This document shows positions 1 through 44,295 of a stretch of 44,295 bases of DNA, piece after piece (positions within the stretch are counted from its first letter, which is position 1; each line of letters opens with the position of its first letter). The notes beneath the pieces were generated by a model, which saw only the letters and a list, made by a program, of their open reading frames with translations, ran no database searches and had not been told where the DNA came from. The position numbers and the translations under genes were made by a program. The stretch comes from Escherichia phage GeorgBuechner, in sequence record MZ501070; one strand, 5' to 3'.

Positions 1-552
1 ATGGCAGAAATTAAAGTTAAGGGCCGACGCGCCAAACTGGACGGACGAGTGGCAGTAACCCCGCGCCGTAAACCAGGCGAGCAAACCGAGCATACCAATC
101 TCGGACCTGAAATCGAGTACGGAAAGCGCCGTAAAGGCGGCAAATGTGGACGCCCTACTGACTACCGATCCGTTTACTGCGACCAGCTTCGCCGCTATTT
201 TGCCGACGCCGACGCCTGGCAGGTAAACTACTCTGATAAAGGCGCTGCGCAAGTAATCCCCCGCAACAAAATGCCAACCTTCGGTCGATTTGCCGCGGAA
301 ATCGGCGTGGGCGTAGCTTGCCTGTATCGCTGGGCGCGTGCGCATGAGGAGTTCGCTGAGGCGATGGCGGACGCAATGGAGTTACAAAAAACCTTCCTGA
401 TGGAAGCTGGCGGCGTGACCATCGCGGCGGGCTTCGCTACCTTCCTGCTTAAAGCTAACCACGGCGTCAGGGACGATGTACCGCTGGATGACGACGAAGA
501 TGATAACGGCGACGTCGTTGTGGAACCTACCGGCAAAGGCCAGGGTGATTAA
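1..552 (+). CDS. terS: Terminase small subunit (putative); ATG at window position 1, true start may lie upstream
   Basis: 183 aa ORF immediately upstream of and overlapping (ATGA-type) the large terminase; HTH-like segment FGRFAAEIGVGVACLYRWA; acidic C-terminus; position in packaging module. Confidence 0.6.
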   Translation: MAEIKVKGRRAKLDGRVAVTPRRKPGEQTEHTNLGPEIEYGKRRKGGKCGRPTDYRSVYCDQLRRYFADADAWQVNYSDKGAAQVIPRNKMPTFGRFAAEIGVGVACLYRWARAHEEFAEAMADAMELQKTFLMEAGGVTIAAGFATFLLKANHGVRDDVPLDDDEDDNGDVVVEPTGKGQGD

Positions 553-1937
553 TGCGTAACTATGCGGCAGAACATCGTGCCCTTGAACGAGCGATCGCAA
601 AGCGAAACCGACCGCCGCGCCCGACACGCGTTGCGCAGGCCGTCCGCCTTTACCAGCCTGATTGCTTGCCGCACCAGGTTGAACTACTGCGTGACACGAA
701 GACTAAAATCCTCGGCCTGTGTTCCGGCTTCGGCGGCGGTAAGTCATGGGTCGCGGCGAGAAAGGTCATCCAGCTTTTAACACTAAACCCCGGTCATGAT
801 GGCATCGTAACAGAACCGACGATTCCCCTCCTGGTTAAAATCATGTATCCGGAATTGGAAAAGGCATTCGACGAGGCGGGCTTCCGGTGGAAGTTCAATA
901 AGCAGGACAAGATCTATAACGTGCTTGTGAAAGGCAAATGGACCCGCGTTATCTGTGAGTCAATGGAGAACTATACCCGCCTGATCGGGGTTAATGCCGC
1001 GTGGATTGTTGCCGACGAGTTCGATACCACGAAGCAAGACGTCGCGCTGGCGGCATATCACAAATTGCTCGGTCGTCTGCGTGCTGGCTTCGTCCGCCAG
1101 TTCGTCATCGTGTCAACGCCTGAAGGCTACCGGGCGATGTACCAAATTTTCGAGGTGGAGAAGGATAGCCAGAAGCGTTTGATCCGGGCGAAGACCACCG
1201 ATAACCACCACTTACCGGCAGACTTTATCGACACGCTGCGCAGCCAATACCCGGCTAACCTGATTGATGCGTACCTAAACGGCCTGTTTGTCAACCTTAC
1301 GTCTGGCGCAGTATACAAGATGTTCAACCGTGAGGAGAACGCCAGCACCGAAGAAGTGCAGCCCGAAGACACGCTGATTATCGGTATGGACTTTAACGTC
1401 ACGAAAATGGCGGCGGTTGTGTATGTCAGACGGCAGCGTATCTCCGAGAACAAGGAGTTCCGCGACGAGATCCACGCAGTGGATGAGTTTGTGGACCTGT
1501 TTGATACCCCAGCTATGATTGAGGCGATCGAGGAGCGATACCCCGATCATTGTGCCGCCGGTCGGGTTGTCGTTTACCCGGATAGCAGTGGTAAGTCTCG
1601 TAAGACTGTTAACGCATCGTCGTCCGATATCGCGCAACTGGAAGACGCGGGCTTCGAGGTGGAATACGACAGCGTTAACCCGCCTGTGAAAGACCGATTG
1701 ATCGCGATGAATACGATGATGTGCAACTCGAAGGGCGTGCGCCAGTATTTTGTCAACCTGGATAAATGCCCTACACTAGCGAAATGCCTGGAACAGCAGG
1801 TTTACGACCTGAAGAAAGGCGAGCCGGATAAAACCGCTGGGGTGGACCACATGAACGATGCCGCGGGCTATCCAATTGCGCACCTGTTCCCAGTGATTCG
1901 TCCGATCGCCGTTGTTCCAACTGTAGACTTCTACTAA
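552..1937 (+). CDS. terL: Terminase large subunit
   Basis: 461 aa; Walker A-like GLCSGFGGGKS near N-terminus; acidic ATPase motif IVADEFD; followed directly by portal gene. Confidence 0.9.
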   Translation: MRNYAAEHRALERAIAKRNRPPRPTRVAQAVRLYQPDCLPHQVELLRDTKTKILGLCSGFGGGKSWVAARKVIQLLTLNPGHDGIVTEPTIPLLVKIMYPELEKAFDEAGFRWKFNKQDKIYNVLVKGKWTRVICESMENYTRLIGVNAAWIVADEFDTTKQDVALAAYHKLLGRLRAGFVRQFVIVSTPEGYRAMYQIFEVEKDSQKRLIRAKTTDNHHLPADFIDTLRSQYPANLIDAYLNGLFVNLTSGAVYKMFNREENASTEEVQPEDTLIIGMDFNVTKMAAVVYVRRQRISENKEFRDEIHAVDEFVDLFDTPAMIEAIEERYPDHCAAGRVVVYPDSSGKSRKTVNASSSDIAQLEDAGFEVEYDSVNPPVKDRLIAMNTMMCNSKGVRQYFVNLDKCPTLAKCLEQQVYDLKKGEPDKTAGVDHMNDAAGYPIAHLFPVIRPIAVVPTVDFY

Positions 1938-1948
1938 GGAAAACGACC

Positions 1949-3469
1949 ATGACCGTTAACGTTGACAACCAGCACCCGCTCTATGCGCGCATCGCGCCAG
2001 AGTGGAAAATGATCCGTGATTGTGTGGCAGGGGAGCGCGCCGTGAAGGCGTGCGGTCCTTTGTACCTGCCACACCCAGCCAGTGGCGACAACACTGACCC
2101 GAAAGCACGGGCGCGGTATAAGGCGTACAAGCAACGCGCTGTATTCCTGAACGCCACCGCCCGCACACTTAACGCACTGTTAGGCGTTGCCTTTGCTAAA
2201 CCGGTAAGTCTGGACCTTTCTGGGGCGATGGCTGACCTGATTGACGACGTAGACGGTAGCGGTATGCCGCTGCCGCAACTCCTGCGCGGTGCTATGTCGG
2301 AAGTGCTGCAATCTGGCCGCGCGGGCTTTATGGTTGACTACGACCGCCAGGCGCATTTTGACGAACTGGGTAACGTAGTGCCGCAGACCGCCGCTGAAAT
2401 GGCGGCGCACCGCCCGCTTATCCGCCTGTACACGGCAGAACAGATCATCAATTGGCGGCAAACCCACGGGGTCGATACGCTAATTGTGCTGAAGGAAACG
2501 GACGAAATCAGCACTGAAGACCCGGACGACTTCGCAAACCACGAAGTAACAATCTGGACCGAGCTTCGCATGATTAACGGTGCGGCACACGCCCGCCGCT
2601 GGTTTTATAACGCTGACACGTCCGAGGTGCAAATGGACTTGCCGCGTGGATTTACCCGCACCGACCTTGTGCCGCTGGTGGATGCCGCCGGTAAAGCGCT
2701 GACACAGCTTCCGTTTTGCTGGTGTGGCGCGGTGGACAACAACGCAACGCCTGACGCCGCCCCGCTGGCGGATATCGCATCCATCAACATTAAGCACTAC
2801 AACGCCGAAGCGGACGTCGCCGAGATTGCGCACATCGTGGGTCAACCTACCCTGGTGGCAATGGGCTTGACTCAATCATGGGCAGACAAGAACCTGAAGG
2901 GCGGCATTGCCCTCGGTGCAACTAAGGGCGTCATTCTGGGTCAGAACATGGACGCTAAACTGATTCAGGCCGAGGAGCGCAACTTGTCTGTTGCACTGTG
3001 TGAGCGCCGCGAATTGCAAATGGCTAAACTGGGCGCGGCCCTGGTCGAGAAGGGGACCGCACCTAAGACGGCAACCGAGGCGGCCTATGATGCGCAGACT
3101 GATAACAGTATCCTGTCGCTTATTGCCGGTAACGTTGAGAAGGCTTTCAACCGTGCGCTGCAAATCGTCCAGCTATTCACGGGTGACACCGCCGACCAGC
3201 GTGTGACGCTGAATAAGTTCTACACCGAGATCACGGTTGATGCGCAGCTTATGACCGCGATGATGTCTGGTGTGCAGACTGGTACGGTCCGCCTGGCTGA
3301 TTTCATCAAGTGGATGATGGCGCAGGGCGTTATCGACGACTCGCAAACCGTCGAGCAGGTGGAAGACGAATTGCGAAATCAGAATCCATTGCCTCAAATG
3401 TCCCCTGATGCGGTAGAATCTACCGAAGAAGACCCGGACAAGGTAGCGGACAATGGCGAAGACAATTAA
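1949..3469 (+). CDS. Portal protein
   Basis: 506 aa ORF between terminase and head morphogenesis gene; RBS AAGGAAAA upstream; acidic C-terminal tail typical of portals. Confidence 0.8.
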   Translation: MTVNVDNQHPLYARIAPEWKMIRDCVAGERAVKACGPLYLPHPASGDNTDPKARARYKAYKQRAVFLNATARTLNALLGVAFAKPVSLDLSGAMADLIDDVDGSGMPLPQLLRGAMSEVLQSGRAGFMVDYDRQAHFDELGNVVPQTAAEMAAHRPLIRLYTAEQIINWRQTHGVDTLIVLKETDEISTEDPDDFANHEVTIWTELRMINGAAHARRWFYNADTSEVQMDLPRGFTRTDLVPLVDAAGKALTQLPFCWCGAVDNNATPDAAPLADIASINIKHYNAEADVAEIAHIVGQPTLVAMGLTQSWADKNLKGGIALGATKGVILGQNMDAKLIQAEERNLSVALCERRELQMAKLGAALVEKGTAPKTATEAAYDAQTDNSILSLIAGNVEKAFNRALQIVQLFTGDTADQRVTLNKFYTEITVDAQLMTAMMSGVQTGTVRLADFIKWMMAQGVIDDSQTVEQVEDELRNQNPLPQMSPDAVESTEEDPDKVADNGEDN

Positions 3470-4556
3470 TCAACATTTGGCGGATCGAATGATTCGCCGT
3501 CACATCTTCACCCAGCGCCTGAGCAATGACCAGGCGCGGAGGGTGCTGGCTATGTGGGAGAAGTTCCGGCCCACATTACTGGGTAAGCTGACCGAGTTAC
3601 TTGATGGCAAAAAGTCCATGAACAACAAGGCACTTACCACACTGTTAACGCAACTCGACAAGACCGTAAAAACGGAACTGCGCGCCGAGTTTAAAGTGCT
3701 GGCGGAGAGCCTGCAGGAGTTCGCCGACACCGAGGCTGATTATCTCGCTGACACACTAACGGCAGCGATCCAGCCCGCTGTCGCCGTACCCGCTGTTGAA
3801 GTAGTTGGCGTTGTTACCGGCGCGCAGATTGCAGCGACGGCAATGAAAAACCCGTTCCAGGGTAATACTATGATGCAATGGCCTGATTCCCTTTCCGAGT
3901 GGACCAGGACGCAGATCGGCAATCAGGTGCGCGCCGGATTCATCCAGGGCAAGCCAACGATGGAAATTATCGCGGACGTGAGGCGCGCGCTCGGCGGGCG
4001 TAGTGCGCAAGCAATCGCAAGCGTTGTTAAGTCCGCGGTCAACCACTATGCGGCGACCGCCCGCGAATTAATGGTAAAAGCTAATGACGATATTCTCGAA
4101 GGTCGCCAATGGTTGGCTACATTGGACACTCATACTTCCCCTATGTGCCAGCTACGCGATCGCCTGTTTTATCCTGTTGACGTCACTCCCGACACCAAAG
4201 GCAAGCGCGGCGGGAAAGTGGTGGCGGGATCACAATATGGCGCTGGTCCGGGCAAGCTGCATTATTGCTGCCGTTCGACGGAGACGTGGAAAGTCAAAGG
4301 TATGGAAGATTGGCCCAGTGGTAAGCGTCCGGCACTGAAGGCTGACGCGGGCCGATTGCTTAGTGAGCAGGTCGACGCGCAAACTGATTTCTTCTCATGG
4401 GTGCAGCGCCAGCCGCGCCATATTCTGGAGGAATTATATGGGGTGCAGCGCGCCGATCAGATTATGCGCGGCGTGAAAGTGCCGAAGATGTTCACCGATA
4501 CTGGCGAACTAATGACTATTGCGCAGCTTAAAAACCGGGGGCTATGGCGTGATTAA
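3453..4556 (+). CDS. Head morphogenesis protein (Mu F / SPP1 gp7-like)
   Basis: 367 aa; contains ATLDTHTSPMCQLRD resembling the conserved Mu-F domain core; overlaps portal stop. Confidence 0.8.
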   Translation: MAKTINQHLADRMIRRHIFTQRLSNDQARRVLAMWEKFRPTLLGKLTELLDGKKSMNNKALTTLLTQLDKTVKTELRAEFKVLAESLQEFADTEADYLADTLTAAIQPAVAVPAVEVVGVVTGAQIAATAMKNPFQGNTMMQWPDSLSEWTRTQIGNQVRAGFIQGKPTMEIIADVRRALGGRSAQAIASVVKSAVNHYAATARELMVKANDDILEGRQWLATLDTHTSPMCQLRDRLFYPVDVTPDTKGKRGGKVVAGSQYGAGPGKLHYCCRSTETWKVKGMEDWPSGKRPALKADAGRLLSEQVDAQTDFFSWVQRQPRHILEELYGVQRADQIMRGVKVPKMFTDTGELMTIAQLKNRGLWRD

Positions 4557-4857
4557 GTATGCAGCGATTGGGTTGGTAATAGGTCTGGCGGTTGGATTCT
4601 GGCAGGGTGACTCCTACCGCACTGGCGTTGAGGCGAGAGCGGCGCAAGAAGCGCAAGCGAAAGCCCAACGGCAGCAAACTAAGGTTGTCGAGGGGGCCGT
4701 GCAGGCAGAACAGGCCCGCGACGTGGAATACCGGACTATCACGAAAGAGGTTGTAAAATATGTTACGCGTCCTAACCGTCCTGATTGCCGTTTTGATGAT
4801 GAGCGCGTGCGGATCAAGCAACGTGCCATCGACGCCGCTAACCGAGTCGGTTTATAG
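4519..4857 (+). CDS. i-spanin (Rz-like) candidate; start could be ATG 4519 or GTG 4549
   Basis: N-terminal TM segment IKYAAIGLVIGLAVGFW followed by Q/A/E-rich predicted coiled coil and C-terminal Cys; contains an embedded +1-frame lipoprotein ORF. Confidence 0.55.
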   Translation: MRSLKTGGYGVIKYAAIGLVIGLAVGFWQGDSYRTGVEARAAQEAQAKAQRQQTKVVEGAVQAEQARDVEYRTITKEVVKYVTRPNRPDCRFDDERVRIKQRAIDAANRVGL

Positions 4858-4990
4858 ACCTCCTTGCACCTTTGAGAATGCCTCGGCGGACCCAGACGAA
4901 GACTTGCTGGTTGATATTAAAAATATGGAGTGTGGTGCGAAGCTGAGGGCGCAAGTGCTGGATTTGCAGAAAATAATTCGGGGGCCGTGA
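4760..4990 (+). CDS. o-spanin (Rz1-like outer membrane lipoprotein) candidate, starts inside the i-spanin ORF in the +1 frame
   Basis: Signal peptide MLRVLTVLIAVLMMSAC with lipobox-like MSAC; +2 residue Gly; short Pro-containing mature part with Cys; stop lies in a terminator hairpin. Confidence 0.55.
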   Translation: MLRVLTVLIAVLMMSACGSSNVPSTPLTESVYRPPCTFENASADPDEDLLVDIKNMECGAKLRAQVLDLQKIIRGP

Positions 4991-5003
4991 TGGCCCCTTT
5001 TCG
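4980..5003. terminator. Stem-loop terminator between late head operon segment and the convergent minus-strand gene
   Basis: GGGGGCC-gtgat-GGCCCC followed by TTTTCGTT on plus strand. Confidence 0.55.
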
Positions 5004-5768
5004 TTAGCGCGGAATACCGCAAATCTCGTTTAGTGTTTTCACGTCCAGCGCCACCGCCGTGGACTTCGGCTTGTCCGGGTAAGGAATGAACTGTTCCACT
5101 TCAGGCCACGCCTTGATCAGCTTCTTATCGGTATTGTGCATATCCAGCACGCCGGTAACAGTTAGTTTGAACGCGTCATACTTAGCACGCAACTCACGGC
5201 GGGCCTTGTCGTTACGGTCCAGGCGCTTACAGAAATCATGGTCCGCCGGGTAGTCTATACGACCGCGTGGTATATAGATCGGCAGCGCTTTCCCGTCGTC
5301 GTCGACTTCGCACACTGACGCTAACAAAATTTCCTCATACCCTGGCACAATATCGCCGAGATCGGGAGACAGTTTATTCATGTATTTATACTCCCAGTAT
5401 CCGCGATGTACTCGGAATCGGTGTCCGTCTCCGCTCAATGACACGGTACGGACGTTTCCACCTGCGTTGATTTCGAAAGTGGCGTCGTAAACGCTGCCTA
5501 TACCATATGGGTTGTCGGCGTCATGTCTATACGTCGCCTTATTGGTGTACACACAGACGCCGTACATCTTCGACGGGTCATCGCCGATTTCTTCAATGCG
5601 CTCACGTAGCTCGGCGAACGTATGAATGCCTTCCGGCATACAGTCCAGCGTAATGGCGTACGCCAGATTTCGAGAGTCCATCATGATTGATTTGGCTTCG
5701 GTCGCGATTTCGTGGTCGCGCAGGATGTTAGCCAGAATCTGGTTTTTAATGTCTTTTGTCAGTCTCAT
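5004..5768 (-). CDS. Hypothetical protein encoded in reverse orientation inside the head gene cluster (moron-like accessory gene)
   Basis: 254 aa from ATG at 5766-5768 (MRLTKDIKNQ...) with SD ACGAGGA; the longer track ORF 5004..6215 is a low-complexity N-terminal extension overlapping the scaffold gene and is rejected; no recognisable motifs. Confidence 0.6.
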   Translation of the reverse strand: MRLTKDIKNQILANILRDHEIATEAKSIMMDSRNLAYAITLDCMPEGIHTFAELRERIEEIGDDPSKMYGVCVYTNKATYRHDADNPYGIGSVYDATFEINAGGNVRTVSLSGDGHRFRVHRGYWEYKYMNKLSPDLGDIVPGYEEILLASVCEVDDDGKALPIYIPRGRIDYPADHDFCKRLDRNDKARRELRAKYDAFKLTVTGVLDMHNTDKKLIKAWPEVEQFIPYPDKPKSTAVALDVKTLNEICGIPR

Positions 5769-5790
5769 TTTTGTGTCCTCGTTGTTGGTG

Positions 5791-5813
5791 TGCAACCAAT
5801 ATATGCAACCAAT
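5791..5813. promoter_or_regulatory. Tandem pair of TGCAACCAAT motifs in divergent intergenic region
   Basis: TGCAACCAAT at 5791-5800 and 5804-5813; on the minus strand reads ATTGGTTGCA x2 directly upstream of the SD of gene 5004..5768. Confidence 0.5.
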
Positions 5814-5916
5814 ACGAGGATTGCAAGCGAATTTTGCGATTATTTTTATCGCTGATAATATTAGAAGCGTGAAGTCGAGCGGGTGGCCCGCTCTGCCACA
5901 ATCCCAGGGGGATAGC

Positions 5917-6621
5917 ATGAAACTTACTAAAGCAGAATATGACGCGTTGCCGGAAGGTATGAAGGCGCTTTTTGTTGCCGATGGCGACGGGTATAAATCA
6001 ACGTTCATGACCGCAGAAGAAGTACAGGCGGAGATCAAGGGTCTGAAAGACAACAACGCGAAGCTGGTGAGCGAGAAGAAAGCAGAAGCTGAACGCCGCG
6101 CCGAAGCAGAGCGCCTTGCGAAAGAGAAAGAGGAAGCCGCCGCGCGCAAAAATGGCGACCTCGAAGCGATCGATAAGTCCTGGAAAGATAAGTTTGCGAA
6201 ACACGAAGCAGACACATCGGGAAAAATCGAAGCCTACCGCAAGCAGATCCACGATCTCACCATCGGCAGCGCTGCCAAAGACCTGGCATCGAAGCTGTTC
6301 GGTAAGAATGCGGGAATCATGCAACGTCACGTTATGGACCGCCTCACTCTGGAGGACGGCGAAGACGGCAGCTTGAAAGTGCGTGTATTGCAGGATGGCA
6401 AACCATCCGCGCTGACTATGGAAGAGCTTGAAAAAGAGTTCCGTAATAACGCCGATTTTGCATCCGTCCTGGCTGGCACGCCAGCCGGTGGCGCGCCTAG
6501 CAAACCGACGCAGGTTGTCGAAGATGTGAAGTCGAAAATCACTATGGGCCACAGCTTCGGTATCACTGACCTTACGAAACAGGCAGGTGAAATCATCGCG
6601 AAGATGGGCGACGACGAGTAA
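5917..6621 (+). CDS. Head scaffolding protein (putative)
   Basis: 234 aa, strongly charged and coiled-coil-like (AEAERRAEAERLAKEKEEAAARK), directly upstream of major capsid gene; SD AGGGGGA before ATG 5917; an in-frame upstream ATG at 5803 lies inside the motif and is not preferred. Confidence 0.6.
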   Translation: MKLTKAEYDALPEGMKALFVADGDGYKSTFMTAEEVQAEIKGLKDNNAKLVSEKKAEAERRAEAERLAKEKEEAAARKNGDLEAIDKSWKDKFAKHEADTSGKIEAYRKQIHDLTIGSAAKDLASKLFGKNAGIMQRHVMDRLTLEDGEDGSLKVRVLQDGKPSALTMEELEKEFRNNADFASVLAGTPAGGAPSKPTQVVEDVKSKITMGHSFGITDLTKQAGEIIAKMGDDE

Positions 6622-6718
6622 GCAGATTGCCCGCTTTCGCGGGCAATTTTGCGAGCGCGTAAATCTAAGGTAACATTAACGTCACTGGGCGAATGCTCAC
6701 AACTCAAAGGATTTCGAT

Positions 6719-7813
6719 ATGTCTTTAACAGTGTTCCAGCGTAAACTCGTTACCGCGGTTACGCAAATGATCCCCGACAACCTGAACGTTTTCAACGCCG
6801 CCGCCAATGGCGCTGTTGTTCTCGGTACTGGTGAAGTGCTGAAGGACGTTATTGAGAAAATGTCCGTAGGCTTGATCGCCAACCTCGTTACCGACCGTAA
6901 CGCCTACGCCCCCGTCGGCACTCCGGCGACCGCGAAAGTGCTGGCGCGTATGCTAACCAACTCGGTTAACCTTTCCGCAAAAGTGGGTCCGGTAGCAATC
7001 ACTAAGGCTATGATGGCTAAGATCGAAACCAACGTTAACAGCGTTGCGGCTGAGATTGCGGCACAGGCTACTCAAGCGATTATGCTGCACTACCTGAAAG
7101 CTGGTATCGGCGCAAGTAAAGCGGCGATCGAAAGCAACGCAGCGGCAAAATACACCCAACCGGCGCGCGTTGACGGCGTTGGCGGTCGTACCTTCCCGAC
7201 CCTGGCAGACTTCCCGCTGGCGGCTTCTAAGTTCGGCGATCAGGCGTCTTTGATTAAGTCCTGGTTTATGGACGGCGTTACCTGGGCAAACTTCATTGCG
7301 TACCAGGCACTCCCTTCCGCTGAACAGGTATTCGCAATTGGCGATCTCCAGGTAATGGGTGATGGCCTGGGCCGTCGCTTCATTATCTCCGATGCCGCTG
7401 CCGATGCTATGGGCGCGGGTAACATGCTGGGTCTGGTCCCTGGCGCGGTTGCAGTTACCACCAACGGCCTCGATATGCTGGCGCAGGAGAAAGGCGGTAA
7501 CGAGAACATCGAACGCTGGTGGCAGGGCGAGTTCGACTTCAACGTGGCTGTTAAAGGCTACCGTCTGAAGGCGTCCGCTCGTACCCCGATCGAAGGTGTG
7601 CGCTCGTTCAAACTGGACGATATTACCACTTCCGCTAACTGGGAACTGGACCAGGGCCAGGTAGACAACGCACCGGCAACCGTTCAGGATGTTGGCGGCG
7701 ATAGCGATACTAAAGGCCGTCGTAAGACCCAGGCCGCACAGGCAGTGCCTACCCGTCACATCAAGGAAACCGCTGGCGTACTGGTTACGCTGACTGCGAC
7801 CACCGCGTCTTAA
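6719..7813 (+). CDS. Major capsid protein
   Basis: 364 aa ORF after scaffold, followed by strong terminator; position and size typical of a major capsid protein. Confidence 0.75.
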   Translation: MSLTVFQRKLVTAVTQMIPDNLNVFNAAANGAVVLGTGEVLKDVIEKMSVGLIANLVTDRNAYAPVGTPATAKVLARMLTNSVNLSAKVGPVAITKAMMAKIETNVNSVAAEIAAQATQAIMLHYLKAGIGASKAAIESNAAAKYTQPARVDGVGGRTFPTLADFPLAASKFGDQASLIKSWFMDGVTWANFIAYQALPSAEQVFAIGDLQVMGDGLGRRFIISDAAADAMGAGNMLGLVPGAVAVTTNGLDMLAQEKGGNENIERWWQGEFDFNVAVKGYRLKASARTPIEGVRSFKLDDITTSANWELDQGQVDNAPATVQDVGGDSDTKGRRKTQAAQAVPTRHIKETAGVLVTLTATTAS

Positions 7814-7831
7814 TCGACGCACATCCCAAAT

Positions 7832-7857
7832 GGGCGGGCTTATGCCCGCCTTTTTTA
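7832..7857 (+). terminator. Rho-independent terminator after major capsid gene
   Basis: GGCGGGC-ttat-GCCCGCC followed by TTTTTT. Confidence 0.7.
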
Positions 7858-7871
7858 TAGGAGTGAATCTA

Positions 7872-8372
7872 ATGTATGGCGACCCGCAAACCTTTGTCGA
7901 TTATGCCGCCGCGCGAGGCGTTGAAGTCACGTTGGGAGATGCAACGCGACACCTTACCATCGTCAATGACTTCCTTAACGGCATCAACTGGATCGGCGAA
8001 CAGGCGGATCAGACTGGAGTAGACGCATGGCCCCGCATCAATTACCCATCGGACGGGAAACCGGTGCGCGACACGCTAACCGAAGTCGTGGAGGTAGTGC
8101 CTGTCGGGCAAATCGTAGACTTTGCATCAACCCCAGCTGCCGTTGAGCAAGCTGTTTACCGGCTGGCGCTGTTGGTGGCGGACGAGATCGATATTTCTCC
8201 GGTCGGCGATGGTAAAGAGACTATCCGCGAAACGGTCGGCCCGATCACGATGGAATATGACCCGGCGTCGATTGGTAGCGGGGTGTCGTTCCCGTGGTGG
8301 GATGGCTTGTTAGGGCACTGGGTTGATTCTGGCGGCAACGCCGCAGGCAATTTCGACGTATTCAGGGGGTAA
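7872..8372 (+). CDS. Hypothetical structural protein (head-tail joining region)
   Basis: 166 aa from ATG 7872 (MYGDPQTF) with SD GGAG; the track start at 7830 overlaps the terminator; first gene after capsid terminator. Confidence 0.45.
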   Translation: MYGDPQTFVDYAAARGVEVTLGDATRHLTIVNDFLNGINWIGEQADQTGVDAWPRINYPSDGKPVRDTLTEVVEVVPVGQIVDFASTPAAVEQAVYRLALLVADEIDISPVGDGKETIRETVGPITMEYDPASIGSGVSFPWWDGLLGHWVDSGGNAAGNFDVFRG

Positions 8373-8373
8373 T

Positions 8374-8490
8374 ATGAATCCTGCATTACTCGCGGCGATA
8401 ATCGCCGCCAACGCTAAACGGCAGCCAGAACAACCGGAGCCAGAACCAGTACCACCGGCACAGGAGAGTGAAGAAGATGGCGGGCTTTAA
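8374..8490 (+). CDS. Possible small ORF (38 aa), not in the ORF track
   Basis: ATG 8374 preceded by AGGGGG SD; Ala-rich N-terminal half, Pro/Glu-rich C-terminal half; overlaps start of next gene. Confidence 0.25.
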   Translation: MNPALLAAIIAANAKRQPEQPEPEPVPPAQESEEDGGL

Positions 8491-8830
8491 TTACGCAGGA
8501 TTAAAGCGGAAAGTGAATCCGCTGATTAAAAAATTCGGCATGACCGTTAAGGTTACGCGTCCGGGATCGGTTGACCGTGTAGACGGCGACGAAGTGGTAA
8601 TCCCGCCAACGTCGTTTGACGTCATCGGTCTTCGCGAGGAGTACAAGCCTAGCGAGATCGACGGAACGAGGATCGTTGCCGGTGATGTGAAGTTTTTATG
8701 TCGGGCGGTTGAGCAATTGCGGGTGGGCGACCTGGTTAACCTGAACGGCACTGACTACCGGGTCGTCAACCCTAACCCACTACAACCGGCTGGCACTACC
8801 ATGCTGTTTCAACTACAGCTAAGGGGCTAA
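8477..8830 (+). CDS. Putative head-tail adaptor/connector protein
   Basis: 117 aa from ATG 8477 with SD AGGAGAG (track starts at GTG 8468); position between capsid and tail genes. Confidence 0.4.
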   Translation: MAGFNYAGLKRKVNPLIKKFGMTVKVTRPGSVDRVDGDEVVIPPTSFDVIGLREEYKPSEIDGTRIVAGDVKFLCRAVEQLRVGDLVNLNGTDYRVVNPNPLQPAGTTMLFQLQLRG

Positions 8831-8831
8831 C

Positions 8832-9425
8832 GTGGCTGAAGTCTACTCATTCGCCGCCACTATTGCTACGTGGGTGGATAAGACGAAGGAGAACAACGAT
8901 AAGGCGGTGCGGGCGTACGGGATGCAAATACTCGGACGCCTTATTGAGATCTCCCCGGTGGGCGACCCTCGCCGGTGGAAGATTAACAAGGCTTATGCAA
9001 TGGCCCGCCAGCACGCGAACAAGGTGAACGCAGCACAGCGCCGCAAGAATGGCGGCAAACTGAAGCGCGGGCAGAAGAAGCACGCCAGTGTGCTCGTCTC
9101 ATTCAAAACTAAAAATGGCAACGTCACGTTCCGCCAGCGTGGCTGGGCCGCGAAGAATTACACCGGCGGACGCTTCCGGGGAAACTGGCAGGTGACGTTC
9201 GACCGCCCTGCTGTCGGCGCTATTGACCGCGTGGACAAGGCCGGAACGGCAACATTAGCCGCGGGGCGTGAAGTGCTGGCGCATTACGATTCCGGTGAAT
9301 ACGGGTCGATCTGGTTTACTAACAATGTACCGTATGCCCAGCGACTGGAATATGGCTGGAGTAAACAAGCGCCGTCGGGGATTGTTCGCGTCGTAGCGGC
9401 AGAAATTAATTCGAAGGTGAAATAA
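8832..9425 (+). CDS. Putative neck / head closure protein
   Basis: 197 aa, GTG start with SD AAGGGG; gene order in head-tail joining block. Confidence 0.4.
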   Translation: MAEVYSFAATIATWVDKTKENNDKAVRAYGMQILGRLIEISPVGDPRRWKINKAYAMARQHANKVNAAQRRKNGGKLKRGQKKHASVLVSFKTKNGNVTFRQRGWAAKNYTGGRFRGNWQVTFDRPAVGAIDRVDKAGTATLAAGREVLAHYDSGEYGSIWFTNNVPYAQRLEYGWSKQAPSGIVRVVAAEINSKVK

Positions 9426-9847
9426 TGAGCAATACTCTAATCCGCAAGGCGCTTAACAGCGTAGTAGAAGAATTATCGGTTAGCCTGAGCACTAGCACGC
9501 GCCCGATAAAGGTTAACTGGGAGAACGTGAGCGGCGACCACGCAAACGGCAGCGGTGTCTACCTGGAACCATATCTGCTTCCGGCCCCTACCCAGTTTGT
9601 GGGCTTCCAGCAGAAGGGCCGGATCTATGCAGGCGTGTATCAGATTGCCGTGGTATTTCCTGCGGGCACGGGCACACAGTATGCGAGCGAACTGGCGGAC
9701 GCCATTGCGACGTCAGACAAGTGGCAGGCCGTAAGGCTTACCGGCGCTGCATTCCAGCTTCAGGACGCGCCATACACCAGTTCAGTGATTGAGGATGTTG
9801 ACCGCGCCCGCATCGTGGTTACAGTGCCCTATTCCTGTTGTGCCTGA
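9425..9847 (+). CDS. Putative tail terminator / tail completion protein
   Basis: 140 aa ORF immediately upstream of major tail protein; ATGA-type overlap with preceding gene. Confidence 0.45.
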   Translation: MSNTLIRKALNSVVEELSVSLSTSTRPIKVNWENVSGDHANGSGVYLEPYLLPAPTQFVGFQQKGRIYAGVYQIAVVFPAGTGTQYASELADAIATSDKWQAVRLTGAAFQLQDAPYTSSVIEDVDRARIVVTVPYSCCA

Positions 9848-9908
9848 TTTGGCGCAATTCTGCGCGTGCTGTATCATTAAACCGTATATCTAAACAGGAG
9901 CGTTCATT

Positions 9909-10634
9909 ATGGGTTATCAACTTCCTAACGGGTCCAGCGTGCAGATCGGATCCGTATTGGGTGCAGGCATCGCAGTTACGGCAGCGACCAACGCCGCGGC
10001 GTCAATCTCCGATCTTACGAAAGGCTGCGTTATTACCTGTGCGGCTTCGCATGGTCTGGTTGTTGGCGACGTTGTTATGTTCACTAAAACCCCGTGGGTC
10101 CGAGCGCTGAAACGCGCCTTTATCGTGGGTAAAGTAGCCGAGAACGACGTGACGCTGGCGCGCTTCGATACTCAAGACGTAACCAAATACCCGACCGGTG
10201 CTTTCGGCGTAGGAACACCGGGTGAGGTGGTGAAGGTGTCGAGCTTTATCGACTTCCCGTTTATCACTAACGTTGGTGTGTCGGGTGGCGACCAGCAGAC
10301 CACCACCTTCCAGCCGTTGCAGGTGAATGCCGCGATCAGTCTGAACACCACGAAAAACCCGTTGGTCCAGACCTACACTTTCACCCACGACGAAGAAGAC
10401 CCGATCCGCCCGATTCTGGAAGACCTGGACGACACACAGAAAACCACTGTGATTAAGTTCACCAACCCGGCAGCGGCAAGCGGCAAAGGTGAGATCCGCA
10501 TTTACCCGGCTAAGGTGACTTTCCAGAAGATTCCGTCCGCTGAAGTAAACAACGTGGAAACAGTACAAGCCACTCTGACCTTGCAGTCTGATATGGTTAT
10601 CTACCGTAAGGATCTGGTCGAGGAATTGTCTTGA
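9909..10634 (+). CDS. Major tail (tube) protein
   Basis: 241 aa ORF preceding tail assembly chaperones and tape measure; followed by terminator. Confidence 0.75.
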   Translation: MGYQLPNGSSVQIGSVLGAGIAVTAATNAAASISDLTKGCVITCAASHGLVVGDVVMFTKTPWVRALKRAFIVGKVAENDVTLARFDTQDVTKYPTGAFGVGTPGEVVKVSSFIDFPFITNVGVSGGDQQTTTFQPLQVNAAISLNTTKNPLVQTYTFTHDEEDPIRPILEDLDDTQKTTVIKFTNPAAASGKGEIRIYPAKVTFQKIPSAEVNNVETVQATLTLQSDMVIYRKDLVEELS

Positions 10635-10664
10635 TTTGGTCGCTTAAATAGCGAGTGTTAATAT

Positions 10665-10688
10665 GGGGCCAGCACGGCCCCTTTTTTA
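10665..10688 (+). terminator. Rho-independent terminator after major tail gene
   Basis: GGGGCC-agcac-GGCCCC followed by TTTTTT. Confidence 0.7.
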
Positions 10689-10703
10689 TTGGAGAATACT
10701 ACA

Positions 10704-11066
10704 ATGGCTAAAGCACCACTCTTCACACTTGACCCTAAGCCAACCTTTAAGCTGCCGATTGAGATCCCGCGCCCTGGCGAGAACGAACCGGGCAAGATGA
10801 CGTTTACCGTCCGCCACCGCCCGATCGACGAATTTTCGCAAACCATGCAGGAAACTGAACGAAAGCTATCGGAATATGACGACAATGACCCGGACGGCTT
10901 TAACGTTATGGTCGAGGCCATCATGCACGTCGCAGAAGGCTGGAATCTGCCGGACGAATTTAACGCGGAGAACGTCCGCCGCCTGGTGGTCAACTATCCA
11001 CGCGCGTTCGGTGTGTTCCACACGTCGTACTATCTCGAACTGATGGGGTTGCGTGAAAAAAACTAA
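10704..11066 (+). CDS. Tail assembly chaperone (gpG-like), zero-frame product
   Basis: 120 aa from ATG 10704 with SD GGAG; acidic; ends at TAA 11064-11066 just after an A AAA AAC slippery heptamer. Confidence 0.7.
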   Translation: MAKAPLFTLDPKPTFKLPIEIPRPGENEPGKMTFTVRHRPIDEFSQTMQETERKLSEYDDNDPDGFNVMVEAIMHVAEGWNLPDEFNAENVRRLVVNYPRAFGVFHTSYYLELMGLREKN

Positions 11067-11383
11067 TTGAGGCGGCGCGACGCTTTTATGGCCCGCCGCC
11101 ACCCTCCGAAGATTTAGCCGCAAGTTTATGGGGTGCGGCCCCCGAAGATGTTTGTCCGCCTGTTGCGCTGTGGCCTGACAACGCGAAGGTAGTCGCAGTC
11201 TTCACAGATTGCTCCACGCAATGGCGCACCGGATTTGGTGGCGCATACGGCATAGACTACGGCGTGCTGGAGTGGCTATTTAAGATGCACGGTATCGAAA
11301 ACGAGCAGCGTGCGTTTAGAGATATCAAGCTAATGGAGCGAATCGCGCTTGATGAAATGGCGCAGCAGAACCCCGCACAATGA
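10704..11383 (+). CDS. Tail assembly chaperone frameshift product (gpGT-like), -1 programmed ribosomal frameshift at 11057-11063
   Basis: -1 frame is open from the slippery site A_AAA_AAC to TGA 11381-11383 (about 107 further codons, KKLIEAARRFYGPPPPSEDL...); conserved arrangement upstream of tape measure genes. Confidence 0.6.
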
Positions 11384-11384
11384 A

Positions 11385-11418
11385 GCGGGACAAAACGGGA
11401 CGTCCCGTTTTGTCCCGC
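11385..11418. repeat. 34 bp perfect palindrome GCGGGACAAAACGGGAC|GTCCCGTTTTGTCCCGC
   Basis: Read directly from sequence; an imperfect second copy lies at about 11462-11498; each is followed by a TGCATACCTAYTCA...TGCATAAACT segment. Confidence 0.8.
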
Positions 11419-11527
11419 ACCTGCAAAACTGCATACCTACTCACTCCCATTGCATAAACTCAAAACGGGACAAGCGGGACGTCCCGTTTTGTCCCGCCCT
11501 GTAAATGTGCATACCTATTCAGATTTC

Positions 11528-11702
11528 GTGCATAAACTAGGCGGGACAAAAAGCGGGACAGACAAGGGGCGGGACAAAGCGGGACAGCACCCCGTCCCCG
11601 CCAGTGCTGCCGCGGGTTTCAGCCGATCGGGACAAGCGGGACAAACCCCAGTCTTTCAGACTAGACGGGGGTCAACGGCCCCCCTCGTCTGAGACTGAAT
11701 AA
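11528..11702. repeat. Copy A of a duplicated ~175 bp non-coding element: GCGGGACA iterons plus terminal imperfect hairpin
   Basis: GCGGGACA boxes at irregular 10-16 bp spacing, then CCCAGTCTTTCAGACTAGACGGGGGTCAACGGCCCCCCTCGTCTGAGACTGAATAA; near-identical to 38938..39112. Confidence 0.8.
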
Positions 11703-11765
11703 GATTCGTTTTAAAATCGCTGATACAATGTCAATCGGCAACTGCATAAAAAAGGGGACTGCATA

Positions 11766-14408
11766 ATGGCAGATCAAGCAGCAGGCATCACGCTAAAGGT
11801 CGATGCCTCACAAGTCAGAACGGCTAATACAGCGCTGGACTCGTTCGCACAGAAGTCAGAGACTACGGAATGGAAAGCTAAAAAATTAAACGACACACTC
11901 GGCAACACGAAAAAGGTGACGGGTGATGCAGCAGGTGGGATGGGGAAGTTAGCGAACGAATCGCAACGCGCCGCCGATGGCATGACGAAACAGGAGCGAC
12001 TCGCCAACCGGTTGGGCATGTCGACCAAAAACCTGGGCTTTGCCTCGCGTAACGCCGCATTCCAGTTACAGGATATCGCGGTTACGCTTGAGATGGGGAT
12101 GCCGGTGCACCGCGTCATGCTTCAGCAGCTACCGCAGCTTACCGGCGCATTCGGCGGCCTGGGTAACACGCTGCGTTATGTTGTCGGGTCCGTCGGCCCG
12201 CTAGGACTCGGCATTGCTGCCTTGACGGCAACGCTAGGCGTAGGGGTGGCTATTACGTCCCGCGCAGAGAACCAGGTCGCAGCGCTTAACAAGACGCTTG
12301 CGCTGTCGGGTAACATTTCCGGCCTCACTGCAAACCAGATCCTGGTGCTATCCGAGAACGCCGAGCGCATGGGCGGGTCGTTCCGTAAGACGCGTGACAC
12401 AATCCAGGCACTGGCGGCGGCGGGTGTGAAAGCGGGTGCTGACTTCGGCGCGCTGGCGAAGGTTGTGAATGACTTCGCGAAGGCGTCTAATCAGCCGATC
12501 GCGGACGTGGTTGAATCCATCTCTAAATTGTCAAACGACCCAGTGGGCGGACTGCGTGCGCTGGCGGATAAGTATCATGTCGTAACCGAAGCGCAGATCC
12601 AGCAGGTGCAATCGCTTGTAAATATGGGGCGTGAAACGGACGCGGTTGCTCTGGCTAACAAAACCGCCGCGGCGTCGTTCGCCAGCATGACCAACGATGT
12701 AAAGGCCAACATGGGTACGCTTGAGCGGTCGATGAACGTCGTTACATCAGCAGCTAAATCTATGTGGGACGCCATCCTGGATGTGGGCCGCGCGCAGTCC
12801 TCGAATGAGTCCGAGATGAAAGCGCGTGAGTCCTTGCAGCGCATGACCACGGCTTACTATGCCGAGATGAGAGCGGTAAACGCTGCCGGTGGGGTGATGA
12901 CCGAAGCGCAGAAAGCGCGTATTAACATGCTTTACAGCGAACTGGTCGCACAGGAAAAGGTGGTGGCGTCGCTCACCCTGCGCAACCGTGCCGAGCGAGA
13001 CAACGCAAGTGCCGCGGACGAAGCAGCAAAGGCGAACGAGGAGGCCAACCGCACCGCCCGCGACCGCGCCGCGTTTGAGAAGGAGTACGCAACAAACGCG
13101 AAGAGGCGTGCCGACGAGATCGCCCGCCTCAATTTGCTGAATAAGCGCGGTGTTATTAACGAGAAAGAACTAGCCGAGGCGGTGAAGCAGGTCAACGAGC
13201 GCTACAAAGACCCCGCACCAAAAAAGGCGGCGGCAGTTCGAGTAGATGCCGGGCTGAAAATGCTGGAGGTCGCGCGAAGCGAACTGGCACAGCTTCGAGA
13301 ATCAGGCAAGCAGATCGAAGCCAACGCGTCGACGCAGACCCGAGCGCAACGCGCTCAATCAGCACTTAACAAGCTGATCGCAGATCATGAACAGTTAATC
13401 GCAGCAAGCAAAGAAAGAGCGCTAACGGCAGCGGAAAAGCAGCAAATTGCGGGTTTCGAGGCGGTTAAATCGGTACGCGAGCAGATCGTCGAAGAAGCCA
13501 AATTGCTGGACGAGAAAGAGAAGCAGATCAAGGCACATGCCCAGGTCGAGGCCTTCATCAAGAACCAGAACGCCGAGCTAAAAGCCACCGCGGCGGGCTA
13601 TGCGCTTTCTACTCGCGAAGCGGCTAACCTGCGCGAAGAATTGCAGCTAATTGACCGCCTTCAGCGTGTCGGTGCTAACGATACCGATATCGACAAGGCG
13701 GTGTCTAAGCTGCGTGAAGTTCAGGACGCACAGACCGGCGCTAACGCCTCGTTATGGGATGGATTCAGTCGCGGGCTTAAGGATAGCGTGGATGAAATGG
13801 GTAACGGATATACGCAGATGGCGTCTCTCACGAAATTCACATTCAGCGCTATGCAGGACACGATGAACGAGTTTTTCGAGACTGGCAAGCTGAACGCAAA
13901 GGATATGGTTAAGTCCATCCTGAGCGAATTAATCAAGCTGGCTACCTCGCAGGCGTTCAAGTCCATCGTTAGCGCTTTCGGTGGTGACGGCGGCAAAAAC
14001 GGATTGTTCGGCGCTATCTTCTCTGGCCTTACTAAGAATGCGGACGGCGGAGCGTACGCAGGAGGCAATCTCGCGGCCTATTCGGGGAAAGTGGTAAGCC
14101 AGCCTACCTTTTTCAGTTATGGCGTCCAGGCGTTCGCTAAGGGCGCAGGATTGATGGGTGAGGCCGGACCTGAAGCCATCATGCCACTGAAGCGCGGCCC
14201 GGACGGCAAACTTGGAGTTGCCGCTGCCGGAGGTGTCGGGGGAATGATTGTAACGACCAACGTTAACATGGGGACCGGTAAGACGGATACCAGTGTTAGC
14301 GGACCAGACCCGCGCACCGCTCAGGCGTTCGGAAAGCAAATCACCGAGTCGGTGAAGGCCGAGATCGTGAAGGCGACGAAACCGGGTGGTGTACTTTACA
14401 AACGATGA
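11766..14408 (+). CDS. Tail tape measure protein
   Basis: 880 aa, Ala/Gln/Glu-rich helical repeats, glycine-rich C-terminal region; SD AAGGGGA; followed by tail-tip genes. Confidence 0.9.
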   Translation: MADQAAGITLKVDASQVRTANTALDSFAQKSETTEWKAKKLNDTLGNTKKVTGDAAGGMGKLANESQRAADGMTKQERLANRLGMSTKNLGFASRNAAFQLQDIAVTLEMGMPVHRVMLQQLPQLTGAFGGLGNTLRYVVGSVGPLGLGIAALTATLGVGVAITSRAENQVAALNKTLALSGNISGLTANQILVLSENAERMGGSFRKTRDTIQALAAAGVKAGADFGALAKVVNDFAKASNQPIADVVESISKLSNDPVGGLRALADKYHVVTEAQIQQVQSLVNMGRETDAVALANKTAAASFASMTNDVKANMGTLERSMNVVTSAAKSMWDAILDVGRAQSSNESEMKARESLQRMTTAYYAEMRAVNAAGGVMTEAQKARINMLYSELVAQEKVVASLTLRNRAERDNASAADEAAKANEEANRTARDRAAFEKEYATNAKRRADEIARLNLLNKRGVINEKELAEAVKQVNERYKDPAPKKAAAVRVDAGLKMLEVARSELAQLRESGKQIEANASTQTRAQRAQSALNKLIADHEQLIAASKERALTAAEKQQIAGFEAVKSVREQIVEEAKLLDEKEKQIKAHAQVEAFIKNQNAELKATAAGYALSTREAANLREELQLIDRLQRVGANDTDIDKAVSKLREVQDAQTGANASLWDGFSRGLKDSVDEMGNGYTQMASLTKFTFSAMQDTMNEFFETGKLNAKDMVKSILSELIKLATSQAFKSIVSAFGGDGGKNGLFGAIFSGLTKNADGGAYAGGNLAAYSGKVVSQPTFFSYGVQAFAKGAGLMGEAGPEAIMPLKRGPDGKLGVAAAGGVGGMIVTTNVNMGTGKTDTSVSGPDPRTAQAFGKQITESVKAEIVKATKPGGVLYKR

Positions 14409-14444
14409 TAAAATGGCCCTCACATCCATCGTGGGGGCTTTTTT

Positions 14445-15044
14445 ATGTCACAAGGTACAATCACATTAACTAAGGGGAGTAAGACCGTTACTGGCGCGGG
14501 AACGGCGTTCCTTAGCGAGATCGGGAAGGTACTCGTATTCGCCCGCATCGACGGCAACGACTACACCGGCAAAATTGCGGCATTCAACTCGAACACGGTC
14601 ATTACACTGCAAGATAACTGGTCCGGCCCAACAAAAGCCGGTGCGGTGTATGAGCTAATCGAAGCACACGACCCGCGATCAAACGAATGGCCATACTACT
14701 GGCATATGCAATTGCAAGGCGGCGGAGACGTGCAGTTGGCTTTCCGGTCGGAGGAATTGCAATTTGGTAACGGTTACGGGCAGAACATCGCGGACGGCCC
14801 GAACGCCGAAACTAAACAATTCCCCGTGCAATTCGTCGGACTGACTACCGACAAGTGGTGTAACCCTAAGCTGGTTTACAACTTCCTTCGCGGGCACTTT
14901 GTAAAACCGTTCGTCGTCACCGCGCCGGATGGCGAGACAGGTTTATTCGTGGTCGAGCGTTCGAGCTTGTCGTACACTGACAACGGACACTACACGGCAA
15001 CGGTATCCGCCACCCTCAAGACTGCTATCGGATTTGTAAGATGA
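14445..15044 (+). CDS. Minor tail protein (gpM-like / distal tail protein)
   Basis: 199 aa ORF directly after tape measure in a lambda-like M-L-K-I-J order. Confidence 0.55.
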   Translation: MSQGTITLTKGSKTVTGAGTAFLSEIGKVLVFARIDGNDYTGKIAAFNSNTVITLQDNWSGPTKAGAVYELIEAHDPRSNEWPYYWHMQLQGGGDVQLAFRSEELQFGNGYGQNIADGPNAETKQFPVQFVGLTTDKWCNPKLVYNFLRGHFVKPFVVTAPDGETGLFVVERSSLSYTDNGHYTATVSATLKTAIGFVR

Positions 15045-15829
15045 ATAAATTATATCGTGAGGCGACGCGCTTTGACCCATCGGGTCGCGTTCGCCTGATT
15101 CACATTGACGCGCAGGACGTGGAACCAGGCGACGGTGCGATCGGCGCGGGCCATCACTATTTCCACTACTGCTTTATTCCACACACTGCCGAGGATATTG
15201 CTGCCGCTGGGGGTGACGAGGATAAGCTGAAGCCAAAATCCATCTTCTTCGGCGGGCAGGAGTTCGAATTTTGGCCCTTCGATTTGTCCGGCCTCAACTT
15301 CTCCACATCAACGGCAGCAGAACCGCAGCTGACCATTGTCGATATTGGCGGAATTATCACCCGGCTGTCGCTGAATCACGACCAGCTACTTGGCGCGAAG
15401 GTTGAAATAATCGACACGTTCGCGAAGTTCTTGGATAACGGGTCGGACCCAGACCCGACGCAAAAACGTGTCCAGGAGTATTACATCGACTCACAGGTCG
15501 GGCGCAATCCGGGCAAGCAGATCACCTTTGCACTATCCTCCCCCGCGGATATGGAAGGGCAGGTCGTTCCCCGTCGCCAGATCATGAACATGTGCGAATG
15601 GGCGCTCAATGGGAAGTACGCCAGCGGGGACGGTTGCACATGGAACCTTGCACAGCCGGGCATCAAGTATTACGACGAACGCGGAAACGAAGTCATCGCA
15701 ATGAATATGGACCGATGCGGAGGCTGTCTATCAGACTGCTATCTTCGTTTTGGGCAAGGGCTTGCGGACCCTAAAGCTGCGGTGCTGGACTTCGGTGGTT
15801 TTCCTGGGTCCAAATTAATCAAGGGGTAG
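15041..15829 (+). CDS. Minor tail protein L-like
   Basis: 262 aa; C-terminal cysteine cluster (CEW...C..C..C) as in gpL-type proteins; gene order. Confidence 0.7.
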   Translation: MNKLYREATRFDPSGRVRLIHIDAQDVEPGDGAIGAGHHYFHYCFIPHTAEDIAAAGGDEDKLKPKSIFFGGQEFEFWPFDLSGLNFSTSTAAEPQLTIVDIGGIITRLSLNHDQLLGAKVEIIDTFAKFLDNGSDPDPTQKRVQEYYIDSQVGRNPGKQITFALSSPADMEGQVVPRRQIMNMCEWALNGKYASGDGCTWNLAQPGIKYYDERGNEVIAMNMDRCGGCLSDCYLRFGQGLADPKAAVLDFGGFPGSKLIKG

Positions 15830-15831
15830 CC

Positions 15832-16572
15832 ATGTTAACGAAAAAGGTTAAAAGCGATATCGCCGCGCACGTTGCGGCATGTCTGCCCGAAGAAGCCTGT
15901 GGCCTGGTCGTCATGGTTGGTCGTAAGCAAGTATTCGTCCCGTGCCCGAACGTATTCGAAGACCCGACCGGCGTGCGCTCACGCAAAGACGCGTTCACGA
16001 TTAGTGATATGGCCTGGATGGACGCCGAGGATATGGGCGACGTCGTGCGAGTAGTCCACTCGCATCCAGGCCAGCGAGAGCTAACCCCGTCATTGGGCGA
16101 CGTTAATGGGTGCAACGGCAGCGGCGTAGTCTGGACCATCACTAACGAATATGGCGACTTTATCGAGATCGACCCGGAAGACCCGCCGCTGGTAGGCCGC
16201 CGATTTGTTCTCGGAATTACGGATTGTTACGGCCTCGTCATGGACTGGCACAAAAAGCAGGGGGTAAACCTGCCAGACTTCCGCGTGCCGTATAACTGGT
16301 GGGAGACAGGCGAAAATCTGTACATGGATAATTGGTACGGCGCGGGCTTCAGGGAGTGTGAGGAAAATACGCCGGGGGCAATGGTAATTATGCAAATCAG
16401 CGCGCCAGTACCGAACCATGCCGGGATATTCCTTCCGGGCAACCAACTACTACACCATATCTACGGCAGCCTGTCGAGCGTGATACCCTTCCGGGCAGGA
16501 TTTTTCCGCGACAATGTGGTTAAATGGGTGCGTCATAAAGACCTACCGGGGAATATCACAGAATGGCAATGA
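15832..16572 (+). CDS. Tail assembly protein K-like (MPN/JAMM plus NlpC/P60 domains)
   Basis: 246 aa; HSHPGQRELTPSLGD (JAMM-like H-x-H...S..D) and downstream Cys/His segment; gene order. Confidence 0.8.
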   Translation: MLTKKVKSDIAAHVAACLPEEACGLVVMVGRKQVFVPCPNVFEDPTGVRSRKDAFTISDMAWMDAEDMGDVVRVVHSHPGQRELTPSLGDVNGCNGSGVVWTITNEYGDFIEIDPEDPPLVGRRFVLGITDCYGLVMDWHKKQGVNLPDFRVPYNWWETGENLYMDNWYGAGFRECEENTPGAMVIMQISAPVPNHAGIFLPGNQLLHHIYGSLSSVIPFRAGFFRDNVVKWVRHKDLPGNITEWQ

Positions 16573-17180
16573 CCACGTTTAAATTGTACGGCGTCTTAGG
16601 GCGTCGTTTTGGTAAAGTGCATAAGCTGGACTGCTTCACACCGGGCGAAGGAATCACCGGCTTGTGTGTGAAGTTGCCAGGGTTACAAGACTTTTTAATG
16701 TCAGCCCACCTGGACAACATGATGTTCAAAGTGCGCAAGGGCAATCACACCATGACCGGCTACGATGAGCTGGGCGAGTTCCACGGCGACCGCGTAGTGA
16801 CCATCGCGCCGGTTATGACGGGCGCAAAAAGCGGACTGGGCCAATTGCTGGCGGGTGTAGCGATCGTGGTGGCGTCGTTCTATACCGGAGGGCTTGCGAC
16901 TGCCGCTTTCGGAGCTTCAGCGGCGACCGCGGCCTCTATCGGCGCAGCGACGTTTTCGTTCGGGATGTCGATGGCGCTGGGTGGCGTTATGCAATTGTTA
17001 TCACCGCAACCGAAAGGATTGCAGACACGGCAGGACGTGGATAACAAGGCGTCGTACGCGTTCGGCGGGCCGGTGAACACAACCGCGCAAGGCACGGCAC
17101 TTGGTGTATTATGGGGCGAGCGTGAGATCGGCGGCGCTATTATTTCCGCCGGAATCGTAACCGAGGACTTGAACGAATGA
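16563..17180 (+). CDS. Tail assembly protein I-like
   Basis: 205 aa; hydrophobic Gly/Ala-rich C-terminal half; immediately upstream of the J-like gene. Confidence 0.7.
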   Translation: MAMTTFKLYGVLGRRFGKVHKLDCFTPGEGITGLCVKLPGLQDFLMSAHLDNMMFKVRKGNHTMTGYDELGEFHGDRVVTIAPVMTGAKSGLGQLLAGVAIVVASFYTGGLATAAFGASAATAASIGAATFSFGMSMALGGVMQLLSPQPKGLQTRQDVDNKASYAFGGPVNTTAQGTALGVLWGEREIGGAIISAGIVTEDLNE

Positions 17181-20100
17181 CGATTATCTACGACGTCACG
17201 GGCCATAAAGGCGGCGGCGGAAAACAGCACACCCCACAGGAGACGCCAGACAGCCTGCATTCGCTGGCTAAAATCCGCATCTTGCTCGCACTGGGCGAAG
17301 GGGAATTCGAAAGTATTACCAGCGCAAGCGAATTACGGCAGCGCGTATATCTGGACGGCACGCCGATCCAGAACGCCGATCTGTCGGAAAACTTCCCCGG
17401 CGCGCGCGTGGAGTTCCGCCCCGGCACACAACACCAGGACGTGATCCACGGATTTTCAGCGGTGGAAAGTGAACAATCTGTCGGCGTAAAACTGGAAAAC
17501 GGCACGCCGTGGGTGCGCCAGATTAATGACACCAGTCTTGACGCCGTGCGCATTCGAATCGGCATTCCGGCCCTATACACTAACGAAGATAATGGCGACC
17601 TGGTGGGCGGGCGCATCGACTATAAGATCGTTGTGTATACGGATAACGCCGACCCGCGTGAGTTCAGATTCGCCGCCGTTGGTAAAACAATGTCGCTATA
17701 TGAGCGCGACCACCGCATCGAATTACCGCCGAACGTGAATACCGGCTGGCGAGTGGAGGTGCACCGCATAACGGCAGACTCCACATCGGCGAAAGTGGTT
17801 AATGATATCCGGGTGCAATCCATCACTGAGATTATCGACGCCCGCCTGCGATACCCGCTAACCGCGCTGTTGTTTGTGGAGTTCGACGCCAAAGCGTTCC
17901 AGAACATCCCGCGCGTGTCCATCAAGTGCAAAGGCCGCAAAGTTCTAATACCGAACAACTACGACCCGATTAATCATACCTATTCCGGGGACTGGGACGG
18001 CACGTTTAAACGCGCATGGACGGATAACCCCGCGTGGCACTGGTACGATATTTGTATTACTGAGCGCTTCGGCCTCGGTCGGCGTATCAAACCGCAAATG
18101 TTAAACCGGTACGCGCTCTACCAGATTGCGCAGCGCTGCGATCAGTTGGTCAGCGACGGCAACGGTGGTCGAGAAATCCGCTTTAAGAATGATATGTACA
18201 TTCAATCACAGACGGATGCCTGGACCGTGCTTAAGGATTTAGCCGCTATCTTTGCCGGTATGACCTGGTGGGGAAATCAGATGTTGAATATCGTCAGTGA
18301 CCAGCCGGTCGCAGCGGTATCGCACACCATCACCAACGCCTCGGTCATTGATGGTCGATTCGACTACGCGTCCGGTAGCCAGAAAACTCGGTATTCCACA
18401 TTCGCGGTAGCATACGGCAACCCGAAGAACCACTATGAAGATGCCATTGCTACGGGGCAGCGTGTCGAACTGGTACGCCGCCATAAGATTAACCGTCTGG
18501 ATATAACGGCGATCGGCTGTACGCGTGAGTCAGAAGCGCAACGACGTGGGCACTGGGCGCTAATCTCCAACCAGCTTGACCAGCAAGTTAGCTTTAAGGT
18601 TGGCATGGAAGGGCTATTTTTTATTCCGGGTAGCGTAGTCGCGATCGCGGATACAAACATTTCTGGCGGCTTCGAGACACGCGGCGGTCGCCTGTTGTCG
18701 GACCCTGGCACGCGTACCGTGCTTAACACGGACAGCGAAATCACGTTCCGCCTTGGTGATAAATTCCTGGTACGCACCGATAGCGGTAATGTGGAGACCC
18801 GCGAGATCGCCAGCGTCAACGGCAACAAGGTTACGCTAAAAACCGCACTGGACGCCGACCCGATTCCGGACCAGCCGTTTTGCGTTGATGGTGACGATAT
18901 CCAGTTGCAGAAGTTCCGCATTACCGACCTGGAATATGACGACTCTACCAGCACTTTTTCAGTGCGCGGGATCGAGTACAACGATAGCAAATATGATGCC
19001 GTTGATAATGGCGCTCGCCTTGATCCGGGCATCTTTACTCAAGTGCCTGACGGCGTAATGAAGGGGCCGGAGTCCGTGACCATCACCCCGTCGCAGATTT
19101 CATCGCAAGGCCAGCTAATCACCAACGTGGATATTGTATTCCCGCCGGTGAAGGATGCCGTGGTGTATGAAATCCAGTGGCGACGTACCAGCTTGCAGAA
19201 TATGGCGGTCCAGTGGGGAAACGACTGGGTAAACATCCCCCGTACGGCTTCGAACGGCGCGCACATCCCTAACGTGTTCTCCGGTAACTACCAAGCACGC
19301 GTCCGCGCAATCGGTATGGGCGAGATTTCGTCCCCGTGGGTATCGTCCGCTATCACGCCGGTGGAAGGTCGTCTCGGCGGGCTTAACGCGCCTATCATCA
19401 CCAACGCGATTTCGGGCCTCCATCAAATTTTGTGGAAGTGGAACCATAACAACGCCGCGACGGATATTTCGTACACCGAGCTTGAGGTCCGCAAGACGGG
19501 CGAAACGGAATGGAAGTTCTTAACCAACGTCCCATATCCGGGGGCGGAGTATGCGCAAACGTCGCTGGAGTTCGGCATCTACCAGCAGTTGCGCGCCCGC
19601 GTAGCGGATAAAATCGGCAACCTGTCGGACTGGTCCGCCCCGTTTGAAGGCCAGGTGAGTGACAAAGTCGACGAATACATGAAGGGGCTTGATGACGAGT
19701 TCTTGACTTCCGAGGACGGTAAACGCTTCCAGGAAGCGATCGACACCATGCCGCAAGGCATTTATGAGTCTATGCTCACCGACGCACAGCAATTATTTAA
19801 CGCCCGCGCCGAGTACAAGGGGATTTATGCAGAAATCTCGGTCGCGTATAACGTGGCGGCAGATGCCCACCAGGCGGTAGCGCAACTGGAAACGTTGATC
19901 GGTACTCGCCTTGACGATGCTGAAGCGGCAATCCACACGTTGCAGACGGCGCAAAGCACGCATGAACAAGCGTTCGCCCAGTACCAGCAAACTGTTGCCG
20001 CTAAGTTCGGGGAGCAGGAAGCCGCCATCCAGCAGGTACAAACGGCAACGGCAGACGTAGCGGGCGCGCTGGCTGAGTACAAGACCCAGGTTGCGGCGCA

Positions 20101-20596
20101 GTTCGGCCAGCAGTCCGCCGCGATCGAGCAGAAGATGACGTCCTCGTTTAACCATGCTGGAGGCAGCGCCACATATAGCCTTAAGGCCGGCGTGACGTAT
20201 AACGGGACTTACTATGACGCTGGTATGCAGCTTTCAGTTGTGACGTCTGGCAGCGCGGTTAAATCGCGTATCGCGTTCAAAGCCGACCAGTTCTACATCA
20301 TGCACCCATCTAATGGGTCGCTTTCGTCCGCGTTTATTGTTGACGGCGGGCAGGTGTATATTGACACGGCACGCATCAAGAATGCGTCCATCAACTTCGC
20401 GCAGATCACAGACACGCTGCAATCGAATAACTACGACGGCAGCACGCGCGGATGGCGCTTAGGTAAGGATGGAACGTTTATCAACCTGGGGACCGGAAGC
20501 GGTGGTGGTACAAAGCAGACCAACACCAACTACAGCGTTAAAGACGCGAACGGTGTTTTACGCGTGCAAATTGGCGAGCTTACTGGTCGCTGGTAG
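17177..20596 (+). CDS. Tail tip / host specificity protein J-like (central tail fibre)
   Basis: 1139 aa ORF last in the M-L-K-I-J block; size and position match lambda J-type proteins. Confidence 0.85.
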   Translation: MTIIYDVTGHKGGGGKQHTPQETPDSLHSLAKIRILLALGEGEFESITSASELRQRVYLDGTPIQNADLSENFPGARVEFRPGTQHQDVIHGFSAVESEQSVGVKLENGTPWVRQINDTSLDAVRIRIGIPALYTNEDNGDLVGGRIDYKIVVYTDNADPREFRFAAVGKTMSLYERDHRIELPPNVNTGWRVEVHRITADSTSAKVVNDIRVQSITEIIDARLRYPLTALLFVEFDAKAFQNIPRVSIKCKGRKVLIPNNYDPINHTYSGDWDGTFKRAWTDNPAWHWYDICITERFGLGRRIKPQMLNRYALYQIAQRCDQLVSDGNGGREIRFKNDMYIQSQTDAWTVLKDLAAIFAGMTWWGNQMLNIVSDQPVAAVSHTITNASVIDGRFDYASGSQKTRYSTFAVAYGNPKNHYEDAIATGQRVELVRRHKINRLDITAIGCTRESEAQRRGHWALISNQLDQQVSFKVGMEGLFFIPGSVVAIADTNISGGFETRGGRLLSDPGTRTVLNTDSEITFRLGDKFLVRTDSGNVETREIASVNGNKVTLKTALDADPIPDQPFCVDGDDIQLQKFRITDLEYDDSTSTFSVRGIEYNDSKYDAVDNGARLDPGIFTQVPDGVMKGPESVTITPSQISSQGQLITNVDIVFPPVKDAVVYEIQWRRTSLQNMAVQWGNDWVNIPRTASNGAHIPNVFSGNYQARVRAIGMGEISSPWVSSAITPVEGRLGGLNAPIITNAISGLHQILWKWNHNNAATDISYTELEVRKTGETEWKFLTNVPYPGAEYAQTSLEFGIYQQLRARVADKIGNLSDWSAPFEGQVSDKVDEYMKGLDDEFLTSEDGKRFQEAIDTMPQGIYESMLTDAQQLFNARAEYKGIYAEISVAYNVAADAHQAVAQLETLIGTRLDDAEAAIHTLQTAQSTHEQAFAQYQQTVAAKFGEQEAAIQQVQTATADVAGALAEYKTQVAAQFGQQSAAIEQKMTSSFNHAGGSATYSLKAGVTYNGTYYDAGMQLSVVTSGSAVKSRIAFKADQFYIMHPSNGSLSSAFIVDGGQVYIDTARIKNASINFAQITDTLQSNNYDGSTRGWRLGKDGTFINLGTGSGGGTKQTNTNYSVKDANGVLRVQIGELTGRW

Positions 20597-20598
20597 TA

Positions 20599-20620
20599 TA
20601 GGGGCTTAGGCCCCTTTTTA
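20599..20620 (+). terminator. Terminator after J-like gene
   Basis: GGGGC-tta-GCCCC followed by TTTTT. Confidence 0.6.
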
Positions 20621-20632
20621 ACGAGGTTATTT

Positions 20633-20935
20633 ATGGCATTCGGTATCGCAACGTGGGACGCGCAAGGACGCCCCAACAACTACGGCATTAAACCGGTAAG
20701 CGTGATCGGAAGGATTCATCTTGCGGAAGGACAAAAATCAGGCGCATGGTCATTCCCGGTACCGGCGGGGATGAAGGTCGGATATGTGGTCGCACTGGAT
20801 AAAGGCGCGGTCGGGCCGGGACGCAGAATAACCGCCAGCGGGAACACTATCACGGTTTCCGCGGCAAGTGCGGTAGGTGGCGGGGTTTACTCCGCATCTG
20901 AATGTGACGTTATTGTTTTTGTGGAGCGAGCATAA
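20633..20935 (+). CDS. Hypothetical protein (tail-associated by position)
   Basis: 100 aa ORF with SD-like GAGG upstream; located between J and fibre genes. Confidence 0.45.
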   Translation: MAFGIATWDAQGRPNNYGIKPVSVIGRIHLAEGQKSGAWSFPVPAGMKVGYVVALDKGAVGPGRRITASGNTITVSAASAVGGGVYSASECDVIVFVERA

Positions 20936-21609
20936 TGGCTAATTACGGCGCGCTGATTGACTTACCAAACGGCAACCCGTTTATCACGCCAGAATCGACG
21001 CCGTTTTGTCTATTCCGCCGTGTGGTTGTTGGGTCTTCGGCTAACGGCACTGCGCAGTCGGCGGCTGCCGATATTAATTTGGGGGGTGACTACCCTGCAA
21101 TAGCGTTTGTGAAAACTACGCACACCGCCCAGCCGACCGTCGTAGGGTCTTCTCGCGTTGGTAATGTGGTGAAGGTGAGCGCCAGCAATCCATTTAGGCA
21201 AGGATTCACGATGACAGCATACATCTTTGCCATATTCCCACAGACCCTTCCGCGGTGGGGCTTCGCTATTTGGGATAAGACGGGGAGGCTAGTGCTGACG
21301 AACGAGAGCCGGGTACTAAGCGATTTAGTTACCGTCGGATCGCCAGGCGCTAACGGGGGGATTAACATTGACCAGACGCTAAACGGCAGCTACGCCGTCG
21401 CTCCGGGCATATTGGGGTCTACGCTGATCCGTTTTTTTGTGCAGGGCCAGCCGCAGGTGATATCGGTAACGGCGTACACGGGGGCCAGATTTGATGGGTC
21501 GCGAACGCGTATATCGGCAGCGTCGTCGGGGAACGCCACGGGGGGTGTGGTGGGGTATACTAACAACGGCAACGCGATTATGGCGATTAACACTGCCAAT
21601 TATGATTGA
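20935..21609 (+). CDS. Hypothetical protein (tail-associated by position)
   Basis: 224 aa, Gly/Ser/Thr/Asn-rich; ATGA-type overlap with preceding gene. Confidence 0.45.
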   Translation: MANYGALIDLPNGNPFITPESTPFCLFRRVVVGSSANGTAQSAAADINLGGDYPAIAFVKTTHTAQPTVVGSSRVGNVVKVSASNPFRQGFTMTAYIFAIFPQTLPRWGFAIWDKTGRLVLTNESRVLSDLVTVGSPGANGGINIDQTLNGSYAVAPGILGSTLIRFFVQGQPQVISVTAYTGARFDGSRTRISAASSGNATGGVVGYTNNGNAIMAINTANYD

Positions 21610-21612
21610 AGA

Positions 21613-21634
21613 AGGCCCCGAAAGGGGCCTATTT
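21613..21634. terminator. Bidirectional stem-loop between convergent genes
   Basis: AGGCCCC-gaaa-GGGGCCT; stop codon of the minus-strand lipoprotein gene lies at the edge of the stem. Confidence 0.5.
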
Positions 21635-21847
21635 GCAGGTTGTGCTTTTGAAATGGTCAACTGACACATACTGGAAGTTAAACGGGTATCCCGCCCTGAG
21701 CATTTTGTGGCCGCTAAAATCCGCGACCCCAAACACGGGGACTGAGTAATCCATGCCGCTATTCTGGTACGTCGCGTCGCAGACTTTAGCTGGCATGTTG
21801 GCACAACCGGACAAAAGAACTGCACAAATCATAATTAAAGTTTTCAT
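21629..21847 (-). CDS. Small lipoprotein, candidate receptor-blocking superinfection-exclusion protein (Llp/Cor-like)
   Basis: 72 aa from ATG 21845-21847 with SD AGGGGA; signal peptide MKTLIMICAVLLSGC with lipobox LLSGC; two further Cys in the mature part; convergent with tail genes and adjacent to the fibre gene. Confidence 0.6.
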   Translation of the reverse strand: MKTLIMICAVLLSGCANMPAKVCDATYQNSGMDYSVPVFGVADFSGHKMLRAGYPFNFQYVSVDHFKSTTCK

Positions 21848-21878
21848 GGTATCATCCCCTATATTTGGTTGAGTTTTA

Positions 21879-21906
21879 GTATTACACCGCTCAATCAAGA
21901 ATGCAA
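21879..21906 (-). promoter_or_regulatory. Candidate sigma70-type promoter for the lipoprotein gene
   Basis: Minus strand reads TTGCAT - 16 nt - TAATAC about 30 nt upstream of the ATG; the -35 overlaps an ATTGGTTGCA motif. Confidence 0.35.
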
Positions 21907-21911
21907 CCAAT
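21902..21911. promoter_or_regulatory. TGCAACCAAT motif immediately upstream of the tail fibre SD
   Basis: aTGCAACCAATttACGAGGAtttagctATG; motif 17 nt from the fibre start codon. Confidence 0.5.
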
Positions 21912-21927
21912 TTACGAGGATTTAGCT

Positions 21928-23730
21928 ATGGCAGCGGGTACGCTCTCCGTAACGAACAATAGCAAGGCGGTAGTAGGGGTTGGCACAACGTTTACCGCGT
22001 TCAAGGCTGGCGACTTCTTATCACTGGTGGTGGGGCAAGTGCCTTATACAGTGGCGATCGCGTCCATTGAAAGCGCAACCGCTCTCACGCTAGTGTTGCC
22101 GTTCGATGGCCCTACGGCAACCGGACTTGCCTGGGATGGTATTAATCGCGATACCATGTCACTGGCAACGATGGGCGTTACCGTACAGGCGCAAAAAGCA
22201 TTGCGCTTGATGATTGCAGATGAAAACAACTGGCGTGCAATCTTCGGCGACGCTGAAGAAATCACAGTGACGTTACCTAACGGGCAAGTCATGCAGGGTA
22301 TGTCATGGGGATACCTGTCGGAATTGCTTAAGAACGTAGATCCGGTTGAGATGCGCGACCTCGCAGCGCAAGCCGAAGCATCGAAATCGGCAGCGCAAGG
22401 ATTTCGTAATGAGGCCGAAGGCTTCAAGAACGATACCAATACAATCAAGACGCAGACCAACCAGATTAAGGCGGATACGCAGGCTATCCACGACGCCACC
22501 AATACCATCAAGACGCAGACCAACCAGATTAAGACGGATACGCAGGCCATCAAAGACCAGACGAACCAGATCAAGACTGACACTGGCGTTATGAGGGACG
22601 AGGCCAACACCGCGAAGGCGGACGCGCAAGCTGCCAGCACTGCCGCACAGGAATTCCGCGACCAGGCAGAGGAGTGGGCGCAAAGCGTTAACGCGGATAA
22701 CCTGCTAACCAAATCCGGCAACCTGGCAGGACTTGCGGATAAAACTGAGTCGTGGGCAAACCTTATGCCTGCAGGCCCGCTACGAGTCGGCGGTGACCCC
22801 AATGCGGATCTGGATGCGGCAACTAAGCGTTGGACGTTGGGTTTATTAGACGCAGGCACGGCGAATACGTCGTGGTCGGTAATCAACGGCGACGCCACTA
22901 AACCGCCAGCGGGCACTACGGCAGACGGCGGAAGCATTATATCTGAATATCGTGTAGGTACTTCTGTACATTCGGAAGCAAAGCTGCGCGTCCGTGCGAC
23001 TATCGGCGGTGAGACTTACGCCCGCTTGGCGATCACCAACCTGGAGACGGCGCAGAGTTCGGGCATCGACTTTAACACCAAAGGCGAGATGACCTTGCCG
23101 GGCAAGTTTACGGTGAACAGTCCAGGGTCAGATGTCGTCGGCAGCTTGTCCTTAAGCCGCGGGTCTTACCTGCAATTTGCATTCGAACCGTACTACACCG
23201 TAGCCGAAACCGTGCCGAACGACGTTGTAGGCGGTAGGACGTTCTTCGAACCGGCACTAGTCAAGAGCGGCACTCGATATTTTCGCCTGTTTATGCGACG
23301 TAAGGATGGGAACCGTACCGGCGAAATTATGCTTAACTTCCCGACTACCGTATCGGGGACTATCGCGCTGCAAGGCACATCCGGCCGCGAGTATAAGAAA
23401 GATATTGCCGATGCGGACGCAAGCGAAGCTATGGACCGCATTAACAGCCAGCGCCTTGTTAACTTCGTGTATAAGGATGATGAGCAGGCCCGCCAGCGCT
23501 TCGGTATTATCGCCGAAGAAGCGGAGTTAATTGCGCCGCAGTACGTTAAACACCACGAGTTCCCGATCGAGGATATTCTCGACGAAGACGGCAACAAGAT
23601 CGGGGAGAAGATGACGGACCGCCCATCCATCGACGTTAACCCGATCGTAATGGACTTGATGGGATGTGTTCAATATCTCAATAAGCAGGTGGAGGATTTG
23701 AAGGCCGAGATCGCGGCGTTGAAGAAATAA
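21928..23730 (+). CDS. Tail fibre protein with C-terminal S74-type intramolecular chaperone domain
   Basis: 600 aa from ATG 21928 (track ORF starts at 21901 inside the motif); internal 63 bp tandem repeat encoding NTIKTQTNQIK...; C-terminal GTSGREYKKDIADADASEAMDRINSQRLVNFVYKDD resembles fibre chaperone domains. Confidence 0.8.
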   Translation: MAAGTLSVTNNSKAVVGVGTTFTAFKAGDFLSLVVGQVPYTVAIASIESATALTLVLPFDGPTATGLAWDGINRDTMSLATMGVTVQAQKALRLMIADENNWRAIFGDAEEITVTLPNGQVMQGMSWGYLSELLKNVDPVEMRDLAAQAEASKSAAQGFRNEAEGFKNDTNTIKTQTNQIKADTQAIHDATNTIKTQTNQIKTDTQAIKDQTNQIKTDTGVMRDEANTAKADAQAASTAAQEFRDQAEEWAQSVNADNLLTKSGNLAGLADKTESWANLMPAGPLRVGGDPNADLDAATKRWTLGLLDAGTANTSWSVINGDATKPPAGTTADGGSIISEYRVGTSVHSEAKLRVRATIGGETYARLAITNLETAQSSGIDFNTKGEMTLPGKFTVNSPGSDVVGSLSLSRGSYLQFAFEPYYTVAETVPNDVVGGRTFFEPALVKSGTRYFRLFMRRKDGNRTGEIMLNFPTTVSGTIALQGTSGREYKKDIADADASEAMDRINSQRLVNFVYKDDEQARQRFGIIAEEAELIAPQYVKHHEFPIEDILDEDGNKIGEKMTDRPSIDVNPIVMDLMGCVQYLNKQVEDLKAEIAALKK

Positions 23731-23736
23731 ATAGAA

Positions 23737-23758
23737 GGGGCCATGCGGCCCCTTTTTC
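23737..23758. terminator. Bidirectional terminator between fibre gene and minus-strand early cluster
   Basis: GGGGCC-atgc-GGCCCC followed by TTTTT. Confidence 0.7.
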
Positions 23759-24333
23759 TAGTTTGAGTTTTCCCAGTCCATTTTGCGCCGCACTAGCGGG
23801 CTTTCGTAATATTCCTTGCCCTCAACTTCCACTAAGGGCCAGTCATTAACAATGACGTATGGTTCCGCGATATCTTCAATAACGCCGTGCGCGCTTTGTG
23901 GCCCGAACGATACGCCCACCAGGATAACACCGGCAACTCTACGGGTGAGATACTCGCGAGCGCAACGTGCTTCCACCAATCCGCGACGGATGCCACTGGT
24001 GGCCTTAACCTCGTAGGTCCAGACGGCATCGATCACATGCTCTCGGAAGTCGGGGCCAGATTTAACCTTGCGCTTACCGACCATGATGATATCGCCGCGG
24101 TCGATGGTATTGGCGCTGAACAAGCCGGTACGCATGAGCAAGCCTTGCGGGATACAACTGCGCCCGCCTGCTTGCCCTTCAAGGTACATGCCCGCAAACA
24201 TTTCGCCCAGCACACCGACCAGTCGGCTTTGCTTGCACGCGTCGGACTTTAAGCGCCATTGGTCAAACTCGATGCTTGCTATCATTGCCGCCAGGTGGAA
24301 TTGTTTACCGGATATTTCATATTCGCCGTACAT
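23758..24333 (-). CDS. Hypothetical protein (possible PD-(D/E)xK-like fold, weak)
   Basis: 191 aa; SD GAGGA; segment GDIIMVG ... YEVKA could be a D ... E-x-K nuclease motif (inference only). Confidence 0.5.
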   Translation of the reverse strand: MYGEYEISGKQFHLAAMIASIEFDQWRLKSDACKQSRLVGVLGEMFAGMYLEGQAGGRSCIPQGLLMRTGLFSANTIDRGDIIMVGKRKVKSGPDFREHVIDAVWTYEVKATSGIRRGLVEARCAREYLTRRVAGVILVGVSFGPQSAHGVIEDIAEPYVIVNDWPLVEVEGKEYYESPLVRRKMDWENSN

Positions 24334-24375
24334 CGTGTGGTCCTCATTGATGCGGGCCGAAGCCCGCGATTAGAA

Positions 24376-24897
24376 TTATTTCAGTGCGCTACGTACCAGT
24401 GTTTTTTCCATGTTGCGGAAGTCTTCCGGCGTCATGAGGATCTTGGACCCATCCTCGCCAGTGAGCACGACCATCGGCTGGACGTCCTGGGATACGACGC
24501 CGAAATTGGCGGCTTTGACAGTCTTGCCCGCCGATGCCGAAGGATGCCACGTTCCGCCGGTGGCGATGGGCCAACCTTTAAGGCTGTCGTATTGCGCTGC
24601 CGTTGTATCGACCTGAATCTCATCATGCACGGTCATGTGGGATTCGCCCAGCAAGGCCGCATACGCTACCAGGTCGACGATATTGTCTTCCTGGTGCTTA
24701 CGGTGCTGGCGCACCAGCTTCAGGCAGATCAAGAAGGTCCAGGCTTCTTGCTCGGTAAGGTCGCGACCGGTAAGCGCGTTAAACACGGCGGCAATTTGTT
24801 TCGCGCTGCGTTCCTCTTTCGCGTTGTCATAGCCGTTTTCTTTTCCGCGCTGTTCCATAGTGGTGGCGGCGTTTTTGCAGTATTCGTATGCTTTCAT
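24376..24897 (-). CDS. Hypothetical protein
   Basis: 173 aa ORF; upstream leader contains hairpin GTTGGGGGC-aatacc-GCCCCCAAC (24916-24939) and motif palindrome. Confidence 0.5.
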   Translation of the reverse strand: MKAYEYCKNAATTMEQRGKENGYDNAKEERSAKQIAAVFNALTGRDLTEQEAWTFLICLKLVRQHRKHQEDNIVDLVAYAALLGESHMTVHDEIQVDTTAAQYDSLKGWPIATGGTWHPSASAGKTVKAANFGVVSQDVQPMVVLTGEDGSKILMTPEDFRNMEKTLVRSALK

Positions 24898-24950
24898 GAT
24901 GTTTTTCCTTTTTAGTTGGGGGCGGTATTGCCCCCAACGAGTTAACTATA

Positions 24951-24988
24951 TTGCAACCAACCTATTGGTTGCAAGTGAATTTTGCAAC
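24951..24988. promoter_or_regulatory. Inverted-repeat motif TTGCAACCAA-ccta-TTGGTTGCAA followed by conserved TTGCAAGTGAATTTTGCAAC element
   Basis: Perfect 10 bp arms; the downstream 20-mer matches 5821-5840 (TTGCAAGCGAATTTTGCGAT) at 17/20; on the minus strand TTGCAA-18 nt-TATAGT could act as a promoter for gene 24376..24897. Confidence 0.45.
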
Positions 24989-25121
24989 GTTAATTGCGTA
25001 AATATTCGGGACCAAATCGCCACACGCCCGACGAATTGCCGCGATGTTCTTCGGGCAGTCCTCAATGATGACCAGTTCAGACACGTCCGCGTAGCAGACC
25101 ATTTTGAACACGGCGCACGCC

Positions 25122-25316
25122 TTAAACTCTGGCGGAAAACTTGTTACACACAAGATGCCAATTTGCGGTTATGACAAGCCAGCCGGTAAGGTCCATACCC
25201 AGGATATATTCTGGACGTGACACTCGCTTCACACGATCGCGGCGCGGGTCGATGTTATAGTCTCTTTGCATTCGGTCTACTACCGCAGGGTCGCGGTCAA
25301 CGATTAAGATATTCAA
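25122..25316 (-). CDS. Possible small protein with TTG start
   Basis: 64 aa; strong SD AAGGAG 6 nt upstream of TTG at 25314-25316; overlaps end of Dam gene by 20 nt. Confidence 0.25.
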   Translation of the reverse strand: MNILIVDRDPAVVDRMQRDYNIDPRRDRVKRVSRPEYILGMDLTGWLVITANWHLVCNKFSARV

Positions 25317-25782
25317 GGAGTTCTCCTTCGCTCATTATTTCAATTTGTGCGCTGCCGGTTGGCGGCGCTTCGTCAAATATTATCAATTGCTGGCATTTGT
25401 TATTGCTCGGCCCGACTTCACCGGTGACAGCATGTATAAATCGTATCCGCCAGTCCAGAAGAATTATCAGGTTTGCAGTCTTCCGGGCCAGCCTCGCCCA
25501 CTTAGTCGACGTGTCCTGATTCAGCAGCATGACCGTCCGGCGTCCGTGCGCTGCGCACTCGACCCACGGCAGCGGATCTGAATACGGCGGATTGCACCAC
25601 TTCCACCCTTTCAACTCTGCCCAGTCCACATCAAGCGCGCTGTGCTCCGCCGTGAAGTAACGCGGTAGCAGATGATTGGCGTCGCTCGCCGCCATATCGT
25701 AACGGAATCGGAACTTACGGCGCAGCGGTTTAAATAAAGCTGGCGGTGTGCGCCAGCTATCTTTCTGCTCACTCTTCTGCAT
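25297..25782 (-). CDS. dam: DNA N6-adenine methyltransferase (phage Dam type)
   Basis: 161 aa; DSWRTPPALF near N-terminus and catalytic WCNPPYSD (NPPY) motif. Confidence 0.8.
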   Translation of the reverse strand: MQKSEQKDSWRTPPALFKPLRRKFRFRYDMAASDANHLLPRYFTAEHSALDVDWAELKGWKWCNPPYSDPLPWVECAAHGRRTVMLLNQDTSTKWARLARKTANLIILLDWRIRFIHAVTGEVGPSNNKCQQLIIFDEAPPTGSAQIEIMSEGELLEYLNR

Positions 25783-26233
25783 AGTCTGGGTCTATCGCAT
25801 ACAGGGCAATCTTATCGCCTTTCGTCAAGATGCGCTGCACGCGCTTTGACTCCTCGGCGCTCATAGGGCGAGCGTTCGGGTATAGGCTGCCGTTTGTGGG
25901 ATTGCGCCACGCCACAAGCACCAGGTCTTTACGGTCGATCTTAGACTGGCGGCCCTTCGCGCGCACGTATTCCTCGGCCCGTTTGCAATGCTCGCGCAGA
26001 CCTTCGGCAGTGATGCGGTTTAGCGCGACGGTGGTGGTGTATCCGGTGCGCTGCATAATACCCATCAACTCATACAGCAGATCGAAGCGCTCCTCTAATT
26101 CCTTGCGCGCCTTCTCCTCGCCTTCATAGCTCGCCAGATAGGTGTCTGCCAGCGCGCTAACACGTTCGGCATGTTCGCGGGCTTCGAGGCATTGCGCGGC
26201 CCAGTAATTTTTCTCTTCTTGTAAAATTTTCAT
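25769..26233 (-). CDS. Hypothetical protein
   Basis: 154 aa, charged/helical; SD GGAG; overlaps Dam start. Confidence 0.5.
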   Translation of the reverse strand: MKILQEEKNYWAAQCLEAREHAERVSALADTYLASYEGEEKARKELEERFDLLYELMGIMQRTGYTTTVALNRITAEGLREHCKRAEEYVRAKGRQSKIDRKDLVLVAWRNPTNGSLYPNARPMSAEESKRVQRILTKGDKIALYAIDPDYAEE

Positions 26234-26476
26234 TTATTTAATCTCCGTAGTGCGGATTTCCTTGCGCGGAATAAATTTGCCGTCTTTCTCGACCCAGCAA
26301 GTTCCGTAACGCCATTGGGTATTACGGCCTGTTTGCTCGGCATATACGGTCTTGCATTCATAGCGTTCCGTATAGTAAATAGCCGCGGTAGGTACGAAAA
26401 TACAAACGGCAAACATGAGGGTGAGTATCACCCAAAATCGAAGGTCGCCGTCGTAGTCGAAAAATAATGATCTCAT
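26234..26476 (-). CDS. Small membrane protein
   Basis: 80 aa; TM segment FWVILTLMFAVCIFVPTAAIYY; SD GGAG. Confidence 0.45.
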   Translation of the reverse strand: MRSLFFDYDGDLRFWVILTLMFAVCIFVPTAAIYYTERYECKTVYAEQTGRNTQWRYGTCWVEKDGKFIPRKEIRTTEIK

Positions 26477-26530
26477 CGTGTTGTCTCCAGGTATTAAAAA
26501 GGGCGTCCAAACCGGACACCCTTAATGTAC

Positions 26531-26557
26531 TGCAACCAATCTAATTATGCAACCAAT
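26531..26557. promoter_or_regulatory. Tandem pair of TGCAACCAAT motifs between minus-strand genes
   Basis: TGCAACCAAT at 26531-26540 and 26548-26557; on the minus strand followed by an imperfect hairpin plus T-run and the SD of gene 26234..26476. Confidence 0.5.
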
Positions 26558-26881
26558 TTACGCATAAAAGTTTGGGTCGCGTGCAACGTCTACCAGGTAA
26601 AGGTTGCTTATGCGGTTGCCGTAGTGCCCTGGAGTGCGCTGGCGGCACACAACGGCGAAGCCTGGGGGGATTGTATTGCCCGTCTCAATAATCCACGCCA
26701 CGCGTGCGCCAGACAGCGTCTTGCCGTTGCATTCGATACGAGTACCGCCATCTGCAGTATTGAGGTTGCCAATTTTGCAGCCGGTGGATTTCAGGCGAAT
26801 TACGCCGGTTTTGCTGTCGTAGGTGAATAGCTGGTTAGTCATTGCGACCGAAAAGTCGATGGCTTCGAATGAAGTATTCAT
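26558..26881 (-). CDS. HNH endonuclease-like protein (HNH_3-like, possibly degenerate)
   Basis: 107 aa; SGARVAWIIETGNTIPPGFAVVCRQRTPGHYGNRISNLYL resembles the HNH_3 pattern, but the usual D-H dyad position reads C-R; SD ACGAGGA. Confidence 0.4.
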   Translation of the reverse strand: MNTSFEAIDFSVAMTNQLFTYDSKTGVIRLKSTGCKIGNLNTADGGTRIECNGKTLSGARVAWIIETGNTIPPGFAVVCRQRTPGHYGNRISNLYLVDVARDPNFYA

Positions 26882-27588
26882 TTTAAATTTTCCTCGTTAA
26901 CCGCTATCGCGAAGCCGCGCGGAGTGAGCGACCGGATTAATTTTGTGCGGGCTGATTTGCCTCCGAGGCGACTATACTGCTTCGAGTACCCTTTTTCAAC
27001 GAAAACAGGTCTCTTCTCGGGCATACGGAAGCCGTTGCCGGTCCATAAGCAGGTCAGCTTCGGATATGAGTCGCGGGCGTTGATGTATTCAGGGAACAAC
27101 GGATGTACGTCATCCTCCGGCAGATATCCCCCATACTCCCACGGGTCGAACGAGTGATCCGGCTTTCGCCACTGGGTGGAAAGCACACTGCGCGGATTCT
27201 CAATCATATATGGCACTTCGAAGAAGTCACCCAGGTAAGCGGCGATCTTCGCGGTGCGCACCGCCTTAAGCTGAAAGGCTGGGTCTTTTGCACGCTTGCG
27301 TGGGAAAGCTGGCGCACCGCTAACCGCCAGATCCGTACACGGCGGGAACGCATAAATGATATCCGGCGTACCGAAATCGCCATTCATCGCGCGGTCCACG
27401 AAGTCCAGGTCGATAAACACATTACGATAGCGAATGCCGCGACCATAGATCCGGTAGTCCAGATAAGACCCGTGATCGGCTTCGGAGTAGTTGAAGCAGT
27501 AGCACGTATGCCCCATCTCGGCGGCACGCTCAATCATCAAGCCGCTGCCGTCAAACAATGACCAGATTGTCATTTTAGCAATAGTCAT
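26878..27588 (-). CDS. Short C5-cytosine DNA methyltransferase-like protein
   Basis: 236 aa; motif I-like LFDGSG, motif IV-like FPPCTDLAVSG (catalytic PC), motif VI-like MIENP; no obvious large target-recognition domain. Confidence 0.55.
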   Translation of the reverse strand: MTIAKMTIWSLFDGSGLMIERAAEMGHTCYCFNYSEADHGSYLDYRIYGRGIRYRNVFIDLDFVDRAMNGDFGTPDIIYAFPPCTDLAVSGAPAFPRKRAKDPAFQLKAVRTAKIAAYLGDFFEVPYMIENPRSVLSTQWRKPDHSFDPWEYGGYLPEDDVHPLFPEYINARDSYPKLTCLWTGNGFRMPEKRPVFVEKGYSKQYSRLGGKSARTKLIRSLTPRGFAIAVNEENLK

Positions 27589-29009
27589 TTGCGCGCCTTT
27601 TTAGCTTTCATGTATTCCATTAAATCGTCCTGAATGTCCCGCTTACTGTCGCGACGCTCCGCGACCAGTTCGTCCAGTGTGCCGCGCGCCTGGATAATGT
27701 AGACGAATACGGGACGAGGGTGTCCGGCTTGCATCTGGCGAACTGGCCCGATACGCTCCACGATCTGCGCGAAATGCTCATAGTTCCAGGTGTCTGAGAA
27801 GATAGCAAGGTGGTGTCCGCCGTCCTGCAAGTTAAGGCCGTGACCTGCCGATGCCGGGTGCGCAAACATGATGGGGATCTCGCCCCTGTTCCACGCTTCC
27901 ATATCCTTATTTCCTTGCTTTCCCTTACCCATCGCGACGCCGTGCGGGAATTTCTTCTTAAGACGTGCCAGGTCATGCTTGTACTGGTACGCGACGAGCA
28001 ACGGTGCGCCGTTCAACTCCTCTACGATACTTTCCAGCGCGTCCAGTTTAGCGTCGTGAATTTTCACCCATTCGTCGGTGCGCTCGCCGTCTTCGTCGAC
28101 TTTATACACGGCCCCGGAAGCAAGCTGAAGGCACTTAATAGTCTTCGAAGCAGCGTTCGCCGCCTCCACCGTCCCGCTTTCCAGTTCGGCAAATAGCTCC
28201 GCTTCGAACTGGTCATAAATCTTGCGGGCTTTCTTCGGCAGGTCAACAACAACCGGCGTATAGATTGGCTTGTCACACCCGAAGTATTCAGCCGCATCAA
28301 CGGTTAGCGACACGTCGGACAGGCGTTGTTGTATTTCTTTCTCGGAGTTCTTAAGCGGGGCGTGCTGCATAGTGAAGCTGCCAGGCTTAACCGGCTTACT
28401 AATAAACCAGCGGTCTGTGAATGCCTTATAGCTACTGCCGAGGCGTTCGCCACCGTCTACGAACCACGTCTGACCCCATAAGTCTTTCAGCCCGTTTGGC
28501 GCCGGTGTGCCGGTCAGGTTAATCCAGCGCTTGACGTGCTTATGTGCGATTGCCGCCAGTGCGCGTGCGCGCTTACTACCCTGCTTGCTTCGGTAGCCTT
28601 TCAGCTTAGTCGATTCATCGGCAACAACGACCGTAAAGGGCCACGCATCGCCGTAATAGTCAACCAGCCACTCAACCACATCATAGTTAACACAAACCAC
28701 GTTAGCGTCGCTCTCAAGCGCCGCAATACGGTCCTTCTCCGACCCAGTGCCGTCTACGACCAGCAGGGATGAGAACCGCCATTTCTCCTGCTCCGGGGGC
28801 CATGTACCCGACGCAACACGCAGCGGGGCCAGCACCAGTACGCGGTCCTCATGGTGGGACAGGACGCCAGTCTGGAACATTTTATTCAGCGCCCACATTG
28901 TCGCGCCGGTTTTACCGGACCCCATTGTCGCCCAGATATTACATCGCTTATGCTTGAGGATGAACGAGGTTATCAACTTCTGATATTCGCGGCGTCGGAA
29001 TCTTGCCAT
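27585..29009 (-). CDS. DNA helicase (SNF2/DEAD-like superfamily 2)
   Basis: 474 aa from ATG 29007-29009 with SD AAGGAGG (track ORF extends to 29099 but overlaps the upstream gene); Walker A MGSGKTGA, DExx-like VVADEST. Confidence 0.8.
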   Translation of the reverse strand: MARFRRREYQKLITSFILKHKRCNIWATMGSGKTGATMWALNKMFQTGVLSHHEDRVLVLAPLRVASGTWPPEQEKWRFSSLLVVDGTGSEKDRIAALESDANVVCVNYDVVEWLVDYYGDAWPFTVVVADESTKLKGYRSKQGSKRARALAAIAHKHVKRWINLTGTPAPNGLKDLWGQTWFVDGGERLGSSYKAFTDRWFISKPVKPGSFTMQHAPLKNSEKEIQQRLSDVSLTVDAAEYFGCDKPIYTPVVVDLPKKARKIYDQFEAELFAELESGTVEAANAASKTIKCLQLASGAVYKVDEDGERTDEWVKIHDAKLDALESIVEELNGAPLLVAYQYKHDLARLKKKFPHGVAMGKGKQGNKDMEAWNRGEIPIMFAHPASAGHGLNLQDGGHHLAIFSDTWNYEHFAQIVERIGPVRQMQAGHPRPVFVYIIQARGTLDELVAERRDSKRDIQDDLMEYMKAKKARK

Positions 29010-29013
29010 CTCT

Positions 29014-29232
29014 TTATTCCTCCTTTTTCCAGACTTCAGTTTCACTATCCCAGTTCCTCTTTGTGGCGTCGTAGTTGGTGGCGTGTCCGATGTGGACACC
29101 GGTAGCCCGGAAGCTCTTGAACTTCTGCCAGCACACCGTCAACGGCAGCGGGTGGTTCATGCCCGCAATAAACCACACGCGATCGCCCTGTTTACATTCG
29201 CCCAGCTTGGTGAGTCGGTAATGTTCTTTCAT
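29014..29232 (-). CDS. Small hypothetical protein
   Basis: 72 aa from ATG 29230-29232 (MKEHYRLTKL...) with SD GGGAG; longer TTG-initiated track ORF rejected. Confidence 0.4.
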   Translation of the reverse strand: MKEHYRLTKLGECKQGDRVWFIAGMNHPLPLTVCWQKFKSFRATGVHIGHATNYDATKRNWDSETEVWKKEE

Positions 29233-29275
29233 CGTCATGTCTCCCAAAAATGGCGGGACAAGCCCGCCATATTGA

Positions 29276-29449
29276 TTATTCTTGTTCTGCACGATAGCGG
29301 CGCTGCCGTTCGCGCTCTTTCTTATTGCGGCACGATTTGCACTCGGCCCGATGCCCGTCCGGGCTGCGCGCAGTCTTACCGGTGTATTTGTGGAACTGAG
29401 ACAGCGGCTTGATACAACCGCAATTACTACAACGTTTTTCTTCAATCAT
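29276..29449 (-). CDS. Small zinc-finger-like protein
   Basis: 57 aa from ATG 29447-29449 (MIEEKRCSNCGC...ECKSC); two Cys pairs and a basic C-terminus; SD GAGGA. Confidence 0.45.
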   Translation of the reverse strand: MIEEKRCSNCGCIKPLSQFHKYTGKTARSPDGHRAECKSCRNKKERERQRRYRAEQE

Positions 29450-29489
29450 TTCTAAAATCCTCGATAGTGCTAACCGGCACACTATACCG

Positions 29490-29768
29490 CTACGCGACCA
29501 ATTCAGCAACCAATAAATCACAGTCGGCTATGTTGTCGATAACGCGAACGTCAGCACCGCGGCGGGCCATTCGCTCATGTTCACGTACCTGGTGCGGCTT
29601 TGGTTTTCCTCCGGGGCGCTTCACTTCTACGAATACCACTTTGCCGTTTATGATTATAATCAGGTCGGGCGCGCCTGAGCGCCCCTCCCATATCACCTTA
29701 CGGCAGAATCCGCCAACCGCTTTCACCAGCTTCATCAGGTGACTTTGTACCTTGCCTTCTGGTGTCAT
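29490..29768 (-). CDS. VRR-NUC domain nuclease
   Basis: 92 aa; GAPDLIIIINGKVVFVEVKRPGGKPKPHQ matches the D ... E-V-K core of VRR-NUC proteins; start overlaps polymerase stop. Confidence 0.65.
   Translation of the reverse strand: MTPEGKVQSHLMKLVKAVGGFCRKVIWEGRSGAPDLIIIINGKVVFVEVKRPGGKPKPHQVREHERMARRGADVRVIDNIADCDLLVAELVA
29495..29514. promoter_or_regulatory. GCGACCAAT / GCAACCAAT motif pair at the 3' end of the VRR-NUC gene
   Basis: GCGACCAATtcaGCAACCAAT overlapping the last codons of 29490..29768. Confidence 0.35.
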
Positions 29769-32059
29769 TATTTTCTATACCTGTACATGATGTCGCCTTC
29801 TGCGGCAAGTGGGAAGCCTTTCGCCCAAATAGGCAGGTCGCACATCAGTGCGCAAAGCTCCTCGGTCGTGTAGTCGTCGGTGTCCGGCACTTCTGTGATC
29901 AATTCGTCGTGTACTGACAGGACTATTTCATAGCCCGCAGCTTCAACGCCAGGCATGGACCACGCGAGGATATCGCGACACAGCGCCTGTACGATGTTTT
30001 CCGTCAGTTTGCCGCCGTAGGTATACTGGAAGCCCCACTGGCGCGTCGTCTGATTCTCGCCCTGGTATTTGATGCGGGTGCTGGTGCGCTTCTTGCCGGT
30101 GTCTTCGTCGATCTCGGTAGTGACAGACAGCGCGATGCCGGGGTAGCTCATGATGCGCCCCGACGGCAACTCAATTTTCAACCACCAACCGGCGGCGTTC
30201 GGGTCGTCGCGCTCCTCGTCGAAGGTTGGGTCGTGCTTCGCCTTCGTGCGCACAATCTTAAGCGCTTTCCTACCGTCCTGGCGAACGTTCGCGCCAGCCC
30301 AGTATGCTTTGCCCGGATTGCGGATTGCACACAACACCGCGTCCTCAAGCTCGGCCCAAAAGGCTACCGTCTTCGGGTGGGCCTCACGCCACATACGTTT
30401 GATCGCGTCGCAGGTCAGCCAAACGTTTTTAGGCAGTATGTATGTTGGGCGCTCGTCTTTCTTGCCAGGCTTCGGCGGGCGTTTCGCTTCGTTAATGCGG
30501 GCGTACTCATAGCCGCGTTTCGCCGCCGCCCAAATGTGATCCGGGAACGTGCCTTTCATGACGTCAGCCATAGTGTAAAGGTCGAGGCCCAGGTTTTTAG
30601 CGAACTGCAAGAACGCCGCGACGCCGCCACCATAGCCCAGCCCCAATTCGCACGCCTTACCGATCTGGCGTAAGTCCTTGCGGTTAGCTTTAATGTAGTC
30701 CGGGTCCAGGCCGAACATTTTACCGGCAGTCTCGCAATAGATATCGCGACCGGCCTTAAACACCATGAGCGCGGTTTTCTCGCCCGCGATCCAGGCAAGT
30801 CCACGCCCTTCCACGTTGGAGTAGTCCGCTACGACAAACTTCTTGCCCTTAGCCGGGATAATGCACCCGCGAACGGTCGCGGCTGTTAGCTTAGATATGT
30901 CATACGCCCAGTGCGCGGTTCCGCGTAACAGGGCGTTGATGCCGTTGGTGAGCATGTGCGACCGGACCCAAAAAGAAACGTCGCTCTCGCCTTCTCGGCG
31001 CTTAATCTTCCCTTCGTGATCGTCGCTATACTCGCCGCGTGCCAGGTTTTGAGGCTGAAAACCTTTACCGGCCCAACGCAGTGTACGCTTTGCCCCACCA
31101 TACTGAATGCAACCACGGCGGCGTCCATCGGCAGACAGGCCGTTGACGAGCGGATTGTACTTAGTCGATGCCGTTGATGACGCACCGAGACGCATCTCAA
31201 TCAGCGCTTTGCCCTCGTCGGGGAAGTCCGGATCTTCCAGTAGGTCGTTTAGCGTGGATTTCTGCGCGTTGTGGATCGTGAACGCCGGGGCGATATCACG
31301 CAGGATTGGCAGGAAGTCATTTCCTGTCAGTTTACCGCCAAATCGCTCCCAGGCTTCTTCCTTCAATTCTTCCTTATGCGCCTGCACCGCTTTGATCGCG
31401 GCGTTCGCCAGGTCAACGTCCACATAGAAGCCGCGGTCGTTGATCAACTGGTCGATAAGCAGGATTTCATCTTCCTTCGGAGTATTACCCCAGTCCGGTA
31501 TGCGCCAGTAGACTTCACGCATTGCGATAATATCCAGCGCGGCATAGCGCAAAAATTTGGCCCATTCTTCAGGGTGAGTCTCGCGGGTGTAGCGGCGGAT
31601 TTTGTAGGTCTTCGGGGTAGGCTTGCAGAATCGTTTAATCAGCGCCTTGCCTGCCTTATCCTTCGCGTGCTCTGCGTCAACGCCCAGCACCTGGCACTGC
31701 ATATCGAGGCTACCCGGAAGCGCGTGGCGAAAGGCCATAATCATTGTGTCTTCGATCTGGCTTACCGGCAGGTCAATACCCCACTTCTCGCGGATAACCA
31801 GGCGGTCAAACAGGAGGCCGTTAGCCATCACTATTTTAGCCTTCTTGCGGCATACCTGGCGGAGCGCCTTGCGCAGTTCACGCGGCATTGTTGGGGATTC
31901 AGTGGCGTCCCATGTCTGCACGCGGCCCTCGTCGATGGCGTATGTGCAAATCATAATCTCGGTGGTTGGGTGCTCTGCGTAGGCGTACGCCCCTACTTTC
32001 TTCAGGTCCACCCCGCTAAATGTCTCGGTATCGAGAAACAGGCGTTCGAAGTCTTTCAT
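29768..32059 (-). CDS. DNA polymerase, family A, with N-terminal 3'-5' exonuclease domain
   Basis: 763 aa; exo motif LFLDTETFS; Pol A motifs VVADYSNVEGR, RQIGKACELGLGYGGG and LSVHDELITEV. Confidence 0.9.
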   Translation of the reverse strand: MKDFERLFLDTETFSGVDLKKVGAYAYAEHPTTEIMICTYAIDEGRVQTWDATESPTMPRELRKALRQVCRKKAKIVMANGLLFDRLVIREKWGIDLPVSQIEDTMIMAFRHALPGSLDMQCQVLGVDAEHAKDKAGKALIKRFCKPTPKTYKIRRYTRETHPEEWAKFLRYAALDIIAMREVYWRIPDWGNTPKEDEILLIDQLINDRGFYVDVDLANAAIKAVQAHKEELKEEAWERFGGKLTGNDFLPILRDIAPAFTIHNAQKSTLNDLLEDPDFPDEGKALIEMRLGASSTASTKYNPLVNGLSADGRRRGCIQYGGAKRTLRWAGKGFQPQNLARGEYSDDHEGKIKRREGESDVSFWVRSHMLTNGINALLRGTAHWAYDISKLTAATVRGCIIPAKGKKFVVADYSNVEGRGLAWIAGEKTALMVFKAGRDIYCETAGKMFGLDPDYIKANRKDLRQIGKACELGLGYGGGVAAFLQFAKNLGLDLYTMADVMKGTFPDHIWAAAKRGYEYARINEAKRPPKPGKKDERPTYILPKNVWLTCDAIKRMWREAHPKTVAFWAELEDAVLCAIRNPGKAYWAGANVRQDGRKALKIVRTKAKHDPTFDEERDDPNAAGWWLKIELPSGRIMSYPGIALSVTTEIDEDTGKKRTSTRIKYQGENQTTRQWGFQYTYGGKLTENIVQALCRDILAWSMPGVEAAGYEIVLSVHDELITEVPDTDDYTTEELCALMCDLPIWAKGFPLAAEGDIMYRYRK

Positions 32060-32226
32060 TGCTTTATCCTCACTACGGCGTCAGCGCTGCCGATCATGGA
32101 GAAGATGCCGTCAGACAGGGCAATCTCTTCGCCATTGTTGCGAATCTCGGCAACTGTGAAATATTCCCCCAGTAGCTTGGACCATACTTGCATTCCGACT
32201 TTTACTTCGCTGGCTTTAATACGCAT
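32056..32226 (-). CDS. Possible small protein (56 aa) translationally coupled to the polymerase gene
   Basis: ATG at 32224-32226 (MRIKASEVKVGMQVWSKLLGEYF...) ending in an ATGA overlap with the polymerase start; not in the ORF track. Confidence 0.3.
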   Translation of the reverse strand: MRIKASEVKVGMQVWSKLLGEYFTVAEIRNNGEEIALSDGIFSMIGSADAVVRIKQ

Positions 32227-32240
32227 TTTTCATTGTCCTA

Positions 32241-32268
32241 TTAAAAAGCCCGCATTAAGCGGGCTTGA
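32241..32268 (-). terminator. Rho-independent terminator (minus strand) after SSB-like gene
   Basis: Minus strand reads AAGCCCGC-ttaat-GCGGGCTT followed by TTTTT. Confidence 0.7.
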
Positions 32269-32284
32269 ATAGTGGGCTTTGCCC

Positions 32285-33019
32285 TTAACGGCGGCGACGT
32301 TTACGTGGTGCTTCGTCTTCGTCGTCGTCCTCATCTTCATCATCGCGTGGTTTACGACGTTTGCGAGGTTTTTCATCTTCCTCATCGTCGTCATCATCGC
32401 GGCGCTTGGACTTTTTGGACTTGCGCGGTTTGTCGTCTTCGTCTTCGTCATCGTTGTCCAGGTCTTCGTCGGAACATGAAGACCCGCCACCTCCGAAGGC
32501 TTCGCCGTCTTCACGGAATCGCAGACCCAGCAAACCCGCCCCGAGTCCCTTGCCGTTGGTATTGTTCCACGCCCAAATATCAAGGGACACGTTGCAATAA
32601 CAACCGGAGTAGATCTCCTGGCCTTCAATCTCGTCGCCGTCGATGGTCAGACCCTGTTCAGTCTGCTTCTCGCCTAGTGACGTTTGAATGATTGGCTGTT
32701 TGAACGATTTGGCGTTGATATACAACATGCCTTCGAATTCTTCGGTTACTTCATCGCGCTCGTCGCCATCGCGAACCGCACATTCCTTAGAATCCTGGGC
32801 GTAGTGGCGGTCCATCCACTTATCGGCATTCTTCTCGGATTTCAGCTTGTCGGTGAGCACTGCGCGCGCTGCCGCTTCCACTTTGTCCACCTGCGGATCT
32901 TCTTTATCGAGAAGAATCACGGCACGGTATGCCGGTTTTTGTCCATCCTGTTTAGGGGTATCACGTTCCCAGATTTTCAGGAAGCATACGCGCACATTTT
33001 TCAGGTTGACTTTAGCCAT
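32285..33019 (-). CDS. ssDNA-binding protein-like (gp2.5 / DUF2815-like) with repetitive charged C-terminal tail
   Basis: 244 aa from ATG 33017-33019 (MAKVNLKNVRVCF...) with SD GAGGAA; C-terminal ~60 aa are three acidic-block/basic-block repeats ending RKRRRR. Confidence 0.5.
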   Translation of the reverse strand: MAKVNLKNVRVCFLKIWERDTPKQDGQKPAYRAVILLDKEDPQVDKVEAAARAVLTDKLKSEKNADKWMDRHYAQDSKECAVRDGDERDEVTEEFEGMLYINAKSFKQPIIQTSLGEKQTEQGLTIDGDEIEGQEIYSGCYCNVSLDIWAWNNTNGKGLGAGLLGLRFREDGEAFGGGGSSCSDEDLDNDDEDEDDKPRKSKKSKRRDDDDDEEDEKPRKRRKPRDDEDEDDDEDEAPRKRRRR

Positions 33020-33076
33020 TTTCCAATTCCTCATTTTCACATGTATCGGGGTTATTGGAAGCCACCCCGTTCGGCT

Positions 33077-33100
33077 TGGTTGCCAATTTACTTGGTTGCG
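33077..33100. promoter_or_regulatory. Pair of TTGGTTGC motifs upstream of SSB-like gene
   Basis: TTGGTTGCC at 33077-33085 and TTGGTTGCG at 33092-33100. Confidence 0.45.
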
Positions 33101-33109
33101 CCTAAGCGG

Positions 33110-33352
33110 TCAAGCATTTTCGTTAAAAAGATTTCTGGTCACGTAGTTGGTCGCGTTCTCGATCCAGCTTAACGGCGGGCGGTCGATGTTCTTCTCCACC
33201 CATTCTACGGCAGCGTCGCTATAACCGTCGTCCAGCCATTTGGTTGGATGGCGAATCATCCAGGCCACCATTAAGACGCCTTGCACGCAATGCAGGATAA
33301 AGCCCAGCGCGCCGATCAAAAACATCAATAAGATTGCGAATACTTTATTCAT
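33110..33352 (-). CDS. Small membrane protein
   Basis: 80 aa; N-terminal TM segments AILLMFLIGALGFILHCVQGVLMVAWMI; SD ACGAGGA. Confidence 0.45.
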   Translation of the reverse strand: MNKVFAILLMFLIGALGFILHCVQGVLMVAWMIRHPTKWLDDGYSDAAVEWVEKNIDRPPLSWIENATNYVTRNLFNENA

Positions 33353-34778
33353 CGCTTAAGTCCTCGTCAGTAGCTTCATACCACGCAGGGCGCGGGTCGT
33401 CGATTGGTGCTAATACCGGTTTAGCCGGTGCGCGAGTGATTTTATCACACAGCTTCGCCCACACTTTCGGTTTCTCATCCTTCAATACCTTCTCGGCATC
33501 CGTAGGACTGAGCAATGTTTCTTTGTACATCACGTCGCGCTTGATTCGGGCCTTCGTGAAGATCTCAATCACTTCGCTCTCGTCCGCCCACTTGCGGATT
33601 CCTTCCTTACCGGCAACCATCTTGAGGCCCAGCGATTCGCCATCACCCGCCATTACGGCCTTGAATACCGCGGACTCGATAGCCTTGATGTGCTGGCGCA
33701 TTGCGTCAAGACCTTCATATGCCTTGCGCAGTTCCGCGGCGGTCATAGCGCCTGGGGCCGCTTCTTTCTCGCCACGCTTCGCACGTCGTGCTGCTTTGCG
33801 AGCTTCGCGGGCCATATTGCGGTCGTGATTGGCGCATTCTTCCTCTGTAGCAATACTCACGTCGTCGCCCAGGTCTTCGTCTGTTGCCGTTGGTGGGGTC
33901 ATCGTGTCGATTGCGGCCTTAGCGCGGGCGCTACACTGATCCGCAAATCGGCACCACTGGCACGCATCAACGCTGGGCCGAAAGTCGGCACGGGTTAGTC
34001 CCTTTTTGCCGCGGGCGTACGCTTCCAGGGCGGCGACAGCACGCTTGGACGCAAACTTAGCGAATATCTCCAGGGCTTCTACCGAAATATCCCACTCCGA
34101 CGCCCCGCCGCAATACGGCTGGAAGATAACCAGGCGCACGGTCGTAATGTCGTACATGGTTTGCAGCTTGCGCAGCAGGCCGAGCGCGTACAACATAATC
34201 TGTTTGTTTTCTTTCGCCTCGACCTTATGTCGTCCCGTCTTCAGGTCGCCAACAATCAGCATGTACGTGCCGTCGGTCTTCTTCATGACCATAGCCATAT
34301 CGGCAGTACCGAACGTCTTAACCCGGTTGCCGTCGATCTCGAAGCCAGAGTGTAGGACGCGGGTAAGATCGACGCGCATCTCAAGCTGAACAAACTCCGC
34401 CACTTCGAGGAGCGGTCGCCAGTGGTCGATGTATGCGTCGCACTGTTTCACCATGTCGTCGTTGACCAGCACGCCGCCTTTCGGCGCTTTCGGGTGCGCC
34501 TTTACCGGTCCCTTACCTTCGTTCTCGACGTAGCACCCTTTGTACGTCTTCGCGGTTATCAGCTTCTCCCCGGCAATGATGCGGTTGAGCACGACTTCAG
34601 ATACGGTGTGCATACTCGTACCGTTAATCGCCGCTTGCCCGGATTCGTTCGGGATATCTTTTTCCACCACCAGGGCGGCAGGGCAACCCATCCATTTTTT
34701 AGCACCGGACGGCCCGAGTAATGAATGTTCAGTATTACTACCGGATTGTGTTTTGCGCTTCGGTTTAATCGCCATCAT
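33345..34778 (-). CDS. Cas4/RecB-like PD-(D/E)xK exonuclease (DUF2800-like) with cysteine cluster
   Basis: 477 aa; DxK-type segment IVGDLKTGRHK; C-terminal cysteines in CGG...CQWCRFADQC suggest an Fe-S cluster as in Cas4-family nucleases. Confidence 0.6.
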   Translation of the reverse strand: MMAIKPKRKTQSGSNTEHSLLGPSGAKKWMGCPAALVVEKDIPNESGQAAINGTSMHTVSEVVLNRIIAGEKLITAKTYKGCYVENEGKGPVKAHPKAPKGGVLVNDDMVKQCDAYIDHWRPLLEVAEFVQLEMRVDLTRVLHSGFEIDGNRVKTFGTADMAMVMKKTDGTYMLIVGDLKTGRHKVEAKENKQIMLYALGLLRKLQTMYDITTVRLVIFQPYCGGASEWDISVEALEIFAKFASKRAVAALEAYARGKKGLTRADFRPSVDACQWCRFADQCSARAKAAIDTMTPPTATDEDLGDDVSIATEEECANHDRNMAREARKAARRAKRGEKEAAPGAMTAAELRKAYEGLDAMRQHIKAIESAVFKAVMAGDGESLGLKMVAGKEGIRKWADESEVIEIFTKARIKRDVMYKETLLSPTDAEKVLKDEKPKVWAKLCDKITRAPAKPVLAPIDDPRPAWYEATDEDLSDE

Positions 34779-34963
34779 TCCACCCTTGAAAATTGAGCAA
34801 TGTAATAATCGTGTTCAACATTGGCCCGCTTCGCGGCATTGTTCATGGTAGCCGCCAGTCCTAGAGCTTGCATCCAGCAGCAATTCCAGTTTTGATTCAT
34901 AACAATTTCTGGTTGCTCGTCGCCGGTAATACGGCAACGAAATAAAACAAAGAATATAGCCAT
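34775..34963 (-). CDS. Small hypothetical protein
   Basis: 62 aa, SD GGGAGA, overlaps start of exonuclease gene. Confidence 0.4.
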   Translation of the reverse strand: MAIFFVLFRCRITGDEQPEIVMNQNWNCCWMQALGLAATMNNAAKRANVEHDYYIAQFSRVE

Positions 34964-35215
34964 TTATTTCGTCTCCCAGCGGTCGATTGTTTTTGCTTCG
35001 GATGCAACTGCGAAGCGAACATATTCCAGATTGGAATCCGCCCAAATATAAAAGTCTGGATTAGTAAAGGTGGTGCGCTTAATTTGCGCGGGAGTGTTGC
35101 GGCGTTTATCAATTACGGCAACGCGCGATTGAAAGCTGCCGATGCGTTCGAATAGCCAATAATACGGGCGCTGGTCGCGGGAGTCCACCGCCTCGATTAG
35201 CGTGAAGCGTGCCAT
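34964..35215 (-). CDS. Hypothetical protein
   Basis: 83 aa; SD GAGGACGAG; first gene after an intra-operon terminator. Confidence 0.45.
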   Translation of the reverse strand: MARFTLIEAVDSRDQRPYYWLFERIGSFQSRVAVIDKRRNTPAQIKRTTFTNPDFYIWADSNLEYVRFAVASEAKTIDRWETK

Positions 35216-35227
35216 TGTCTCGTCCTC

Positions 35228-35257
35228 TAAAAAGAGGCCCGCAGATTAGCGGGCCGG
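35228..35257 (-). terminator. Rho-independent terminator (minus strand) after the first early gene
   Basis: Minus strand reads GGCCCGC-taatct-GCGGGCC-TC-TTTTT. Confidence 0.65.
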
Positions 35258-35263
35258 AATACA

Positions 35264-35782
35264 TTAATCTTCCAGTTCGAAATAGGTTTCGACGATTTCT
35301 TTTAGCTCTGTGTGGAAGTCTTCGACGTCGTCATCTTCCAGCTTGGCGATTGATTTGATCTCGAACGATTCCAGCAGGTCGTCGAATTCGTCGTTCGCAT
35401 CGTCGTCATCACCACCGGCGATAATCGCGGCATACTGTTTGATTTCGTCGCGCATCTCCGCCAGCGGATCGGCATCTTTCTTACCTTTGCCTTTCGCCGG
35501 TGCTTTTTTGGCCTTAGCCGGTTTTTCGTCTTCGGCGTCTTCGTCGTCGTCATCTTCTACGACTTCTTTTTTGGCCTTACCCTTCGCCGGTGCTTTTTTA
35601 GCTTTAGCCGGTTTTTCGTCTTCGGCGTCATCGTCGCCATCTTCGACAACTTCTTTTTTGGCCTTAGACGGCTTCTTGTCTTCCTGCTTACCAACGGCAG
35701 CGCCAACGGTTTCATAATGCTTTGCAATGGTTTCCAGTGCTACTACGCCGCGAGTGATCAGGTTTACGATTTGCTCAAACAT
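35264..35782 (-). CDS. Acidic/lysine-rich repeat protein, first gene of the leftward early operon
   Basis: 172 aa from ATG 35780-35782 (MFEQIVNL...) with SD GGAG; two ~29 aa tandem repeats KKEVVEDxDDDAEDEKPAKAKKAPAKGK; the longer track ORF is rejected as a 5' leader. Confidence 0.55.
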   Translation of the reverse strand: MFEQIVNLITRGVVALETIAKHYETVGAAVGKQEDKKPSKAKKEVVEDGDDDAEDEKPAKAKKAPAKGKAKKEVVEDDDDEDAEDEKPAKAKKAPAKGKGKKDADPLAEMRDEIKQYAAIIAGGDDDDANDEFDDLLESFEIKSIAKLEDDDVEDFHTELKEIVETYFELED

Positions 35783-35978
35783 GGTATATCTCCGATTGGT
35801 TAAGTTTAGGTGTCGGCAGTTAACTTCGTCGGTGGCCTTAACATATTGCCAGGTTACGCGTTCTCCCGTTCGGGTAGTGGACCTGGTTATATAATCACGG
35901 TTGGGAATCCTGACACTTCGATCCGGCCCCTGCGTTGCCCCTCTCCAGTTTGCGTCCTGCATCCTGTCGACGGGGTGA

Positions 35979-36008
35979 ATAATAGATTGGTTGCAGGATG
36001 GGCGTCAA
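35979..36008 (-). promoter_or_regulatory. Candidate leftward early promoter
   Basis: Minus strand TTGACG - 18 nt - TATTAT; the spacer contains TGCAACCAAT; about 190 nt upstream of the first leftward gene. Confidence 0.4.
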
Positions 36009-36019
36009 CAACTAATTTC

Positions 36020-36055
36020 AAAAAAAAAAGCGCCGAGGCAAAATGCGACGGCGCT
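36020..36055 (-). terminator. Strong rho-independent terminator on minus strand inside the divergent control region
   Basis: Minus strand reads AGCGCCG-tcgcattttgcct-CGGCGCT followed by T10. Confidence 0.65.
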
Positions 36056-36125
36056 AACCAATAAGAGACAATGAGACGGGAATAATTATTACACGCGTGC
36101 GCGCCCGTTTCAATATCCAAAGGAT

Positions 36126-36154
36126 TTGACACCGTGCAGTTTTGGGTGTAGTTT
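36126..36154 (+). promoter_or_regulatory. Candidate rightward promoter
   Basis: TTGACA - 17 nt - TAGTTT about 30 nt upstream of the regulator gene. Confidence 0.4.
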
Positions 36155-36185
36155 CGTTGGCCATTAACCAACTGAGGGCAGAGCA

Positions 36186-36515
36186 ATGAATGTAAACGAC
36201 GCAATCGAAATGTTAACGAAGACTGTTTGCAGTGAGACAAGCCGGTCATGGGCATATACCGATGCCGTGGGGGCGGTGTTATTTGAAATCGAACGACTGC
36301 GGCTTACCGAAAAAGAATTGCGCGCGAAGCTGGAATTACTCAACGGTACGGCAGCCAGCAAGCTGCAAAAGCACAATGAAGAAATGGAAGAATACAAAAA
36401 ACAGGTTATCCGTTTGCGCGAGGAGGGAAAGTCATGGGCGATGATCGCTGAGCTAACCGGAATTAATCAGAGCACCGTGCGCTCATGGGTACGCAATAAT
36501 AAAACTTCTAAGTAA
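36186..36515 (+). CDS. Putative transcriptional regulator with C-terminal helix-turn-helix
   Basis: 109 aa; C-terminal KSWAMIAELTGINQSTVRSWVRN is HTH-like; central coiled-coil-like segment; first gene of rightward operon. Confidence 0.5.
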   Translation: MNVNDAIEMLTKTVCSETSRSWAYTDAVGAVLFEIERLRLTEKELRAKLELLNGTAASKLQKHNEEMEEYKKQVIRLREEGKSWAMIAELTGINQSTVRSWVRNNKTSK

Positions 36516-36525
36516 GGCAACGGCA

Positions 36526-38790
36526 ATGAGCTTAATTAAATTTGCGGTAACACGACCCGCTAAAAAAGGCGAAAAAGCCAGGGCGGAAAACTTCCAGATG
36601 ACAACCGATGAGTTTTTCGAATTTATCAATGATGCGAAAGAAATCTCCTCGGTGCATATCAACAAGACGGAAGATAAAGCCGAGTATGCGCGCCGCAAGC
36701 GTAAGGCCGATGGGATTGTGGCTTATACTCGTGACGGCTTACGTCGCAAGACCAGTGCGGTGGACCGCTCGATCCTGTTCTTCGATATAGACCGTACCGA
36801 CACCCGCACCTTACGCCGCTGCCGTAAGGCGTTCATCGACGCGGGGCTGGAACACGTATTTCACACCACTACCGGCGACCGCCACCCGCTGAAAGGCGGC
36901 ACGCGTTGCGCCCGTTTCCTGGTGCTCACCGATAGGCCTGTACCTGCTGAAGACCTGGGCCGCGTCCAGTATGCACTATTACACCAACTGGGCCTGTCAG
37001 ATGTGGACTTCGATGATTGTACGAAAGACACAAACCGCCTTATGTACCTGCCTCACCAGCAATCGGTTGTCAAGTGTCACTACGGCAAACGTGCCCGCGT
37101 CCGTCGTCTGCTTCGCCTGGCGGATAAGCTGGGAGTGGAAAAAGAGGAAGTACGACGCGAACTGACCCAGGGCGATGACGGCGTGGCGGACGGTATTCTG
37201 GATTGGTGCTTCCAGGCAGGATTCGAACCGCTGTCGTCCGGTCGTGGTTATGAAGTACCGTGCCCGAACGAACACCTGCACAGTGGTGAAGGGTCCACCG
37301 CAATCATGGTTAAGGATGGCGAGATCCGTTTCAAGTGTATGCACACCGGCAACGAGTGTTGCTCGGAACTGAACAGACACCAGCACCTGGCGCTACGTCT
37401 TATCGGGATCCCGGACCACCTGAACGTCGAACCGCACAACATGTCACGTAAGCAAATCGCCGCCATCCTCCCTGGACTGGACGACGAGGAAGTGGAATCG
37501 TGCTATGCGCATATCGTTGATGCGGTCGGAGACGGCGACGAGTACGGCGTATGTACCGACGCTGACCTGGATAACGAACCGGTCGCACTGTTCAGTAAGC
37601 ACGACCCGATCATAGAAGGCCTGGTCAACTTCAAATCGACCTGGTATATGGCTGGCGAATCGAACATCGGTAAATCGTTCTACGTGCTGGGGCAAATGGG
37701 TGCGGTTGCCGCGGGGATTCCGTTCGGCGGTGCGAAGGTCGTCCAGTCCCATTGCTTCTATTTCGACGCGGAAGGTGGCGAAGCCTCCAACCAGCGTAAG
37801 GAAGCATTGCAGATCAAATACGAGCACGACCTCGACAAGCTGCACATTATCGATCTGCAATCACGCGGCTGGGATATCACCAGCAAATCCGGCTTGCGTG
37901 AAGTTATCAGCTTCATCAACCGCACCGCTAACGGCGAACCGGTTGGCCTGGTGGCGTTCGACTCACTCAACCAGACGGTTGCGCTGCGGTCCGCCGATGC
38001 CAAACCGTTCGACGAGAACAACGCCAGCGATATGGGCGAAGTGGTCAAGGCGCTGAAGGCCATCGCGGAAAATACAGGCGGCAGTGCGGGCGTTATCCAC
38101 CACCCGGCGAAGGGTGCAAACGGCAGCAGATCTCCCCGTGGGTCCGGCGCGCTGCATGGCGCTGTCGATTCTGCGTTCTTCCTGGAGCAACCGGACGACA
38201 ATCAGCCGGGCCAATTGAACCTGTATCACGAAAAGGCACGTAACGGCATCAAGCAAGCGCCACGCGGATTCGTCCTGCTCAAGTGCAAGGTTAAGGTGGA
38301 TCTCCGCAAGTCCGAAGCGTTCGAGTCACACCAGTCCACCAGCACCGGGCCTGACTTCGGCGATGTGGTTGCCGGTTGGGACGTCAAGCCAATTGCATCC
38401 ACACCACGCGACGAGACTCTGTACCTCGTACCGGTCGCCCTGGCACCGTTCGCCATCGAACAGGCGAAGGCCGCGGGCAAAGCAGCAGTTAAGGAAGAGA
38501 ACGCAGCAGGACCGCGCAACGAAAAAGAGAAAGTGCTTTATGCGGCGCTGGAAAAACTGATGGAAGATAACCCGGACCATACCGGATTCAGCAAATCGGC
38601 AATTGTCCGCCAGGCTGGGCTTGCGAAAGGTGGCACATCGACGAAGGCAATTGACGATATGGTCGAGCGCGGAGTGCTAGGTTTTTATACCGATCCGCAC
38701 ACCGGGGCCATCTATGGGTCGTCGAATATCGTCATTAAAACGAATATACCAATCACGCTTTCTGCGACCGATGACGATTTAAAAGATTAA
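36526..38790 (+). CDS. DNA primase/helicase-like replication protein with P-loop ATPase domain
   Basis: 754 aa; Walker A GESNIGKS and Walker B-like VAFDSL in the central region; large N-terminal domain of primase type by position and size. Confidence 0.65.
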   Translation: MSLIKFAVTRPAKKGEKARAENFQMTTDEFFEFINDAKEISSVHINKTEDKAEYARRKRKADGIVAYTRDGLRRKTSAVDRSILFFDIDRTDTRTLRRCRKAFIDAGLEHVFHTTTGDRHPLKGGTRCARFLVLTDRPVPAEDLGRVQYALLHQLGLSDVDFDDCTKDTNRLMYLPHQQSVVKCHYGKRARVRRLLRLADKLGVEKEEVRRELTQGDDGVADGILDWCFQAGFEPLSSGRGYEVPCPNEHLHSGEGSTAIMVKDGEIRFKCMHTGNECCSELNRHQHLALRLIGIPDHLNVEPHNMSRKQIAAILPGLDDEEVESCYAHIVDAVGDGDEYGVCTDADLDNEPVALFSKHDPIIEGLVNFKSTWYMAGESNIGKSFYVLGQMGAVAAGIPFGGAKVVQSHCFYFDAEGGEASNQRKEALQIKYEHDLDKLHIIDLQSRGWDITSKSGLREVISFINRTANGEPVGLVAFDSLNQTVALRSADAKPFDENNASDMGEVVKALKAIAENTGGSAGVIHHPAKGANGSRSPRGSGALHGAVDSAFFLEQPDDNQPGQLNLYHEKARNGIKQAPRGFVLLKCKVKVDLRKSEAFESHQSTSTGPDFGDVVAGWDVKPIASTPRDETLYLVPVALAPFAIEQAKAAGKAAVKEENAAGPRNEKEKVLYAALEKLMEDNPDHTGFSKSAIVRQAGLAKGGTSTKAIDDMVERGVLGFYTDPHTGAIYGSSNIVIKTNIPITLSATDDDLKD

Positions 38791-38865
38791 ATGCTGCGCG
38801 CATTGGTTGCCGATATGGGGATTCCCATATCGCTAAAAGATTAAATCTTGCGCGCATTGGTTGCC
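38779..38865. repeat. 32 bp direct repeat x2 flanking a palindrome, overlapping the primase stop
   Basis: TAAAAGATTAAATGCTGCGCGCATTGGTTGCC and TAAAAGATTAAATCTTGCGCGCATTGGTTGCC (2 mismatches) with GATATGGGgattCCCATATC between them; a third ATTGGTTGCC at 38891-38900. Confidence 0.8.
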
Positions 38866-38937
38866 ATTTTGAGTGTTTTTAGCTGGTCGTATTGGTTGCC
38901 GTGTAGTGTAAATATAATGCATAGTTATGCAGTTTTA

Positions 38938-39112
38938 GTGCATAAAGTAAGCGGGACAAAAAGCGGGACAAACAAGGGGCGGGACAAAGCGGGACAGCAC
39001 CCCCGTCCCGCCCCGGATGGCGCGGCTTCCAGAGGAGCGGGACAGGCGGGACAAACCCCAGTCTTTCAGACTAGACGGGGGTCAATGGCCCCCCTCGTCT
39101 GAGACTGAATAA
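38938..39112. repeat. Copy B of the duplicated ~175 bp GCGGGACA-iteron plus hairpin element
   Basis: Near-identical to 11528..11702 with a diverged central ~40 bp; ends in the same imperfect hairpin. Confidence 0.8.
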
Positions 39113-39171
39113 AATCCGGGGATTGCAAAATACACGGCAGCATGATGCGAAGCGCTGTCGTTGGTGAACTA

Positions 39172-39303
39172 GGCAACCAATGCGAGTTGCATTATGCTGA
39201 GTGAAAATGCAGTTTGCAGCCACAGCAGATAGCGATCAACTTTTTCATACGCATGATTAATATTGGTTGCATTCAGCCTGGCACCCTGCTAGATTGGTTG
39301 CAC
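39172..39303. promoter_or_regulatory. Cluster of three GCAACCAAT / ATTGGTTGCA motifs upstream of gene 39326
   Basis: GGCAACCAAT 39172-39181, ATTGGTTGCA 39262-39271, ATTGGTTGCAC 39294-39303 followed by CACCAACGAGAGGA and ATG. Confidence 0.5.
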
Positions 39304-39325
39304 ACCAACGAGAGGACCAAACAAA

Positions 39326-39805
39326 ATGAAATTTCCAGTAACCATCAAAGACGGTAAATCAACTATCACCTTCACCAGCAACGACCAGGGCACCTATGAA
39401 AGCGGGGCGACTTGCATGTCTACCCTGGACGATGTGATGATTCGTGTTAATTCCGGTAAAGCCTCGATTGTTGACGACAACACTAAGAAGGACCGAACAA
39501 TGAGAGCACTAATCTGGAATTACTCACTGGCCCTGGCAAAGCTGAACGAAGCGAAGGCGCTGAACGGCAACGTAGACCGTGCGCGCCAGTTTGCGACACT
39601 GGCACACCAGTCAATCATGTGTGCGCTAGACGATATGGACGCCAGCATGGATGGCCTGGGTCCGCTGCGTAAGGCAATCCATGAATACGCGCTGGCATTC
39701 TCCCGTGAGCGCCTGGCTTATCGCTTCGGTATTGGCGAGACGGCAGTGACAAACGTCGCCCGGATTAAAGCCCAGCGCGAACTATTCGCCCAGCTTGCGA
39801 AATAA
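39326..39805 (+). CDS. Hypothetical protein
   Basis: 159 aa; SD GAGAGGA; upstream leader nearly identical to that of minus-strand gene 5004..5768. Confidence 0.5.
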   Translation: MKFPVTIKDGKSTITFTSNDQGTYESGATCMSTLDDVMIRVNSGKASIVDDNTKKDRTMRALIWNYSLALAKLNEAKALNGNVDRARQFATLAHQSIMCALDDMDASMDGLGPLRKAIHEYALAFSRERLAYRFGIGETAVTNVARIKAQRELFAQLAK

Positions 39806-39814
39806 GGGGCCAAA

Positions 39815-40084
39815 ATGAGCCGTAGGCGCGCAAAACAGCTTTCGTGGAGCATCCCACTGCATTGCATACGAATATGGGCTAAGAATGCGGTTGAGGGCGA
39901 ATCGGTATTCTGGTGCTATCGCGACGATGTGAAGCCGTTGACGCAGACTCGCTACTTGCACCAGTTCGCAGCACAACACGATTTCAGGGTGCGGACTTCC
40001 TTGCAACCAATGGGAATACGTATTACATTACGCCGGAAGCCCGCCGTTGAGCGGGCAGGCAAACACTGGAGACTGAGCAAATGA
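39815..40084 (+). CDS. Hypothetical basic protein
   Basis: 89 aa, Arg/Lys-rich; SD AAGGGG. Confidence 0.45.
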   Translation: MSRRRAKQLSWSIPLHCIRIWAKNAVEGESVFWCYRDDVKPLTQTRYLHQFAAQHDFRVRTSLQPMGIRITLRRKPAVERAGKHWRLSK

Positions 40085-40233
40085 CACCAATGCAAAGGGC
40101 ACTAATGGCGGGATTCTCGCAGAAGTTTATTTCAGTAGACGCCTGCATAGCTGATTATGAGATGGACGGCATCGCTACGGTATGCGATGGCGACTATAAG
40201 ACTGTTGACGAGATTGAGGAGACTGAGCAATGA
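40081..40233 (+). CDS. Possible small acidic protein (50 aa)
   Basis: ATG 40081 within repeated junction GGAGACTGAGCAAATGA; ends in the same junction sequence at 40216-40233; not in the ORF track. Confidence 0.3.
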   Translation: MTPMQRALMAGFSQKFISVDACIADYEMDGIATVCDGDYKTVDEIEETEQ

Positions 40234-40784
40234 GATTACTATTCCGCCGCAAATCAGACGGGCGCATACTGAAGCCGATCCAGACCCTGGATTCCTACGT
40301 CCGCTTGCACCACGCGGCAAGCGATCGGGTATTCCGCGCATCGAAGGGCACATTGCCGCAGTTCTTCGAAGTCCTCACACACGATATCGAGCGGGGCGAT
40401 GTTCTGCGTGATATTCGCGACGGGCAATTGTGGGTCGTGGAGCACACCCACCGGCACGGCTTGCGGTTGAAGTCCGGCATCTTGCTAAAGGGTATGACGT
40501 ACTTCGGACTAATCAACTACGAGCGAGTGGGCCGCAAATACAGCCTTCGCAAACACCAGCAGCATGAGCGCGTGGAGTTCCGCAAGTCGCAGCCCGCGTA
40601 TGCCACCTACGACGCGAGCAAAGTGCAGGAGCCGATCCGCCAGGCCACGCGTGAGATAGTCAATCGCTTTGATGCCGTGACGAATGCACAGCGCCAGGCG
40701 CGGGAATACGGTGTGGGATTTATCCGTGTCGAACCAGACGGCAGCATGAAGGCCATCGACCCGCGCTCGGTGATTCTGAAATGA
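40230..40784 (+). CDS. Hypothetical protein
   Basis: 184 aa ORF, ATGA-coupled to the upstream small ORF. Confidence 0.5.
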   Translation: MRLLFRRKSDGRILKPIQTLDSYVRLHHAASDRVFRASKGTLPQFFEVLTHDIERGDVLRDIRDGQLWVVEHTHRHGLRLKSGILLKGMTYFGLINYERVGRKYSLRKHQQHERVEFRKSQPAYATYDASKVQEPIRQATREIVNRFDAVTNAQRQAREYGVGFIRVEPDGSMKAIDPRSVILK

Positions 40785-40927
40785 GTGCGTCTATCCGTGA
40801 TATGCTCATGCACAACCGCTTTGAGATAGGCGGTCGGGTGTTTCGCAATTACTTCGTGGCGCGTGCATGGGCGCGCCATATTGGCAAACCGGAAGGGGCA
40901 ATTCGATGCTATACGTCTTCGCGGTAG
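40781..40927 (+). CDS. Possible small protein (48 aa)
   Basis: ATGA overlap with preceding gene; not in the ORF track. Confidence 0.25.
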   Translation: MSASIRDMLMHNRFEIGGRVFRNYFVARAWARHIGKPEGAIRCYTSSR

Positions 40928-41007
40928 TATGTGGCGGTAGTCTGGCGGCCCTGGTGCTGTTGGCGTCGGTTATTAGTCTGGTTAAATACCTATGGGGCAG
41001 ATTATGA
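40906..41007 (+). CDS. Possible single-pass membrane peptide (33 aa)
   Basis: MLYVFAVVCGGSLAALVLLASVISLVKYLWGRL; stop overlaps next start as ATGA. Confidence 0.3.
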   Translation: MLYVFAVVCGGSLAALVLLASVISLVKYLWGRL

Positions 41008-41291
41008 TTCATGATGTGATTTATTGGTTTGGTTTGATCTGCGGGCTATGCCTGCTTACCGCGGTGCTGTTGGGCATCCTGATGTTCGTCGTATGGCCTG
41101 CAGTGGAAGCCGCCAGTATTACCCGCATGACGTTCGAGGTATACAAGCGCCGCGGGATCACGGAGCACCCGACCAGGTTGCGCATGTGGTGGCTGTGGTA
41201 TCGGGATATGATAGGCGGGCGAACATTCGAGGCCGTCCGGTCGAGTGGATGGGAGTGGAAAGGCGTCGGCAAGTGGTCCATTTTCGATTAA
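41004..41291 (+). CDS. Small membrane protein
   Basis: 95 aa from ATG 41004 (track start 40992); N-terminal TM IYWFGLICGLCLLTAVLLGILMFVVW; Trp-rich C-terminal part. Confidence 0.45.
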   Translation: MIHDVIYWFGLICGLCLLTAVLLGILMFVVWPAVEAASITRMTFEVYKRRGITEHPTRLRMWWLWYRDMIGGRTFEAVRSSGWEWKGVGKWSIFD

Positions 41292-41310
41292 TTATGCAAG
41301 CGTGATATAG

Positions 41311-41343
41311 TCCCAGTGAGATAAAACTTACTGGGACTTTTTT
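41311..41343 (+). terminator. Stem-loop plus T-run immediately upstream of the first lysis-cassette gene
   Basis: TCCCAGT-12 nt loop-ACTGGGA followed by CTTTTTT and then ATG 41344; preceded by TGaTATAGT extended -10-like element at 41303-41311. Confidence 0.5.
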
Positions 41344-41634
41344 ATGGATAAGCTAAACGAGTGGTTATTCGCCCTCGCGTGTCTGGCTGGCGGCTTCGTA
41401 GGCGCACGCATTCATGGCGAGGCTACGAAAGGGCCGCTAAACTTCGTTTTATATATCGTAGTTGGCTTCCTGTGTGCCATATTTGGTGCGCCAGCTATCG
41501 CCGAGTGGGCAGGCTTATCTGGCGAGCGCACTGTCGCCGGTTTGGGCTTCGTAACTGCAATCTTCTGGATGCCAATAGCCGCCCGGATCAGGGAGACTAT
41601 TGAGTCGTTCCGACTTCCGGGGGGCGCAAAATGA
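41344..41634 (+). CDS. Holin-like membrane protein (three predicted TM segments)
   Basis: 96 aa; hydrophobic stretches WLFALACLAGGFVGA, FVLYIVVGFLCAIFGAPAIA, GLGFVTAIFWMPIAA; positioned two genes upstream of endolysin. Confidence 0.45.
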   Translation: MDKLNEWLFALACLAGGFVGARIHGEATKGPLNFVLYIVVGFLCAIFGAPAIAEWAGLSGERTVAGLGFVTAIFWMPIAARIRETIESFRLPGGAK

Positions 41635-41876
41635 TTATCTCCGTCCTGTTGTTTGTTATCATAGGGGCTTCGTCCCTGTTTAACGTGTATGCGCCGTCCG
41701 TCCAGGATGGCATTTTAGGCCGGGTGTTATATCTGCTAACGGCGATGATCTGCGTTATCGGATTGTTGCAAACAGGAGACGTATCTGACACCACCTGGAC
41801 CGCGTTAATCTGGCTGTTTGCATTGCGCACGCTGCGTAATGCTGTTTTGAATGGGGTAAAACATGCGATTCAGTGA
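41631..41876 (+). CDS. Holin/antiholin-like membrane protein
   Basis: 81 aa; TM stretches MIISVLLFVIIGASSLF, VLYLLTAMICVIGLL, WTALIWLFAL; overlaps endolysin start. Confidence 0.45.
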   Translation: MIISVLLFVIIGASSLFNVYAPSVQDGILGRVLYLLTAMICVIGLLQTGDVSDTTWTALIWLFALRTLRNAVLNGVKHAIQ

Positions 41877-42354
41877 CAACGGTCTACGATTTACGGCAGC
41901 ATGGGAGACGTTTAGCCCGGTGCCGTATTTCGCGACTAAGAAAGAGCAGGCCCGCGGCCTGTACACCTGGGGTTATGGTCACACTGGCACTAACCCGCCT
42001 CGAAGCATTACCCGCGCGGAAGCGCTGGAGCTACTTAAGCGCGATGTGGCGTATGCTGAGGACTGGGTGAACAAATACGCGCATAAGAGCATTAACCAGG
42101 CGCAATTCGACGCGCTGGTGGACCTGGTTATCAATGCAGGTCAAGGTCCGATCGTACCGGACCATATTGCCAATGACTTCGACGACGCGGTGCGCTTGGG
42201 CGACTGGGCAAAGGTCCGTGCTACGCTGCCACAGTTCCGCAAGCAAGGCGGGGAAGTGCTTAAGGGTCTGGTCCGTCGAGCAATCGGCAGACAGGCTTTA
42301 TTCGATGGAAAGCAGTGGGACGTTGCCGAGAAGATCGGACGTAACGCAGCATAA
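41863..42354 (+). CDS. Endolysin (GH24 lysozyme/muramidase type)
   Basis: 163 aa; N-terminal Glu region (AAWETFSP) and TWGYGHTG segment typical of T4/lambda-type lysozymes; no N-terminal signal-anchor. Confidence 0.8.
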   Translation: MRFSDNGLRFTAAWETFSPVPYFATKKEQARGLYTWGYGHTGTNPPRSITRAEALELLKRDVAYAEDWVNKYAHKSINQAQFDALVDLVINAGQGPIVPDHIANDFDDAVRLGDWAKVRATLPQFRKQGGEVLKGLVRRAIGRQALFDGKQWDVAEKIGRNAA

Positions 42355-42370
42355 TACGGGGTAACACAGT

Positions 42371-42784
42371 ATGTTAAGAAGTATTCTTGATCATAACGCC
42401 GACGCGATTGCTGCGCTGGCTAAAACAGAAGACCCAGGCGCTCGCGCTATCATCGCGGACACTATCAGCCACGCGGGGGTCTTCGACGCGAAGCTGCCTA
42501 GCCCGCCGGAAAGTAAGCCGGTGACAAGTGCCACCGTAACAATCACACCGGAATCCGCCGCAGTTGGTGCGAAGGCCGCCGCTTCTGTTGCCGTCTTGCC
42601 ATCCGACGCGACTAACAAGGCAGGGAAGTGGGTGCCGTCGAATCCGGCCTGTGCGGCAATCGATCAGACTACCGGCGAAATCACAGCCCAAACGGCAGGT
42701 AGCGCCCACATCTTTTGGGTGGCCTCCGATGGTAGCGGGGTGATAGCGTCCGCCATCTTCACCGTGACGGAAGCAGGAGAATAA
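42371..42784 (+). CDS. Hypothetical protein with possible Ig-like (Big_2-type) domain
   Basis: 137 aa; Ala/Thr/Ser-rich beta-like C-terminal half ATVTITPESAAVGAKAAASVAVLP...; followed by terminator. Confidence 0.4.
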   Translation: MLRSILDHNADAIAALAKTEDPGARAIIADTISHAGVFDAKLPSPPESKPVTSATVTITPESAAVGAKAAASVAVLPSDATNKAGKWVPSNPACAAIDQTTGEITAQTAGSAHIFWVASDGSGVIASAIFTVTEAGE

Positions 42785-42788
42785 AACC

Positions 42789-42816
42789 ACAAGCCCGGTT
42801 AATTCCGGGCTTTTTA
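42789..42816 (+). terminator. Rho-independent terminator after the lysis-region operon
   Basis: AAGCCCGG-ttaatt-CCGGGCTT followed by TTTATT. Confidence 0.7.
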
Positions 42817-42826
42817 TTGCTTGACT

Positions 42827-42860
42827 CGCAACCAATTATCAGACTATACTGCGACCAATC
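42827..42860. promoter_or_regulatory. Tandem pair CGCAACCAAT / GCGACCAAT upstream of a strong SD
   Basis: CGCAACCAATtatcagactatactGCGACCAATcaACGAGAGGAG followed by ATG 42881. Confidence 0.5.
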
Positions 42861-42880
42861 AACGAGAGGAGTATTACACT

Positions 42881-42961
42881 ATGGCACGTAATGATATTTG
42901 GGTATTGGCTATCTGGTCCGCCGCAGTATTTATCGGTATGGTTATTTGCGAATTGCTATAA
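42881..42961 (+). CDS. Possible 26 aa hydrophobic peptide
   Basis: MARNDIWVLAIWSAAVFIGMVICELL; strong SD GAGAGGAG 9 nt upstream; not in the ORF track. Confidence 0.3.
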   Translation: MARNDIWVLAIWSAAVFIGMVICELL

Positions 42962-43022
42962 CCCGCCACAATAGGGACCGTGGTATATTGTCCTCGGTCC
43001 CATAATCTGGAAGTGAATTAAT

Positions 43023-44165
43023 ATGCACCCGCAAACTAAAATCACCGACGAGCAATTGATCGCTGAGCTGCAATCCGGCACTACCTCGAAAGATATTGCT
43101 AAGAAGTACGGTCTTTCCCTCCGAAATGTATACATGCGAAAAGCCCGCCTGTCGAAGAAAGGGATTGGTCACGGCAACGATGCCGTAATCCGTAAGCGCG
43201 TTGCCGATGGTTTTGGCGTTAAGCGTGTCTCAGCCCTGGTGCGCGGAAATGGCGAAGAGGTCATGTCGTGGGTTATCACTGAGCAGGACAAGGAGCGCCA
43301 GCTTGAAGCAATGCGCGCCGTTGTCGAGGGTATGAACAGCGAAATCACACCGGCAGCACCAGTAAGCGCCCCGCCAGTCCCGGTCCAGGCGCTCGACCTG
43401 CTCAACCTGTACACTGTGTCAGACTTCCACCTGGGCATGTTGGCCTGGGGCGAGGAGACTGGCGAAGACTGGGATATGGCGATTGCCGAAGACTTGTTCT
43501 ACCGCTGGTTTGTCGAAGCCTTCGCACGCGCACCGGACGCAGGCACTGCCGTTATCAATATCCTCGGAGATATGGCGCATTTTGATAGCCTCGATGCCGT
43601 CACTCCTGCCAGCGGTCACGTACTGGACGCAGACACCCGCTACCAGAAGCTGGTCCGCTACATGATTCGCATGGTGCGCAACGTGGTGGAACTGGCGCTG
43701 CAAAAGCACCACAAAGTCAAACTGCTAATCGTCCAGGGGAATCATGACGAGTCTGGCATGATTTGGCTGGCTGAAATGTTCAATACGCTGTATGAGAACG
43801 AGCCGCGCGTTGATGTGGACACGTCACCGGACGTATACAAAATGGTGCAGCACGGCAAGACCACGCTGTTCTTCCACCACGGGCACAAAGCGCGCTTCGA
43901 CGCTATTGAAACCGTCATGATTTCCAAATTCAGACAGGCTTTCGGGTCCAGCGAGTACAGCTACGCACACATAGGCCACTTGCACCACCAGAAGATTGTA
44001 GAATCCCGCAACATGATTGTTGAACAGCACAGGACGCTCGCAGCGAAAGACGCCTACGCCAGTCGTGGCGGTTGGATGTCCGGTCGCAGCGCCAACGTCA
44101 TTACCTACAGCGCCAACTACGGCGAAGTAGCGCGCTTAACCATTAGCCCGGAAATGTTGAAGTAA
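43023..44165 (+). CDS. HTH domain fused to calcineurin-like metallophosphoesterase
   Basis: 380 aa; N-terminal HTH-like TSKDIAKKYGLSLRNVYMRKARL; phosphoesterase motifs SDFHLG, GDMAHF, GNHDE, HHGH. Confidence 0.6.
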   Translation: MHPQTKITDEQLIAELQSGTTSKDIAKKYGLSLRNVYMRKARLSKKGIGHGNDAVIRKRVADGFGVKRVSALVRGNGEEVMSWVITEQDKERQLEAMRAVVEGMNSEITPAAPVSAPPVPVQALDLLNLYTVSDFHLGMLAWGEETGEDWDMAIAEDLFYRWFVEAFARAPDAGTAVINILGDMAHFDSLDAVTPASGHVLDADTRYQKLVRYMIRMVRNVVELALQKHHKVKLLIVQGNHDESGMIWLAEMFNTLYENEPRVDVDTSPDVYKMVQHGKTTLFFHHGHKARFDAIETVMISKFRQAFGSSEYSYAHIGHLHHQKIVESRNMIVEQHRTLAAKDAYASRGGWMSGRSANVITYSANYGEVARLTISPEMLK

Positions 44166-44176
44166 CGGCAGCCAGT

Positions 44177-44212
44177 AAGCCACCCAGCCTGCCGATTTGG
44201 TGGGCTTTTTTG
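44177..44212 (+). terminator. Probable terminator after the last gene of the window
   Basis: Imperfect stem AAGCCACCC ... GGTGGGCTT followed by TTTTTT. Confidence 0.5.
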
Positions 44213-44295
44213 TGCCTGTTATAATCCACCTTAGATGGCAGGGCCGTCTCCTATGTTGCCGATGGTCGGCGCATATGCACAAAAGGGCTTATATC

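What the first reader, a model, noticed from the sequence alone, without database searches (positions are those of the whole stretch)
35783..36185. Divergent early control region with a strong minus-strand terminator: candidate small leftward RNA
The 400 bp between the leftward and rightward operons holds candidate promoters in both directions. A 7 bp GC stem followed by T10 on the minus strand (36020-36055) lies just upstream of the leftward -35 element. No minus-strand gene lies to its right, so the terminator would only act on leftward transcripts initiating within 36060-36180, implying a short non-coding RNA antisense to the rightward promoter/leader, or an insulator against convergent read-through.
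Basis: inference. Interest (0 to 1): 0.5.

Follow-up and report, generated by a model that had tools for sequence, protein, structure and literature searches.

The report
Phage small RNA gene plus structured leader
The gap between the two early operons of this E. coli phage (a Dhillonvirus) holds a conserved candidate gene for a ~57-base small RNA that ends at the flagged terminator. Next to it lies an undescribed ~160-base folded RNA at the start of the leftward early message, and virulent phages of several other groups carry the same RNA.

Summary
A 7-bp hairpin (36029-36055) followed by T10 (36020-36029) lies on the minus strand, 11 bp upstream of a leftward -35 box. It is the only A/T run of 8 or more in the 44-kb window.

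A near-consensus leftward promoter with an extended -10 (36113-36085) lies about 57 nt upstream. Promoter, transcript body and hairpin are almost invariant across 153 Dhillonvirus records. One lineage carries two compensatory changes in the stem.

The RNA does not overlap the rightward promoter or transcript, so it is not a cis-antisense RNA. Its unpaired 5' part is complementary in trans to the ribosome-binding regions of the first gene on each side. No experiment has tested this.

The bigger result is in the left half of the flagged region. The leftward leader (35971-35812) is a folded RNA with strong covariation (46 pairs, 97.9% of cells paired, 23 pairs changed on both sides). It matches no Rfam 15 family and is absent from 5,426 E. 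coli genomes.

It occurs once per genome in about 170 virulent siphophage records. It always follows a sigma-70-type promoter and always precedes a different, uncharacterised first gene. Close relatives lack it exactly. Its function is unknown.

The parts
36126..36154 (+). Rightward early promoter P_R: TTGACA, 17 nt, TAGTTT; predicted start ~36159-36161
   Evidence: Sequence. The HK578 record annotates the homologous promoter. The -35 and GGTGTAGTTT are conserved. The -10 is weak (3 of 6), so the scan did not list it.
36156..36172 (+). Palindrome GTTGG(C/T)CATTAACCAAC over the P_R start, holding one TAACCAAC box; operator-like, or a weak 5' hairpin
   Evidence: Conserved in all Dhillonviruses examined except HK578.
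36085..36113 (-). Leftward promoter P_L2: TTGAAA, 17 nt, TGT-AATAAT (extended -10), back to back with P_R
   Evidence: 10 of 12 match with TG. Invariant in 20 distinct control regions and in alignments A3 and A5. Annotated as a promoter in HK578.
36020..36078 (-). Candidate small RNA, ~57 nt (start ~36078/36077, 3' end in the U-tract)
   Evidence: Promoter-to-terminator distance. The body 36077-36030 is invariant apart from two loop positions, while the bases just upstream of the predicted start vary. Present in 153 Dhillonvirus records. No Rfam family reaches its gathering score anywhere in the window; the E-value scan gave only weak sub-threshold hits over this hairpin.
36055..36077 (-). Unpaired 5' region GUCUCAUUGUCUCUUAUUGGUUA (two GUCUC repeats plus AUUGGUUA)
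   Evidence: Unpaired in the MFE fold. Complementary to the left and right translation initiation regions. GTCTC-N3-GTCTC occurs exactly only here in the window.
36020..36055 (-). Intrinsic terminator: 7-bp stem (36055-36049 / 36035-36029) plus U10 (36029-36020). The T-run also sits at -57 to -48 of P_L1, the position of an UP element
   Evidence: Compensatory changes in Ioannina/LM40P1. Annotated 'terminator' in the WF5505 record and listed as 'terminator' under the match in the CS16 record.
35979..36008 (-). Leftward promoter P_L1: TTGACG, 18 nt, TATTAT; predicted start ~35972. Its spacer holds a GCAACCAAT motif (35994-35986)
35812..35971 (-). Structured 5' leader RNA: P1 (35971-35964 with 35819-35812) closes a multi-helix fold with an invariant core
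   Evidence: Covariance-model hit 35809-35977, 163.8 bits, the only hit in the window. Covariation. Homologues. Rfam negative.
35783..35811 (-). CA-rich linker with a TAACCAAT box (35802-35795), Shine-Dalgarno GGAG (35793-35790) and GGAGAUAUAC, before the ATG at 35782
   Evidence: The same AACCAAUC(A)GGAGA layout is seen in leader-less Warwickvirus phages.
35264..35782 (-). First leftward gene, 172 aa, acidic with KAKK repeats; phrog_3127, unknown function
36186..36515 (+). First rightward gene, 109 aa, C-terminal helix-turn-helix; candidate DNA-binding regulator
   Evidence: Pfam HTH_23, Sigma70_r4_2 and HTH_28.

Best explanation
The 403-bp gap is the main divergent early control region of a Dhillonvirus. 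It holds three promoters and two RNA elements.

(1) Small RNA. P_L2 (36113-36085) starts a ~57-nt non-coding RNA that ends at the hairpin plus U10 (36055-36020). The sequence shows the promoter match, the terminator anatomy, near-invariance of the transcript body, and compensatory changes in the stem. Inferred: the RNA accumulates early in infection. Its unpaired 5' region would then pair in trans with the TAACCAAY box and Shine-Dalgarno sequence of the first leftward gene (35782) and the first rightward gene (36186), limiting their translation. The gene looks like a copy of the rightward ribosome-binding region read from the opposite strand.

(2) Leader RNA. P_L1 (36008-35979), 11 bp beyond the U-tract, starts the leftward operon mRNA. 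Its first ~160 nt (35971-35812) form a conserved multi-helix RNA. The data show the fold with covariation, the position at the transcript 5' end, and the exact presence/absence difference between close relatives. They also show that in both phage groups with leader-less relatives, a short 5' hairpin stands in its place. Inferred: it is a portable 5'-leader module that binds a conserved host factor. It would act on its own mRNA (stability or ribosome loading) or act as a decoy. Its ligand or partner is unknown.
For: Small RNA:
- Anatomy and uniqueness of the T10 run.
- Promoter strength: two of three 10-of-12 matches in 12.5 kb.
- 153 records carry the unit at 84-99% identity.
- In 20 distinct control regions, 36077-36030 varies only at two loop positions, while positions 36084, 36082 and 36079 just upstream of the predicted start vary.
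- Two compensatory stem pairs in Ioannina/LM40P1.
- TAACCAAY occurs 5 times in the window, 3 of them in this gap, in the orientation the pairing needs.
- Duplex energies are -17.2 (left) and -14.4 to -23.1 kcal/mol (right), against about -8 to -11 +/- 2.5-2.9 for shuffled small-RNA sequences. BS4-type phages have 16 contiguous pairs.
- Among 126 crude initiation regions of the phage, the right site ranks 1st and the left site 3rd.

Leader:
- 37 distinct sequences; 46 pairs, 97.9% of cells paired (shuffled 79.0%, slid 32-41%), 23 pairs changed on both sides, covariation 0.474 against 0.054 or less when slid (first model).
- One covariance-model hit per genome, and none in leader-less relatives.
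- It follows non-homologous -10/-35 boxes and precedes first genes from different PHROGs: nine hit different families and one hit none.
- Exact absence in Envy, Haito_Bas83, Ioannina and WF5505, and in FritzSarasin and tonijn, where a GGGCG...CGCCC hairpin remains.
Against: No transcript data exist for any Dhillonvirus.

The small RNA and its left target never vary together, so pairing has no covariation support. In the Ioannina lineage the small RNA has a 1-nt deletion and the left box is lost, without compensation.

The right target varies from weak to perfect, and HK578 lacks the box.

An unrestricted sliding-window scan found coding sites with equal or better energies.

AACCAA-type motifs also act at the DNA level here: GCAACCAA occurs 20 times in both orientations. 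The boxes could therefore be protein-binding sites. The T-run could be an UP element of P_L1.

For the leader, no expression platform was found. There is no link to downstream terminators and no shared downstream gene function. The invariant core can be drawn in two ways. The structural alignment was made by hand.
Confidence: 0.6

Rival explanations
1. The P_L2 transcript is a by-product. The hairpin plus T-run insulates P_L1 from the strong upstream promoter (avoiding promoter occlusion) or attenuates it. The T-run serves as an UP element of P_L1. The invariant 23 nt is conserved because it holds DNA sites (TAACCAAT, two GTCTC repeats) for a phage regulator such as the helix-turn-helix protein at 36186-36515.
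For: The T10 lies at -57 to -48 of P_L1. AACCAA-type motifs are clearly DNA-level elements in this genome: 20 exact GCAACCAA in both orientations, one in the P_L1 spacer, and a 24-bp palindrome at 24951-24974. The right-hand box is part of a palindrome over the P_R start. The first rightward gene encodes an HTH protein.
Against: An operator model does not explain why complementarity runs past the box into the Shine-Dalgarno sequence. It does not explain why the left box sits next to the ribosome-binding site, ~170 bp from P_L1. It does not explain why the three boxes have the strand orientation that RNA pairing needs. TAACCAAY differs from the abundant GCAACCAAT type. The stem keeps pairing through double changes, which an UP element would not require.
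Confidence: 0.25
2. One reading: a cis-antisense RNA that overlaps and opposes the rightward promoter or leader.
For: A weak leftward promoter-like site lies further right, at 36216-36189 (9 of 12).
Against: The strong conserved promoter starts the RNA at ~36078, well to the left of P_R (-35 at 36126-36131). The stretch 36114-36185 is the least conserved part of the gap, and in HK578 the stretch between the P_R -35 box and the start of the right-hand gene is replaced by unrelated sequence.
Confidence: 0.05
3. The leader is a ligand-sensing riboswitch aptamer closed by P1, sensing a host metabolite or signal and setting expression of the early operon.
For: It is aptamer-sized, has a multi-helix junction closed by P1 with an invariant core, and lies 25-30 nt before the start codon in unrelated contexts. 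Two alternative pairings exist for the G-rich core.
Against: No conserved terminator or anti-Shine-Dalgarno platform was found, and the Shine-Dalgarno sequence is mostly unpaired in folds. The downstream genes fall in different PHROGs of unknown function, with no shared theme. No Rfam relative.
Confidence: 0.15
4. The leader is a processive antitermination RNA, like HK022 put, that makes RNA polymerase read through terminators in the early operon.
For: It is a cis-encoded structured RNA at the very start of an early operon transcribed by host polymerase. A terminator-like hairpin follows the first gene (35255-35236).
Against: That terminator is equally present in relatives that lack the leader. 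No lambdoid phage such as HK022 appears among the rows listed by the BLAST searches. The spacing to the next start codon is constant, which antitermination does not need.
Confidence: 0.08
5. The conserved sequence 35783-35962 is protein-coding: an N-terminal extension of the first leftward gene, as several GenBank records annotate it.
For: In this window an ATG at 35962 is in frame with the gene and has no stop. Some records, such as BS4 gp62 and KarlBarth gp49, call longer CDSs.
Against: Homologues in other phages differ by 1-nt indels, and in type B the frame hits a stop after 10 codons (read from the sequences). Variation is in paired compensatory positions, not third codon positions. Relatives delete it exactly and keep the same ATG and ribosome-binding site.
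Confidence: 0.02

Closest known systems
Trans-acting base-pairing small RNAs encoded by phages and prophages (for example DicF of Qin, AgvB/AsxR of Stx phages, IsrK of Gifsy-1); from established knowledge
   Same: Short, with its own sigma-70 promoter, an intrinsic terminator with a long U tail, and an unpaired 5' region complementary to ribosome-binding regions.
   Different: Encoded by a virulent siphophage. The predicted targets are the phage's own two first early genes. Dependence on Hfq or ProQ is unknown, and expression is unproven.
Lambda oop RNA and P22 sar RNA (short phage antisense RNAs ending at strong terminators); from established knowledge
   Same: A small terminated transcript in an early control region that opposes expression of a neighbouring regulatory gene by pairing near its ribosome-binding site.
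   Different: Those RNAs overlap their targets in cis. Here there is no overlap, and complementarity comes from a 16-23-nt look-alike of the target site.
Lambda P_R'-6S RNA-t_R' arrangement; from established knowledge
   Same: A constitutive promoter followed closely by a strong terminator, just upstream of a long operon, giving a short RNA by default.
   Different: No Q-like antiterminator or binding element was identified. A separate promoter (P_L1) lies directly after the terminator.
HK022 put antiterminator RNAs
   Same: A structured, cis-encoded RNA near the start of a phage early transcript, with no protein partner encoded next to it.
   Different: About 160 nt with a branched fold, against about 70 nt with two stem-loops. 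No sequence similarity was found, and presence does not correlate with downstream terminators.
Orphan riboswitch candidates and large structured leader motifs found by comparative genomics (Breaker/Weinberg lists: PMC5737381, PMC8632094, PMC11109978). These papers surfaced in a literature search but were not read
   Same: A 5' leader position, closed by a P1 helix, with an invariant core and covarying peripheral helices.
   Different: Restricted to virulent enterobacterial siphophages. Always at the transcript 5' end, before unrelated genes, with no recognisable expression platform. Not in Rfam 15.
5'-terminal stabiliser hairpins (ompA leader, T4 gene 32 leader) and CsrA-bound 5' ends (flhDC); from established knowledge
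   Same: Leader-less relatives carry only a short GC hairpin at the same 5' position. The P2 loop shows CAGGAUG / CAAGGAUUG, which resembles CsrA sites.
   Different: The ~140-nt conserved interior is far more than a stabiliser hairpin needs. CsrA binding was not tested and the resemblance is from memory.

Membership tests
Intrinsic (Rho-independent) terminator | GC-rich hairpin directly followed by a U-tract on the transcribed strand | tested here: met
   7-bp stem (6 G-C), -16.7 kcal/mol, U10 directly after it. It is the only T run of 8 or more in the window.
Intrinsic (Rho-independent) terminator | Hairpin maintained by selection | tested here: met
   Two stem pairs changed on both sides in Ioannina/LM40P1, otherwise invariant.
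Intrinsic (Rho-independent) terminator | Transcripts actually end there | not testable with these tools
   No Dhillonvirus transcriptome was found.
Trans-acting base-pairing small RNA | Own promoter at an appropriate distance | tested here: met
   TTGAAA-17-TGTAATAAT, invariant; variation begins just upstream of the predicted +1. This is a sequence prediction only.
Trans-acting base-pairing small RNA | Unpaired region complementary to target initiation regions beyond chance | tested here: inconclusive
   Ranks 1 and 3 of 126 crude sites; shuffled small-RNA controls reach the observed energy in 0-1.7% of trials, 8% for HK578. There is no covariation, and a genome-wide window scan is not specific.
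Trans-acting base-pairing small RNA | Chaperone binding and regulation of targets | not testable with these tools
   Needs co-immunoprecipitation and reporter assays.
   Small RNA 36078-36020; P_R -35 at 36126-36131, start ~36160.
Any Rfam 15 family | Covariance-model match | tested here: not met
   No hit over the leader at E<=10 on 221 nt. None at gathering score in the window. None at E<=1 in three other phages. Only weak terminator-like hits over the small RNA.
tRNA or tmRNA | ARAGORN detection | tested here: not met
   0 genes in the window.
Riboswitch | Conserved aptamer-like fold closed by P1 | tested here: met
Riboswitch | Expression platform (terminator or Shine-Dalgarno sequestering helix) coupled to P1 | tested here: inconclusive
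   None is conserved; the Shine-Dalgarno sequence is mostly free in single-sequence folds. Only a constant 34-66-nt spacing to the start codon was seen.
Riboswitch | Association with genes of one pathway | tested here: not met
   Ten first genes scanned: nine hit different PHROGs, all of unknown function, and one hit none.
put-type processive antiterminator RNA | Similarity to put, and dependence of downstream terminator read-through on the element | tested here: inconclusive
   No lambdoid phage appears among the listed BLAST rows. The terminator after the first gene is kept in leader-less relatives. Read-through itself is not testable here.
CsrA-binding RNA | GGA motifs presented in hairpin loops, several per RNA | tested here: inconclusive
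   GGA is conserved in the P2 loop in all 37 sequences and in the GGAGAGGRG internal loop. The consensus comparison is from memory, and binding is not testable here.

The most novel reading that the evidence does not exclude
The ~160-nt leader is a new class of portable phage RNA domain. It would be plugged into the 5' hairpin of an early mRNA and exchanged horizontally between unrelated virulent siphophages. It would work by capturing a specific host molecule: a small-molecule signal (a new riboswitch class), or a host protein such as a global RNA-binding regulator or an immune effector (an RNA decoy or anti-defence factor). The neighbouring ~57-nt RNA would then be the first small RNA of a virulent coliphage shown to control both of its own divergent early operons.
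Probability: 0.3. Interest if true: 0.85.

Novelty: new member of a known kind. Interest (0 to 1): 0.62.

Why it matters
Virulent coliphages of this group are widely used, in the BASEL collection, in phage therapy isolates and as test phages for defence systems. Their early regulation is nevertheless unknown.

A small RNA that tunes the first gene of both early operons would be a simple, testable timing device.

The leader is a strongly covarying RNA family that is absent from Rfam and from host genomes. It is shared by at least three phage lineages and is dispensable in close relatives. That pattern is typical of accessory host-interaction functions, so it is a good candidate for a new RNA-ligand or RNA-protein interaction.

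There is also a practical point. Several GenBank records annotate the leader as protein-coding, and this should be corrected.

Tried and rejected
- Rfam scans of the region, the window and three other phages: nothing for the leader, only weak terminator-like hits for the small RNA.
- tRNA/tmRNA scan: none.
- Whole-strand fold of 36010-36185: not more stable than shuffles (z = -1.19), so only the terminator hairpin is meaningful there.
- Sliding-window duplex scan of the whole genome with the small RNA's unpaired region: several coding sites scored as well as the leaders. I therefore restricted the test to initiation regions.
- Antitermination link: the terminator after the first gene is present with and without the leader.
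- Coding reading of the leader: rejected (indels, early stop in other types, compensatory variation).
- First MAFFT alignment plus RNAalifold misaligned P1 and P5. I replaced it with an anchored hand alignment passed to the tools with N in place of gaps.
- My first core model (P3/P4) was superseded by the RNAalifold core. The two cannot be separated with invariant columns.
- BLAST of the leader against 5,426 E. coli genomes: no match. The genome-contig scan gave one mis-binned phage contig.
- Single-sequence folds do not reproduce the consensus fold and show no conserved Shine-Dalgarno sequestration.
- Literature: no Dhillonvirus transcriptome or small-RNA report. The only relevant item is an HK578 escape mutant of the OLD defence system, with a deletion in the gp45-gp46 promoter region.
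- Ideas from memory that were not tested: a resemblance of type A P1 to a type I-F CRISPR repeat, a tRNA-Gly anticodon-loop look-alike (UUCCCAA), and complementarity to 16S rRNA. All were judged to be chance.
Full report
**Context.** The window is a complete-looking genome of a Dhillonvirus, an HK578-like virulent E. coli siphophage. The 1.6 kb around the finding is 95-96% identical to Gluttony_ev152, PTXU06, bov22_1 and others. Genes run rightward from 1 to ~23.7 kb, leftward from ~35.8 to ~23.8 kb, and rightward again from 36186. The gap 35783-36185 is therefore the main divergent early control region. The first rightward genes encode a 109-aa helix-turn-helix protein and a primase-helicase. 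The leftward operon starts with an acidic repeat protein of unknown function. It continues with a DUF2800/PD-(D/E)XK nuclease and an Enc34-type ssDNA-binding protein.

**The observation.** It is correct to the base.
- On the minus strand, AGCGCCG (36055-36049) pairs with CGGCGCU (36035-36029) around a 13-nt loop. U10 (36029-20) follows directly.
- The hairpin is -16.7 kcal/mol in the isolated RNA.
- The consensus scanner skipped it because its loop limit is 8 nt.
- The A10/T10 run is the only homopolymer of A or T of 8 or more in 44 kb.
- The next leftward promoter (TTGACG-18-TATTAT, 36008-35979) begins 11 bp after the run.
- The WF5505 record annotates this hairpin as a terminator, and the CS16 record lists a terminator under the match. 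The HK578 record annotates three promoters here.

**A promoter for the short RNA.** TTGAAA-17-AATAAT preceded by TG (36113-36085) is one of only three 10-of-12 matches in the 12.5-kb leftward region. A second of the three is the promoter just described. It is back to back with the rightward promoter (TTGACA at 36126-36131). The predicted start is ~36078, giving a ~57-nt RNA.

Conservation fits a transcribed functional unit:
- In 20 distinct control regions both hexamers are invariant.
- The three variable positions (36084, 36082, 36079) fall between the -10 and the predicted start.
- The body 36077-36030 varies only at two loop positions.
- In the most divergent lineage (Ioannina, LM40P1) the stem reads AUCCCCG/CGGGGAU. 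Two pairs are changed on both sides and pairing is kept.
- The gap as a whole is more conserved than the flanking genes (compare the identity bands).

**What the short RNA could do.** However, its unpaired 5' part, GUCUCAUUGUCUCUUAUUGGUUA, is the complement of a motif found before the start codon of both flanking first genes. On the left this is UUAACCAAUCGGAGAUAUACCAUG. On the right it is UUAACCAAC(N)G(G/A)(A/G)G... in this phage, and UUAACCAAUAGGAGACAGAACAAUG in BS4, Haito and WF5505.

- TAACCAAY occurs five times in the window. Three are in this gap, with the strand orientation that pairing needs.
- Predicted duplexes are -17.2 kcal/mol (left) and -14.4 to -23.1 (right). The BS4 type has sixteen contiguous pairs. 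Shuffled small-RNA sequences give about -8 to -11.
- Among 126 crudely defined initiation regions of the phage, the right site ranks first and the left site third.
- On the plus strand the small RNA gene reads TAACCAATAAGAGACAATG. This looks like a copy of the rightward ribosome-binding region, transcribed backwards.

These results are suggestive and do not prove the pairing model. The small RNA's pairing region and the left site never vary, so there is no covariation. The Ioannina lineage has lost the left box and has a 1-nt deletion in the pairing region. HK578 lacks the right box. An unrestricted scan finds equally good sites in coding sequence.

**The DNA-level rival.** AACCAA-type motifs are clearly DNA signals in this genome.
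- GCAACCAA, nearly always followed by T, occurs 20 times exactly, where about 1.4 are expected from the size of the window. It appears in both orientations and often in pairs.
- One copy is in the spacer of the leftward promoter (35994-35986).
- Six copies lie just after the primase-helicase gene.
- Two copies form a 24-bp palindrome at 24951-24974.
- The right-hand box is one arm of a palindrome over the rightward start.

The boxes may therefore be protein sites, and the T-run lies where an UP element of the next promoter would be. This reading does not explain three things. Complementarity extends into the Shine-Dalgarno sequence. The left box sits at the ribosome-binding site, far from its promoter. 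The stem keeps pairing through double changes. I give the small-RNA reading about 0.6 and the by-product/insulator reading about 0.25.

**The leader RNA.** A BLAST search of the gap showed that 35824-35960 matches phages unrelated to Dhillonvirus. These are Tempevirinae (Drexlerviridae) such as swan01, JK16, tunus, slyngel, PHB17 and Motto. They also include a Jilinvirus-like group: PT1, Arya, MQ-4, Lumpael, Alux-21 and IME279. Pattern scans of IMG/VR and of metagenomes, plus further BLAST searches, gave 37 distinct sequences. In every case:
- The element is on the coding strand.
- It starts 5-8 nt after a -10 hexamer of a promoter that is not homologous between groups. Examples are TTGACA...TATAGT, TTGCAA-17-TATAGT, TTGACA-17-TAATCT and TTGCAT-17-TATCTT.
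- It ends 34-66 nt, mostly 38-42 nt, before the start codon of a different gene.
- Of the ten first genes scanned, nine hit nine different PHROGs, all of unknown function, and one hit none.

**The fold.** I built an anchored structural alignment by hand and passed it to the tools with N in place of gaps. MAFFT kept all 178 columns.

The peripheral helices covary strongly:

| Helix | Pairs | Pairs changed on both sides |
|---|---|---|
| P1 | 8 | 7 |
| P2 | 4 | 3 |
| outer P5 | 5 | 3 |
| P5 | 5 | 5 |
| P6 (GNRA-type hairpin) | 5 | 3 |

RNAalifold run on the same alignment proposed a different pairing of the invariant core. It includes a clean G-C/A-U exchange (19 against 18 sequences) and places the only freely variable core position in a terminal loop.

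The combined model has 46 pairs and 97.9% paired cells. Column shuffles give 79.0% and slid partners give 32-41%. It has 23 pairs changed on both sides, and covariation of 0.474 against 0.054 or less for slid partners.

Two caveats apply. The alignment was fitted by hand, and the sequences fall into about five recombining types, so cells are not independent events.

A covariance model built from the alignment finds exactly one copy per genome at 136-164 bits. In the window the hit is 35809-35977. It finds none in leader-less relatives or in chance pattern matches.

**What the leader is not.**
- It matches no Rfam 15 family, even at E<=10.
- It is not a tRNA.
- It is not found in 5,426 complete E. 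coli genomes.
- It is not found in 185,579 species-representative genomes, apart from one mis-binned phage contig.
- It is not coding (see rivals).

**Presence and absence.** Envy, Haito_Bas83, Ioannina, LM40P1 and WF5505 are Dhillonviruses with the same promoters, small RNA, terminator and first gene. In them the ~140-nt interior is absent and a short GC hairpin remains.

In Warwickvirus, FritzSarasin and tonijn have the swan01 promoter followed by CACAUAGGGCG-GCACGGCGU-CGCCC. That is the P1 stem closed by a small loop. AAACCAAUCAGGAGA and the start codon follow. swan01 has the full element plus an extra 60-aa gene at that point.

The element therefore behaves as a domain inserted into, or deleted from, the tip of a 5'-terminal hairpin. 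The CA-rich linker with an AACCAAU box before the Shine-Dalgarno sequence is shared between the two phage groups.

**Function of the leader.** This is inference only. Four properties point to a portable module that binds a conserved host component:
- a fixed position at the 5' end;
- an invariant core;
- unrelated downstream genes;
- a patchy distribution in early regions.

It would act on its own mRNA (stability or ribosome loading) or act as a decoy. Three observations bear on the alternatives:
- I found no expression platform.
- The terminator after the first gene is kept in leader-less phages, which gives no support to antitermination.
- Conserved GGA motifs (CAGGAUG or CAAGGAUUG in the P2 loop, GGAGAGGRG in an internal loop) resemble CsrA sites and Shine-Dalgarno sequences. 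That comparison is from memory and is a lead, not a test.

**Literature.** No paper in the library describes transcripts, small RNAs or structured RNAs of Dhillonviruses. [quoted passage not shown] The authors link the mutation to replication initiation (10.64898/2026.07.10.737580).

**Verdict.** The small RNA is likely to exist but is not a cis-antisense RNA. The same gap also holds a previously uncatalogued, strongly supported structured RNA family. Both elements are new members of known kinds, and expression and mechanism remain to be shown by experiment.

Noticed in passing
window 5792, 5805, 16439, 21903, 24953, 24972(-), 26532, 26549, 29506, 33083(-), 33099(-), 35994(-), 38810(-), 38864(-), 38899(-), 39173, 39270(-), 39301(-), 40003, 42828: The 8-mer GCAACCAA (usually GCAACCAAT) occurs 20 times exactly, where about 1.4 are expected from the window size. 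It appears in both orientations and often as pairs 13-17 bp apart. Copies lie inside promoter spacers (P_L1; TTGACT-cGCAACCAAT-...-TATACT at 42814-42850). Six copies cluster at 38803-39301, just after the primase-helicase gene. It is probably an operator or iteron of a phage DNA-binding protein or of the origin.
   Followed up: partly
window 24945-24974: A perfect 24-bp palindrome, TTGCAACCAA-CCTA-TTGGTTGCAA, overlaps a minus-strand promoter-like site (TTGCAA-18-TATAGT). A GC hairpin and a ribosome-binding site follow. It looks like a regulated middle promoter.
   Followed up: no
window 35783-35962; for example L033 1485-2183, L038 771-1397, L036 662-1396: Several GenBank records extend the first leftward CDS upstream or add small CDSs across the gap (gp46 of SO-1, BS4 gp62/gp63, KarlBarth gp49/gp50). 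In leader-bearing phages the extension runs over the structured leader; Ioannina (L036) lacks the leader but is also extended upstream. These are probably mis-annotations.
   Followed up: partly
window 35264-35782 (minus): The first leftward gene encodes an acidic protein with tandem (D/E)-rich and KPAKAKKAPAKGK repeats. Its length varies from 142 to 173 aa between relatives, and the welsh record marks a repeat_region inside it. It falls in phrog_3127 and has no Pfam match.
   Followed up: partly
window 35236-35255 (minus): A second strong terminator-like hairpin (GGCCCGC...GCGGGCC plus UCUUUUU) lies directly after the first leftward gene, inside the operon. It is conserved whether or not the leader is present, and PTXU06 annotates it as a terminator. 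Most leftward transcripts may stop after one gene.
   Followed up: partly
L005 2200-2586 against L058/L059 ~540-600: In Warwickvirus the leader arrives together with an extra 60-aa gene (phrog_8121), compared with relatives that have only a P1-like hairpin. The mobile unit can therefore be RNA plus a small ORF.
   Followed up: partly
window 35784-35793 (minus): The left ribosome-binding site GGAGAUAUAC is, from memory, the same 10-mer as the phage T7 gene 10 ribosome-binding site. Several other genes of this phage use GGAGAC (34975, 29243, 26487, 40069, 40219), which is complementary to the GUCUC repeats of the small RNA.
   Followed up: partly
L030 ~1680-1705, L031 ~1675-1695, L034 (minus) just downstream of the leader: In the Jilinvirus-like group a GC-rich hairpin without a U-tract (for example GCCCCGG-UAC-GCCGGGGC) lies between the leader and the ribosome-binding site. 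It may be a processing or stabilising element.
   Followed up: no
HK578 (L003) equivalent of window 36114-36185: HK578 has a different first rightward gene (429 nt against 330 nt) and an unrelated right leader without the TAACCAAC palindrome. It keeps the small RNA and the left box. A published OLD-escape mutant of HK578 has a deletion in this promoter region (bioRxiv 10.64898/2026.07.10.737580).
   Followed up: partly

Follow-up and report, generated by a model that had tools for sequence, protein, structure and literature searches.

A probable replication origin and a packaging start in the non-coding region downstream of the Dhillonvirus helicase-primase gene

The DNA analysed here (the window) is a 44,295-nucleotide stretch from Escherichia phage GeorgBuechner (MZ501070), a Dhillonvirus (HK578/SO-1-like E. 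coli siphophage). On balance, we favour the view that the 547-bp stretch following its helicase-primase gene (38779-39325) is the main non-coding control region of the genome, combining a probable replication origin, a packaging start and promoter/operator boxes as separable functions. An origin at positions 38901-39107, cognate to the helicase-primase encoded upstream, is probable and the best reading of those positions. It is preferred because CGGGAC arrays directly follow a RepA-type helicase gene in 24 distant contigs that were found by the repeat alone. A sequence-only reading had placed an origin beside the primase gene, and its inventory of elements was confirmed position by position, at frequencies far above chance. 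Its proposal stands as far as the AT-rich tract, the iterons and the hairpin are concerned, but not where it drew on the density of boxes. The repeats themselves are not new, as the two regions carrying them (A and B) were annotated earlier in the SO-1 GenBank record. The literature searched yielded no report mapping a Dhillonvirus origin and no functional study of such an origin, the iterons, the SO-1 regions or the repeat sequence.

Anatomy and conservation of the region

Table 1. Features of the region downstream of the helicase-primase gene and of region A.
Feature	Positions	Strand	Remarks
Helicase-primase gene	36526-38790	+	754 aa; AEP/PrimPol, AAA_25 and C-terminal winged helix; presumed initiator
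54-bp tandem duplication of the helicase-primase 3' end	38780-38865	+	32-nt copies at 38780-38811 and 38834-38865
Palindrome GATATGGGgattCCCATATC	38812-38831		between the two 32-nt copies; no T-run after it
ORF over boxes, iterons and hairpin	38848-39102	+	84 codons, TTG start; judged not a gene
Third ATTGGTTGCC box	38891-38900	+	invariant in 17/17 relatives (0/10 columns vary)
AT-rich tract, candidate unwinding element	38901-38948		GC 0.30 against 0.55 for the genome
Iteron array	38951-39053	+	GCGGGACA at 38951, 38963, 38979, 38989, 39037 and 39046
49-nt imperfect hairpin	39059-39107	+	CAGTCTTTCAGACTAGACGGGGG-loop-CCCCCCTCGTCTGAGACTG; -29 kcal/mol, z = -3.9
Inverted ATTGGTTGC box	39173-39181	-	+ strand reads GGCAACCAAT; invariant
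Conserved block with genome terminus or pac cleavage point	39200-39255	+	cut between 39222 and 39223
Promoter-like box pair and leader of the downstream operon	39262-39325	+	hexamers and boxes conserved
Region A	11385-11765	+	between tail chaperone and tape-measure genes

The helicase-primase possesses an N-terminal AEP/PrimPol primase with a Zn-ribbon motif, a helicase core of the AAA_25 (RepA-type) family and a predicted C-terminal winged helix, which falls in the part of the protein that is most variable between genera. The AEP fold was obtained by structure prediction, used because at the sequence level the protein matched no solved structure among PDB chains, its isolated N- and C-terminal parts matched no Pfam family and the full-length protein matched no NCBIfam family.

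Downstream of this gene, the AT-rich tract, iteron array and hairpin form a 200-nt module. GC content is 0.30 at 38900-38939 and 0.33 at the corresponding positions of region A (11500-11539), compared with ~0.55 for the genome, and the AT-rich tract adjoins the GC-rich repeats. It contains TTATGCA-N7-TGCATAA (38925-38945), in which the 7-nt spacer reads GTTTTAT or its reverse complement ATAAAAC depending on the genome. Seven CGGGAC cores are found in the array, the first of them 160 nt past the helicase-primase stop codon, and an inverted GTCCCG at 39005 gives a hairpin at 38976-39014. The 8-nt GCGGGACA occurs at 16 sites in the window (2.1 expected), with six in the array and eight at 11385-11643, and the GGGAC cores are kept in all A and B copies (14-17 genomes). 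Across the same copies the stems of the 49-nt hairpin are essentially invariant, while its loop is variable. Two observations speak against an origin. Neither region A nor region B contains a match to the DnaA-box or IHF consensus, and the cumulative GC skew, which changes direction at ~25 kb and ~36 kb in step with gene orientation, shows no signal at 39 kb.

A second copy of the module lies ahead of the tape-measure gene. Copies A and B of an iteron-hairpin element had been noted before, and B (38918-39118) shares 88% identity with A (11508-11708). Region A contains 14 CGGGAC motifs in all and includes two palindromic iteron modules (11385-11418 and 11466-11497); TGATACAAT, which is invariant, comes after the hairpin of its module copy (11649-11697). 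Each copy has a single hairpin, on the + strand in both cases; this shared orientation, unlike that of the paired ssi sites of IncQ plasmids, counts against an origin. The module is invariant in the A and B copies genus-wide and is non-coding. Region A was present in 157 of 157 Dhillonvirus records, and also in a lineage with a tape-measure protein of only 77% identity. The location of this second copy amid tail genes is unusual for an origin, and counts against one. Within a genome, A and B share an identity of 0.77, against 0.76 when A and B come from different genomes, and copies of the same kind (A with A, or B with B) reach 0.87-0.88. Concerted evolution of the two was considered and found to be weak, shared derived changes being seen only in Ioannina. 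A search of E. coli genomes and plasmids for satellites or plasmids carrying the element gave no match.

The sequence-only reading had counted two further features towards an origin. The first, a 32-nt direct repeat duplicating the end and stop codon of the primase gene, was confirmed: 30 of 32 positions match and the copies lie 54 nt apart, each comprising the last helicase-primase codons, the stop codon, TGCGCGC and a ATTGGTTGCC box. The palindrome between them was likewise verified. GATATGGGgattCCCATATC has a single site in the window (0.01 matches expected), folds into a 9-bp hairpin and, among 17 relatives compared, is confined to genomes bearing the duplication, with a loop that varies. 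However, the duplication is a 54-bp indel polymorphism, present in nine of the 17 aligned relatives and missing from seven (EP23 lacks the box itself), and therefore cannot be an essential part of an origin.

The second feature was the density of boxes. Exact ATTGGTTGC sites number 16 across the window, where 0.56 would be expected; none of 100 shuffles reached this count, and six boxes lie in the region. Three are of the ATTGGTTGCC form (38802, 38856 and 38891, all +), as had been recognised. The other three, at 39262 (+), 39293 (+) and 39173 (-), had been described as GCAACCAAT; from their strands, two are in the ATTGGTTGC orientation instead. The ATTGGTTGC box is a genome-wide promoter/operator motif that is not specific to the origin, and it overlies promoter-like hexamers at many genes. 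Since the motif occurs genome-wide at promoter-like sites upstream of many genes, its density provides no evidence for an origin.

The absence of a convincing gene, also noted previously, was upheld. That the ORF at 38848-39102 and its counterpart at 11450-11692 encode a small protein is scarcely credible, despite an ~84-codon ORF being open in 12 of 17 B copies, an 80-codon ORF in several A copies and an ORF annotated over the repeat in some GenBank records: variable alignment columns fall 44/36/29 at codon positions 1/2/3 with no third-position excess, the TTG start has no ribosome-binding site upstream, alternative frames and the opposite strand are likewise open, the frame is truncated or shifted in L001, L027, L018, L016 and L002 (4-5 of 17 relatives), and no family match was found in searches that included Pfam and PHROG. 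Selection thus acts on the DNA rather than on an encoded product, as had been suggested.

Repeat arrays at the helicase genes of related and distant phages

The association between the repeats and the helicase was examined by scanning IMG/VR for CGGGACA-N-CGGGACA-N-CGGGAC, using the motif only and imposing no protein constraint. The scan returned 105 new loci, of which 26 (24 of them non-Dhillonvirus) contained an ORF encoding an AAA_25-type helicase. These helicases are 22-29% identical to that of the window, with HMM E-values of 4e-6 to 7e-20. At all 26 loci, between 5 and 13 CGGGAC copies are placed at -60 to +300 nt relative to the helicase stop codon, on the strand of the ORF; direct copies with a period of ~10 nt precede inverted ones, which flank a G/C-run hairpin. 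Homologs of the window's TerS, TerL or HTH protein were detected at none of the 24 non-Dhillonvirus loci. Against the link, the other 79 loci have no AAA_25-type helicase, although 16 of these have less than 1.5 kb of sequence upstream of the cluster. When the distant array-associated helicases were searched with HMMs of the window protein, the C-terminal domain gave nothing significant and the N-terminal HMM matched only two of 24.

Closer relatives each possess 440-1100 nt of non-coding DNA after the helicase-primase gene. A lineage with a 68%-identical helicase-primase retains both GCGGGACA and the hairpin, and lineages at 44-49% identity carry lineage-specific repeats in this position, namely GGGGAGA six times in St162, TTCCGCACA four times in Smarc3 and TTGCGAGT in L032. 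The repeats differ at 44-49% identity of the initiator and are alike at 68% or above, yet the CGGGAC core accompanies helicases of only 22-29% identity, a mixed pattern of co-variation that speaks against an origin.

A broader and more tentative possibility, which we would not at present back, is that a CGGGAC(A) array with a G/C-run hairpin at the stop codon of a RepA-type helicase gene constitutes a widespread replicon-type origin, ranging from enterobacterial siphoviruses to high-GC environmental viruses. Such an origin might have been duplicated into the Dhillonvirus tail operon as a two-site system (an ori with a crr-like enhancer or second origin) that is physically coupled to the packaging start. 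We found no description of a CGGGAC-array replicon type of this kind.

Genome terminus, transcription signals and alternative readings

The region also holds a genome terminus (pac), between positions 39222 and 39223, which the sequence-only reading did not include. This preferred DNA end was assessed indirectly, from the ends of database records together with a published PhageTerm statement. Approximately 14 of 156 Dhillonvirus GenBank records, independent of one another, are split exactly at this junction, where GTTTGCAGCCA meets CAGCAGATAGCGATCAAC; those of UDS3lw and PTXU06 end and start here. For UDS3lw, PhageTerm gives headful packaging with a preferred pac site (PMC13348001). The record of the Serratia phage Smarc3 annotates a pac site ~450 nt after the helicase-primase stop codon. 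The junction lies ~115 bp downstream of the 49-nt hairpin, and the conserved block around it is unique in the window and lacking from region A. As terS (positions 1-552) comes ~5.1 kb after 39223 when the map is read as a circle, the pac site is neither in nor next to this gene. Three PhageTerm reports on Dhillonvirus ends disagree: headful packaging was reported for Opt-212 with no pac site stated, and a cos site was reported for EE09. The EE09 cos sequence ATCTTAAGGG lies at about 26.5 kb, and a cos site within the region was rejected on that ground. The ends of two records fall among the repeats of region A and resemble assembly breaks. The proximity of a genome terminus (115 bp from the hairpin) and the occurrence of repeats in pac/cos recognition sites are both observations that speak against an origin.

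An alternative that we regard as unlikely is that the repeats and hairpin are themselves the small-terminase recognition (pac) site. TerS would bind the GCGGGACA array, the large terminase would make its first cut ~115-270 bp rightwards and the link with the helicase would be positional only. The linearised records, the UDS3lw result and the Smarc3 annotation all fit this proposal, as do known pac/cos sites that use repeats, such as the P1 pac hexamers, the lambda cosB R sites and SPP1 pacL/pacR. Moreover, the TerS proteins of three genera are 28-38% identical, so that their specificities could differ. However, the CGGGAC arrays of the 24 distant contigs abut a helicase stop codon with no terminase homolog at the locus. 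Region A has the full repeat-hairpin module without the conserved cut-site block, and none of the 40 records listed ends ~115 nt past its hairpin. The distance to terS and the conflict among other end analyses also argue against a recognition site.

A TATAAT or TATAGT hexamer at 38913-38918, after the third ATTGGTTGCC box, is conserved ahead of copy B in 16 of the 17 genomes. Further downstream, the box ATTGGTTGCA provides TTGCAT (39267-39272) and is followed, 17 nt on, by TAGATT (39290-39295), which the second box overlaps; ACACCAAC, GAGAGGA and the ATG at 39326 come next. This hexamer pair has 7/12 matches to the sigma-70 consensus. Because a strict sigma-70 scan (TTGACA, 16-18 nt, TATAAT, at least 9/12 matches) gave no site in 38600-39450, a promoter at 39262-39325 is something we only infer. 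The hexamers and boxes at 39262 and 39293 are conserved and their spacer variable, even where the downstream gene differs, which suggests either a promoter or two operator boxes. The same leader stands before a - strand gene at ~5760. A sigma-54 promoter (TGGCAC in the box spacer) was considered and dropped, because the elements are wrongly spaced and the box spacer lacks conservation.

A purely transcriptional role for the whole region seems to us improbable. Here, the hairpins would end the helicase-primase transcript, the GCGGGACA array would bind a phage activator or repressor and the boxes would be operators, the regulated promoters being those of the tape-measure operon after A and the small-gene/lysis operon after B. 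Consistent with this, A and B share the order of repeats, hairpin, promoter-like element and + strand genes, and the ATTGGTTGC boxes sit on promoter-like hexamers at many genes. In addition, an HTH protein with sigma-70 region-4-like matches is encoded at 36186-36515, the 68% lineage with the same repeats shows 85% identity over the HTH part of this protein, and one GenBank record annotates a terminator within the element. Conversely, neither the A nor the B hairpin has a T-run after it on either strand. A terminator scan was negative at the hairpins of both copies. It likewise gave no site at 38812-38831, 38976-39014 or 39059-39107, the tails of which (GCTAAAAG, GGATGG and AATAAAAT, respectively) all lack the T-run of an intrinsic terminator. 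The spacing between the repeats and the putative -10 is unequal, being ~90 nt for copy A and ~240 nt for copy B. Moreover, the repeats are missing from the divergent promoter region of the HTH gene, where boxes do occur, and the presence of repeats after helicase genes in 24 unrelated contigs would be left unexplained.

We consider it very unlikely that the 200-nt element is a structured ncRNA, with the TATAAT at 38913 as its promoter, or that it acts in cis as RNA, for instance in antitermination. The conserved hexamer before copy B, the strong hairpins and the position of both copies on the + strand ahead of + strand operons are compatible with an RNA, but copy A has no TATAAT, no Rfam 15 family matched at the gathering threshold in the whole window, and the repeats occur in both orientations, as befits a double-stranded DNA site. 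RNAalifold found the terminal hairpin only and, because its stems never vary, there is no covariation support for an RNA. A tRNA scan of the window was negative.

Proposed mechanism and comparison with known systems

Were positions 38901-39107 to function as the origin, the helicase-primase would bind the GCGGGACA repeats via a putative C-terminal winged-helix contact and oligomerise, and would then open the AT-rich tract or extrude the hairpin. The RepA-type helicase ring would be loaded, the AEP primase domain would prime and the phage PolA-type polymerase would extend the primer. Region A may represent a second copy serving as a second origin or as an enhancer, like crr in P4. Headful packaging probably starts at the 39222/39223 junction and proceeds rightwards, and the box pair at 39262 and 39293 could drive the operon that follows.

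Dhillonviruses are among the commonest coliphages isolated (157 genomes in the collection searched), and the BASEL set, as well as panels for phage therapy and biocontrol, includes members of the genus. Defining the origin, the initiator and the packaging start would supply a cis element for phage-dependent plasmids, engineering and interference (Per-type resistance). It would also account for the breaks and linearisation of assemblies at the repeats. The link between the CGGGAC array and RepA-type helicases could furthermore provide a simple sequence rule for origins in metagenomic phages.

With the pac sites of SPP1, P1 and P22 the region shares a preferred first-cut position and repeats nearby; it differs in lying 5 kb from terS and in having repeats that, in distant contigs, track the helicase and not the terminase. 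The IncQ plasmid RSF1010 resembles the present system in possessing a RepA-family helicase and a RepB'-like primase, although other AEP primases resemble the primase domain at least as closely as RepB' does. RSF1010 RepA, RepB' and RepC are separate, whereas here there is one fused protein and no RepC-like gene was seen. IncQ iterons are ~20 bp and accompany two opposite-facing ssi hairpins, in contrast to 8-nt repeats with one hairpin per copy, both facing the same way. In the archaeal plasmid pRN1, a stem-loop downstream of the primase-helicase gene is needed (PMC4234260). Its ORF904 protein similarly unites an AEP prim-pol, a helicase and a winged helix with a stem-loop origin downstream of its own gene, but the helicase is of the SF3 type and there are no iterons.

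In the pri-rep-ori module of staphylococcal pathogenicity islands (SaPI), the C-terminal domain of Rep recognises iterons that immediately follow the rep gene, and SCCmec Cch2 does likewise (PMC7581432). The common ground is a self-loading helicase fused to or beside an AEP primase, with iterons just past the gene. The helicase here, however, is of the AAA_25/RepA type and not of the SaPI Rep/D5 (SF3) type. Furthermore, the system described here, known from sequence alone, belongs to a virulent coliphage and has a second, distant copy of the element and a large conserved hairpin.

The satellite phage P4 has two separated cis regions, ori and crr, containing the same iterons in direct and inverted orientation. 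P4 alpha binds the origin repeats through a winged helix (PMC4234260). The P4 iteron sequences are unrelated to those described here, and alpha combines a Toprim primase with an SF3 (D5-type) helicase where the Dhillonvirus protein has an AEP fold and AAA_25. Nevertheless, both proteins carry primase, helicase and C-terminal winged helix on one polypeptide, and regions A and B mirror the P4 cis pair.

Repeats downstream of the helicase-primase gene

All elements listed by the sequence-only reading were found in the stretch that follows the helicase-primase gene. The last codons and stop of that gene are duplicated by a direct repeat of 32 nt, whose copies agree at 30 of 32 positions and are spaced by 54 nt; the palindrome between them occurs nowhere else in the window and gives a 9-bp hairpin on folding. 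The box ATTGGTTGC, expected 0.56 times in the window, occurs 16 times, six of these in the stretch; the iteron GCGGGACA occurs 16 times against 2.1 expected, with six in the stretch and eight at 11385-11643. Region A, upstream of the tape-measure gene, is a three-fold structure in which two modules, each comprising a perfect GGGAC palindrome and TGCATA..TGCATAAA, are followed by copy A of the repeat-hairpin element. Copy B, in region B after the helicase-primase gene, is 88% identical to it.

Positions 38300-39800 are 90-95% identical to many Dhillonvirus (HK578/SO-1-like) Escherichia phages, the best matches being Bas84 and phage jat (95%). The element was present in all 157 Dhillonvirus records, at two places in nearly all; sequence searches of 5,426 E. 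coli genomes and a plasmid collection did not find it. Regions A and B are already annotated as 'repeat_region' features in the record of Sodalis phage SO-1, A lying between the tail chaperone and tape-measure genes and B after the helicase-primase gene, with direct, inverted and palindromic repeats resembling each other. The repeats have been known since that annotation and the system is of a familiar kind; a literature search found no study of the A/B element.

The proposal that selection acts on the DNA and not on a protein was borne out, in that variable columns of the 84-codon ORF over copy B (44/36/29) show no excess at third positions. Neither a ribosome-binding site nor a family match was found for this ORF. 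Other frames and the opposite strand are also open over copy B, and the ORF stays open because the + strand is T-poor there. Judged from its sequence, it is not a gene. An Rfam search gave no match, and a consensus fold recovered the terminal hairpin alone, whose stems never vary and so offer no covariation evidence either way. The terminator scan reported none of the hairpins of the stretch, and none has a T-run after it.

The region B alignment covered 17 genomes and that of region A 14. The 54-bp unit (32-nt repeat plus palindrome) is present in 9 genomes of the region B alignment and absent from 7, and EP23 lacks the first box too, so the unit is a dispensable duplication. Invariant or nearly so were the third ATTGGTTGCC box, the GGGAC cores, both arms of the 49-nt hairpin (its loop being variable), the inverted box, a block close to the terminus described below, and the pair ATATTGGTTGCA-N17-TAKATTGGTTGCACACCAAC ahead of the next gene, which is kept even where that gene differs. 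Identity was 0.87-0.88 from A to A and from B to B, against 0.77 from A to B within one genome; by this comparison A and B are separate, stable lineages. Ioannina was the only genome with identical derived repeat changes in both.

Between the arms of the palindrome TTATGCA-N7-TGCATAA, the 7-nt spacer takes two forms among genomes, GTTTTAT or ATAAAAC, which are mutually reverse-complementary and suggest an inversion polymorphism of the whole palindrome. In UDS3lw (PQ658967.1), iterons 3-6 and the conserved hairpin of region B are tandemly duplicated (400-650), and the array can therefore expand. In several genera a further motif, ACGGCAGCA or ACGGCAGCG, recurs 3' of the repeats, in many cases just before the ribosome-binding site of the next gene. 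Elsewhere, - strand early genes contain in-frame tandem repeats that read on the + strand as GTC/TTC/ATC-rich runs and CTTTTTTGGCCTTAGCCGG-type units.

Coordinates of the features discussed (window unless a relative is named; L031, L032 and L033 are sequences of compared relatives)
Feature	Position	Strand	Remarks
Gene block	1 to ~24.9 kb	+	small terminase to tail fibres
Replication and recombination genes	25.1-36.0 kb	-	
Second + strand genes	from 36186	+	109-aa HTH protein, helicase-primase, small genes, lysis genes, exonuclease
Helicase-primase gene	36526-38790	+	754 aa
Copy A	11508-11708		
Copy B	38918-39118		
TTATGCA-N7-TGCATAA palindrome	38925-38945		
49-nt hairpin	39059-39107		
Inverted box	39173		
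Conserved block	~39200-39255		
ACGGCAGCA/ACGGCAGCG sites	39133-39141; L032 5590-5600; L033 5880-5890; Smarc3 10603 and 39937		
Box pairs, TTGCA(T/A) and TAnAnT	39267/39290; 26549; 29506; 21903; L031 5632		
Boxes at HTH gene promoter	35986; L031 2515, 2524, 2678; L032 2513		divergent
Two-box palindrome	24949-24972		24 nt, perfect
Box pair and hairpin	42785-42860	-	
Region of the inserted gene	5004-5830	-	
Its promoter and leader	5765-5807		
TGATACAAT	11733-11741		
In-frame tandem repeats, 90-nt and ~60-nt units	35470-35650 and 32307-32464	-	
Inverted TTCCGCACA pair	Smarc3 10436-10465		

Boxes as a genome-wide intergenic motif

The density of boxes had been taken as a sign of an origin. This did not hold: ATTGGTTGC sites are intergenic and genome-wide, mostly paired and mostly oriented with the reading direction of the next gene. 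In several pairs the first box provides TTGCA(T/A), 16-17 nt upstream of a TAnAnT hexamer. The leader of gene 39326, ACACCAAC..GAGGA..ATG, is found again before a - strand gene at ~5760, and the box also lies in the divergent promoter region of the HTH gene. Lineages with an HTH regulator of a different family keep the box as TTGGTTGC, TTGGCTGC or TTGGCAGC. A strict sigma-70 scan accepted none of the box-pair sites, and we therefore infer a putative promoter/operator motif from position and conservation.

Several box-bearing sites lie outside the stretch. Where the + and - gene blocks converge, two boxes form the palindrome TTGCAACCAACCTATTGGTTGCAA, adjoined by a G/C hairpin that has no T-run. 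The interval separating the lysis genes from the exonuclease gene contains a box pair (ATTGGTCGC, TATAGT, then ATTGGTTGC) and, ~25 nt further on, a terminator-like hairpin, GCCCGGaattaaCCGGGC, with a T-rich tail; this could be a transcript of very short length or a terminator acting in both directions. The head-gene block contains an inserted gene on the - strand; in Ioannina the gene at this position is annotated as 'nucleotide modification associated domain 5' (Nmad5). The promoter and leader of the inserted gene match those of gene 39326 at 84% identity in inverted orientation, and a divergent box-bearing promoter there serves both this gene and the + strand scaffold gene. Additionally, a candidate internal promoter of the tail genes is the invariant, extended -10-like TGATACAAT that lies past hairpin A and ahead of the tape-measure start codon.

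A probable packaging terminus

The UDS3lw record ends in ...GCAGTTTGCAGTTG and starts with CAGCAGATAGCGATCAAC..., corresponding to the junction between 39222 and 39223, and PhageTerm analysis of that phage is reported to indicate headful packaging with a preferred pac site (PMC13348001). The PTXU06 record ends at the same position, about 14 of 156 records split exactly there in a query centred on the junction (including WFI, Zar3M, PEC9, Pandora71 and BMA1), and in the record of Serratia phage Smarc3 a pac site is marked within the corresponding non-coding DNA. Taken together, the record ends, the PhageTerm report and the Smarc3 annotation place a packaging start very probably inside the stretch, an empirical hint that the terminus is a separate function of it.

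Not all reports agree on this. Opt-212 has been described simply as headful. A report of a 10-nt 5' cos site in EE09 conflicts with this pac position. The EE09 record starts and ends in 26480-26560 (- strand), and the reported site maps to ~26515. On one side the junction directly follows a ATTGGTTGC box pair (26532 and 26549, TTGCAT-17-TACATT); on the other comes the hairpin GGGTGTCCGG..GGACGCCC with its T-run. Two records have their ends within the repeats of region A, apparently because the assembly broke there.

Linkage of the repeats to RepA-type helicase genes

Pfam analysis of the helicase-primase returned AAA_25, the RepA-type helicase family, alone. Between genera, identity is 63-73% in the helicase core and 22-30% over the last 64 residues (691-754), and HMMs revealed no link between this C-terminus and the C-terminal motif W..FY....KKKAF.RA conserved in distant CGGGAC-associated proteins.

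Homologs at 44-68% identity all have 440-1100 gene-free nt downstream. The lineage at 68% retains GCGGGACA and the hairpin, St162 has 6 of its 7 GGGGAGA sites in this position, four TTCCGCACA sites lie there in Smarc3, whose head-gene region carries an inverted pair as well, and L032, another relative, has TTGCGAGT. The second TTCCGCACA site of Smarc3 indicates that a two-site arrangement may not be limited to Dhillonvirus.

IMG/VR was scanned for sets of three CGGGAC(A) motifs at close spacing, whatever proteins were encoded nearby. This yielded at least 105 new loci, and 26 among the matches listed have an AAA_25-type helicase ORF. All 26 carry 5-13 CGGGAC copies on the strand of the helicase ORF, -60 to +300 nt from the helicase stop codon; direct copies with a ~10-nt period precede inverted copies around a G/C-run hairpin, e.g. 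CGGGACacaCCCCtaaaGGGGtGTCCCG. Among these listed loci, 24 are not Dhillonvirus-like (22-29% identity, helicase core only); the N-terminal primase domain of the window's protein is shared by only 2 of the 24, and a homolog of the window's terminase or HTH protein in none. CGGGAC arrays at helicase stop codons are not easily explained as terminase or regulator sites. This association of arrays with RepA-type helicase genes across distant viruses is apparently new and worth testing.

The proposal of an origin of replication was upheld in part. The boxes and the 54-bp duplication form no part of the argument; for the AT-rich tract, repeats and hairpin, comparative linkage and analogy make an origin the best-supported explanation, one to which we would give slightly better than an even chance. 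Most simply, and this is the least secure step, region A would act either as another origin or, like crr of P4, as an enhancer. The geometry of an array after a helicase gene matches that of the cognate origins of SaPIs, SCCmec and pRN1.

Follow-up and report, generated by a model that had tools for sequence, protein, structure and literature searches.

The stretch of DNA analysed here, a window of 44,295 nt (MZ501070), is the near-complete genome of a Dhillonvirus, that is, of a lytic E. coli siphophage of the HK578/SO-1 type. For one 6.3-kb segment of the window, 157 phage records showed 80-95% identity, and there was no match to a plasmid. Escherichia phage Oekolampad/Bas18 has a colinear genome, and nt 1 of the window corresponds to a start at the small terminase gene. 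Genes are read rightward from 39.3 kb via lysis and terminase into the structural genes. The replication module, from 36 to 23.7 kb, is read leftward, and a small helix-turn-helix (HTH) gene together with the primase-helicase gene is read rightward at 36186-38790. We found neither an integrase nor an immunity repressor in the annotation of relatives or among the scanned proteins.

An earlier note on this DNA had pointed to two genes on opposite strands, one in the head module and one at 39.3 kb, which are preceded by a near-identical 35-nt leader. We refer to the two upstream regions as cassettes A (minus strand) and B (plus strand). Their features, with promoter elements and putative operators as predicted from the sequence, are the following:

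5004..5768, minus strand: nmad5, a reverse-oriented gene in the head module, coding for an Nmad5-domain protein (Pfam PF18757, E=6e-56)
5798..5826, minus strand: promoter A, with -35 TTGCAA at 5826-5821, a 17-nt spacer holding a distal copy of ATTGGTTGC at 5813-5805, and -10 TATATT at 5803-5798 (scan result TTGCAA-17-TATATT)
5784..5800, minus strand: proximal putative operator of promoter A, ATTGGTTGCACACCAAC, which overlaps the last 3 nt of the -10 and is identical to the 17-mer of promoter B
39262..39270, plus strand: distal 9-mer of promoter B, ATTGGTTGC, whose 3' end forms with the next bases the predicted -35 TTGCAT at 39267-39272
39290..39309, plus strand: predicted -10 of promoter B, TAGATT at 39290-39295, fused to the putative operator ATTGGTTGCACACCAAC at 39293-39309
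39310..39328, plus strand: 3' part of cassette B, with the Shine-Dalgarno sequence GAGAGGA, an A-rich spacer and the ATG; elsewhere it varies with the downstream gene
39326..39805, plus strand: 159-aa ORF that joins a 57-aa insertion in frame to the 'MRALIWNY...' protein found throughout the genus (phrog_9839)

Two promoter cassettes and their exchangeable genes

The near-identity of the two elements was readily recovered. Both sequences quoted in the earlier note lie directly upstream of the two genes, and they have the exact 17-mer ATTGGTTGCACACCAAC in common. At locus B, on the plus strand, the two copies of ATTGGTTGCA span 39262-39271 and 39293-39302; CACCAACGAGAGGACCAAACAAA comes next, and then the ATG at 39326. 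At locus A, on the minus strand, the copies span 5813-5804 and 5800-5791, and CACCAACAACGAGGACACAAAA leads on to the ATG at 5768. The second upstream copy that had been claimed for each gene is thus present at both loci, and the offset of 14-31 nt given for it needs correction at its lower end, as the start-to-start distance is 13 nt at the 5.8-kb locus and 31 nt at the 39.3-kb locus. When the 60 nt located 5' of each ATG were aligned pairwise, the local score was 25; random pairs of 60-mers drawn from the window had a mean score of 7 and reached 21 at the 99.9th percentile. Outside the 17-mer, the likeness between A and B consists only of a GAGGA Shine-Dalgarno sequence and an A-rich spacer, with indels.

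The full arrangement of cassette A reads TTGCAA - N7 - ATTGGTTGCA - TATATTGGTTGCACACCAAC - aacGAGGA - N8 - ATG, and that of cassette B reads ATTGGTTGCAT - N17 - TAGATTGGTTGCACACCAAC - GAGAGGA - N9 - ATG. In both cases, the proximal element is joined directly to the -10 hexamer and extended as a 17-bp imperfect palindrome, ATTGG-N7-CCAAC (ATTGGT-tgcac-ACCAAC). The two cassettes represent a single promoter subtype, in which the distal putative operator overlies or adjoins the -35 and the proximal one is fused to the -10. The term leader is a misnomer for most of the 35 nt, which are promoter and not transcript, since the predicted -10 (TATATT or TAGATT) shares three bases with the 5' end of the proximal copy. 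Transcription is predicted to start near the A of TTGCA, which is near A39302 in cassette B and near 5791 on the minus strand in cassette A, and only the last 24-25 nt or so of the supposed leader would be transcribed. In the window, TTGG-N7-CCAA occurs four times, against 0.65 expected, and three of these four occurrences lie directly 3' of a -10, namely at A, at B and at the promoter of the HTH/primase operon.

A search of IMG/VR with the 17-mer ATTGGTTGCACACCAAC returned exactly these two loci per Dhillonvirus genome; the remaining matches all fell in one conserved block of unrelated contigs, which is probably coding. The conserved unit in nearly all Dhillonvirus sequences examined is the 20-mer TA(T/G)ATTGGTTGCACACCAAC, and the Shine-Dalgarno part varies with the gene behind it. 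A single A-to-G change was seen in the B copy of one genome. The earlier note had held that absence of the cassette from relatives carrying the same genes would speak against it. We observed no such case: the cassette was present in every relative examined, even where the downstream gene had changed.

The genes behind the cassettes are far less constant. In other genomes, the gap between cassette A and nmad5 contains an extra ORF, whose product is a phrog_24635 protein of 109 aa, a RusA-like/beta-clamp-like protein of 172 aa or another protein, of 105 aa. SO-1 lacks nmad5, and the gene that follows its cassette A, gp7, bears the annotation 'possible moron' (GQ502199). The usual cargo of cassette B is the conserved phrog_9839 protein of about 101-108 aa, and in SO-1 and HK578 an additional ORF of 59 aa is inserted behind this cassette. 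Since the 20-nt block is near-invariant while the ORF behind it differs between genomes, A and B can be seen as fixed sockets for expression, the cargo of which is exchanged. We also considered the cassette-B gene as Ksap1, the trigger of KpAvs2, and rejected this identification, the syntenic ORFs of SECphi18 lacking the published residues K30/L39/L47/T50/F60.

Contrary to the earlier note, the two genes are not both of unknown function, as the Nmad5 domain of the 5004-5768 product attests. The nmad5 gene of Dhillonviruses has been reported as the trigger sensed by the Tmn defence system (2025 study, PMC11846954). The proposal of an anti-defence set is consistent with both slots being hot-spots at which related phages exchange small accessory genes, and one of them carries this reported trigger. 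A role of the two genes in early host takeover, also put forward, is conceivable. On the other hand, the element is by no means special to these two genes, because its 9-mer core, ATTGGTTGC, lies in about a dozen promoters, including those of replication-gene operons. Co-regulation of the two genes through a shared cis element is plausible; its restriction to two genes is not, and any regulon would be genome-wide.

A 9-bp element in promoters throughout the genome

The exact 9-mer ATTGGTTGC has 16 copies in the window, against 0.27 expected, and 14-16 copies in each of five other Dhillonvirus genomes. Allowing up to one mismatch, ATTGGTTGCA was found at 19 sites (3.3 expected), and it is among the two most over-represented 10-mers of the window. 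A weight matrix built from the sites describes an asymmetric A-T-T-G-G-T-(T/c)-G-C, with near-invariant positions 1-9 and a weak preference for A at position 10. The flanks carry zero information, so that the edges of the motif are sharp. By inspection, 17 of the 19 sites are non-coding, the exceptions being one non-conserved mismatch copy and a copy at the 3' end of a gene, which belongs to promoter K. The loci beyond cassettes A and B that bear the motif or the palindrome are listed here by coordinate:

21879..21911, minus strand: promoter C, ATTGGTTGCAT as -35, a 16-nt spacer and TAATAC; before the 72-aa gene 21629-21847
24945..24974, minus strand: promoter D, inverted copies TTGCAACCAAT-ag-GTTGGTTGCA, then TATAGT; before gene 24376-24897 (scan result TTGCAA-18-TATAGT)
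26524..26557, minus strand: promoter E, ATTGGTTGCAT (-35), N7, ATTGGTTGCA (spacer), TACATT; before gene 26234-26476
29481..29514, minus strand: promoter F, ATTGGTTGCT (-35), ATTGGTCGC (spacer), TATAGT; before gene 29276-29449
35979..36008, minus strand: promoter G, heading the leftward operon of replication genes, TTGACG-18-TATTAT; the spacer holds the reversed motif TGCAACCAAT at 35986-35995 (scan)
36126..36172, plus strand: promoter of the HTH/primase-helicase operon, TTGACA-17-TAGTTT-c-GTTGGCCATTAACCAAC, with an invariant palindrome GTTGG-N7-CCAAC at 36156-36172
38802..38899, plus strand: three direct repeats ATTGGTTGCC, at 38802, 38856 and 38891, just 3' of the primase-helicase stop codon
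39173..39181, minus strand: isolated inverted copy of ATTGGTTGC, between the repeat block and promoter B; conserved
40001..40029, plus strand: promoter K, the reversed motif TTGCAACCAAT as -35, 17 nt, TACATT; at the 3' end of gene 39815-40084
42821..42859, plus strand: promoter H, TTGACT-18-TATACT, with reversed CGCAACCAAT abutting the -35, TGCGACCAAT across -10/+1 and leader CAACGAGAGGAG (scan)

We compared six Dhillonvirus genomes, including the window, the most distant being LM40P1 at about 70% nucleotide identity. The motif sites are syntenic in all six, down to the identity level of LM40P1. Five loci could be aligned across all six genomes; in these, 71 of the 72 columns within the motif (98.6%) were invariant, compared with 377 of 529 columns (71%) in other intergenic DNA (Fisher p=5e-9). 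In the pooled count, the 'variable' motif columns mostly reflect the presence or absence of a whole copy and alignment gaps, with few one-base variants such as TTGC to TCGC. The distal 9-mer of promoter B is invariant in the six genomes and the 17-nt spacer next to it varies. At promoter K, the motif and the -10 are kept in LM40P1 despite diverged flanks, and at promoter C this phage has two motif copies and TATATT. The paired copies are irregularly spaced, at 12, 13, 17, 23, 31, 35 or 54 nt, and show no simple cooperative geometry.

Nearly every copy falls inside a sigma70-type promoter: upstream of a gene we found -35- and -10-like hexamers 16-18 nt apart, and in the multi-genome alignments these hexamers are conserved as well, the other spacer bases drifting. 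An independent consensus promoter scan picked up A, D, G and H; for B, C, E, F, K and the promoter of the primase operon, the assignment comes from the alignments. The motif occurs in either orientation and in three classes of position. In the first class it lies over the -35, its 3' end providing TTGCA(T/A), at B-distal, C, E-distal and F-distal, and in reversed orientation at K and at the outer copy of D. In the second class it lies in the spacer, adjoining the -10 at A-distal, D and E-proximal and in mid-spacer at F-proximal; reversed copies of this class are those of G, 3 nt from the -10, and H-distal, which abuts the -35. In the third class it lies across -10/+1, at A-proximal and B-proximal and, reversed, at H-proximal. 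The layout of the HTH/primase-helicase promoter matches that of A and B. Four copies (38802, 38856, 38891 and 39173-39181) are outside recognisable promoters; the direct repeats at 38802-38899 number one to three in relatives and have no clear promoter there.

None of the candidate promoters of structural and late genes contains the 9-mer. Most of these promoters are of conserved extended -10 types, such as that preceding terS (TGtTATAAT, 44217-44225), that preceding the tape-measure gene (TGaTACAAT, 11721-11729) and that preceding the gene of a 380-aa protein (TGgTATATT); in LM40P1, the terS promoter has been re-created at a shifted position. The absence of the 9-mer from structural and late promoters indicates that the motif marks one promoter class and not promoters generally.

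The exact motif is confined to Dhillonvirus. In 28 kb of the outgroup Cornellvirus VSiA there was no copy of the 8-mer, and the outgroup Serratia phage Tsm2 has 12 copies, against 1.2 expected, mostly within coding sequence. An IMG/VR search for paired copies (ATTGGTTGC-N4-30-ATTGGTTGC) found, outside Dhillonvirus, no dispersed-copy locus with proteins in common with the window. The multi-copy loci that it did return outside the genus were mostly tandem repeats with periods in multiples of 3 nt (9, 21, 27 and so on), which is consistent with coding repeats, and single matches were about as numerous as estimated for chance. In the searchable literature, we found no mention of the motif, of Dhillonvirus promoters or of a transcription map, and no TSS or RNA-seq data for any Dhillonvirus.

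Possible modes of action

We propose that ATTGGTTGC is probably the asymmetric operator of a sequence-specific DNA-binding protein, and that its copies constitute a predicted genus-wide regulon embedded in promoters. This reading is suggested by a sharp-edged 9-bp element that is invariant where promoters usually tolerate change, that is placed between -40 and +3 either way round, and that is frequently paired. As would be expected of dispersed operators, the copies are far above chance in the promoter cores (-40 to +3) of separate units, and they are under selective constraint beyond that of the flanking non-coding DNA. If the elements are operators, repression is the likelier sign of their action, because the copies overlap the polymerase footprint, including that of promoters with a near-consensus -35. 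The operators would sit in the cores of sigma70-type promoters serving early/middle genes (replication and small rightward genes) and accessory genes. These promoters are presumably recognised by host RNA polymerase without help, as neither a phage RNA polymerase nor a sigma factor was found in annotation or domain scans. A protein bound at -40 to -31, -23 to -14 or -9 to +1 would then exclude or trap the polymerase. Coordinated repression of this kind would shut off or throttle the motif-bearing promoter class, and the structural-gene promoters, which lack the site, would escape it.

Dispersed sites of this kind are known from other phages. The C1 repressor of the temperate phage P1, which maintains lysogeny, reads a short asymmetric operator of 17 bp that is scattered over many promoters, singly or in pairs and in either orientation, and that overlaps core elements, all within one regulon. 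The Dhillonvirus sites are likewise dispersed, single or paired, in both orientations and over the promoter core. Unlike P1, Dhillonvirus is lytic; moreover, its putative operator is 9 bp long and unrelated in sequence, and its cognate protein is only a candidate. A second parallel is provided by the stoperators of mycobacteriophage L5, asymmetric sites for gp71 that lie in short intergenic regions, in one orientation with respect to transcription, and block elongation between genes. Both phages have many copies of one asymmetric site in siphophage intergenic regions, conserved among relatives. However, the Dhillonvirus sites are inside promoters, and the single orientation typical of stoperators is broken by the reversed copies of G, H and K and by the inverted pair of D. 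Operators embedded in phage promoters are classical, and the Dhillonvirus motif would add a further case, not a new principle.

Several of the -35 hexamers that the motif itself supplies are weak (TTGCAT, 3/6), an observation that counts against repression and could point to activation instead. The motif would then be a positive element, through which a phage or host activator, or a factor of the sigma-appropriation type, recruits polymerase to promoters with a poor -35, in a middle class similar to that of the MotA box. We regard this as unlikely. It is true that in B, C, E, F and K the motif is the only -35-like hexamer (TTGCAT, TTGCAA or TTGCTG, 3-4 of 6), and that the candidate 109-aa protein described below matches a sigma-70 region 4 profile. 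The MotA box of T4 has a fixed position around -30 and a fixed orientation, acts positively together with AsiA, and defines middle promoters. As at the MotA box, a phage motif replaces or overlaps the -35 of sigma70-dependent promoters, but the Dhillonvirus 9-mer occupies three positions, the spacer and -10/+1 among them, and both orientations. Furthermore, G (TTGACG, or TTGACA in relatives), H (TTGACT) and the primase promoter (TTGACA) have a near-consensus -35, yet the motif or the palindrome lies inside their core.

It is quite improbable that the sites are instead bound by the replication initiator. On that view, the repeats at 38802-38899 would serve as iterons of the origin, and through the promoter copies transcription would respond to the amount of initiator, in the manner of plasmid Rep proteins or lambda O. 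The surroundings of these repeats do fit such a role: three direct copies are located immediately 3' of the primase-helicase gene, beside an iteron-like block of CGGGACA, and the HTH gene lies directly upstream of the primase-helicase gene. In addition, Tsm2 has four related copies (GTTGGTTGC/CTTGGTTGC) clustered within the 3' end of its primase gene. Against this, most copies are single or paired at precise promoter positions far from origin-like regions, and the direct repeats vary in number from one to three between genomes. An origin role leaves the placement in promoters unexplained. An initiator would, however, be compatible with the operator reading, as a single protein could have both functions.

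We give very little credence to a host regulator of the GntR/FadR family, such as PdhR, that would read ATTGGT half-sites and thereby link phage expression to the metabolic state of the host. The PdhR box is (A)ATTGGTnnnACCAAT(T), with the core GGTnnnACC (PMC7660256). Written as AATTGGTnnnACCAATT (PMC7660256), the E. coli box has an ATTGGT half-site identical to that of the phage element, and the inverted partner ACCAA(C) is found in A and B. Nevertheless, inverted half-sites (ATTGGT-tgcac-ACCAAC) are present in the proximal elements of A and B only, and there the spacer is N5 and not the N3 of PdhR. The majority of copies have a single half-site, and the invariant TGC that follows it is foreign to the PdhR box. 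A true PdhR box is absent from the window, where TTGGTNNNACCAA had no match at up to one mismatch.

A block at the RNA level is just as doubtful. A hairpin in the 5' leader (UUGGU-UGCAC-ACCAA) would control translation or mRNA stability of the two cassette genes, and the 17-mer is indeed an imperfect palindrome; other leaders also carry stem-loops, some of them with a GTTGG...CCAAC base (promoter D). However, the predicted transcription start lies inside the palindrome and would leave its 5' arm untranscribed, and copies of the 9-mer also lie 5' of -10 elements and face either way with respect to transcription. No Rfam family matched at the gathering threshold, and at E<=1 there was only a chance-level match. 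The arms of the palindrome are invariant and offer no covariation to count. The adjacent repeat block folds only marginally better than shuffled sequences (z about -2).

Finally, it is most improbable that no trans-acting factor is involved and that paralogous promoter modules, spread by duplication or recombination, are conserved by shared descent only; A and D do have additional upstream sequence in common (GCAAAATTC(G/A)CTTGCAA), and a leader sequence common to A, B and H suggests module duplication, but the 9-mer is invariant at each locus while adjoining spacer bases diverge, its edges are sharp, and its position and orientation differ between loci.

A candidate binding protein

If the 9-mer is an operator, as we favour, a DNA-binding protein would read it. 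Pfam and PHROGs scans of 30 proteins of the window revealed two HTH proteins only. One is the N-terminus of a 380-aa metallophosphoesterase (43023-44165); the other is the following:

36186..36515, plus strand: 109-aa protein with a C-terminal helix-turn-helix (Pfam HTH_23 6e-7, Sigma70_r4_2 2e-6)

The C-terminal half of the 109-aa protein, comprising a coiled-coil and the HTH, is invariant across genomes, and its N-terminus diverges. In CHD5UKE2, the N-terminal part has been replaced outright, the HTH and the motif both being kept. In an AF2 model (pLDDT 73), a long helix leads into a three-helix HTH that is predicted with confidence. A PDB sequence search and Foldseek returned no informative structural neighbour, giving generic HTH resemblance only. 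The protein was found only in Dhillonvirus. Both the HTH gene and the motif extend over the same range, the whole genus, as would any core gene, and hence their co-occurrence does not discriminate. The 109-aa protein is the best candidate reader of the 9-mer. It could equally read the second conserved repeat, CGGGACA, and the binder of the 9-mer may be a host factor.

More specifically, we can envisage, with considerable reserve, a scheme in which this one small genus-specific protein, expressed from its own palindrome-bearing promoter, binds the 9-mer at every -35-dependent early/middle promoter and at the origin-side repeats, and so shuts off the early programme. The structural promoters, mostly of the extended -10 type, would stay on, and cassettes A and B would be regulator-controlled sockets for accessory or defence-related genes such as nmad5. 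The prediction of about a dozen operator-bearing promoters, and of a second class without operator and mostly with an extended -10, amounts to a testable model of the temporal programme. This is of practical interest, as Dhillonviruses (HK578, SECphi18 and BASEL Bas14-18) are routine test phages in studies of bacterial immunity. Two fixed sockets for accessory-gene exchange, one of them driving nmad5, the reported Tmn trigger, would help to interpret defence-escape mutants. In phage engineering, they would indicate where to place cargo for natively controlled expression.

The accessible part of the description of Sodalis phage SO-1 (GQ502199) refers to its repeat regions A and B in general terms, as direct, inverted and palindromic, and does not single out the 9-mer, its association with promoters or its distribution. 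Repeat region B of SO-1, annotated at 40178-40657, covers the intergenic stretch in which cassette B lies.

Repeat blocks rich in CGGGACA

The second over-represented 10-mer of the window, GCGGGACAAA, is present in 10 exact copies. Most of them cluster in two homologous blocks:

11385-11715: first CGGGACA repeat block
38905-39135: second CGGGACA repeat block

Each block spans about 210 nt, with a mean column identity of 86%, and contains 6-7 CGGGACA units that are themselves invariant. These units are preceded by TTATGCA(C/G) words, which by eye show a likeness to DnaA boxes. Each block closes with a G5-6/C5-6 hairpin set in an AGTCT/AGACT-rich element; the element is invariant, but the hairpin loop differs from genome to genome. 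One block sits after the primase-helicase gene, and the other occupies an unusual place between the tail chaperone gene and the tape-measure gene. In the record of Sodalis phage SO-1 (GQ502199), the blocks carry no annotation beyond 'repeat regions A and B'. A comparison with Rfam returned no match, and the RNA fold z-score of the blocks is around -2. Altogether, the blocks look like protein-binding iterons and possibly represent one or two replication origins.

Other promoters and their leaders

A second class of promoters in the window displays a conserved extended -10 (TGnTAnnnT) and no recognisable -35, and is devoid of the 9-mer, ATTGGT(T/c)GC, proposed as the operator of early/middle sigma70-type promoters. 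Its members, together with further elements near promoters, are the following:

44217-44225: extended -10 promoter upstream of terS
11721-11729: extended -10 promoter upstream of the tape-measure gene
42981-42989: extended -10 promoter upstream of the 380-aa phosphoesterase gene
42975-43000: inverted repeat GGACCGtGG-TATATTG-tCCtCGGTCC
5834-5861, plus strand: sigma70-like promoter TTGCGA-16-TAATAT
26496-26522, minus strand: GC-rich hairpin followed by TTTTT

The genome that diverges most has its terS promoter re-created at a shifted position. In the promoter of the 380-aa HTH/metallophosphoesterase gene, the -10 lies within the inverted repeat. This repeat is an operator in its own right, with no relation to the 9-mer, and may serve autoregulation.

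The sigma70-like promoter serves the scaffold/capsid genes and is divergent from promoter A, the minus-strand promoter of nmad5. Within it lies an inverted repeat, GCGAT-N7-ATCGC, and the leader behind it has a conserved hairpin, GAGCGGGTGGCCCGCTC. The hairpin at 26496-26522, kept in six genomes, lies between promoter E (26524..26557, minus strand) and the start of gene 26234-26476. This terminator-like structure within a leader could be an attenuator, or the terminator of the upstream gene positioned past the next promoter.

The reading frame behind cassette B

39326-39805, plus strand: 159-aa ORF preceded by cassette B

In this ORF, a 57-aa insertion continues in the same frame, uninterrupted by a stop codon, into the 'MRALIWNY...' protein, which lies directly behind cassette B in most Dhillonviruses. 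Oekolampad (Bas18) shows the same in-frame fusion layout, yet its annotation covers the C-terminal part only.

The motif in other phages

The 8-mer TTGGTTGC has no copy in 28 kb of Cornellvirus VSiA. Serratia phage Tsm2, an outgroup phage that belongs to the Guernseyvirinae and whose primase is 46% identical, has no exact copy of the 9-mer and contains the 8-mer 12 times genome-wide (1.2 expected). Four of these copies are antisense and fall inside 125 nt (9373-9495) at the 3' end of the primase-helicase gene. An unrelated 19-kb viral contig (IMGVR_UViG_3300038463_000167), whose proteins show no detectable similarity to those of the window, bears (cgccTA)ATTGGTTGCATC at least seven times, with copies facing either way, within a GC-rich, seemingly non-coding stretch (2794-3160).

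Follow-up and report, generated by a model that had tools for sequence, protein, structure and literature searches.

Four small membrane-protein genes upstream of a Dhillonvirus endolysin: a holin-like pair and, probably, two accessory genes outside lysis

The four consecutive small membrane-protein genes that precede the endolysin gene of Escherichia phage GeorgBuechner probably belong to two functionally separate units, a lysis module and two upstream accessory membrane genes that are not lysis genes. The stretch analyzed here (the window; 44,295 nucleotides, sequence record MZ501070) is that of a Dhillonvirus, an HK578-like E. coli siphophage, and is 88-93% identical at the nucleotide level to many records. 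We propose that ORF1 and ORF2 (40906-41291, Unit A) would form the end of the upstream replication/nin-type operon and act outside lysis, and that ORF3, ORF4, the endolysin gene and a Big_2 gene (41344-42784, Unit B) would make up the lysis module. The features on which this reading draws are as follows.

ORF1, 40906 to 41007, plus strand: 33-aa single-helix micro-gene with the C-terminal residues KYLWGRL.
ORF2, 41004 to 41291, plus strand: 95-aa bitopic membrane protein of phrog_2531.
Candidate promoter, 41303 to 41311, plus strand: extended -10-like element TGATATAGT, overlapping the 5' arm of the hairpin below.
Intrinsic terminator, 41309 to 41343, plus strand: hairpin (41309-41338) with a 12-bp stem and 6-nt loop, and a T-run ending at the ORF3 start codon.
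ORF3, 41344 to 41634, plus strand: 96-aa holin-like protein, phrog_2359 (E 1e-32), "class II holin-like" in GenBank.
ORF4, 41631 to 41876, plus strand: 81-aa holin-like protein, phrog_2508 (E 1e-27), "class I holin-like" in GenBank.
Endolysin, 41863 to 42354, plus strand: GH24 phage lysozyme (PF00959, E 3.5e-21; phrog_7).
Last gene of the lysis transcription unit, 42371 to 42784, plus strand: 137-aa protein whose N-terminal part is of the "lysozyme-downstream ORF" kind and whose C-terminal part is a Big_2 Ig-like domain.
Two-component, overlapped spanins, 4519 to 4990, plus strand: i-spanin at 4519-4857 and o-spanin at 4760-4990, the latter with the lipobox MSAC.

An earlier note, made from the letters of the sequence, had placed the four genes at 40906-41007, 41004-41291, 41344-41634 and 41631-41876, and all four (33, 95, 96 and 81 aa) were found there, starting at the codons that are preceded by a Shine-Dalgarno-like GGGG run and that are kept in relatives. 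When transmembrane (TM) content was scored with Kyte-Doolittle and Hessa-type scales, every one of the four contained at least one hydrophobic, TM-like helix; the single helix proposed for ORF1 and for ORF2 was recovered as one strong segment in each, as was the Trp-rich character of ORF2 (8 Trp over the whole protein), and the three helices proposed for ORF3 and ORF4 are plausible without being firm, the third segment being marginal in both. The chaining of all four genes by ATGA overlaps was borne out for ORF1/ORF2 (41004-41007) and ORF3/ORF4 (41631-41634) but not for ORF2/ORF3, which lie 52 nt apart, the gap being filled by the strong intrinsic terminator; ORF4 and the lysozyme gene overlap by 14 nt. 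Among 62 crude genes encoding 45 aa or more, seven have a strong TM segment, four of them within 40.9-43.0 kb, and by a rough estimate four TM genes would follow one another by chance with a probability of ~0.007. A fifth TM micro-ORF lies just downstream of the lysis cassette (42881-42961). Scans of ORF1-ORF4 against Pfam, NCBIfam and PADLOC gave no meaningful match, and the literature found on these proteins consists of genome-annotation papers, with no functional work among them.

On neither hydrophobicity scale does the endolysin have a TM-like or N-terminal hydrophobic (SAR) segment, and it therefore needs a holin that lets the soluble enzyme out. A pinholin/SAR-endolysin system was ruled out, since the endolysin lacks an N-terminal signal-anchor-release helix. 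The earlier suggestion that the four genes include a holin together with an antiholin or pinholin is supported in so far as ORF3 (phrog_2359) and ORF4 (phrog_2508) are a holin-like pair, of which either may be the holin and the other its partner or antiholin. Both proteins have the size (~60-150 aa), TM segments and charged tail of holins, and their genes stand next to the endolysin gene in one transcription unit, which has no terminator from ORF3 onward before 42791. ORF3 has one strong segment (residues 34-52), a short, Gly/Ala-rich and highly conserved one (7-21) that is SAR-like in composition only, and the marginal third (64-82); in ORF4 the two strong segments (1-19 and 28-46) are followed by the marginal one (55-72) and a basic C-terminal tail. 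The C-terminal tails read RIRETIESFRLPGGAK in ORF3 and RTLRNAVLNGVKHAIQ in ORF4, those of the ORF4 homologues being strongly basic. Of 22 loci, 21 have ORF3 at full length (96 aa) with its ATGA overlap retained; the gene has a dN/dS of ~0.1 and homologues in K1ind1 (ORF40) and SETP3 (ORF53). A 165-aa "holin" annotated in McMelon was rejected as a gene-calling artefact, in which an alternative frame runs into ORF4; ORF3 is intact there. Matches to ORF4 were obtained by tblastn in 638 phage records, Jerseyvirus and Kagunavirus among them, and its alignment with K1ind1 ORF41 and SETP3 ORF54 shows conservation of S15, N18, D26-G27, G30-R31 and the basic tails.

The trio of phrog_2359, phrog_2508 and endolysin is conserved across Dhillonvirus, Kagunavirus and Jerseyvirus, and the ORF3/ORF4/endolysin module is already annotated in related coliphages, the lysis region of the window being 88-100% identical to many annotated records. 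HK578 gp55-gp57, K1ind1 ORF40-42 and SETP3 ORF53-55 have the gene order, PHROG families (2359, 2508, endolysin) and ATGA overlap found here, and a hairpin in front as well; there is no substantive difference, and in these modules too the holin assignment is by annotation only. Indeed, the "holin" label of phrog_2359 and phrog_2508 is annotation-derived and passed between genome records, and no holin family among the curated models of Pfam and NCBIfam matched any of ORF1-ORF4 at E <= 1. Taken together, family membership and gene neighborhood support ORF3 and ORF4 as the holin-like pair of Dhillonvirus-type phages. These small multi-helix inner-membrane proteins would jointly act as the holin through which the soluble GH24 endolysin is let out. 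Because ORF4 abuts the endolysin gene, ends in a basic, presumably cytoplasmic tail and carries conserved polar residues in helix 1, it seems the more likely core hole-former, and ORF3, with its short, Gly/Ala-rich and strongly conserved first helix, could be a co-holin or timing partner.

Precedents for two-protein arrangements are the two-component holin gp24.1/gp26 of SPP1 and the holins with a separate antiholin of P1 (LydA/LydB) and P2 (Y/LysA). Like ORF3 and ORF4, two-protein holin systems (PMC9025707) are encoded by adjacent small membrane-protein genes upstream of or around the endolysin gene and inherited as a pair, with a plausible timing role, but no sequence relationship to ORF3 or ORF4 was detected with Pfam or NCBIfam. 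By analogy with two-component holins, both ORF3 and ORF4 may be needed. Unlike lambda S105/S107, neither gene has a dual-start antiholin motif: ORF3 begins MDKLNEW with the next Met at residue 76, and ORF4 begins MIISVL with the next Met at residue 39.

The remainder of a lysis system is also present in the phage. The 137-aa protein matches phrog_11068 over residues 1-48 and Big_2 (PF02368) at E 1e-8, and its gene, in place of which phage Sponge has a 55-aa version, is followed by a second terminator found by the terminator scan (42791-42812). The spanins fall into two families labelled "Rz-like spanin", phrog_2536 (E 5.5e-36) and phrog_5672 (E 2e-24), and would disrupt the outer membrane after release of the endolysin; Kongari et al. 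2018 (PMC6139136) assign HK578, JL1, SSL-2009a and SO-1 to the "Jersey" family of overlapped spanins. Since the spanins are encoded at 4519-4990, far from the cassette, the lysis set needs neither ORF1 nor ORF2 to be complete. Neither of these two resembles a spanin in gene organization: a lipobox scan found no lipobox ORF in or near 40906-41291, and thus no lipobox partner and no spanin or lipoprotein embedded in ORF2, and the genuine spanins lie at the distant locus. A Cor-type exclusion lipoprotein is also encoded elsewhere in the genome.

The boundary between the two units is a hairpin that folds at -24.8 to -29 kcal/mol (z -4.8 to -6.1), was also found by the terminator scan and is annotated as a terminator in the PTXU06 record; Rfam gave sub-threshold, terminator-like matches only. 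In 23 sequences (the window plus 22 related loci) the ORF2-ORF3 intergenic sequence is nearly invariant, the flanking genes differing by 10-20%; the hairpin stems are invariant and the loop bases alone vary. Its 3' arm holds the sole Shine-Dalgarno-like GGGA for ORF3. Equivalent but non-homologous hairpins stand before the first holin-like gene of SETP3 (z -6.9) and K1ind1 (z -3.9). By ending at the ORF3 start codon and sequestering the GGGA, the hairpin could gate the lysis module: as it would both terminate transcription and mask the GGGA, early/middle transcripts would stop there or stay untranslated. The lysis genes would then be expressed through read-through or from the extended -10-like element, a candidate promoter for the lysis genes on the basis of its sequence. 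This element, TGATATAGT, is one of only two matches to TGNTATAGT within the window and is identical in all 23 sequences, and a similar element, TGTTATAAT, occurs at 44217, just past a terminator at 44186-44206. A weakness of the proposed promoter is its poor -35 (2-3 of 6 matches), and in SETP3 a TATA-like element lies upstream of the hairpin without overlapping it. Transcripts from the proposed promoter would start inside the hairpin and therefore lack its 5' arm.

In lambda, holin synthesis is gated by the sdi stem-loop, and the tR' terminator lies upstream of S. The arrangement here is alike in that a stable hairpin just 5' of the first holin-like gene spans the ribosome-binding site and a terminator parts early from lysis genes. 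It differs from lambda in that a single hairpin, abutting the start codon, would be both terminator and Shine-Dalgarno sequestrator in the presumed gate. No Q-type antiterminator was identified.

Upstream of this boundary, ORF2 aligns over residues 1-95 to positions 1-96 of the 100-position phrog_2531 profile (E 1.3e-36), which its remote relatives and SETP3 ORF62 match as well. It consists of an N-terminal TM helix, very strong by the Hessa-type scale (dG19 -4.2), and a conserved Trp-rich basic domain of ~65 aa that is predicted to be cytoplasmic. An HMM search with the family returned 30 proteins at E <= 0.001, nearly all of 88-128 aa, which share the motifs WPAVEAxS(I/L)TR, GRxF and WxGVGxW. 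The family is predicted to be N-out/C-in by the distribution of flanking charges, 26 members having 3 K/R on the N side of the helix and 66 on the C side. The dN/dS of ORF2 falls from ~0.4 for the TM part to 0.07-0.12 for the C-terminal one; judged by these ratios, the C-terminal domain is under strong purifying selection. An AF2 model built from a diverse alignment (pLDDT 95.1, pTM 0.77) has helices at residues 2-50 and 58-69 and three strands at 78-93; it replaced a poor model (pLDDT 67) from a shallow, Dhillonvirus-only alignment. Foldseek found nothing in the PDB for the model at E <= 0.001, and in BFVD its best matches were to proteins of phiEa2809, STP07 and V18, all uncharacterised; sequence and profile searches of the PDB with the ORF2, ORF3 and ORF4 families also found nothing. 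SO-1 gp53, SETP3 ORF62 and phiMAM1 MAM_091, all of phrog_2531, share the length, N-terminal helix, motifs and predicted fold of ORF2.

The genomic contexts of this family also set ORF2 apart from lysis. Within the window ORF2 comes after the helicase-primase gene (36526-38790), and elsewhere the family was found in seven contexts (3 phage records and 4 metagenomic contigs), all of them early, replication or nin-type regions and none adjoining a holin/endolysin pair. Jerseyvirus shares the holin pair, and there the homologue of ORF2 lies 1.7 kb downstream of the endolysin gene, adjoining NinH; further members follow replication genes in Ackermannviridae and other phages, and the family also occurs in prophage-like elements of E. 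coli (42 of 5426 genomes). Only in Dhillonvirus does phrog_2531 stand directly before holin-like genes, a position kept in nearly all members of the genus, and only there is it sometimes preceded by ORF1. ORF2 is dispensable, since it has been deleted between GGCGTCGG repeats in Pubbukkers, a sequenced phage isolate. The idea that all four genes form one lysis cassette is not supported: a terminator separates ORF2 from ORF3, homologues of ORF2 lie in replication/nin regions away from holin and endolysin genes, and ORF2 has been deleted in one isolate and ORF1 is absent from most relatives.

The same observations bear on whether ORF2, with or without ORF1, is a lysis-timing antiholin, made early and holding ORF3/ORF4 inactive until triggering, so that the four genes would be one system. 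Terminators are often leaky, and a leaky one would let ORF2 be co-transcribed with the holin-like genes that it directly precedes in essentially all Dhillonviruses; the loss of an antiholin could be tolerated, consistent with the Pubbukkers deletion, and the size and layout of ORF2 (an N-terminal helix and a small domain) are loosely like those of T4 RI. RI-type antiholins, however, have a weakly hydrophobic SAR anchor and a periplasmic effector domain, whereas ORF2 has a very hydrophobic, non-SAR-like anchor and a domain predicted to be cytoplasmic. With the terminator in between, the Jerseyvirus homologue beside NinH and the family's recurrence after replication genes in Ackermannviridae, E. 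coli prophage-like elements and other phages also speaking against it, we consider an antiholin role improbable.

A position behind replication genes raises a second alternative, that ORF2 is a membrane anchor of the replication or early programme comparable to p16.7 of phi29, tethering phage DNA or replication proteins. The family recurs right behind helicase, primase and primase-polymerase genes and amid nin genes, and the ORF2 domain is basic, aromatic-rich and predicted to be held in the cytoplasm on a helical stalk; a pI of 9.7 has been published for the homologue in vB_EcoS-B2 (PMC5945888). Nevertheless, the argument from context is weak, given how many unrelated small genes early regions contain, neither p16.7 nor any DNA-binding domain was detectably similar in fold or sequence, and the gene is dispensable in Pubbukkers, all of which makes such an anchor equally hard to credit.

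Somewhat less unlikely, but still doubtful, and in line with the exclusion or depolarising factors suggested in the earlier note, is that ORF1, ORF2 or both are early membrane-acting factors of superinfection exclusion or host takeover, which would block the entry of secondary phage DNA or alter membrane physiology. Both are small, dispensable inner-membrane proteins whose presence varies and whose genes close an early/middle operon, ORF2 pairs a fast-evolving N-terminal helix with a conserved domain, and its family is carried by E. coli prophages, as are many exclusion genes. Against this, neither ORF1 nor ORF2 resembles a known exclusion or defence family in PHROG (where no exclusion-type family was matched), PADLOC, Pfam or NCBIfam, the conserved ORF2 domain is predicted to be cytoplasmic and so far from an incoming phage, and the phage already has its Cor-type lipoprotein.

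Under the reading that we prefer, in which ORF1 and ORF2 are accessory membrane genes outside lysis, ORF2 would anchor its basic, Trp-rich domain at the inner membrane on the cytoplasmic side, where it would probably serve as a dispensable accessory factor acting on a partner from the host or the phage. Only tentatively do we go further and suggest that phrog_2531, which spans Dhillonvirus, Jerseyvirus, Ackermannviridae, E. coli prophages and metagenomic phages, is a widespread family with a new early-phase function based on a membrane-tethered cytoplasmic Trp-rich domain, with ORF1 as its membrane partner; organization of replication at the membrane, a new exclusion or anti-defence activity, and control of the holin from the cytoplasmic side are examples of what such a function could be.

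ORF1, whose one strong TM helix is probably oriented N-out/C-in, belongs to a 98-nt indel that falls at the 5' end of ORF2. Of 152 Dhillonvirus records, 58 contain it at >=80% coverage and ~60% lack it, and it has no match in PHROG, Pfam or PADLOC. In genomes without the insert, the ATG used by ORF1 is the start codon of ORF2, with the same Shine-Dalgarno-like run. We considered whether ORF1 is not a functional gene at all but a by-product of the 98-nt insertion, or of partial duplication at the start of ORF2, with an incidental hydrophobic frame. Besides its absence from most relatives, ORF1 is broken in McMelon by a frameshift from a 13-nt duplication, survives only as a remnant in ZCEC11, is partly deleted in Pubbukkers and is left unannotated in many GenBank records, and some of its alleles weakly resemble the ORF2 helix (p 0.005-0.008). 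That resemblance is not reproducible, being non-significant for other allele pairs, and the divergent alleles of SP1, Bas83 and CHD5UKE2 (78-80% nucleotide identity) retain the frame, the 33 codons, the stop and the ATGA overlap despite 22 differences over 99 nt. These differences fall 11, 2 and 9 at codon positions 1, 2 and 3, such that second positions are spared (2 of 22; binomial p ~0.009), and every replacement is conservative; for dN/dS one control frame gave a value similar to that of ORF1, and the coding case rests on these few divergent alleles. With the takeover by ORF1 of the ribosome-binding run and ATG that otherwise serve ORF2, this pattern leaves a mere by-product possible but unlikely, and by its codon-position pattern ORF1 is conserved as coding where present. 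As an accessory gene, ORF1 would thus be an optional single-helix micro-protein translationally coupled to ORF2.

For annotation, the lysis system of Dhillonvirus-type phages would consist of two holin-like genes, an endolysin and distant spanins, and position alone is no ground for calling upstream membrane genes of the ORF1/ORF2 type lysis genes. The phrog_2359/phrog_2508 pair is conserved over hundreds of therapeutic-candidate coliphages and Salmonella phages, and it would be useful to decide between a two-component holin and a holin-antiholin pair. With one hairpin as terminator, mask of the ribosome-binding site and possibly overlap with a promoter, the start of the module would be a compact and testable gate for lysis timing. 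Finally, phrog_2531 offers a clean, structurally well-predicted target for learning the role of a common early membrane-tethered phage protein.

The four small ORFs upstream of the endolysin gene, read in an earlier note as a probable holin/antiholin cassette with extras, were all confirmed at their coordinates, but rather than a single four-gene lysis cassette they form two units, divided by a terminator in the ORF2-ORF3 gap. The proposed chaining by ATGA overlaps holds within the ORF1/ORF2 and ORF3/ORF4 pairs and fails from ORF2 to ORF3, where the terminator occupies a gap of 52 nt; a further overlap, of 14 nt, joins ORF4 to the lysozyme gene.

Features discussed in the text
4519-4990: overlapped Rz-like spanin pair (phrog_2536 and phrog_5672; o-spanin lipobox MSAC)
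21629-21847, minus strand: 72-aa Cor-type lipoprotein, matching phrog_1119 (Cor superinfection-exclusion protein, E 1.5e-27)
36526-38790, rightward block: helicase-primase, followed by a string of small genes and then the ORF1-4 region
40906-41007: ORF1, 33 aa (Unit A)
41004-41291: ORF2, 95 aa (Unit A)
41309-41343: hairpin/terminator
41344-41634: ORF3, 96 aa (Unit B)
41631-41876: ORF4, 81 aa (Unit B)
41863-42354: endolysin, a GH24 lysozyme (Unit B)
42371-42784: fusion gene after the endolysin, residues 1-48 matching phrog_11068 and the rest a Big_2 Ig-like domain (Unit B)
42881-42961: one more small membrane ORF, the fifth, shortly behind the terminator of the lysis unit and encoding a peptide of 26 aa with a single helix, MARNDIWVLAIWSAAVFIGMVICELL

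Judged with two simple hydrophobicity scales, ORF1 has a single strong helix and ORF2 one very strong N-terminal helix and eight Trp residues, in line with the earlier description. The three segments claimed for each of ORF3 and ORF4 were borne out only in part: the central segment of ORF3 is strong, its N-terminal segment is short and Gly/Ala-rich, ORF4 has two strong segments, and the third segment of both is marginal. The clustering of membrane genes is real, since four of the seven genes with a strong TM segment (among 62 crude genes in the window) sit in this 2-kb stretch. A 2.8-kb query around the ORF1-4 region had matches in 152 phage records, with nucleotide identities of 80-99%, nearly all from Escherichia/Shigella phages of the genus Dhillonvirus (HK578, SSL-2009a, JL1, SO-1 and BASEL isolates), and the region closes the rightward replication/early gene block on its right side.

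Unit B is a standard lysis module, already annotated, with a conserved holin-like pair. ORF3 matches phrog_2359 and ORF4 phrog_2508, both labelled holin, and the next gene encodes a PF00959 lysozyme devoid of hydrophobic segments. The same trio occurs as ORF40-42 of K1ind1 and ORF53-55 of SETP3, as PHROG scans confirmed, and tblastn found relatives of ORF3 in 288 phage records and of ORF4 in 638. Alignments across genera identified invariant W7, L8, A12, L14, G16, G17 and V19 in the first segment of ORF3 and S15, N18, D26-G27 and G30-R31 in ORF4, the C-terminal tails of which are basic, strongly so in SETP3 and K1ind1. Purifying selection acts on ORF3 (dN/dS about 0.1), which has 96 aa and an intact ATGA overlap in 21 of 22 loci; ORF4 is full-length in all. 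The lone exception, slur05, carries a one-base change at the end of ORF3: the G6 run near the stop codon (window 41617-41622) is G5, altering the last residues and giving a 110-aa product that crosses the ORF4 start, which may be a homopolymer artefact of sequencing or mark natural slippage at this site. A 165-aa 'holin' in McMelon (locus L018, 1693-2190) was rejected as a gene-calling artefact, being an alternative-frame ORF that enters ORF4 after loss of a stop codon; the normal 96-aa ORF3 is intact there. Downstream, one record gives the phrog_11068 part of the fusion gene the name 'lysozyme downstream ORF', and in phage Sponge a 55-aa gene takes the place of the fusion.

GenBank labels ORF3 'holin-like class II' and ORF4 'class I'; neither matched a Pfam or NCBIfam holin family or contains a dual-start motif, and we found no functional test of either in the literature, where papers carry over the annotation. 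We lean slightly towards ORF4 as the hole-former, with ORF3 as co-holin or regulator; that the two constitute a putative two-component holin is equally possible. The spanin pair belongs to the head-morphogenesis region and is some 37 kb away from the genes for holin and endolysin; its assignment as overlapped agrees with the listing of HK578, JL1, SSL-2009a and SO-1 in the 'Jersey' overlapped spanin family (Kongari et al. 2018, PMC6139136). The lysis set is therefore complete without ORF1 and ORF2.

The hairpin separating the units comprises a 12-bp stem, a 6-nt loop and a T-run reaching up to the ORF3 ATG, with a folding energy of -25 to -29 kcal/mol (z -4.8 to -6.1 versus shuffles), and is annotated as a terminator in the PTXU06 record. 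Among 23 sequences (the window and 22 related loci) this intergenic stretch is near-invariant, with changes at loop bases only, and the flanking genes are 10-20% divergent among relatives. The sole Shine-Dalgarno-like motif for ORF3, GGGA, 7 nt 5' of the ATG, lies inside the 3' arm. Non-homologous equivalents occur directly 5' of the first holin-like gene in Jerseyvirus SETP3 (z -6.9), likewise a T-run terminator adjoining the start codon, and in Kagunavirus K1ind1 (z -3.9), where GGAGG is sequestered. An extended -10-like element, TGATATAGT at 41303-41311, overlaps the 5' arm and is one of only two matches to the pattern TGNTATAGT in the whole window. Transcripts from a putative promoter at TGATATAGT would start within the hairpin and so would be neither terminated nor masked at their ribosome-binding site.

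Elsewhere, an extended -10 element resembling TGATATAGT, namely TGTTATAAT (44217-44225), lies within 10 nt downstream of a terminator with a T-run (44186-44206), and a promoter-like site at 42821 comes after the terminator at 42791-42812. Operon boundaries in this phage appear to be tight terminator-promoter junctions. The 26-aa peptide ORF has a strong Shine-Dalgarno sequence (GAGAGGAG) and stands behind a good sigma-70-like promoter (TTGACT-18-TATACT, 42821-42850); its C-terminus is variable, and a search with a strict sequence pattern, which may have overlooked variants, located it in 4 of 17 related loci.

Unit A is the tail of an early/nin-type operon. Its first gene, ORF1, sits on an indel of exactly 98 nt (alignment of 17 loci), a segment present at a cut-off of at least 80% coverage in 58 of the 152 records. 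Where the insert is missing, ORF2 begins straight from the GGGG run and ATG found at the ORF1 position (ATG YTA CAC GAT...); where it is present, this ATG is the start of the 33-codon ORF1, and ORF2 starts anew at the ATGA overlap, preceded by a second GGGGCA motif. ORF1 presence does not follow the ORF2 helix allele, which implies that gain, loss or recombination occurred repeatedly. Three alleles (SP1, Bas83, CHD5UKE2; 78-80% identity) keep length, stop and overlap, only 2 of 22 differences fall at second codon positions, and all replacements are conservative (V/I, F/L, S/G, R/K), a pattern that supports ORF1 as a probably real, selected TM micro-gene. It is frequently unannotated, broken in McMelon by a 13-nt duplication and vestigial in ZCEC11.

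ORF2 matches phrog_2531, and its close relatives (at least 68% identity) come from Dhillonviruses only. A profile search of 1.84 billion representatives returned 30 proteins at E <= 0.001, nearly all of 88-128 aa, sharing an N-terminal helix that ends in WPAVEAxS(I/L)TR, as well as GRxF and a C-terminus-proximal WxGVGxW. In comparisons of the window with SP1, Bas83 and CHD5UKE2, dN/dS is about 0.4 in the fast-evolving helix and 0.07-0.12 in the slowly evolving C-terminal part. An AlphaFold2 model from a diverse alignment (pLDDT 95.1, pTM 0.77) has a long helix at 2-50 (membrane span plus stalk), a helix at 58-69 and a three-stranded sheet at 78-93; with this model Foldseek found no PDB match and, in BFVD, only uncharacterised phage proteins (phiEa2809, STP07, V18), and PDB profile searches with ORF2 found nothing. 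Among 26 family members, which share no conserved Cys, the N-terminal flank holds 3 K/R and 20 D/E and the 20 residues after the helix 66 K/R and 32 D/E, so the positive-inside rule predicts a cytoplasmic location for the conserved domain (N-out/C-in), opposite to the orientation of i-spanins and of T4 RI. A 157-aa protein on a metagenomic contig (P0037) is an in-frame fusion in which the N-terminal part of the 184-aa protein encoded upstream (phrog_10243, homologous to 40230-40784) leads into the final ~50 residues of ORF2, the ORF2 helix being absent; if real, this fusion fits a cytoplasmic domain, and it could also stem from a defective genome or assembly artefact.

Outside Dhillonvirus, none of seven contexts places a holin/endolysin pair beside an ORF2 homologue. 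The Jerseyvirus homologue lies behind NinH and 1.7 kb past the endolysin; that of Ackermannviridae phiMAM1 lies among unknown genes, adjoining acyl carrier protein; and those of vB_EcoM-720R4 and 42 of 5426 E. coli genomes occupy an early region of prophage type, with EaE and exonuclease VIII close by. In four metagenomic contigs, homologues are in some cases preceded by helicase/primase or primase-polymerase and NinX, and otherwise lie upstream of RusA/Q or terminase or amid unknown genes. An 8-nt direct repeat, GGCGTCGG, occurs within ORF1 (40961-40968) and near the 3' end of ORF2 (41261-41268), and in Pubbukkers a deletion between the copies removes the rest of ORF1 and almost all of ORF2, leaving a 34-aa hybrid ORF (locus L022, 1207-1345). 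Because Pubbukkers is a sequenced phage isolate, ORF2 is evidently non-essential for propagation.

ORF2 is read here as a conserved, dispensable protein that would tether a predicted cytoplasmic domain to the inner membrane, and ORF1 as an optional micro-protein coupled to it. Possible roles of Unit A are, from roughly the likeliest down, exclusion or takeover of the host, replication at the membrane and control of the holin from the cytoplasm; given the phrog_1119 match of the Cor-type lipoprotein, whose gene lies near the tail-fibre genes, the phage already has a recognised exclusion factor. The four-ORF region is largely ordinary and its holin pair already covered by GenBank annotation; what still deserves attention is the uncharacterised phrog_2531 family, the dual holin-like pair known from annotation and the compact putative hairpin gate.

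What the first reader, a model, noticed from the sequence alone, without database searches (positions are those of the whole stretch)
41292..41346. Terminator abutting the first lysis-cassette gene, with an extended -10-like element overlapping its 5' stem
A hairpin plus T6 ends exactly at ATG 41344, leaving no room for a conventional SD. Immediately upstream, TGaTATAGT (41303-41311) resembles an extended -10 promoter whose predicted start would fall inside the hairpin. Transcripts initiated there could escape termination while upstream read-through is blocked. The arrangement recalls lambda pR'/tR' late control and suggests timed lysis gene expression.
Basis: inference. Interest (0 to 1): 0.5.

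Follow-up and report, generated by a model that had tools for sequence, protein, structure and literature searches.

The report
Terminator with nested lysis-gene promoter
Just before the first lysis gene of this E. coli phage (a Dhillonvirus) lies a strong transcription stop signal that very probably has a small host-type promoter built into its front edge, so that messages from upstream genes are stopped and silenced while the lysis genes get a fresh message of their own; no experiment has yet tested this.

Summary
A 12-bp hairpin (41309-41338, -19.3 kcal/mol, the most stable terminator-like hairpin found in the genome) is followed by a T-run and then directly by the holin ATG at 41344. TGaTATAGT sits at 41303-41311. 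The window is a complete Dhillonvirus genome, and the hairpin is already annotated as a predicted terminator in three relatives (PTXU06, WF5505, WFI).

What I add:
- The 52-nt spacer is the most conserved stretch of the 3.3 kb compared. The 13 bases before the stem are invariant in 30 distinct relatives, while 63-68% of neighbouring third-codon positions vary.
- The only change inside the motif makes it a perfect TGaTATAAT and breaks a stem pair.
- Sense-strand TGnTAnnnT is enriched in intergenic regions (9 found, 2.5 expected). All nine survive in a divergent clade, changing only at N positions.
- Homologous holins in Guernseyvirinae carry CGTGnTAT on the 5' edge of a differently sequenced hairpin that hides their ribosome-binding site.

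Best reading (confidence about 0.55): an intrinsic terminator for the upstream unit, plus a nested extended -10 promoter whose transcripts start inside the 5' arm. Such transcripts would escape termination and have a free ribosome site. The lambda pR'/tR' analogy is not supported. Nothing here is experimentally shown.

The parts
40992..41291 (+). Last gene of the upstream rightward unit: a 99-aa membrane-type protein, PHROG 2531, function unknown. Its stop codon TAA is at 41289-41291, 17 nt before the stem.
41303..41311 (+). Extended -10-like element TGaTATAGT (TG at 41303-41304, hexamer TATAGT at 41306-41311). The last three bases are also the first three of the hairpin's 5' arm. There is no usable -35 (best match 3 of 6).
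   Evidence: It is invariant in 32 distinct relatives except G41310>A, which gives TATAAT in one lineage.
41317..41319 (+). Predicted transcription start (T41317 then G41318/A41319, 7-8 nt after the hexamer), inside the 5' arm. This is an inference, not a mapped 5' end.
   Evidence: Sequence plus general knowledge of sigma-70 start-site spacing.
41309..41338 (+). Terminator hairpin: 12-bp stem and 6-nt loop.
   Evidence: Annotated as an ARNold terminator in MK373789 and in the WF5505 and WFI records.
41338..41343 (+). T-run (U-tract) of the terminator, directly abutting the start codon.
   Evidence: Invariant in the aligned columns; two relatives carry a one-base insertion at its 5' edge, a 7th T in L010 and an A between the stem and the T-run in SO-1/L004.
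41333..41336 (+). GGGA, the only SD-like bases for the holin, buried in the 3' arm 7 nt before the ATG.
41301..41305 (+). CGTGA, which can pair with TTATG (41342-41346) across a 3x3 internal loop. In read-through RNA this extends the helix over the start codon.
   Evidence: minimum-free-energy structures. The pairing is weak, with two G.U pairs.
41344..41634 (+). Holin gene 1 (96 aa, PHROG 2359 holin).
41631..41876 (+). Holin gene 2 (81 aa, PHROG 2508). Its start overlaps the holin 1 stop (ATGA).
41863..42354 (+). Endolysin (Phage_lysozyme, PF00959).
42371..42784 (+). Ig-like (Big_2) domain protein, the last gene of the unit.
42791..42812 (+). Terminator closing the lysis unit. A conserved TTGACT-17/18-(T/C)ATACT promoter follows at 42821-42850.

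Best explanation
The 52-nt spacer is a compact three-function junction between the rightward early/middle unit (primase and small genes, 36186-41291) and the lysis cassette.

(1) The hairpin plus U-tract is an intrinsic terminator. It ends transcripts arriving from upstream and gives them a stable 3' end.

(2) In any RNA that reads through, the same hairpin buries the holin's weak GGGA and, through a short helix extension, its AUG. Read-through RNA should therefore translate holin poorly.

(3) The front edge of the hairpin carries an extended -10 promoter (TGaTATAGT, no -35) for host sigma-70 RNA polymerase. Initiation about 7 nt downstream falls in the last bases of the 5' arm, so these transcripts lack that arm. 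They cannot terminate at the U-tract and have an open ribosome site on a 26-nt leader. They would express holin, holin 2, endolysin and the Ig-like gene up to the terminator at 42791.

Shown by computation: the structure, its conservation and the motif statistics. Inferred: termination, promoter activity, the start site and the translational effect.
For: Terminator:
- 12-bp stem, 6-nt loop, U-tract.
- -19.3 kcal/mol, the most stable of the eight + strand terminator-like hairpins compared; z = -6.25 against shuffles.
- Independently annotated by ARNold in relatives.
- The stem is kept in the divergent clade by an extra C in the 5' arm together with A>G in the 3' arm.

The function extends beyond the stem:
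- The spacer is 98% identical in the main clade against 93% for the holin gene, and 85% against 64-68% in the divergent clade.
- Among 30 distinct main-clade sequences, 41296-41308 is invariant and the 5' flank has 2 of 17 variable sites, against 63-68% of third-codon positions.

Promoter:
- TG, the correct 1-nt gap, and a 5/6 hexamer with A at -11 and T at -7.
- The single substitution inside the motif (G41310>A, lineage L036-L038) creates the consensus TGATATAAT. It destroys the G41310-C41337 pair with no compensating change and lowers folding energy from -24.1 to -18.7 kcal/mol.
- Sense-strand TGNTANNNT is enriched in + strand intergenic regions: 9 observed against 2.45 in shuffles (P = 0.0015), with 2 antisense.
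- All nine are kept in HK578 and in the divergent LM40P1, with changes only at N positions. They lie so as to give 24-64 nt leaders.
- The element before terS is the consensus TGTTATAAT. In LM40P1 it is TGATATAAT at a different distance from a different terminator.

Cross-genus:
- Holin homologues of 46-52% identity in Kagunavirus and Jerseyvirus have CGTG(G/C)TATCCT overlapping the 5' arm of a 9-bp hairpin (ATCCTCCAG/CTGGAGGAT) whose 3' arm is the SD.
- In 24 distinct variants, the one base beside the stem that alternates between G and C across many variants is the 'n' of TGn.

Translation: opening the ribosome site costs 19.8 kcal/mol in read-through RNA and 3.2 in RNA starting at 41318. The divergent clade and TU03 give similar contrasts.
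Against: - There are no experimental 5' or 3' ends for any Dhillonvirus.
- There is no -35 (best 3 of 6) and no AT-rich UP-like region. The discriminator is C-rich (CCCAGT). The strength of the promoter is therefore unknown.
- Three of the nine motif bases are stem bases, so part of the conservation is confounded with the hairpin.
- CGTGA can also be explained as the 5' half of a helix extension over the AUG.
- The count of TGNTATART in the genome (3) is not by itself above chance.
- The contrast with E. coli terminators is small: 3 of 12 against 0 of 24, Fisher p about 0.03 by my calculation.
- A constitutive promoter in front of a holin needs some other explanation for lysis timing.
- For K1G the computed gain in ribosome-site accessibility is small, 14.9 against 11.1 kcal/mol.
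Confidence: 0.55

Rival explanations
1. Terminator/attenuator only. The hairpin ends or attenuates the upstream unit, and the lysis genes are expressed from the fraction of transcripts that read through. The hairpin also damps holin translation. The resemblance to an extended -10 is incidental, and the flank is conserved because it forms the helix extension over the AUG or a small upstream hairpin (41291-41306).
For: - The terminator features are strong.
- CGUGA pairs with UUAUG in every minimum-free-energy fold.
- A small hairpin AUUAUG-CAAG-CGUGAU is predicted in long RNA. The divergent-clade changes (41299, 41300) fall in its loop, and U41295>C in L025 turns a U.G pair into C-G.
- Terminators that attenuate downstream genes are common within siphovirus late operons (general knowledge).
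- No -35 is present.
Against: - Read-through RNA would have its ribosome site locked at 19.8 kcal/mol, which makes it a poor template for the first gene of the cassette.
- The G41310>A change weakens the stem while perfecting the -10.
- The 'n' of TGn alternates between G and C in Guernseyvirinae, which a pairing constraint would not allow.
- The orientation-specific enrichment of TGNTANNNT in intergenic regions, and its motif-preserving conservation, are not explained.
Confidence: 0.27
2. An RNA regulatory hairpin operated by a trans-acting factor. The main role of the structure would be post-transcriptional: a phage or host protein, an RNase III-type cleavage or a small RNA opens or cuts the hairpin late in infection to release holin translation. 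Termination would be secondary.
For: - RBS-sequestering hairpins sit at the same position before homologous holins in Guernseyvirinae without a U-tract, so sequestration rather than termination is the shared feature.
- The opening energy is large.
- Lambda S has an upstream structure (sdi) that controls holin starts (general knowledge).
Against: - No candidate factor was found, and there is no Rfam family. The best match, NsiR1, scores 28 bits against a gathering score of 39.
- This reading does not explain the conserved TGnTAT on the 5' edge in both groups.
- A perfect 12-bp stem is shorter than typical RNase III substrates (general knowledge).
Confidence: 0.1
3. A lambda-like late switch. 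A promoter upstream of the hairpin would make a short terminated RNA, and a phage antiterminator (Q-like) would later let polymerase read through into the lysis genes.
For: - The position, a terminator directly before the lysis cassette, matches lambdoid phages (general knowledge).
- The upstream ORFs have unknown function, so a novel antiterminator cannot be excluded.
Against: - The only promoter-like element would start inside the stem, so its RNA would not contain the terminator.
- Only 17 nt separate the upstream stop codon from the stem, leaving no space for a promoter plus a qut/pause region.
- There is no Pfam or PHROG match to Q, N or other antiterminators.
- The phage is a virulent Dhillonvirus and not lambdoid.
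Confidence: 0.05

Closest known systems
Intrinsic (Rho-independent) terminators, including the ARNold-predicted terminator annotated at the same site in phages PTXU06, WF5505 and WFI
   Same: A G+C-containing perfect stem, a short loop and a U-tract just after a stop codon, on the coding strand. It is the same sequence as the annotated feature in MK373789.
   Different: The U-tract runs straight into the next gene's start codon. The 3' arm carries that gene's only SD-like bases, and a promoter-like element overlaps the 5' arm. The GenBank annotations record none of these.
Extended -10 (TGn) sigma-70 promoters, for example E. coli galP1; also the extended -10 middle/late promoters of Thermus phage P23-45, and the resistance of such promoters to T4 AsiA (all from my own knowledge, not checked here)
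   Same: TG one base upstream of a 5/6 to 6/6 -10 hexamer, no recognisable -35, and a purine start 7-8 nt downstream. The phage carries a whole set of them in front of its gene blocks.
   Different: Activity is untested. Here the element is nested in a terminator stem. No sigma-region-4-binding protein has been identified in this phage.
Lambda pR'-qut-tR' / Q late control
   Same: A terminator stands between earlier genes and the lysis cassette.
   Different: The predicted start is inside the terminator rather than upstream of it. No Q homologue, no qut space and no predicted short terminated RNA are present. The proposed logic is 'restart' rather than 'antiterminate'.
Lambda S sdi stem-loop with dual-start holin/antiholin control (from my own knowledge)
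   Same: An RNA stem-loop overlaps the translation-initiation region of a holin gene.
   Different: There is no dual start: the protein begins MDKLNEW and the next Met is residue 76. The structure is also far more stable and doubles as a terminator.
Ordinary terminator-then-promoter junctions, as at 42791/42821 and 44186/44217 in this genome and before the MED16 holin
   Same: They insulate a downstream unit from upstream transcription and restart it.
   Different: The order is interleaved here: -10, then hairpin, then U-tract. Upstream polymerases therefore cross the promoter before terminating, and the hairpin also acts on translation.

Membership tests
Intrinsic terminator | Stable stem-loop with G-C pairs and a 3-8 nt loop | tested here: met
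   12 bp (6 G-C), loop of 6, -19.3 kcal/mol; z = -6.25.
Intrinsic terminator | U-rich tract immediately 3' of the stem | tested here: met
   T41338-T41343, then ATG. Invariant in the aligned columns of the relatives, apart from one-base insertions at its 5' edge in L010 and L004.
Intrinsic terminator | Stem maintained by compensating changes in relatives | tested here: met
   Divergent clade: an extra C in the 5' arm with A>G in the 3' arm. Guernseyvirinae: a different arm sequence, still fully paired, at the homologous place. These are few independent events. RNAalifold on a MAFFT alignment could not register the arms.
Intrinsic terminator | Transcripts actually end at the U-tract | not testable with these tools
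   Needs Term-seq or in vitro transcription.
Extended -10 sigma-70 promoter | TG at -15/-14, one base upstream of a -10 hexamer with A at -11 and T at -7 | tested here: met
   TGaTATAGT at 41303-41311; TGaTATAAT in lineage L036-L038.
Extended -10 sigma-70 promoter | Conserved beyond the neutral expectation, independently of overlapping elements | tested here: met
   TGATAT (41303-41308) lies outside the stem and is invariant in 32 distinct sequences, while 63-68% of third-codon positions vary. CGTGnTAT is kept across genera with n free. The last three bases are confounded with the stem.
Extended -10 sigma-70 promoter | Part of a set of such elements placed upstream of genes in the sense orientation | tested here: met
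   9 sense against 2 antisense, with 2.45 expected (P = 0.0015). All are conserved as a motif in HK578 and LM40P1.
Extended -10 sigma-70 promoter | Drives -35-independent initiation by RNA polymerase holoenzyme | not testable with these tools
   Best -35 match is 3 of 6. Activity needs an experiment.
Lambda Q / pR'-tR' antitermination module | Q-family antiterminator gene next to the module | tested here: not met
   The upstream ORFs (159, 184, 48, 33 and 99 aa) have no Pfam hit and only unknown-function PHROGs. A novel antiterminator cannot be formally excluded.
Lambda Q / pR'-tR' antitermination module | Promoter placed so that its own transcript contains the terminator and ends there without Q | tested here: not met
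   The predicted start at 41317-41319 lies in the 5' arm, and RNA from there does not form the hairpin. Only 17 nt separate the stop codon from the stem.
Lambda S-type dual-start holin with sdi structure | Two in-frame start codons a few codons apart, giving antiholin and holin | tested here: not met
   The protein starts MDKLNEW and the next Met is residue 76.
Lambda S-type dual-start holin with sdi structure | RNA structure overlapping the holin ribosome site | tested here: met
   GGGA and the AUG are paired in read-through RNA, with an opening cost of 19.8 kcal/mol.

The most novel reading that the evidence does not exclude
The junction could be a reusable 'stop, silence and restart' module that also works as a timer. 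Upstream polymerases must cross the nested promoter before they terminate. Heavy early transcription would therefore occlude it, and the hairpin would silence whatever reads through. Holin synthesis would begin only when early, -35-dependent transcription fades. That could happen passively, or because an early phage protein shifts host polymerase from -35/-10 promoters (the TTGACA-type promoters at about 36.1 kb) to the nine -35-less extended -10 promoters, as T4 AsiA and Thermus phage P23-45 gp39 do.

The same nested design (-10 | hairpin | U-run | start) occurs at two further terminators in this genome, 10656-10687 and 14406-14444. It also occurs, without the U-run, before the homologous holins of Guernseyvirinae.
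Probability: 0.15. Interest if true: 0.65.

Novelty: new variant of a known kind. Interest (0 to 1): 0.4.

Why it matters
Virulent siphoviruses such as the Dhillonviruses, which are widely isolated for therapy and are part of the BASEL collection, have no polymerase or known antiterminator of their own, and no transcript map. How they keep holin off early is unknown.

If the nested promoter is real, it identifies the lysis promoter. It also points to a genus-wide class of -35-independent promoters. And it describes a 50-nt element that terminates, blocks translation and restarts transcription at one spot, which would be useful for annotation, for engineering lysis timing and as a compact synthetic insulator.

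If it is not real, the site is an ordinary, already annotated terminator with an unusually tight link to the holin start.

Tried and rejected
- Rfam: no family reaches its gathering score in the whole window. With relaxed thresholds the spacer hits NsiR1, a cyanobacterial small RNA, at 28.1 bits against a gathering score of 39. I take that as a generic hairpin-plus-U-tract resemblance.
- Literature: six searches and six papers were read for a Dhillonvirus, HK578 or Guernseyvirinae transcript map, or for described promoter-in-terminator cases. None was found.
- Word-indexed protein search with the holin returned only close relatives. tblastn against phage genomes was needed to reach other genera.
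- The metagenome scan gave more close relatives and no new clade.
- RNAalifold on a MAFFT alignment of Dhillonvirus and Guernseyvirinae spacers predicted nothing, because the arms were not put in register. I compared the pairs by hand from the single-sequence folds instead.
- Pfam and PHROG scans of the upstream ORFs looked for Q, N or other regulators and found only unknown-function families.
- Coding explanations for the conservation were rejected. No ORF on either strand covers 41306-41343. An alternative-frame ORF ends at TGA 41303-41305, and the EE09 annotation uses that frame.
- A minus-strand terminator role was rejected, because there is no T-run after the stem on that strand.
- The shared GGGAC between the hairpin and the GCGGGACA iterons is too short to mean anything.

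Full report
**What the window is.** The 44,295-bp window is a complete genome of a Dhillonvirus, an HK578-like virulent siphovirus of E. coli. A 2.7-kb piece around the finding matches 152 phage records at 80-99% identity, nearly all Escherichia or Shigella Dhillonvirus.

The gene order is:
- terminase, head and tail genes on the + strand (1 to about 23.7 kb);
- replication genes on the - strand (about 23.8-36 kb);
- a rightward block on the + strand: HTH protein, primase-helicase, small genes, lysis cassette, a 380-aa phosphoesterase-like gene.

The genes after the finding are a holin (PHROG 2359), a second holin (PHROG 2508), an endolysin (PF00959) and an Ig-like protein. 'First lysis-cassette gene' is therefore correct.

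**The observation.**
- The hairpin is AGTCCCAGTGAG / ATAAAA / CTTACTGGGACT (41309-41338), followed by TTTTT and then ATG at 41344. The first T of the 'T6' is the last stem pair.
- It is the longest-stemmed terminator-like hit in the region. At -19.3 kcal/mol it is the most stable of the eight + strand terminator-like hairpins compared.
- The 76-nt context folds 6.25 standard deviations better than shuffles.
- TGATATAGT is at 41303-41311. TGNTATART occurs three times in the genome, which is not more than composition predicts (my estimate is about 1.7).
- The holin has no alternative start, because the next Met is residue 76.
- Its only SD-like bases are GGGA at 41333-41336, inside the 3' arm. 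Their pairing energy of -3.9 kcal/mol is near the bottom of the genome's range.

**Already known part.** The same hairpin is annotated as an ARNold-predicted terminator in phage PTXU06 and in WF5505 and WFI. No record I saw annotates a promoter there. HK578 has annotated promoters only at about 35.4-35.5 kb. No Dhillonvirus transcript map turned up in the literature library.

**Conservation.** I collected 38 related loci from GenBank, IMG/VR and metagenomes, of which 32 are distinct.
- The 52-nt spacer is the best-conserved stretch of the 3.3 kb compared. It is 98% identical in the main clade (holin gene 93%, endolysin 91%) and 85% in the divergent clade of L015 and LM40P1 (coding 64-68%).
- Among 30 distinct main-clade sequences, 63-68% of third-codon positions in the three lysis genes vary. 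Only 2 of the 17 bases between the stop codon and the stem vary, none of 41296-41308, and 1 of 24 stem bases.
- Variation sits in the loop (41321, 41323), just after the stop codon (41292) and in T-run length.
- A terminator alone does not explain the invariant 5' flank.
- In phage Pubbukkers the whole upstream 99-aa gene is deleted between two GGCGTCGG repeats, yet the spacer is intact.

**Evidence bearing on the promoter reading.**

(a) One lineage (L036-L038, holin 88% identical) has G41310>A. This turns TATAGT into the consensus TATAAT and breaks the G41310-C41337 pair with no compensating change. The fold drops from -24.1 to -18.7 kcal/mol and the stem is left one base away from the U-tract. 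This is a single evolutionary event, but it goes in the direction a promoter predicts and a terminator does not.

(b) The divergent clade keeps TGATATAGT exactly while changing the loop, adding a C to the 5' arm and changing A>G in the 3' arm.

(c) Genome-wide, sense-strand TGNTANNNT is enriched in the intergenic regions of the + strand blocks. Nine are found against 2.45 +/- 1.6 in shuffles (P = 0.0015), whereas the antisense count is 2.
- The nine sites are 5853, 10656, 11721, 14406, 21847, 39287, 41303, 42981 and 44217.
- They would give 24-64 nt leaders to the next start codon.
- All nine are retained as a motif in HK578 and in LM40P1, with substitutions only at the N positions.
- The one before the small-terminase gene is the perfect TGTTATAAT, 10 nt after a terminator. 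In LM40P1 it is TGATATAAT, 17 nt after a terminator of different sequence.

I conclude that the genus very probably uses extended -10 promoters, and that 41303 is one of the set.

(d) tblastn finds holin homologues of 46-52% identity in Guernseyvirinae.
- In K1G, Ro145c2YLVW, RP180, Sciku and the Jerseyvirus TU03 the spacer reads ...CCGTG(G/C)TATCCTCCAG-loop-CTGGAGGATTCATC-TTG.
- This is again a TGnTAT element on the 5' edge of a hairpin. Its arms have a different sequence (ATCCTCCAG/CTGGAGGAT) and its 3' arm is the holin's SD.
- There is no U-run, so what the two groups share is RBS sequestration plus the -10-like edge, not termination.
- In 24 distinct Guernseyvirinae variants the element is fixed apart from the 'n' of TGn, which alternates between G and C across many variants, and a few single-variant changes. 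That pattern fits a promoter and does not fit a base-pairing role for that position.
- In the more distant MED16 a terminator is directly followed by TGCTATCGT, 35 nt before the holin ATG. Serratia phage Scapp has an annotated terminator further upstream and an ordinary SD.

**Consequences for the RNA.** A start 7-8 nt after the hexamer (T41317, then G41318/A41319, a pyrimidine-purine step) lies in the last bases of the 5' arm.
- RNA from 41318 is essentially unstructured around the start. Opening positions -15 to +12 costs 3.2 kcal/mol.
- RNA coming from upstream costs 19.8 kcal/mol, with GGGA fully paired.
- In all folds CGUGA (41301-41305) also pairs with UUAUG (41342-41346) across a 3x3 internal loop.
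- The divergent clade gives 21.5 against 8.1 and TU03 gives 19.6 against 7.3. K1G gives only 14.9 against 11.1.

Read-through RNA should therefore be a poor holin template, and internally initiated RNA a good one.

**Architecture around it.** The lysis unit is bracketed by this terminator and one at 42791-42812. The second is followed by a conserved TTGACT-17/18-(T/C)ATACT promoter. No strong + strand terminator lies between the early rightward promoter (TTGACA at 36126) and 41309. The hairpin is thus the natural end of that unit.

Two other terminators (10665-10681 and 14415-14439) also have TGnTAnnnT ending exactly at the base of the stem. The gene at 14445 likewise starts right after the U-run, with its SD (GGGGG) in the 3' arm. 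By the same criteria, 3 of 12 terminators in the phage show this arrangement against 0 of 24 in 150 kb of E. coli K-12. My Fisher p is about 0.03, and the test is small and post hoc.

**Best explanation and rivals.**
- I put about 0.55 on the combined model: an intrinsic terminator for the upstream unit, RBS occlusion in read-through RNA, and a nested extended -10 promoter that launches the lysis mRNA from inside the hairpin.
- The main rival, at about 0.27, is a terminator/attenuator with read-through expression. There the flank would be conserved for RNA pairing, either the AUG-covering extension or a small hairpin at 41291-41306 whose loop carries the divergent-clade changes.
- A factor-operated RNA switch gets about 0.1.
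- A lambda-type Q system gets about 0.05. The predicted start is inside the stem, only 17 nt separate the stop codon from the stem, and no Q-like protein is recognisable.

**Comparison with known systems.**
- The parts are of known kinds: an intrinsic terminator and an extended -10 promoter.
- The element is not a member of the lambda pR'/tR' kind, since two defining features are not met.
- It is not a dual-start/sdi holin control, since there is no second start.
- What is unusual is the interleaving: the -10 overlaps the 5' arm, the 3' arm carries the SD, and the U-tract abuts the start codon. It recurs within the genome and in related form in another subfamily.
- I found no description of this arrangement in the searched literature. 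That search is far from exhaustive.

**Verdict.** The lambda analogy and the 'timed' expression are not supported. Novelty: a new variant of known kinds. Interest is moderate (0.4).

Noticed in passing
window 5853, 10656, 11721, 14406, 21847, 39287, 41303, 42981, 44217 (+ strand): Nine sense-strand TGNTANNNT elements lie in intergenic regions, 24-64 nt (by predicted start) before the next gene. The count is 9 against 2.45 expected, with 2 antisense. All are kept in HK578 and the divergent LM40P1 with changes only at N positions. This is a candidate genus-wide class of extended -10 promoters, in contrast with the TTGACA-type promoters at about 36.0-36.2 kb.
   Followed up: partly
window 14406-14447 and 10656-10706: Two more terminator hairpins have a TGnTAnnnT ending exactly at the stem base. 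At 14445 the minor-tail gene's ATG abuts the U-run and its SD (GGGGG) is in the 3' arm, with an RBS opening cost of 20.7 against 6.0 kcal/mol. This is the same design as at the holin.
   Followed up: partly
window 44186-44225; L039 (LM40P1) about 44940-44985: A terminator is followed by a consensus extended -10 (TGTTATAAT) upstream of the small-terminase gene. In LM40P1 both the terminator sequence and the spacing differ, but a consensus TGATATAAT is still present.
   Followed up: yes
window 42974-43001: TG(G/A)TATATT is conserved in the loop of a hairpin (GGGACCG...CGGTCCC) about 30 nt before the 380-aa HTH/phosphoesterase-like gene. The surrounding spacer is otherwise poorly conserved.
   Followed up: partly
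window 11508-11708 and 38918-39118: Two intergenic regions, before the tape-measure gene and after the primase gene, share a 201-bp direct repeat (87.6% identical) packed with GCGGGACA iterons. They correspond to 'region A/B' annotated in Sodalis phage SO-1 as a possible origin. In LM40P1 each copy matches the other location better.
   Followed up: partly
L018 (phage Pubbukkers) about 1440-1500; window 40963-41272: The 99-aa gene and the 3' part of the 46-aa gene upstream of the hairpin are deleted in Pubbukkers between two GGCGTCGG repeats, leaving the spacer element intact.
   Followed up: no
window 42882-42961: A 26-aa hydrophobic ORF (MARNDIWVLAIWSAAVFIGMVICELL) with a good SD lies between the lysis-unit terminator/promoter and the next gene. 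It is present in HK578 and absent in LM40P1.
   Followed up: no
window 4519-4857: The spanin-like gene (annotated as an Rz-like spanin in HK578) lies among the head genes, about 36 kb from the holin-endolysin cassette. The lysis functions are therefore split between two transcription units.
   Followed up: no
L044-L049, L052-L084 (Guernseyvirinae), about 45 nt upstream of the holin start: A second small inverted repeat (AGGATAATTCCT), containing an SD-like AGGA, lies just upstream of the TGnTAT element and is conserved across the subfamily. Its function is unknown.
   Followed up: no
window 41293-41345: A sub-threshold Rfam match to the cyanobacterial small RNA NsiR1 (28.1 bits, gathering score 39, E = 9e-4 for the 301 nt searched). 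This is probably generic hairpin-plus-terminator similarity.
   Followed up: yes
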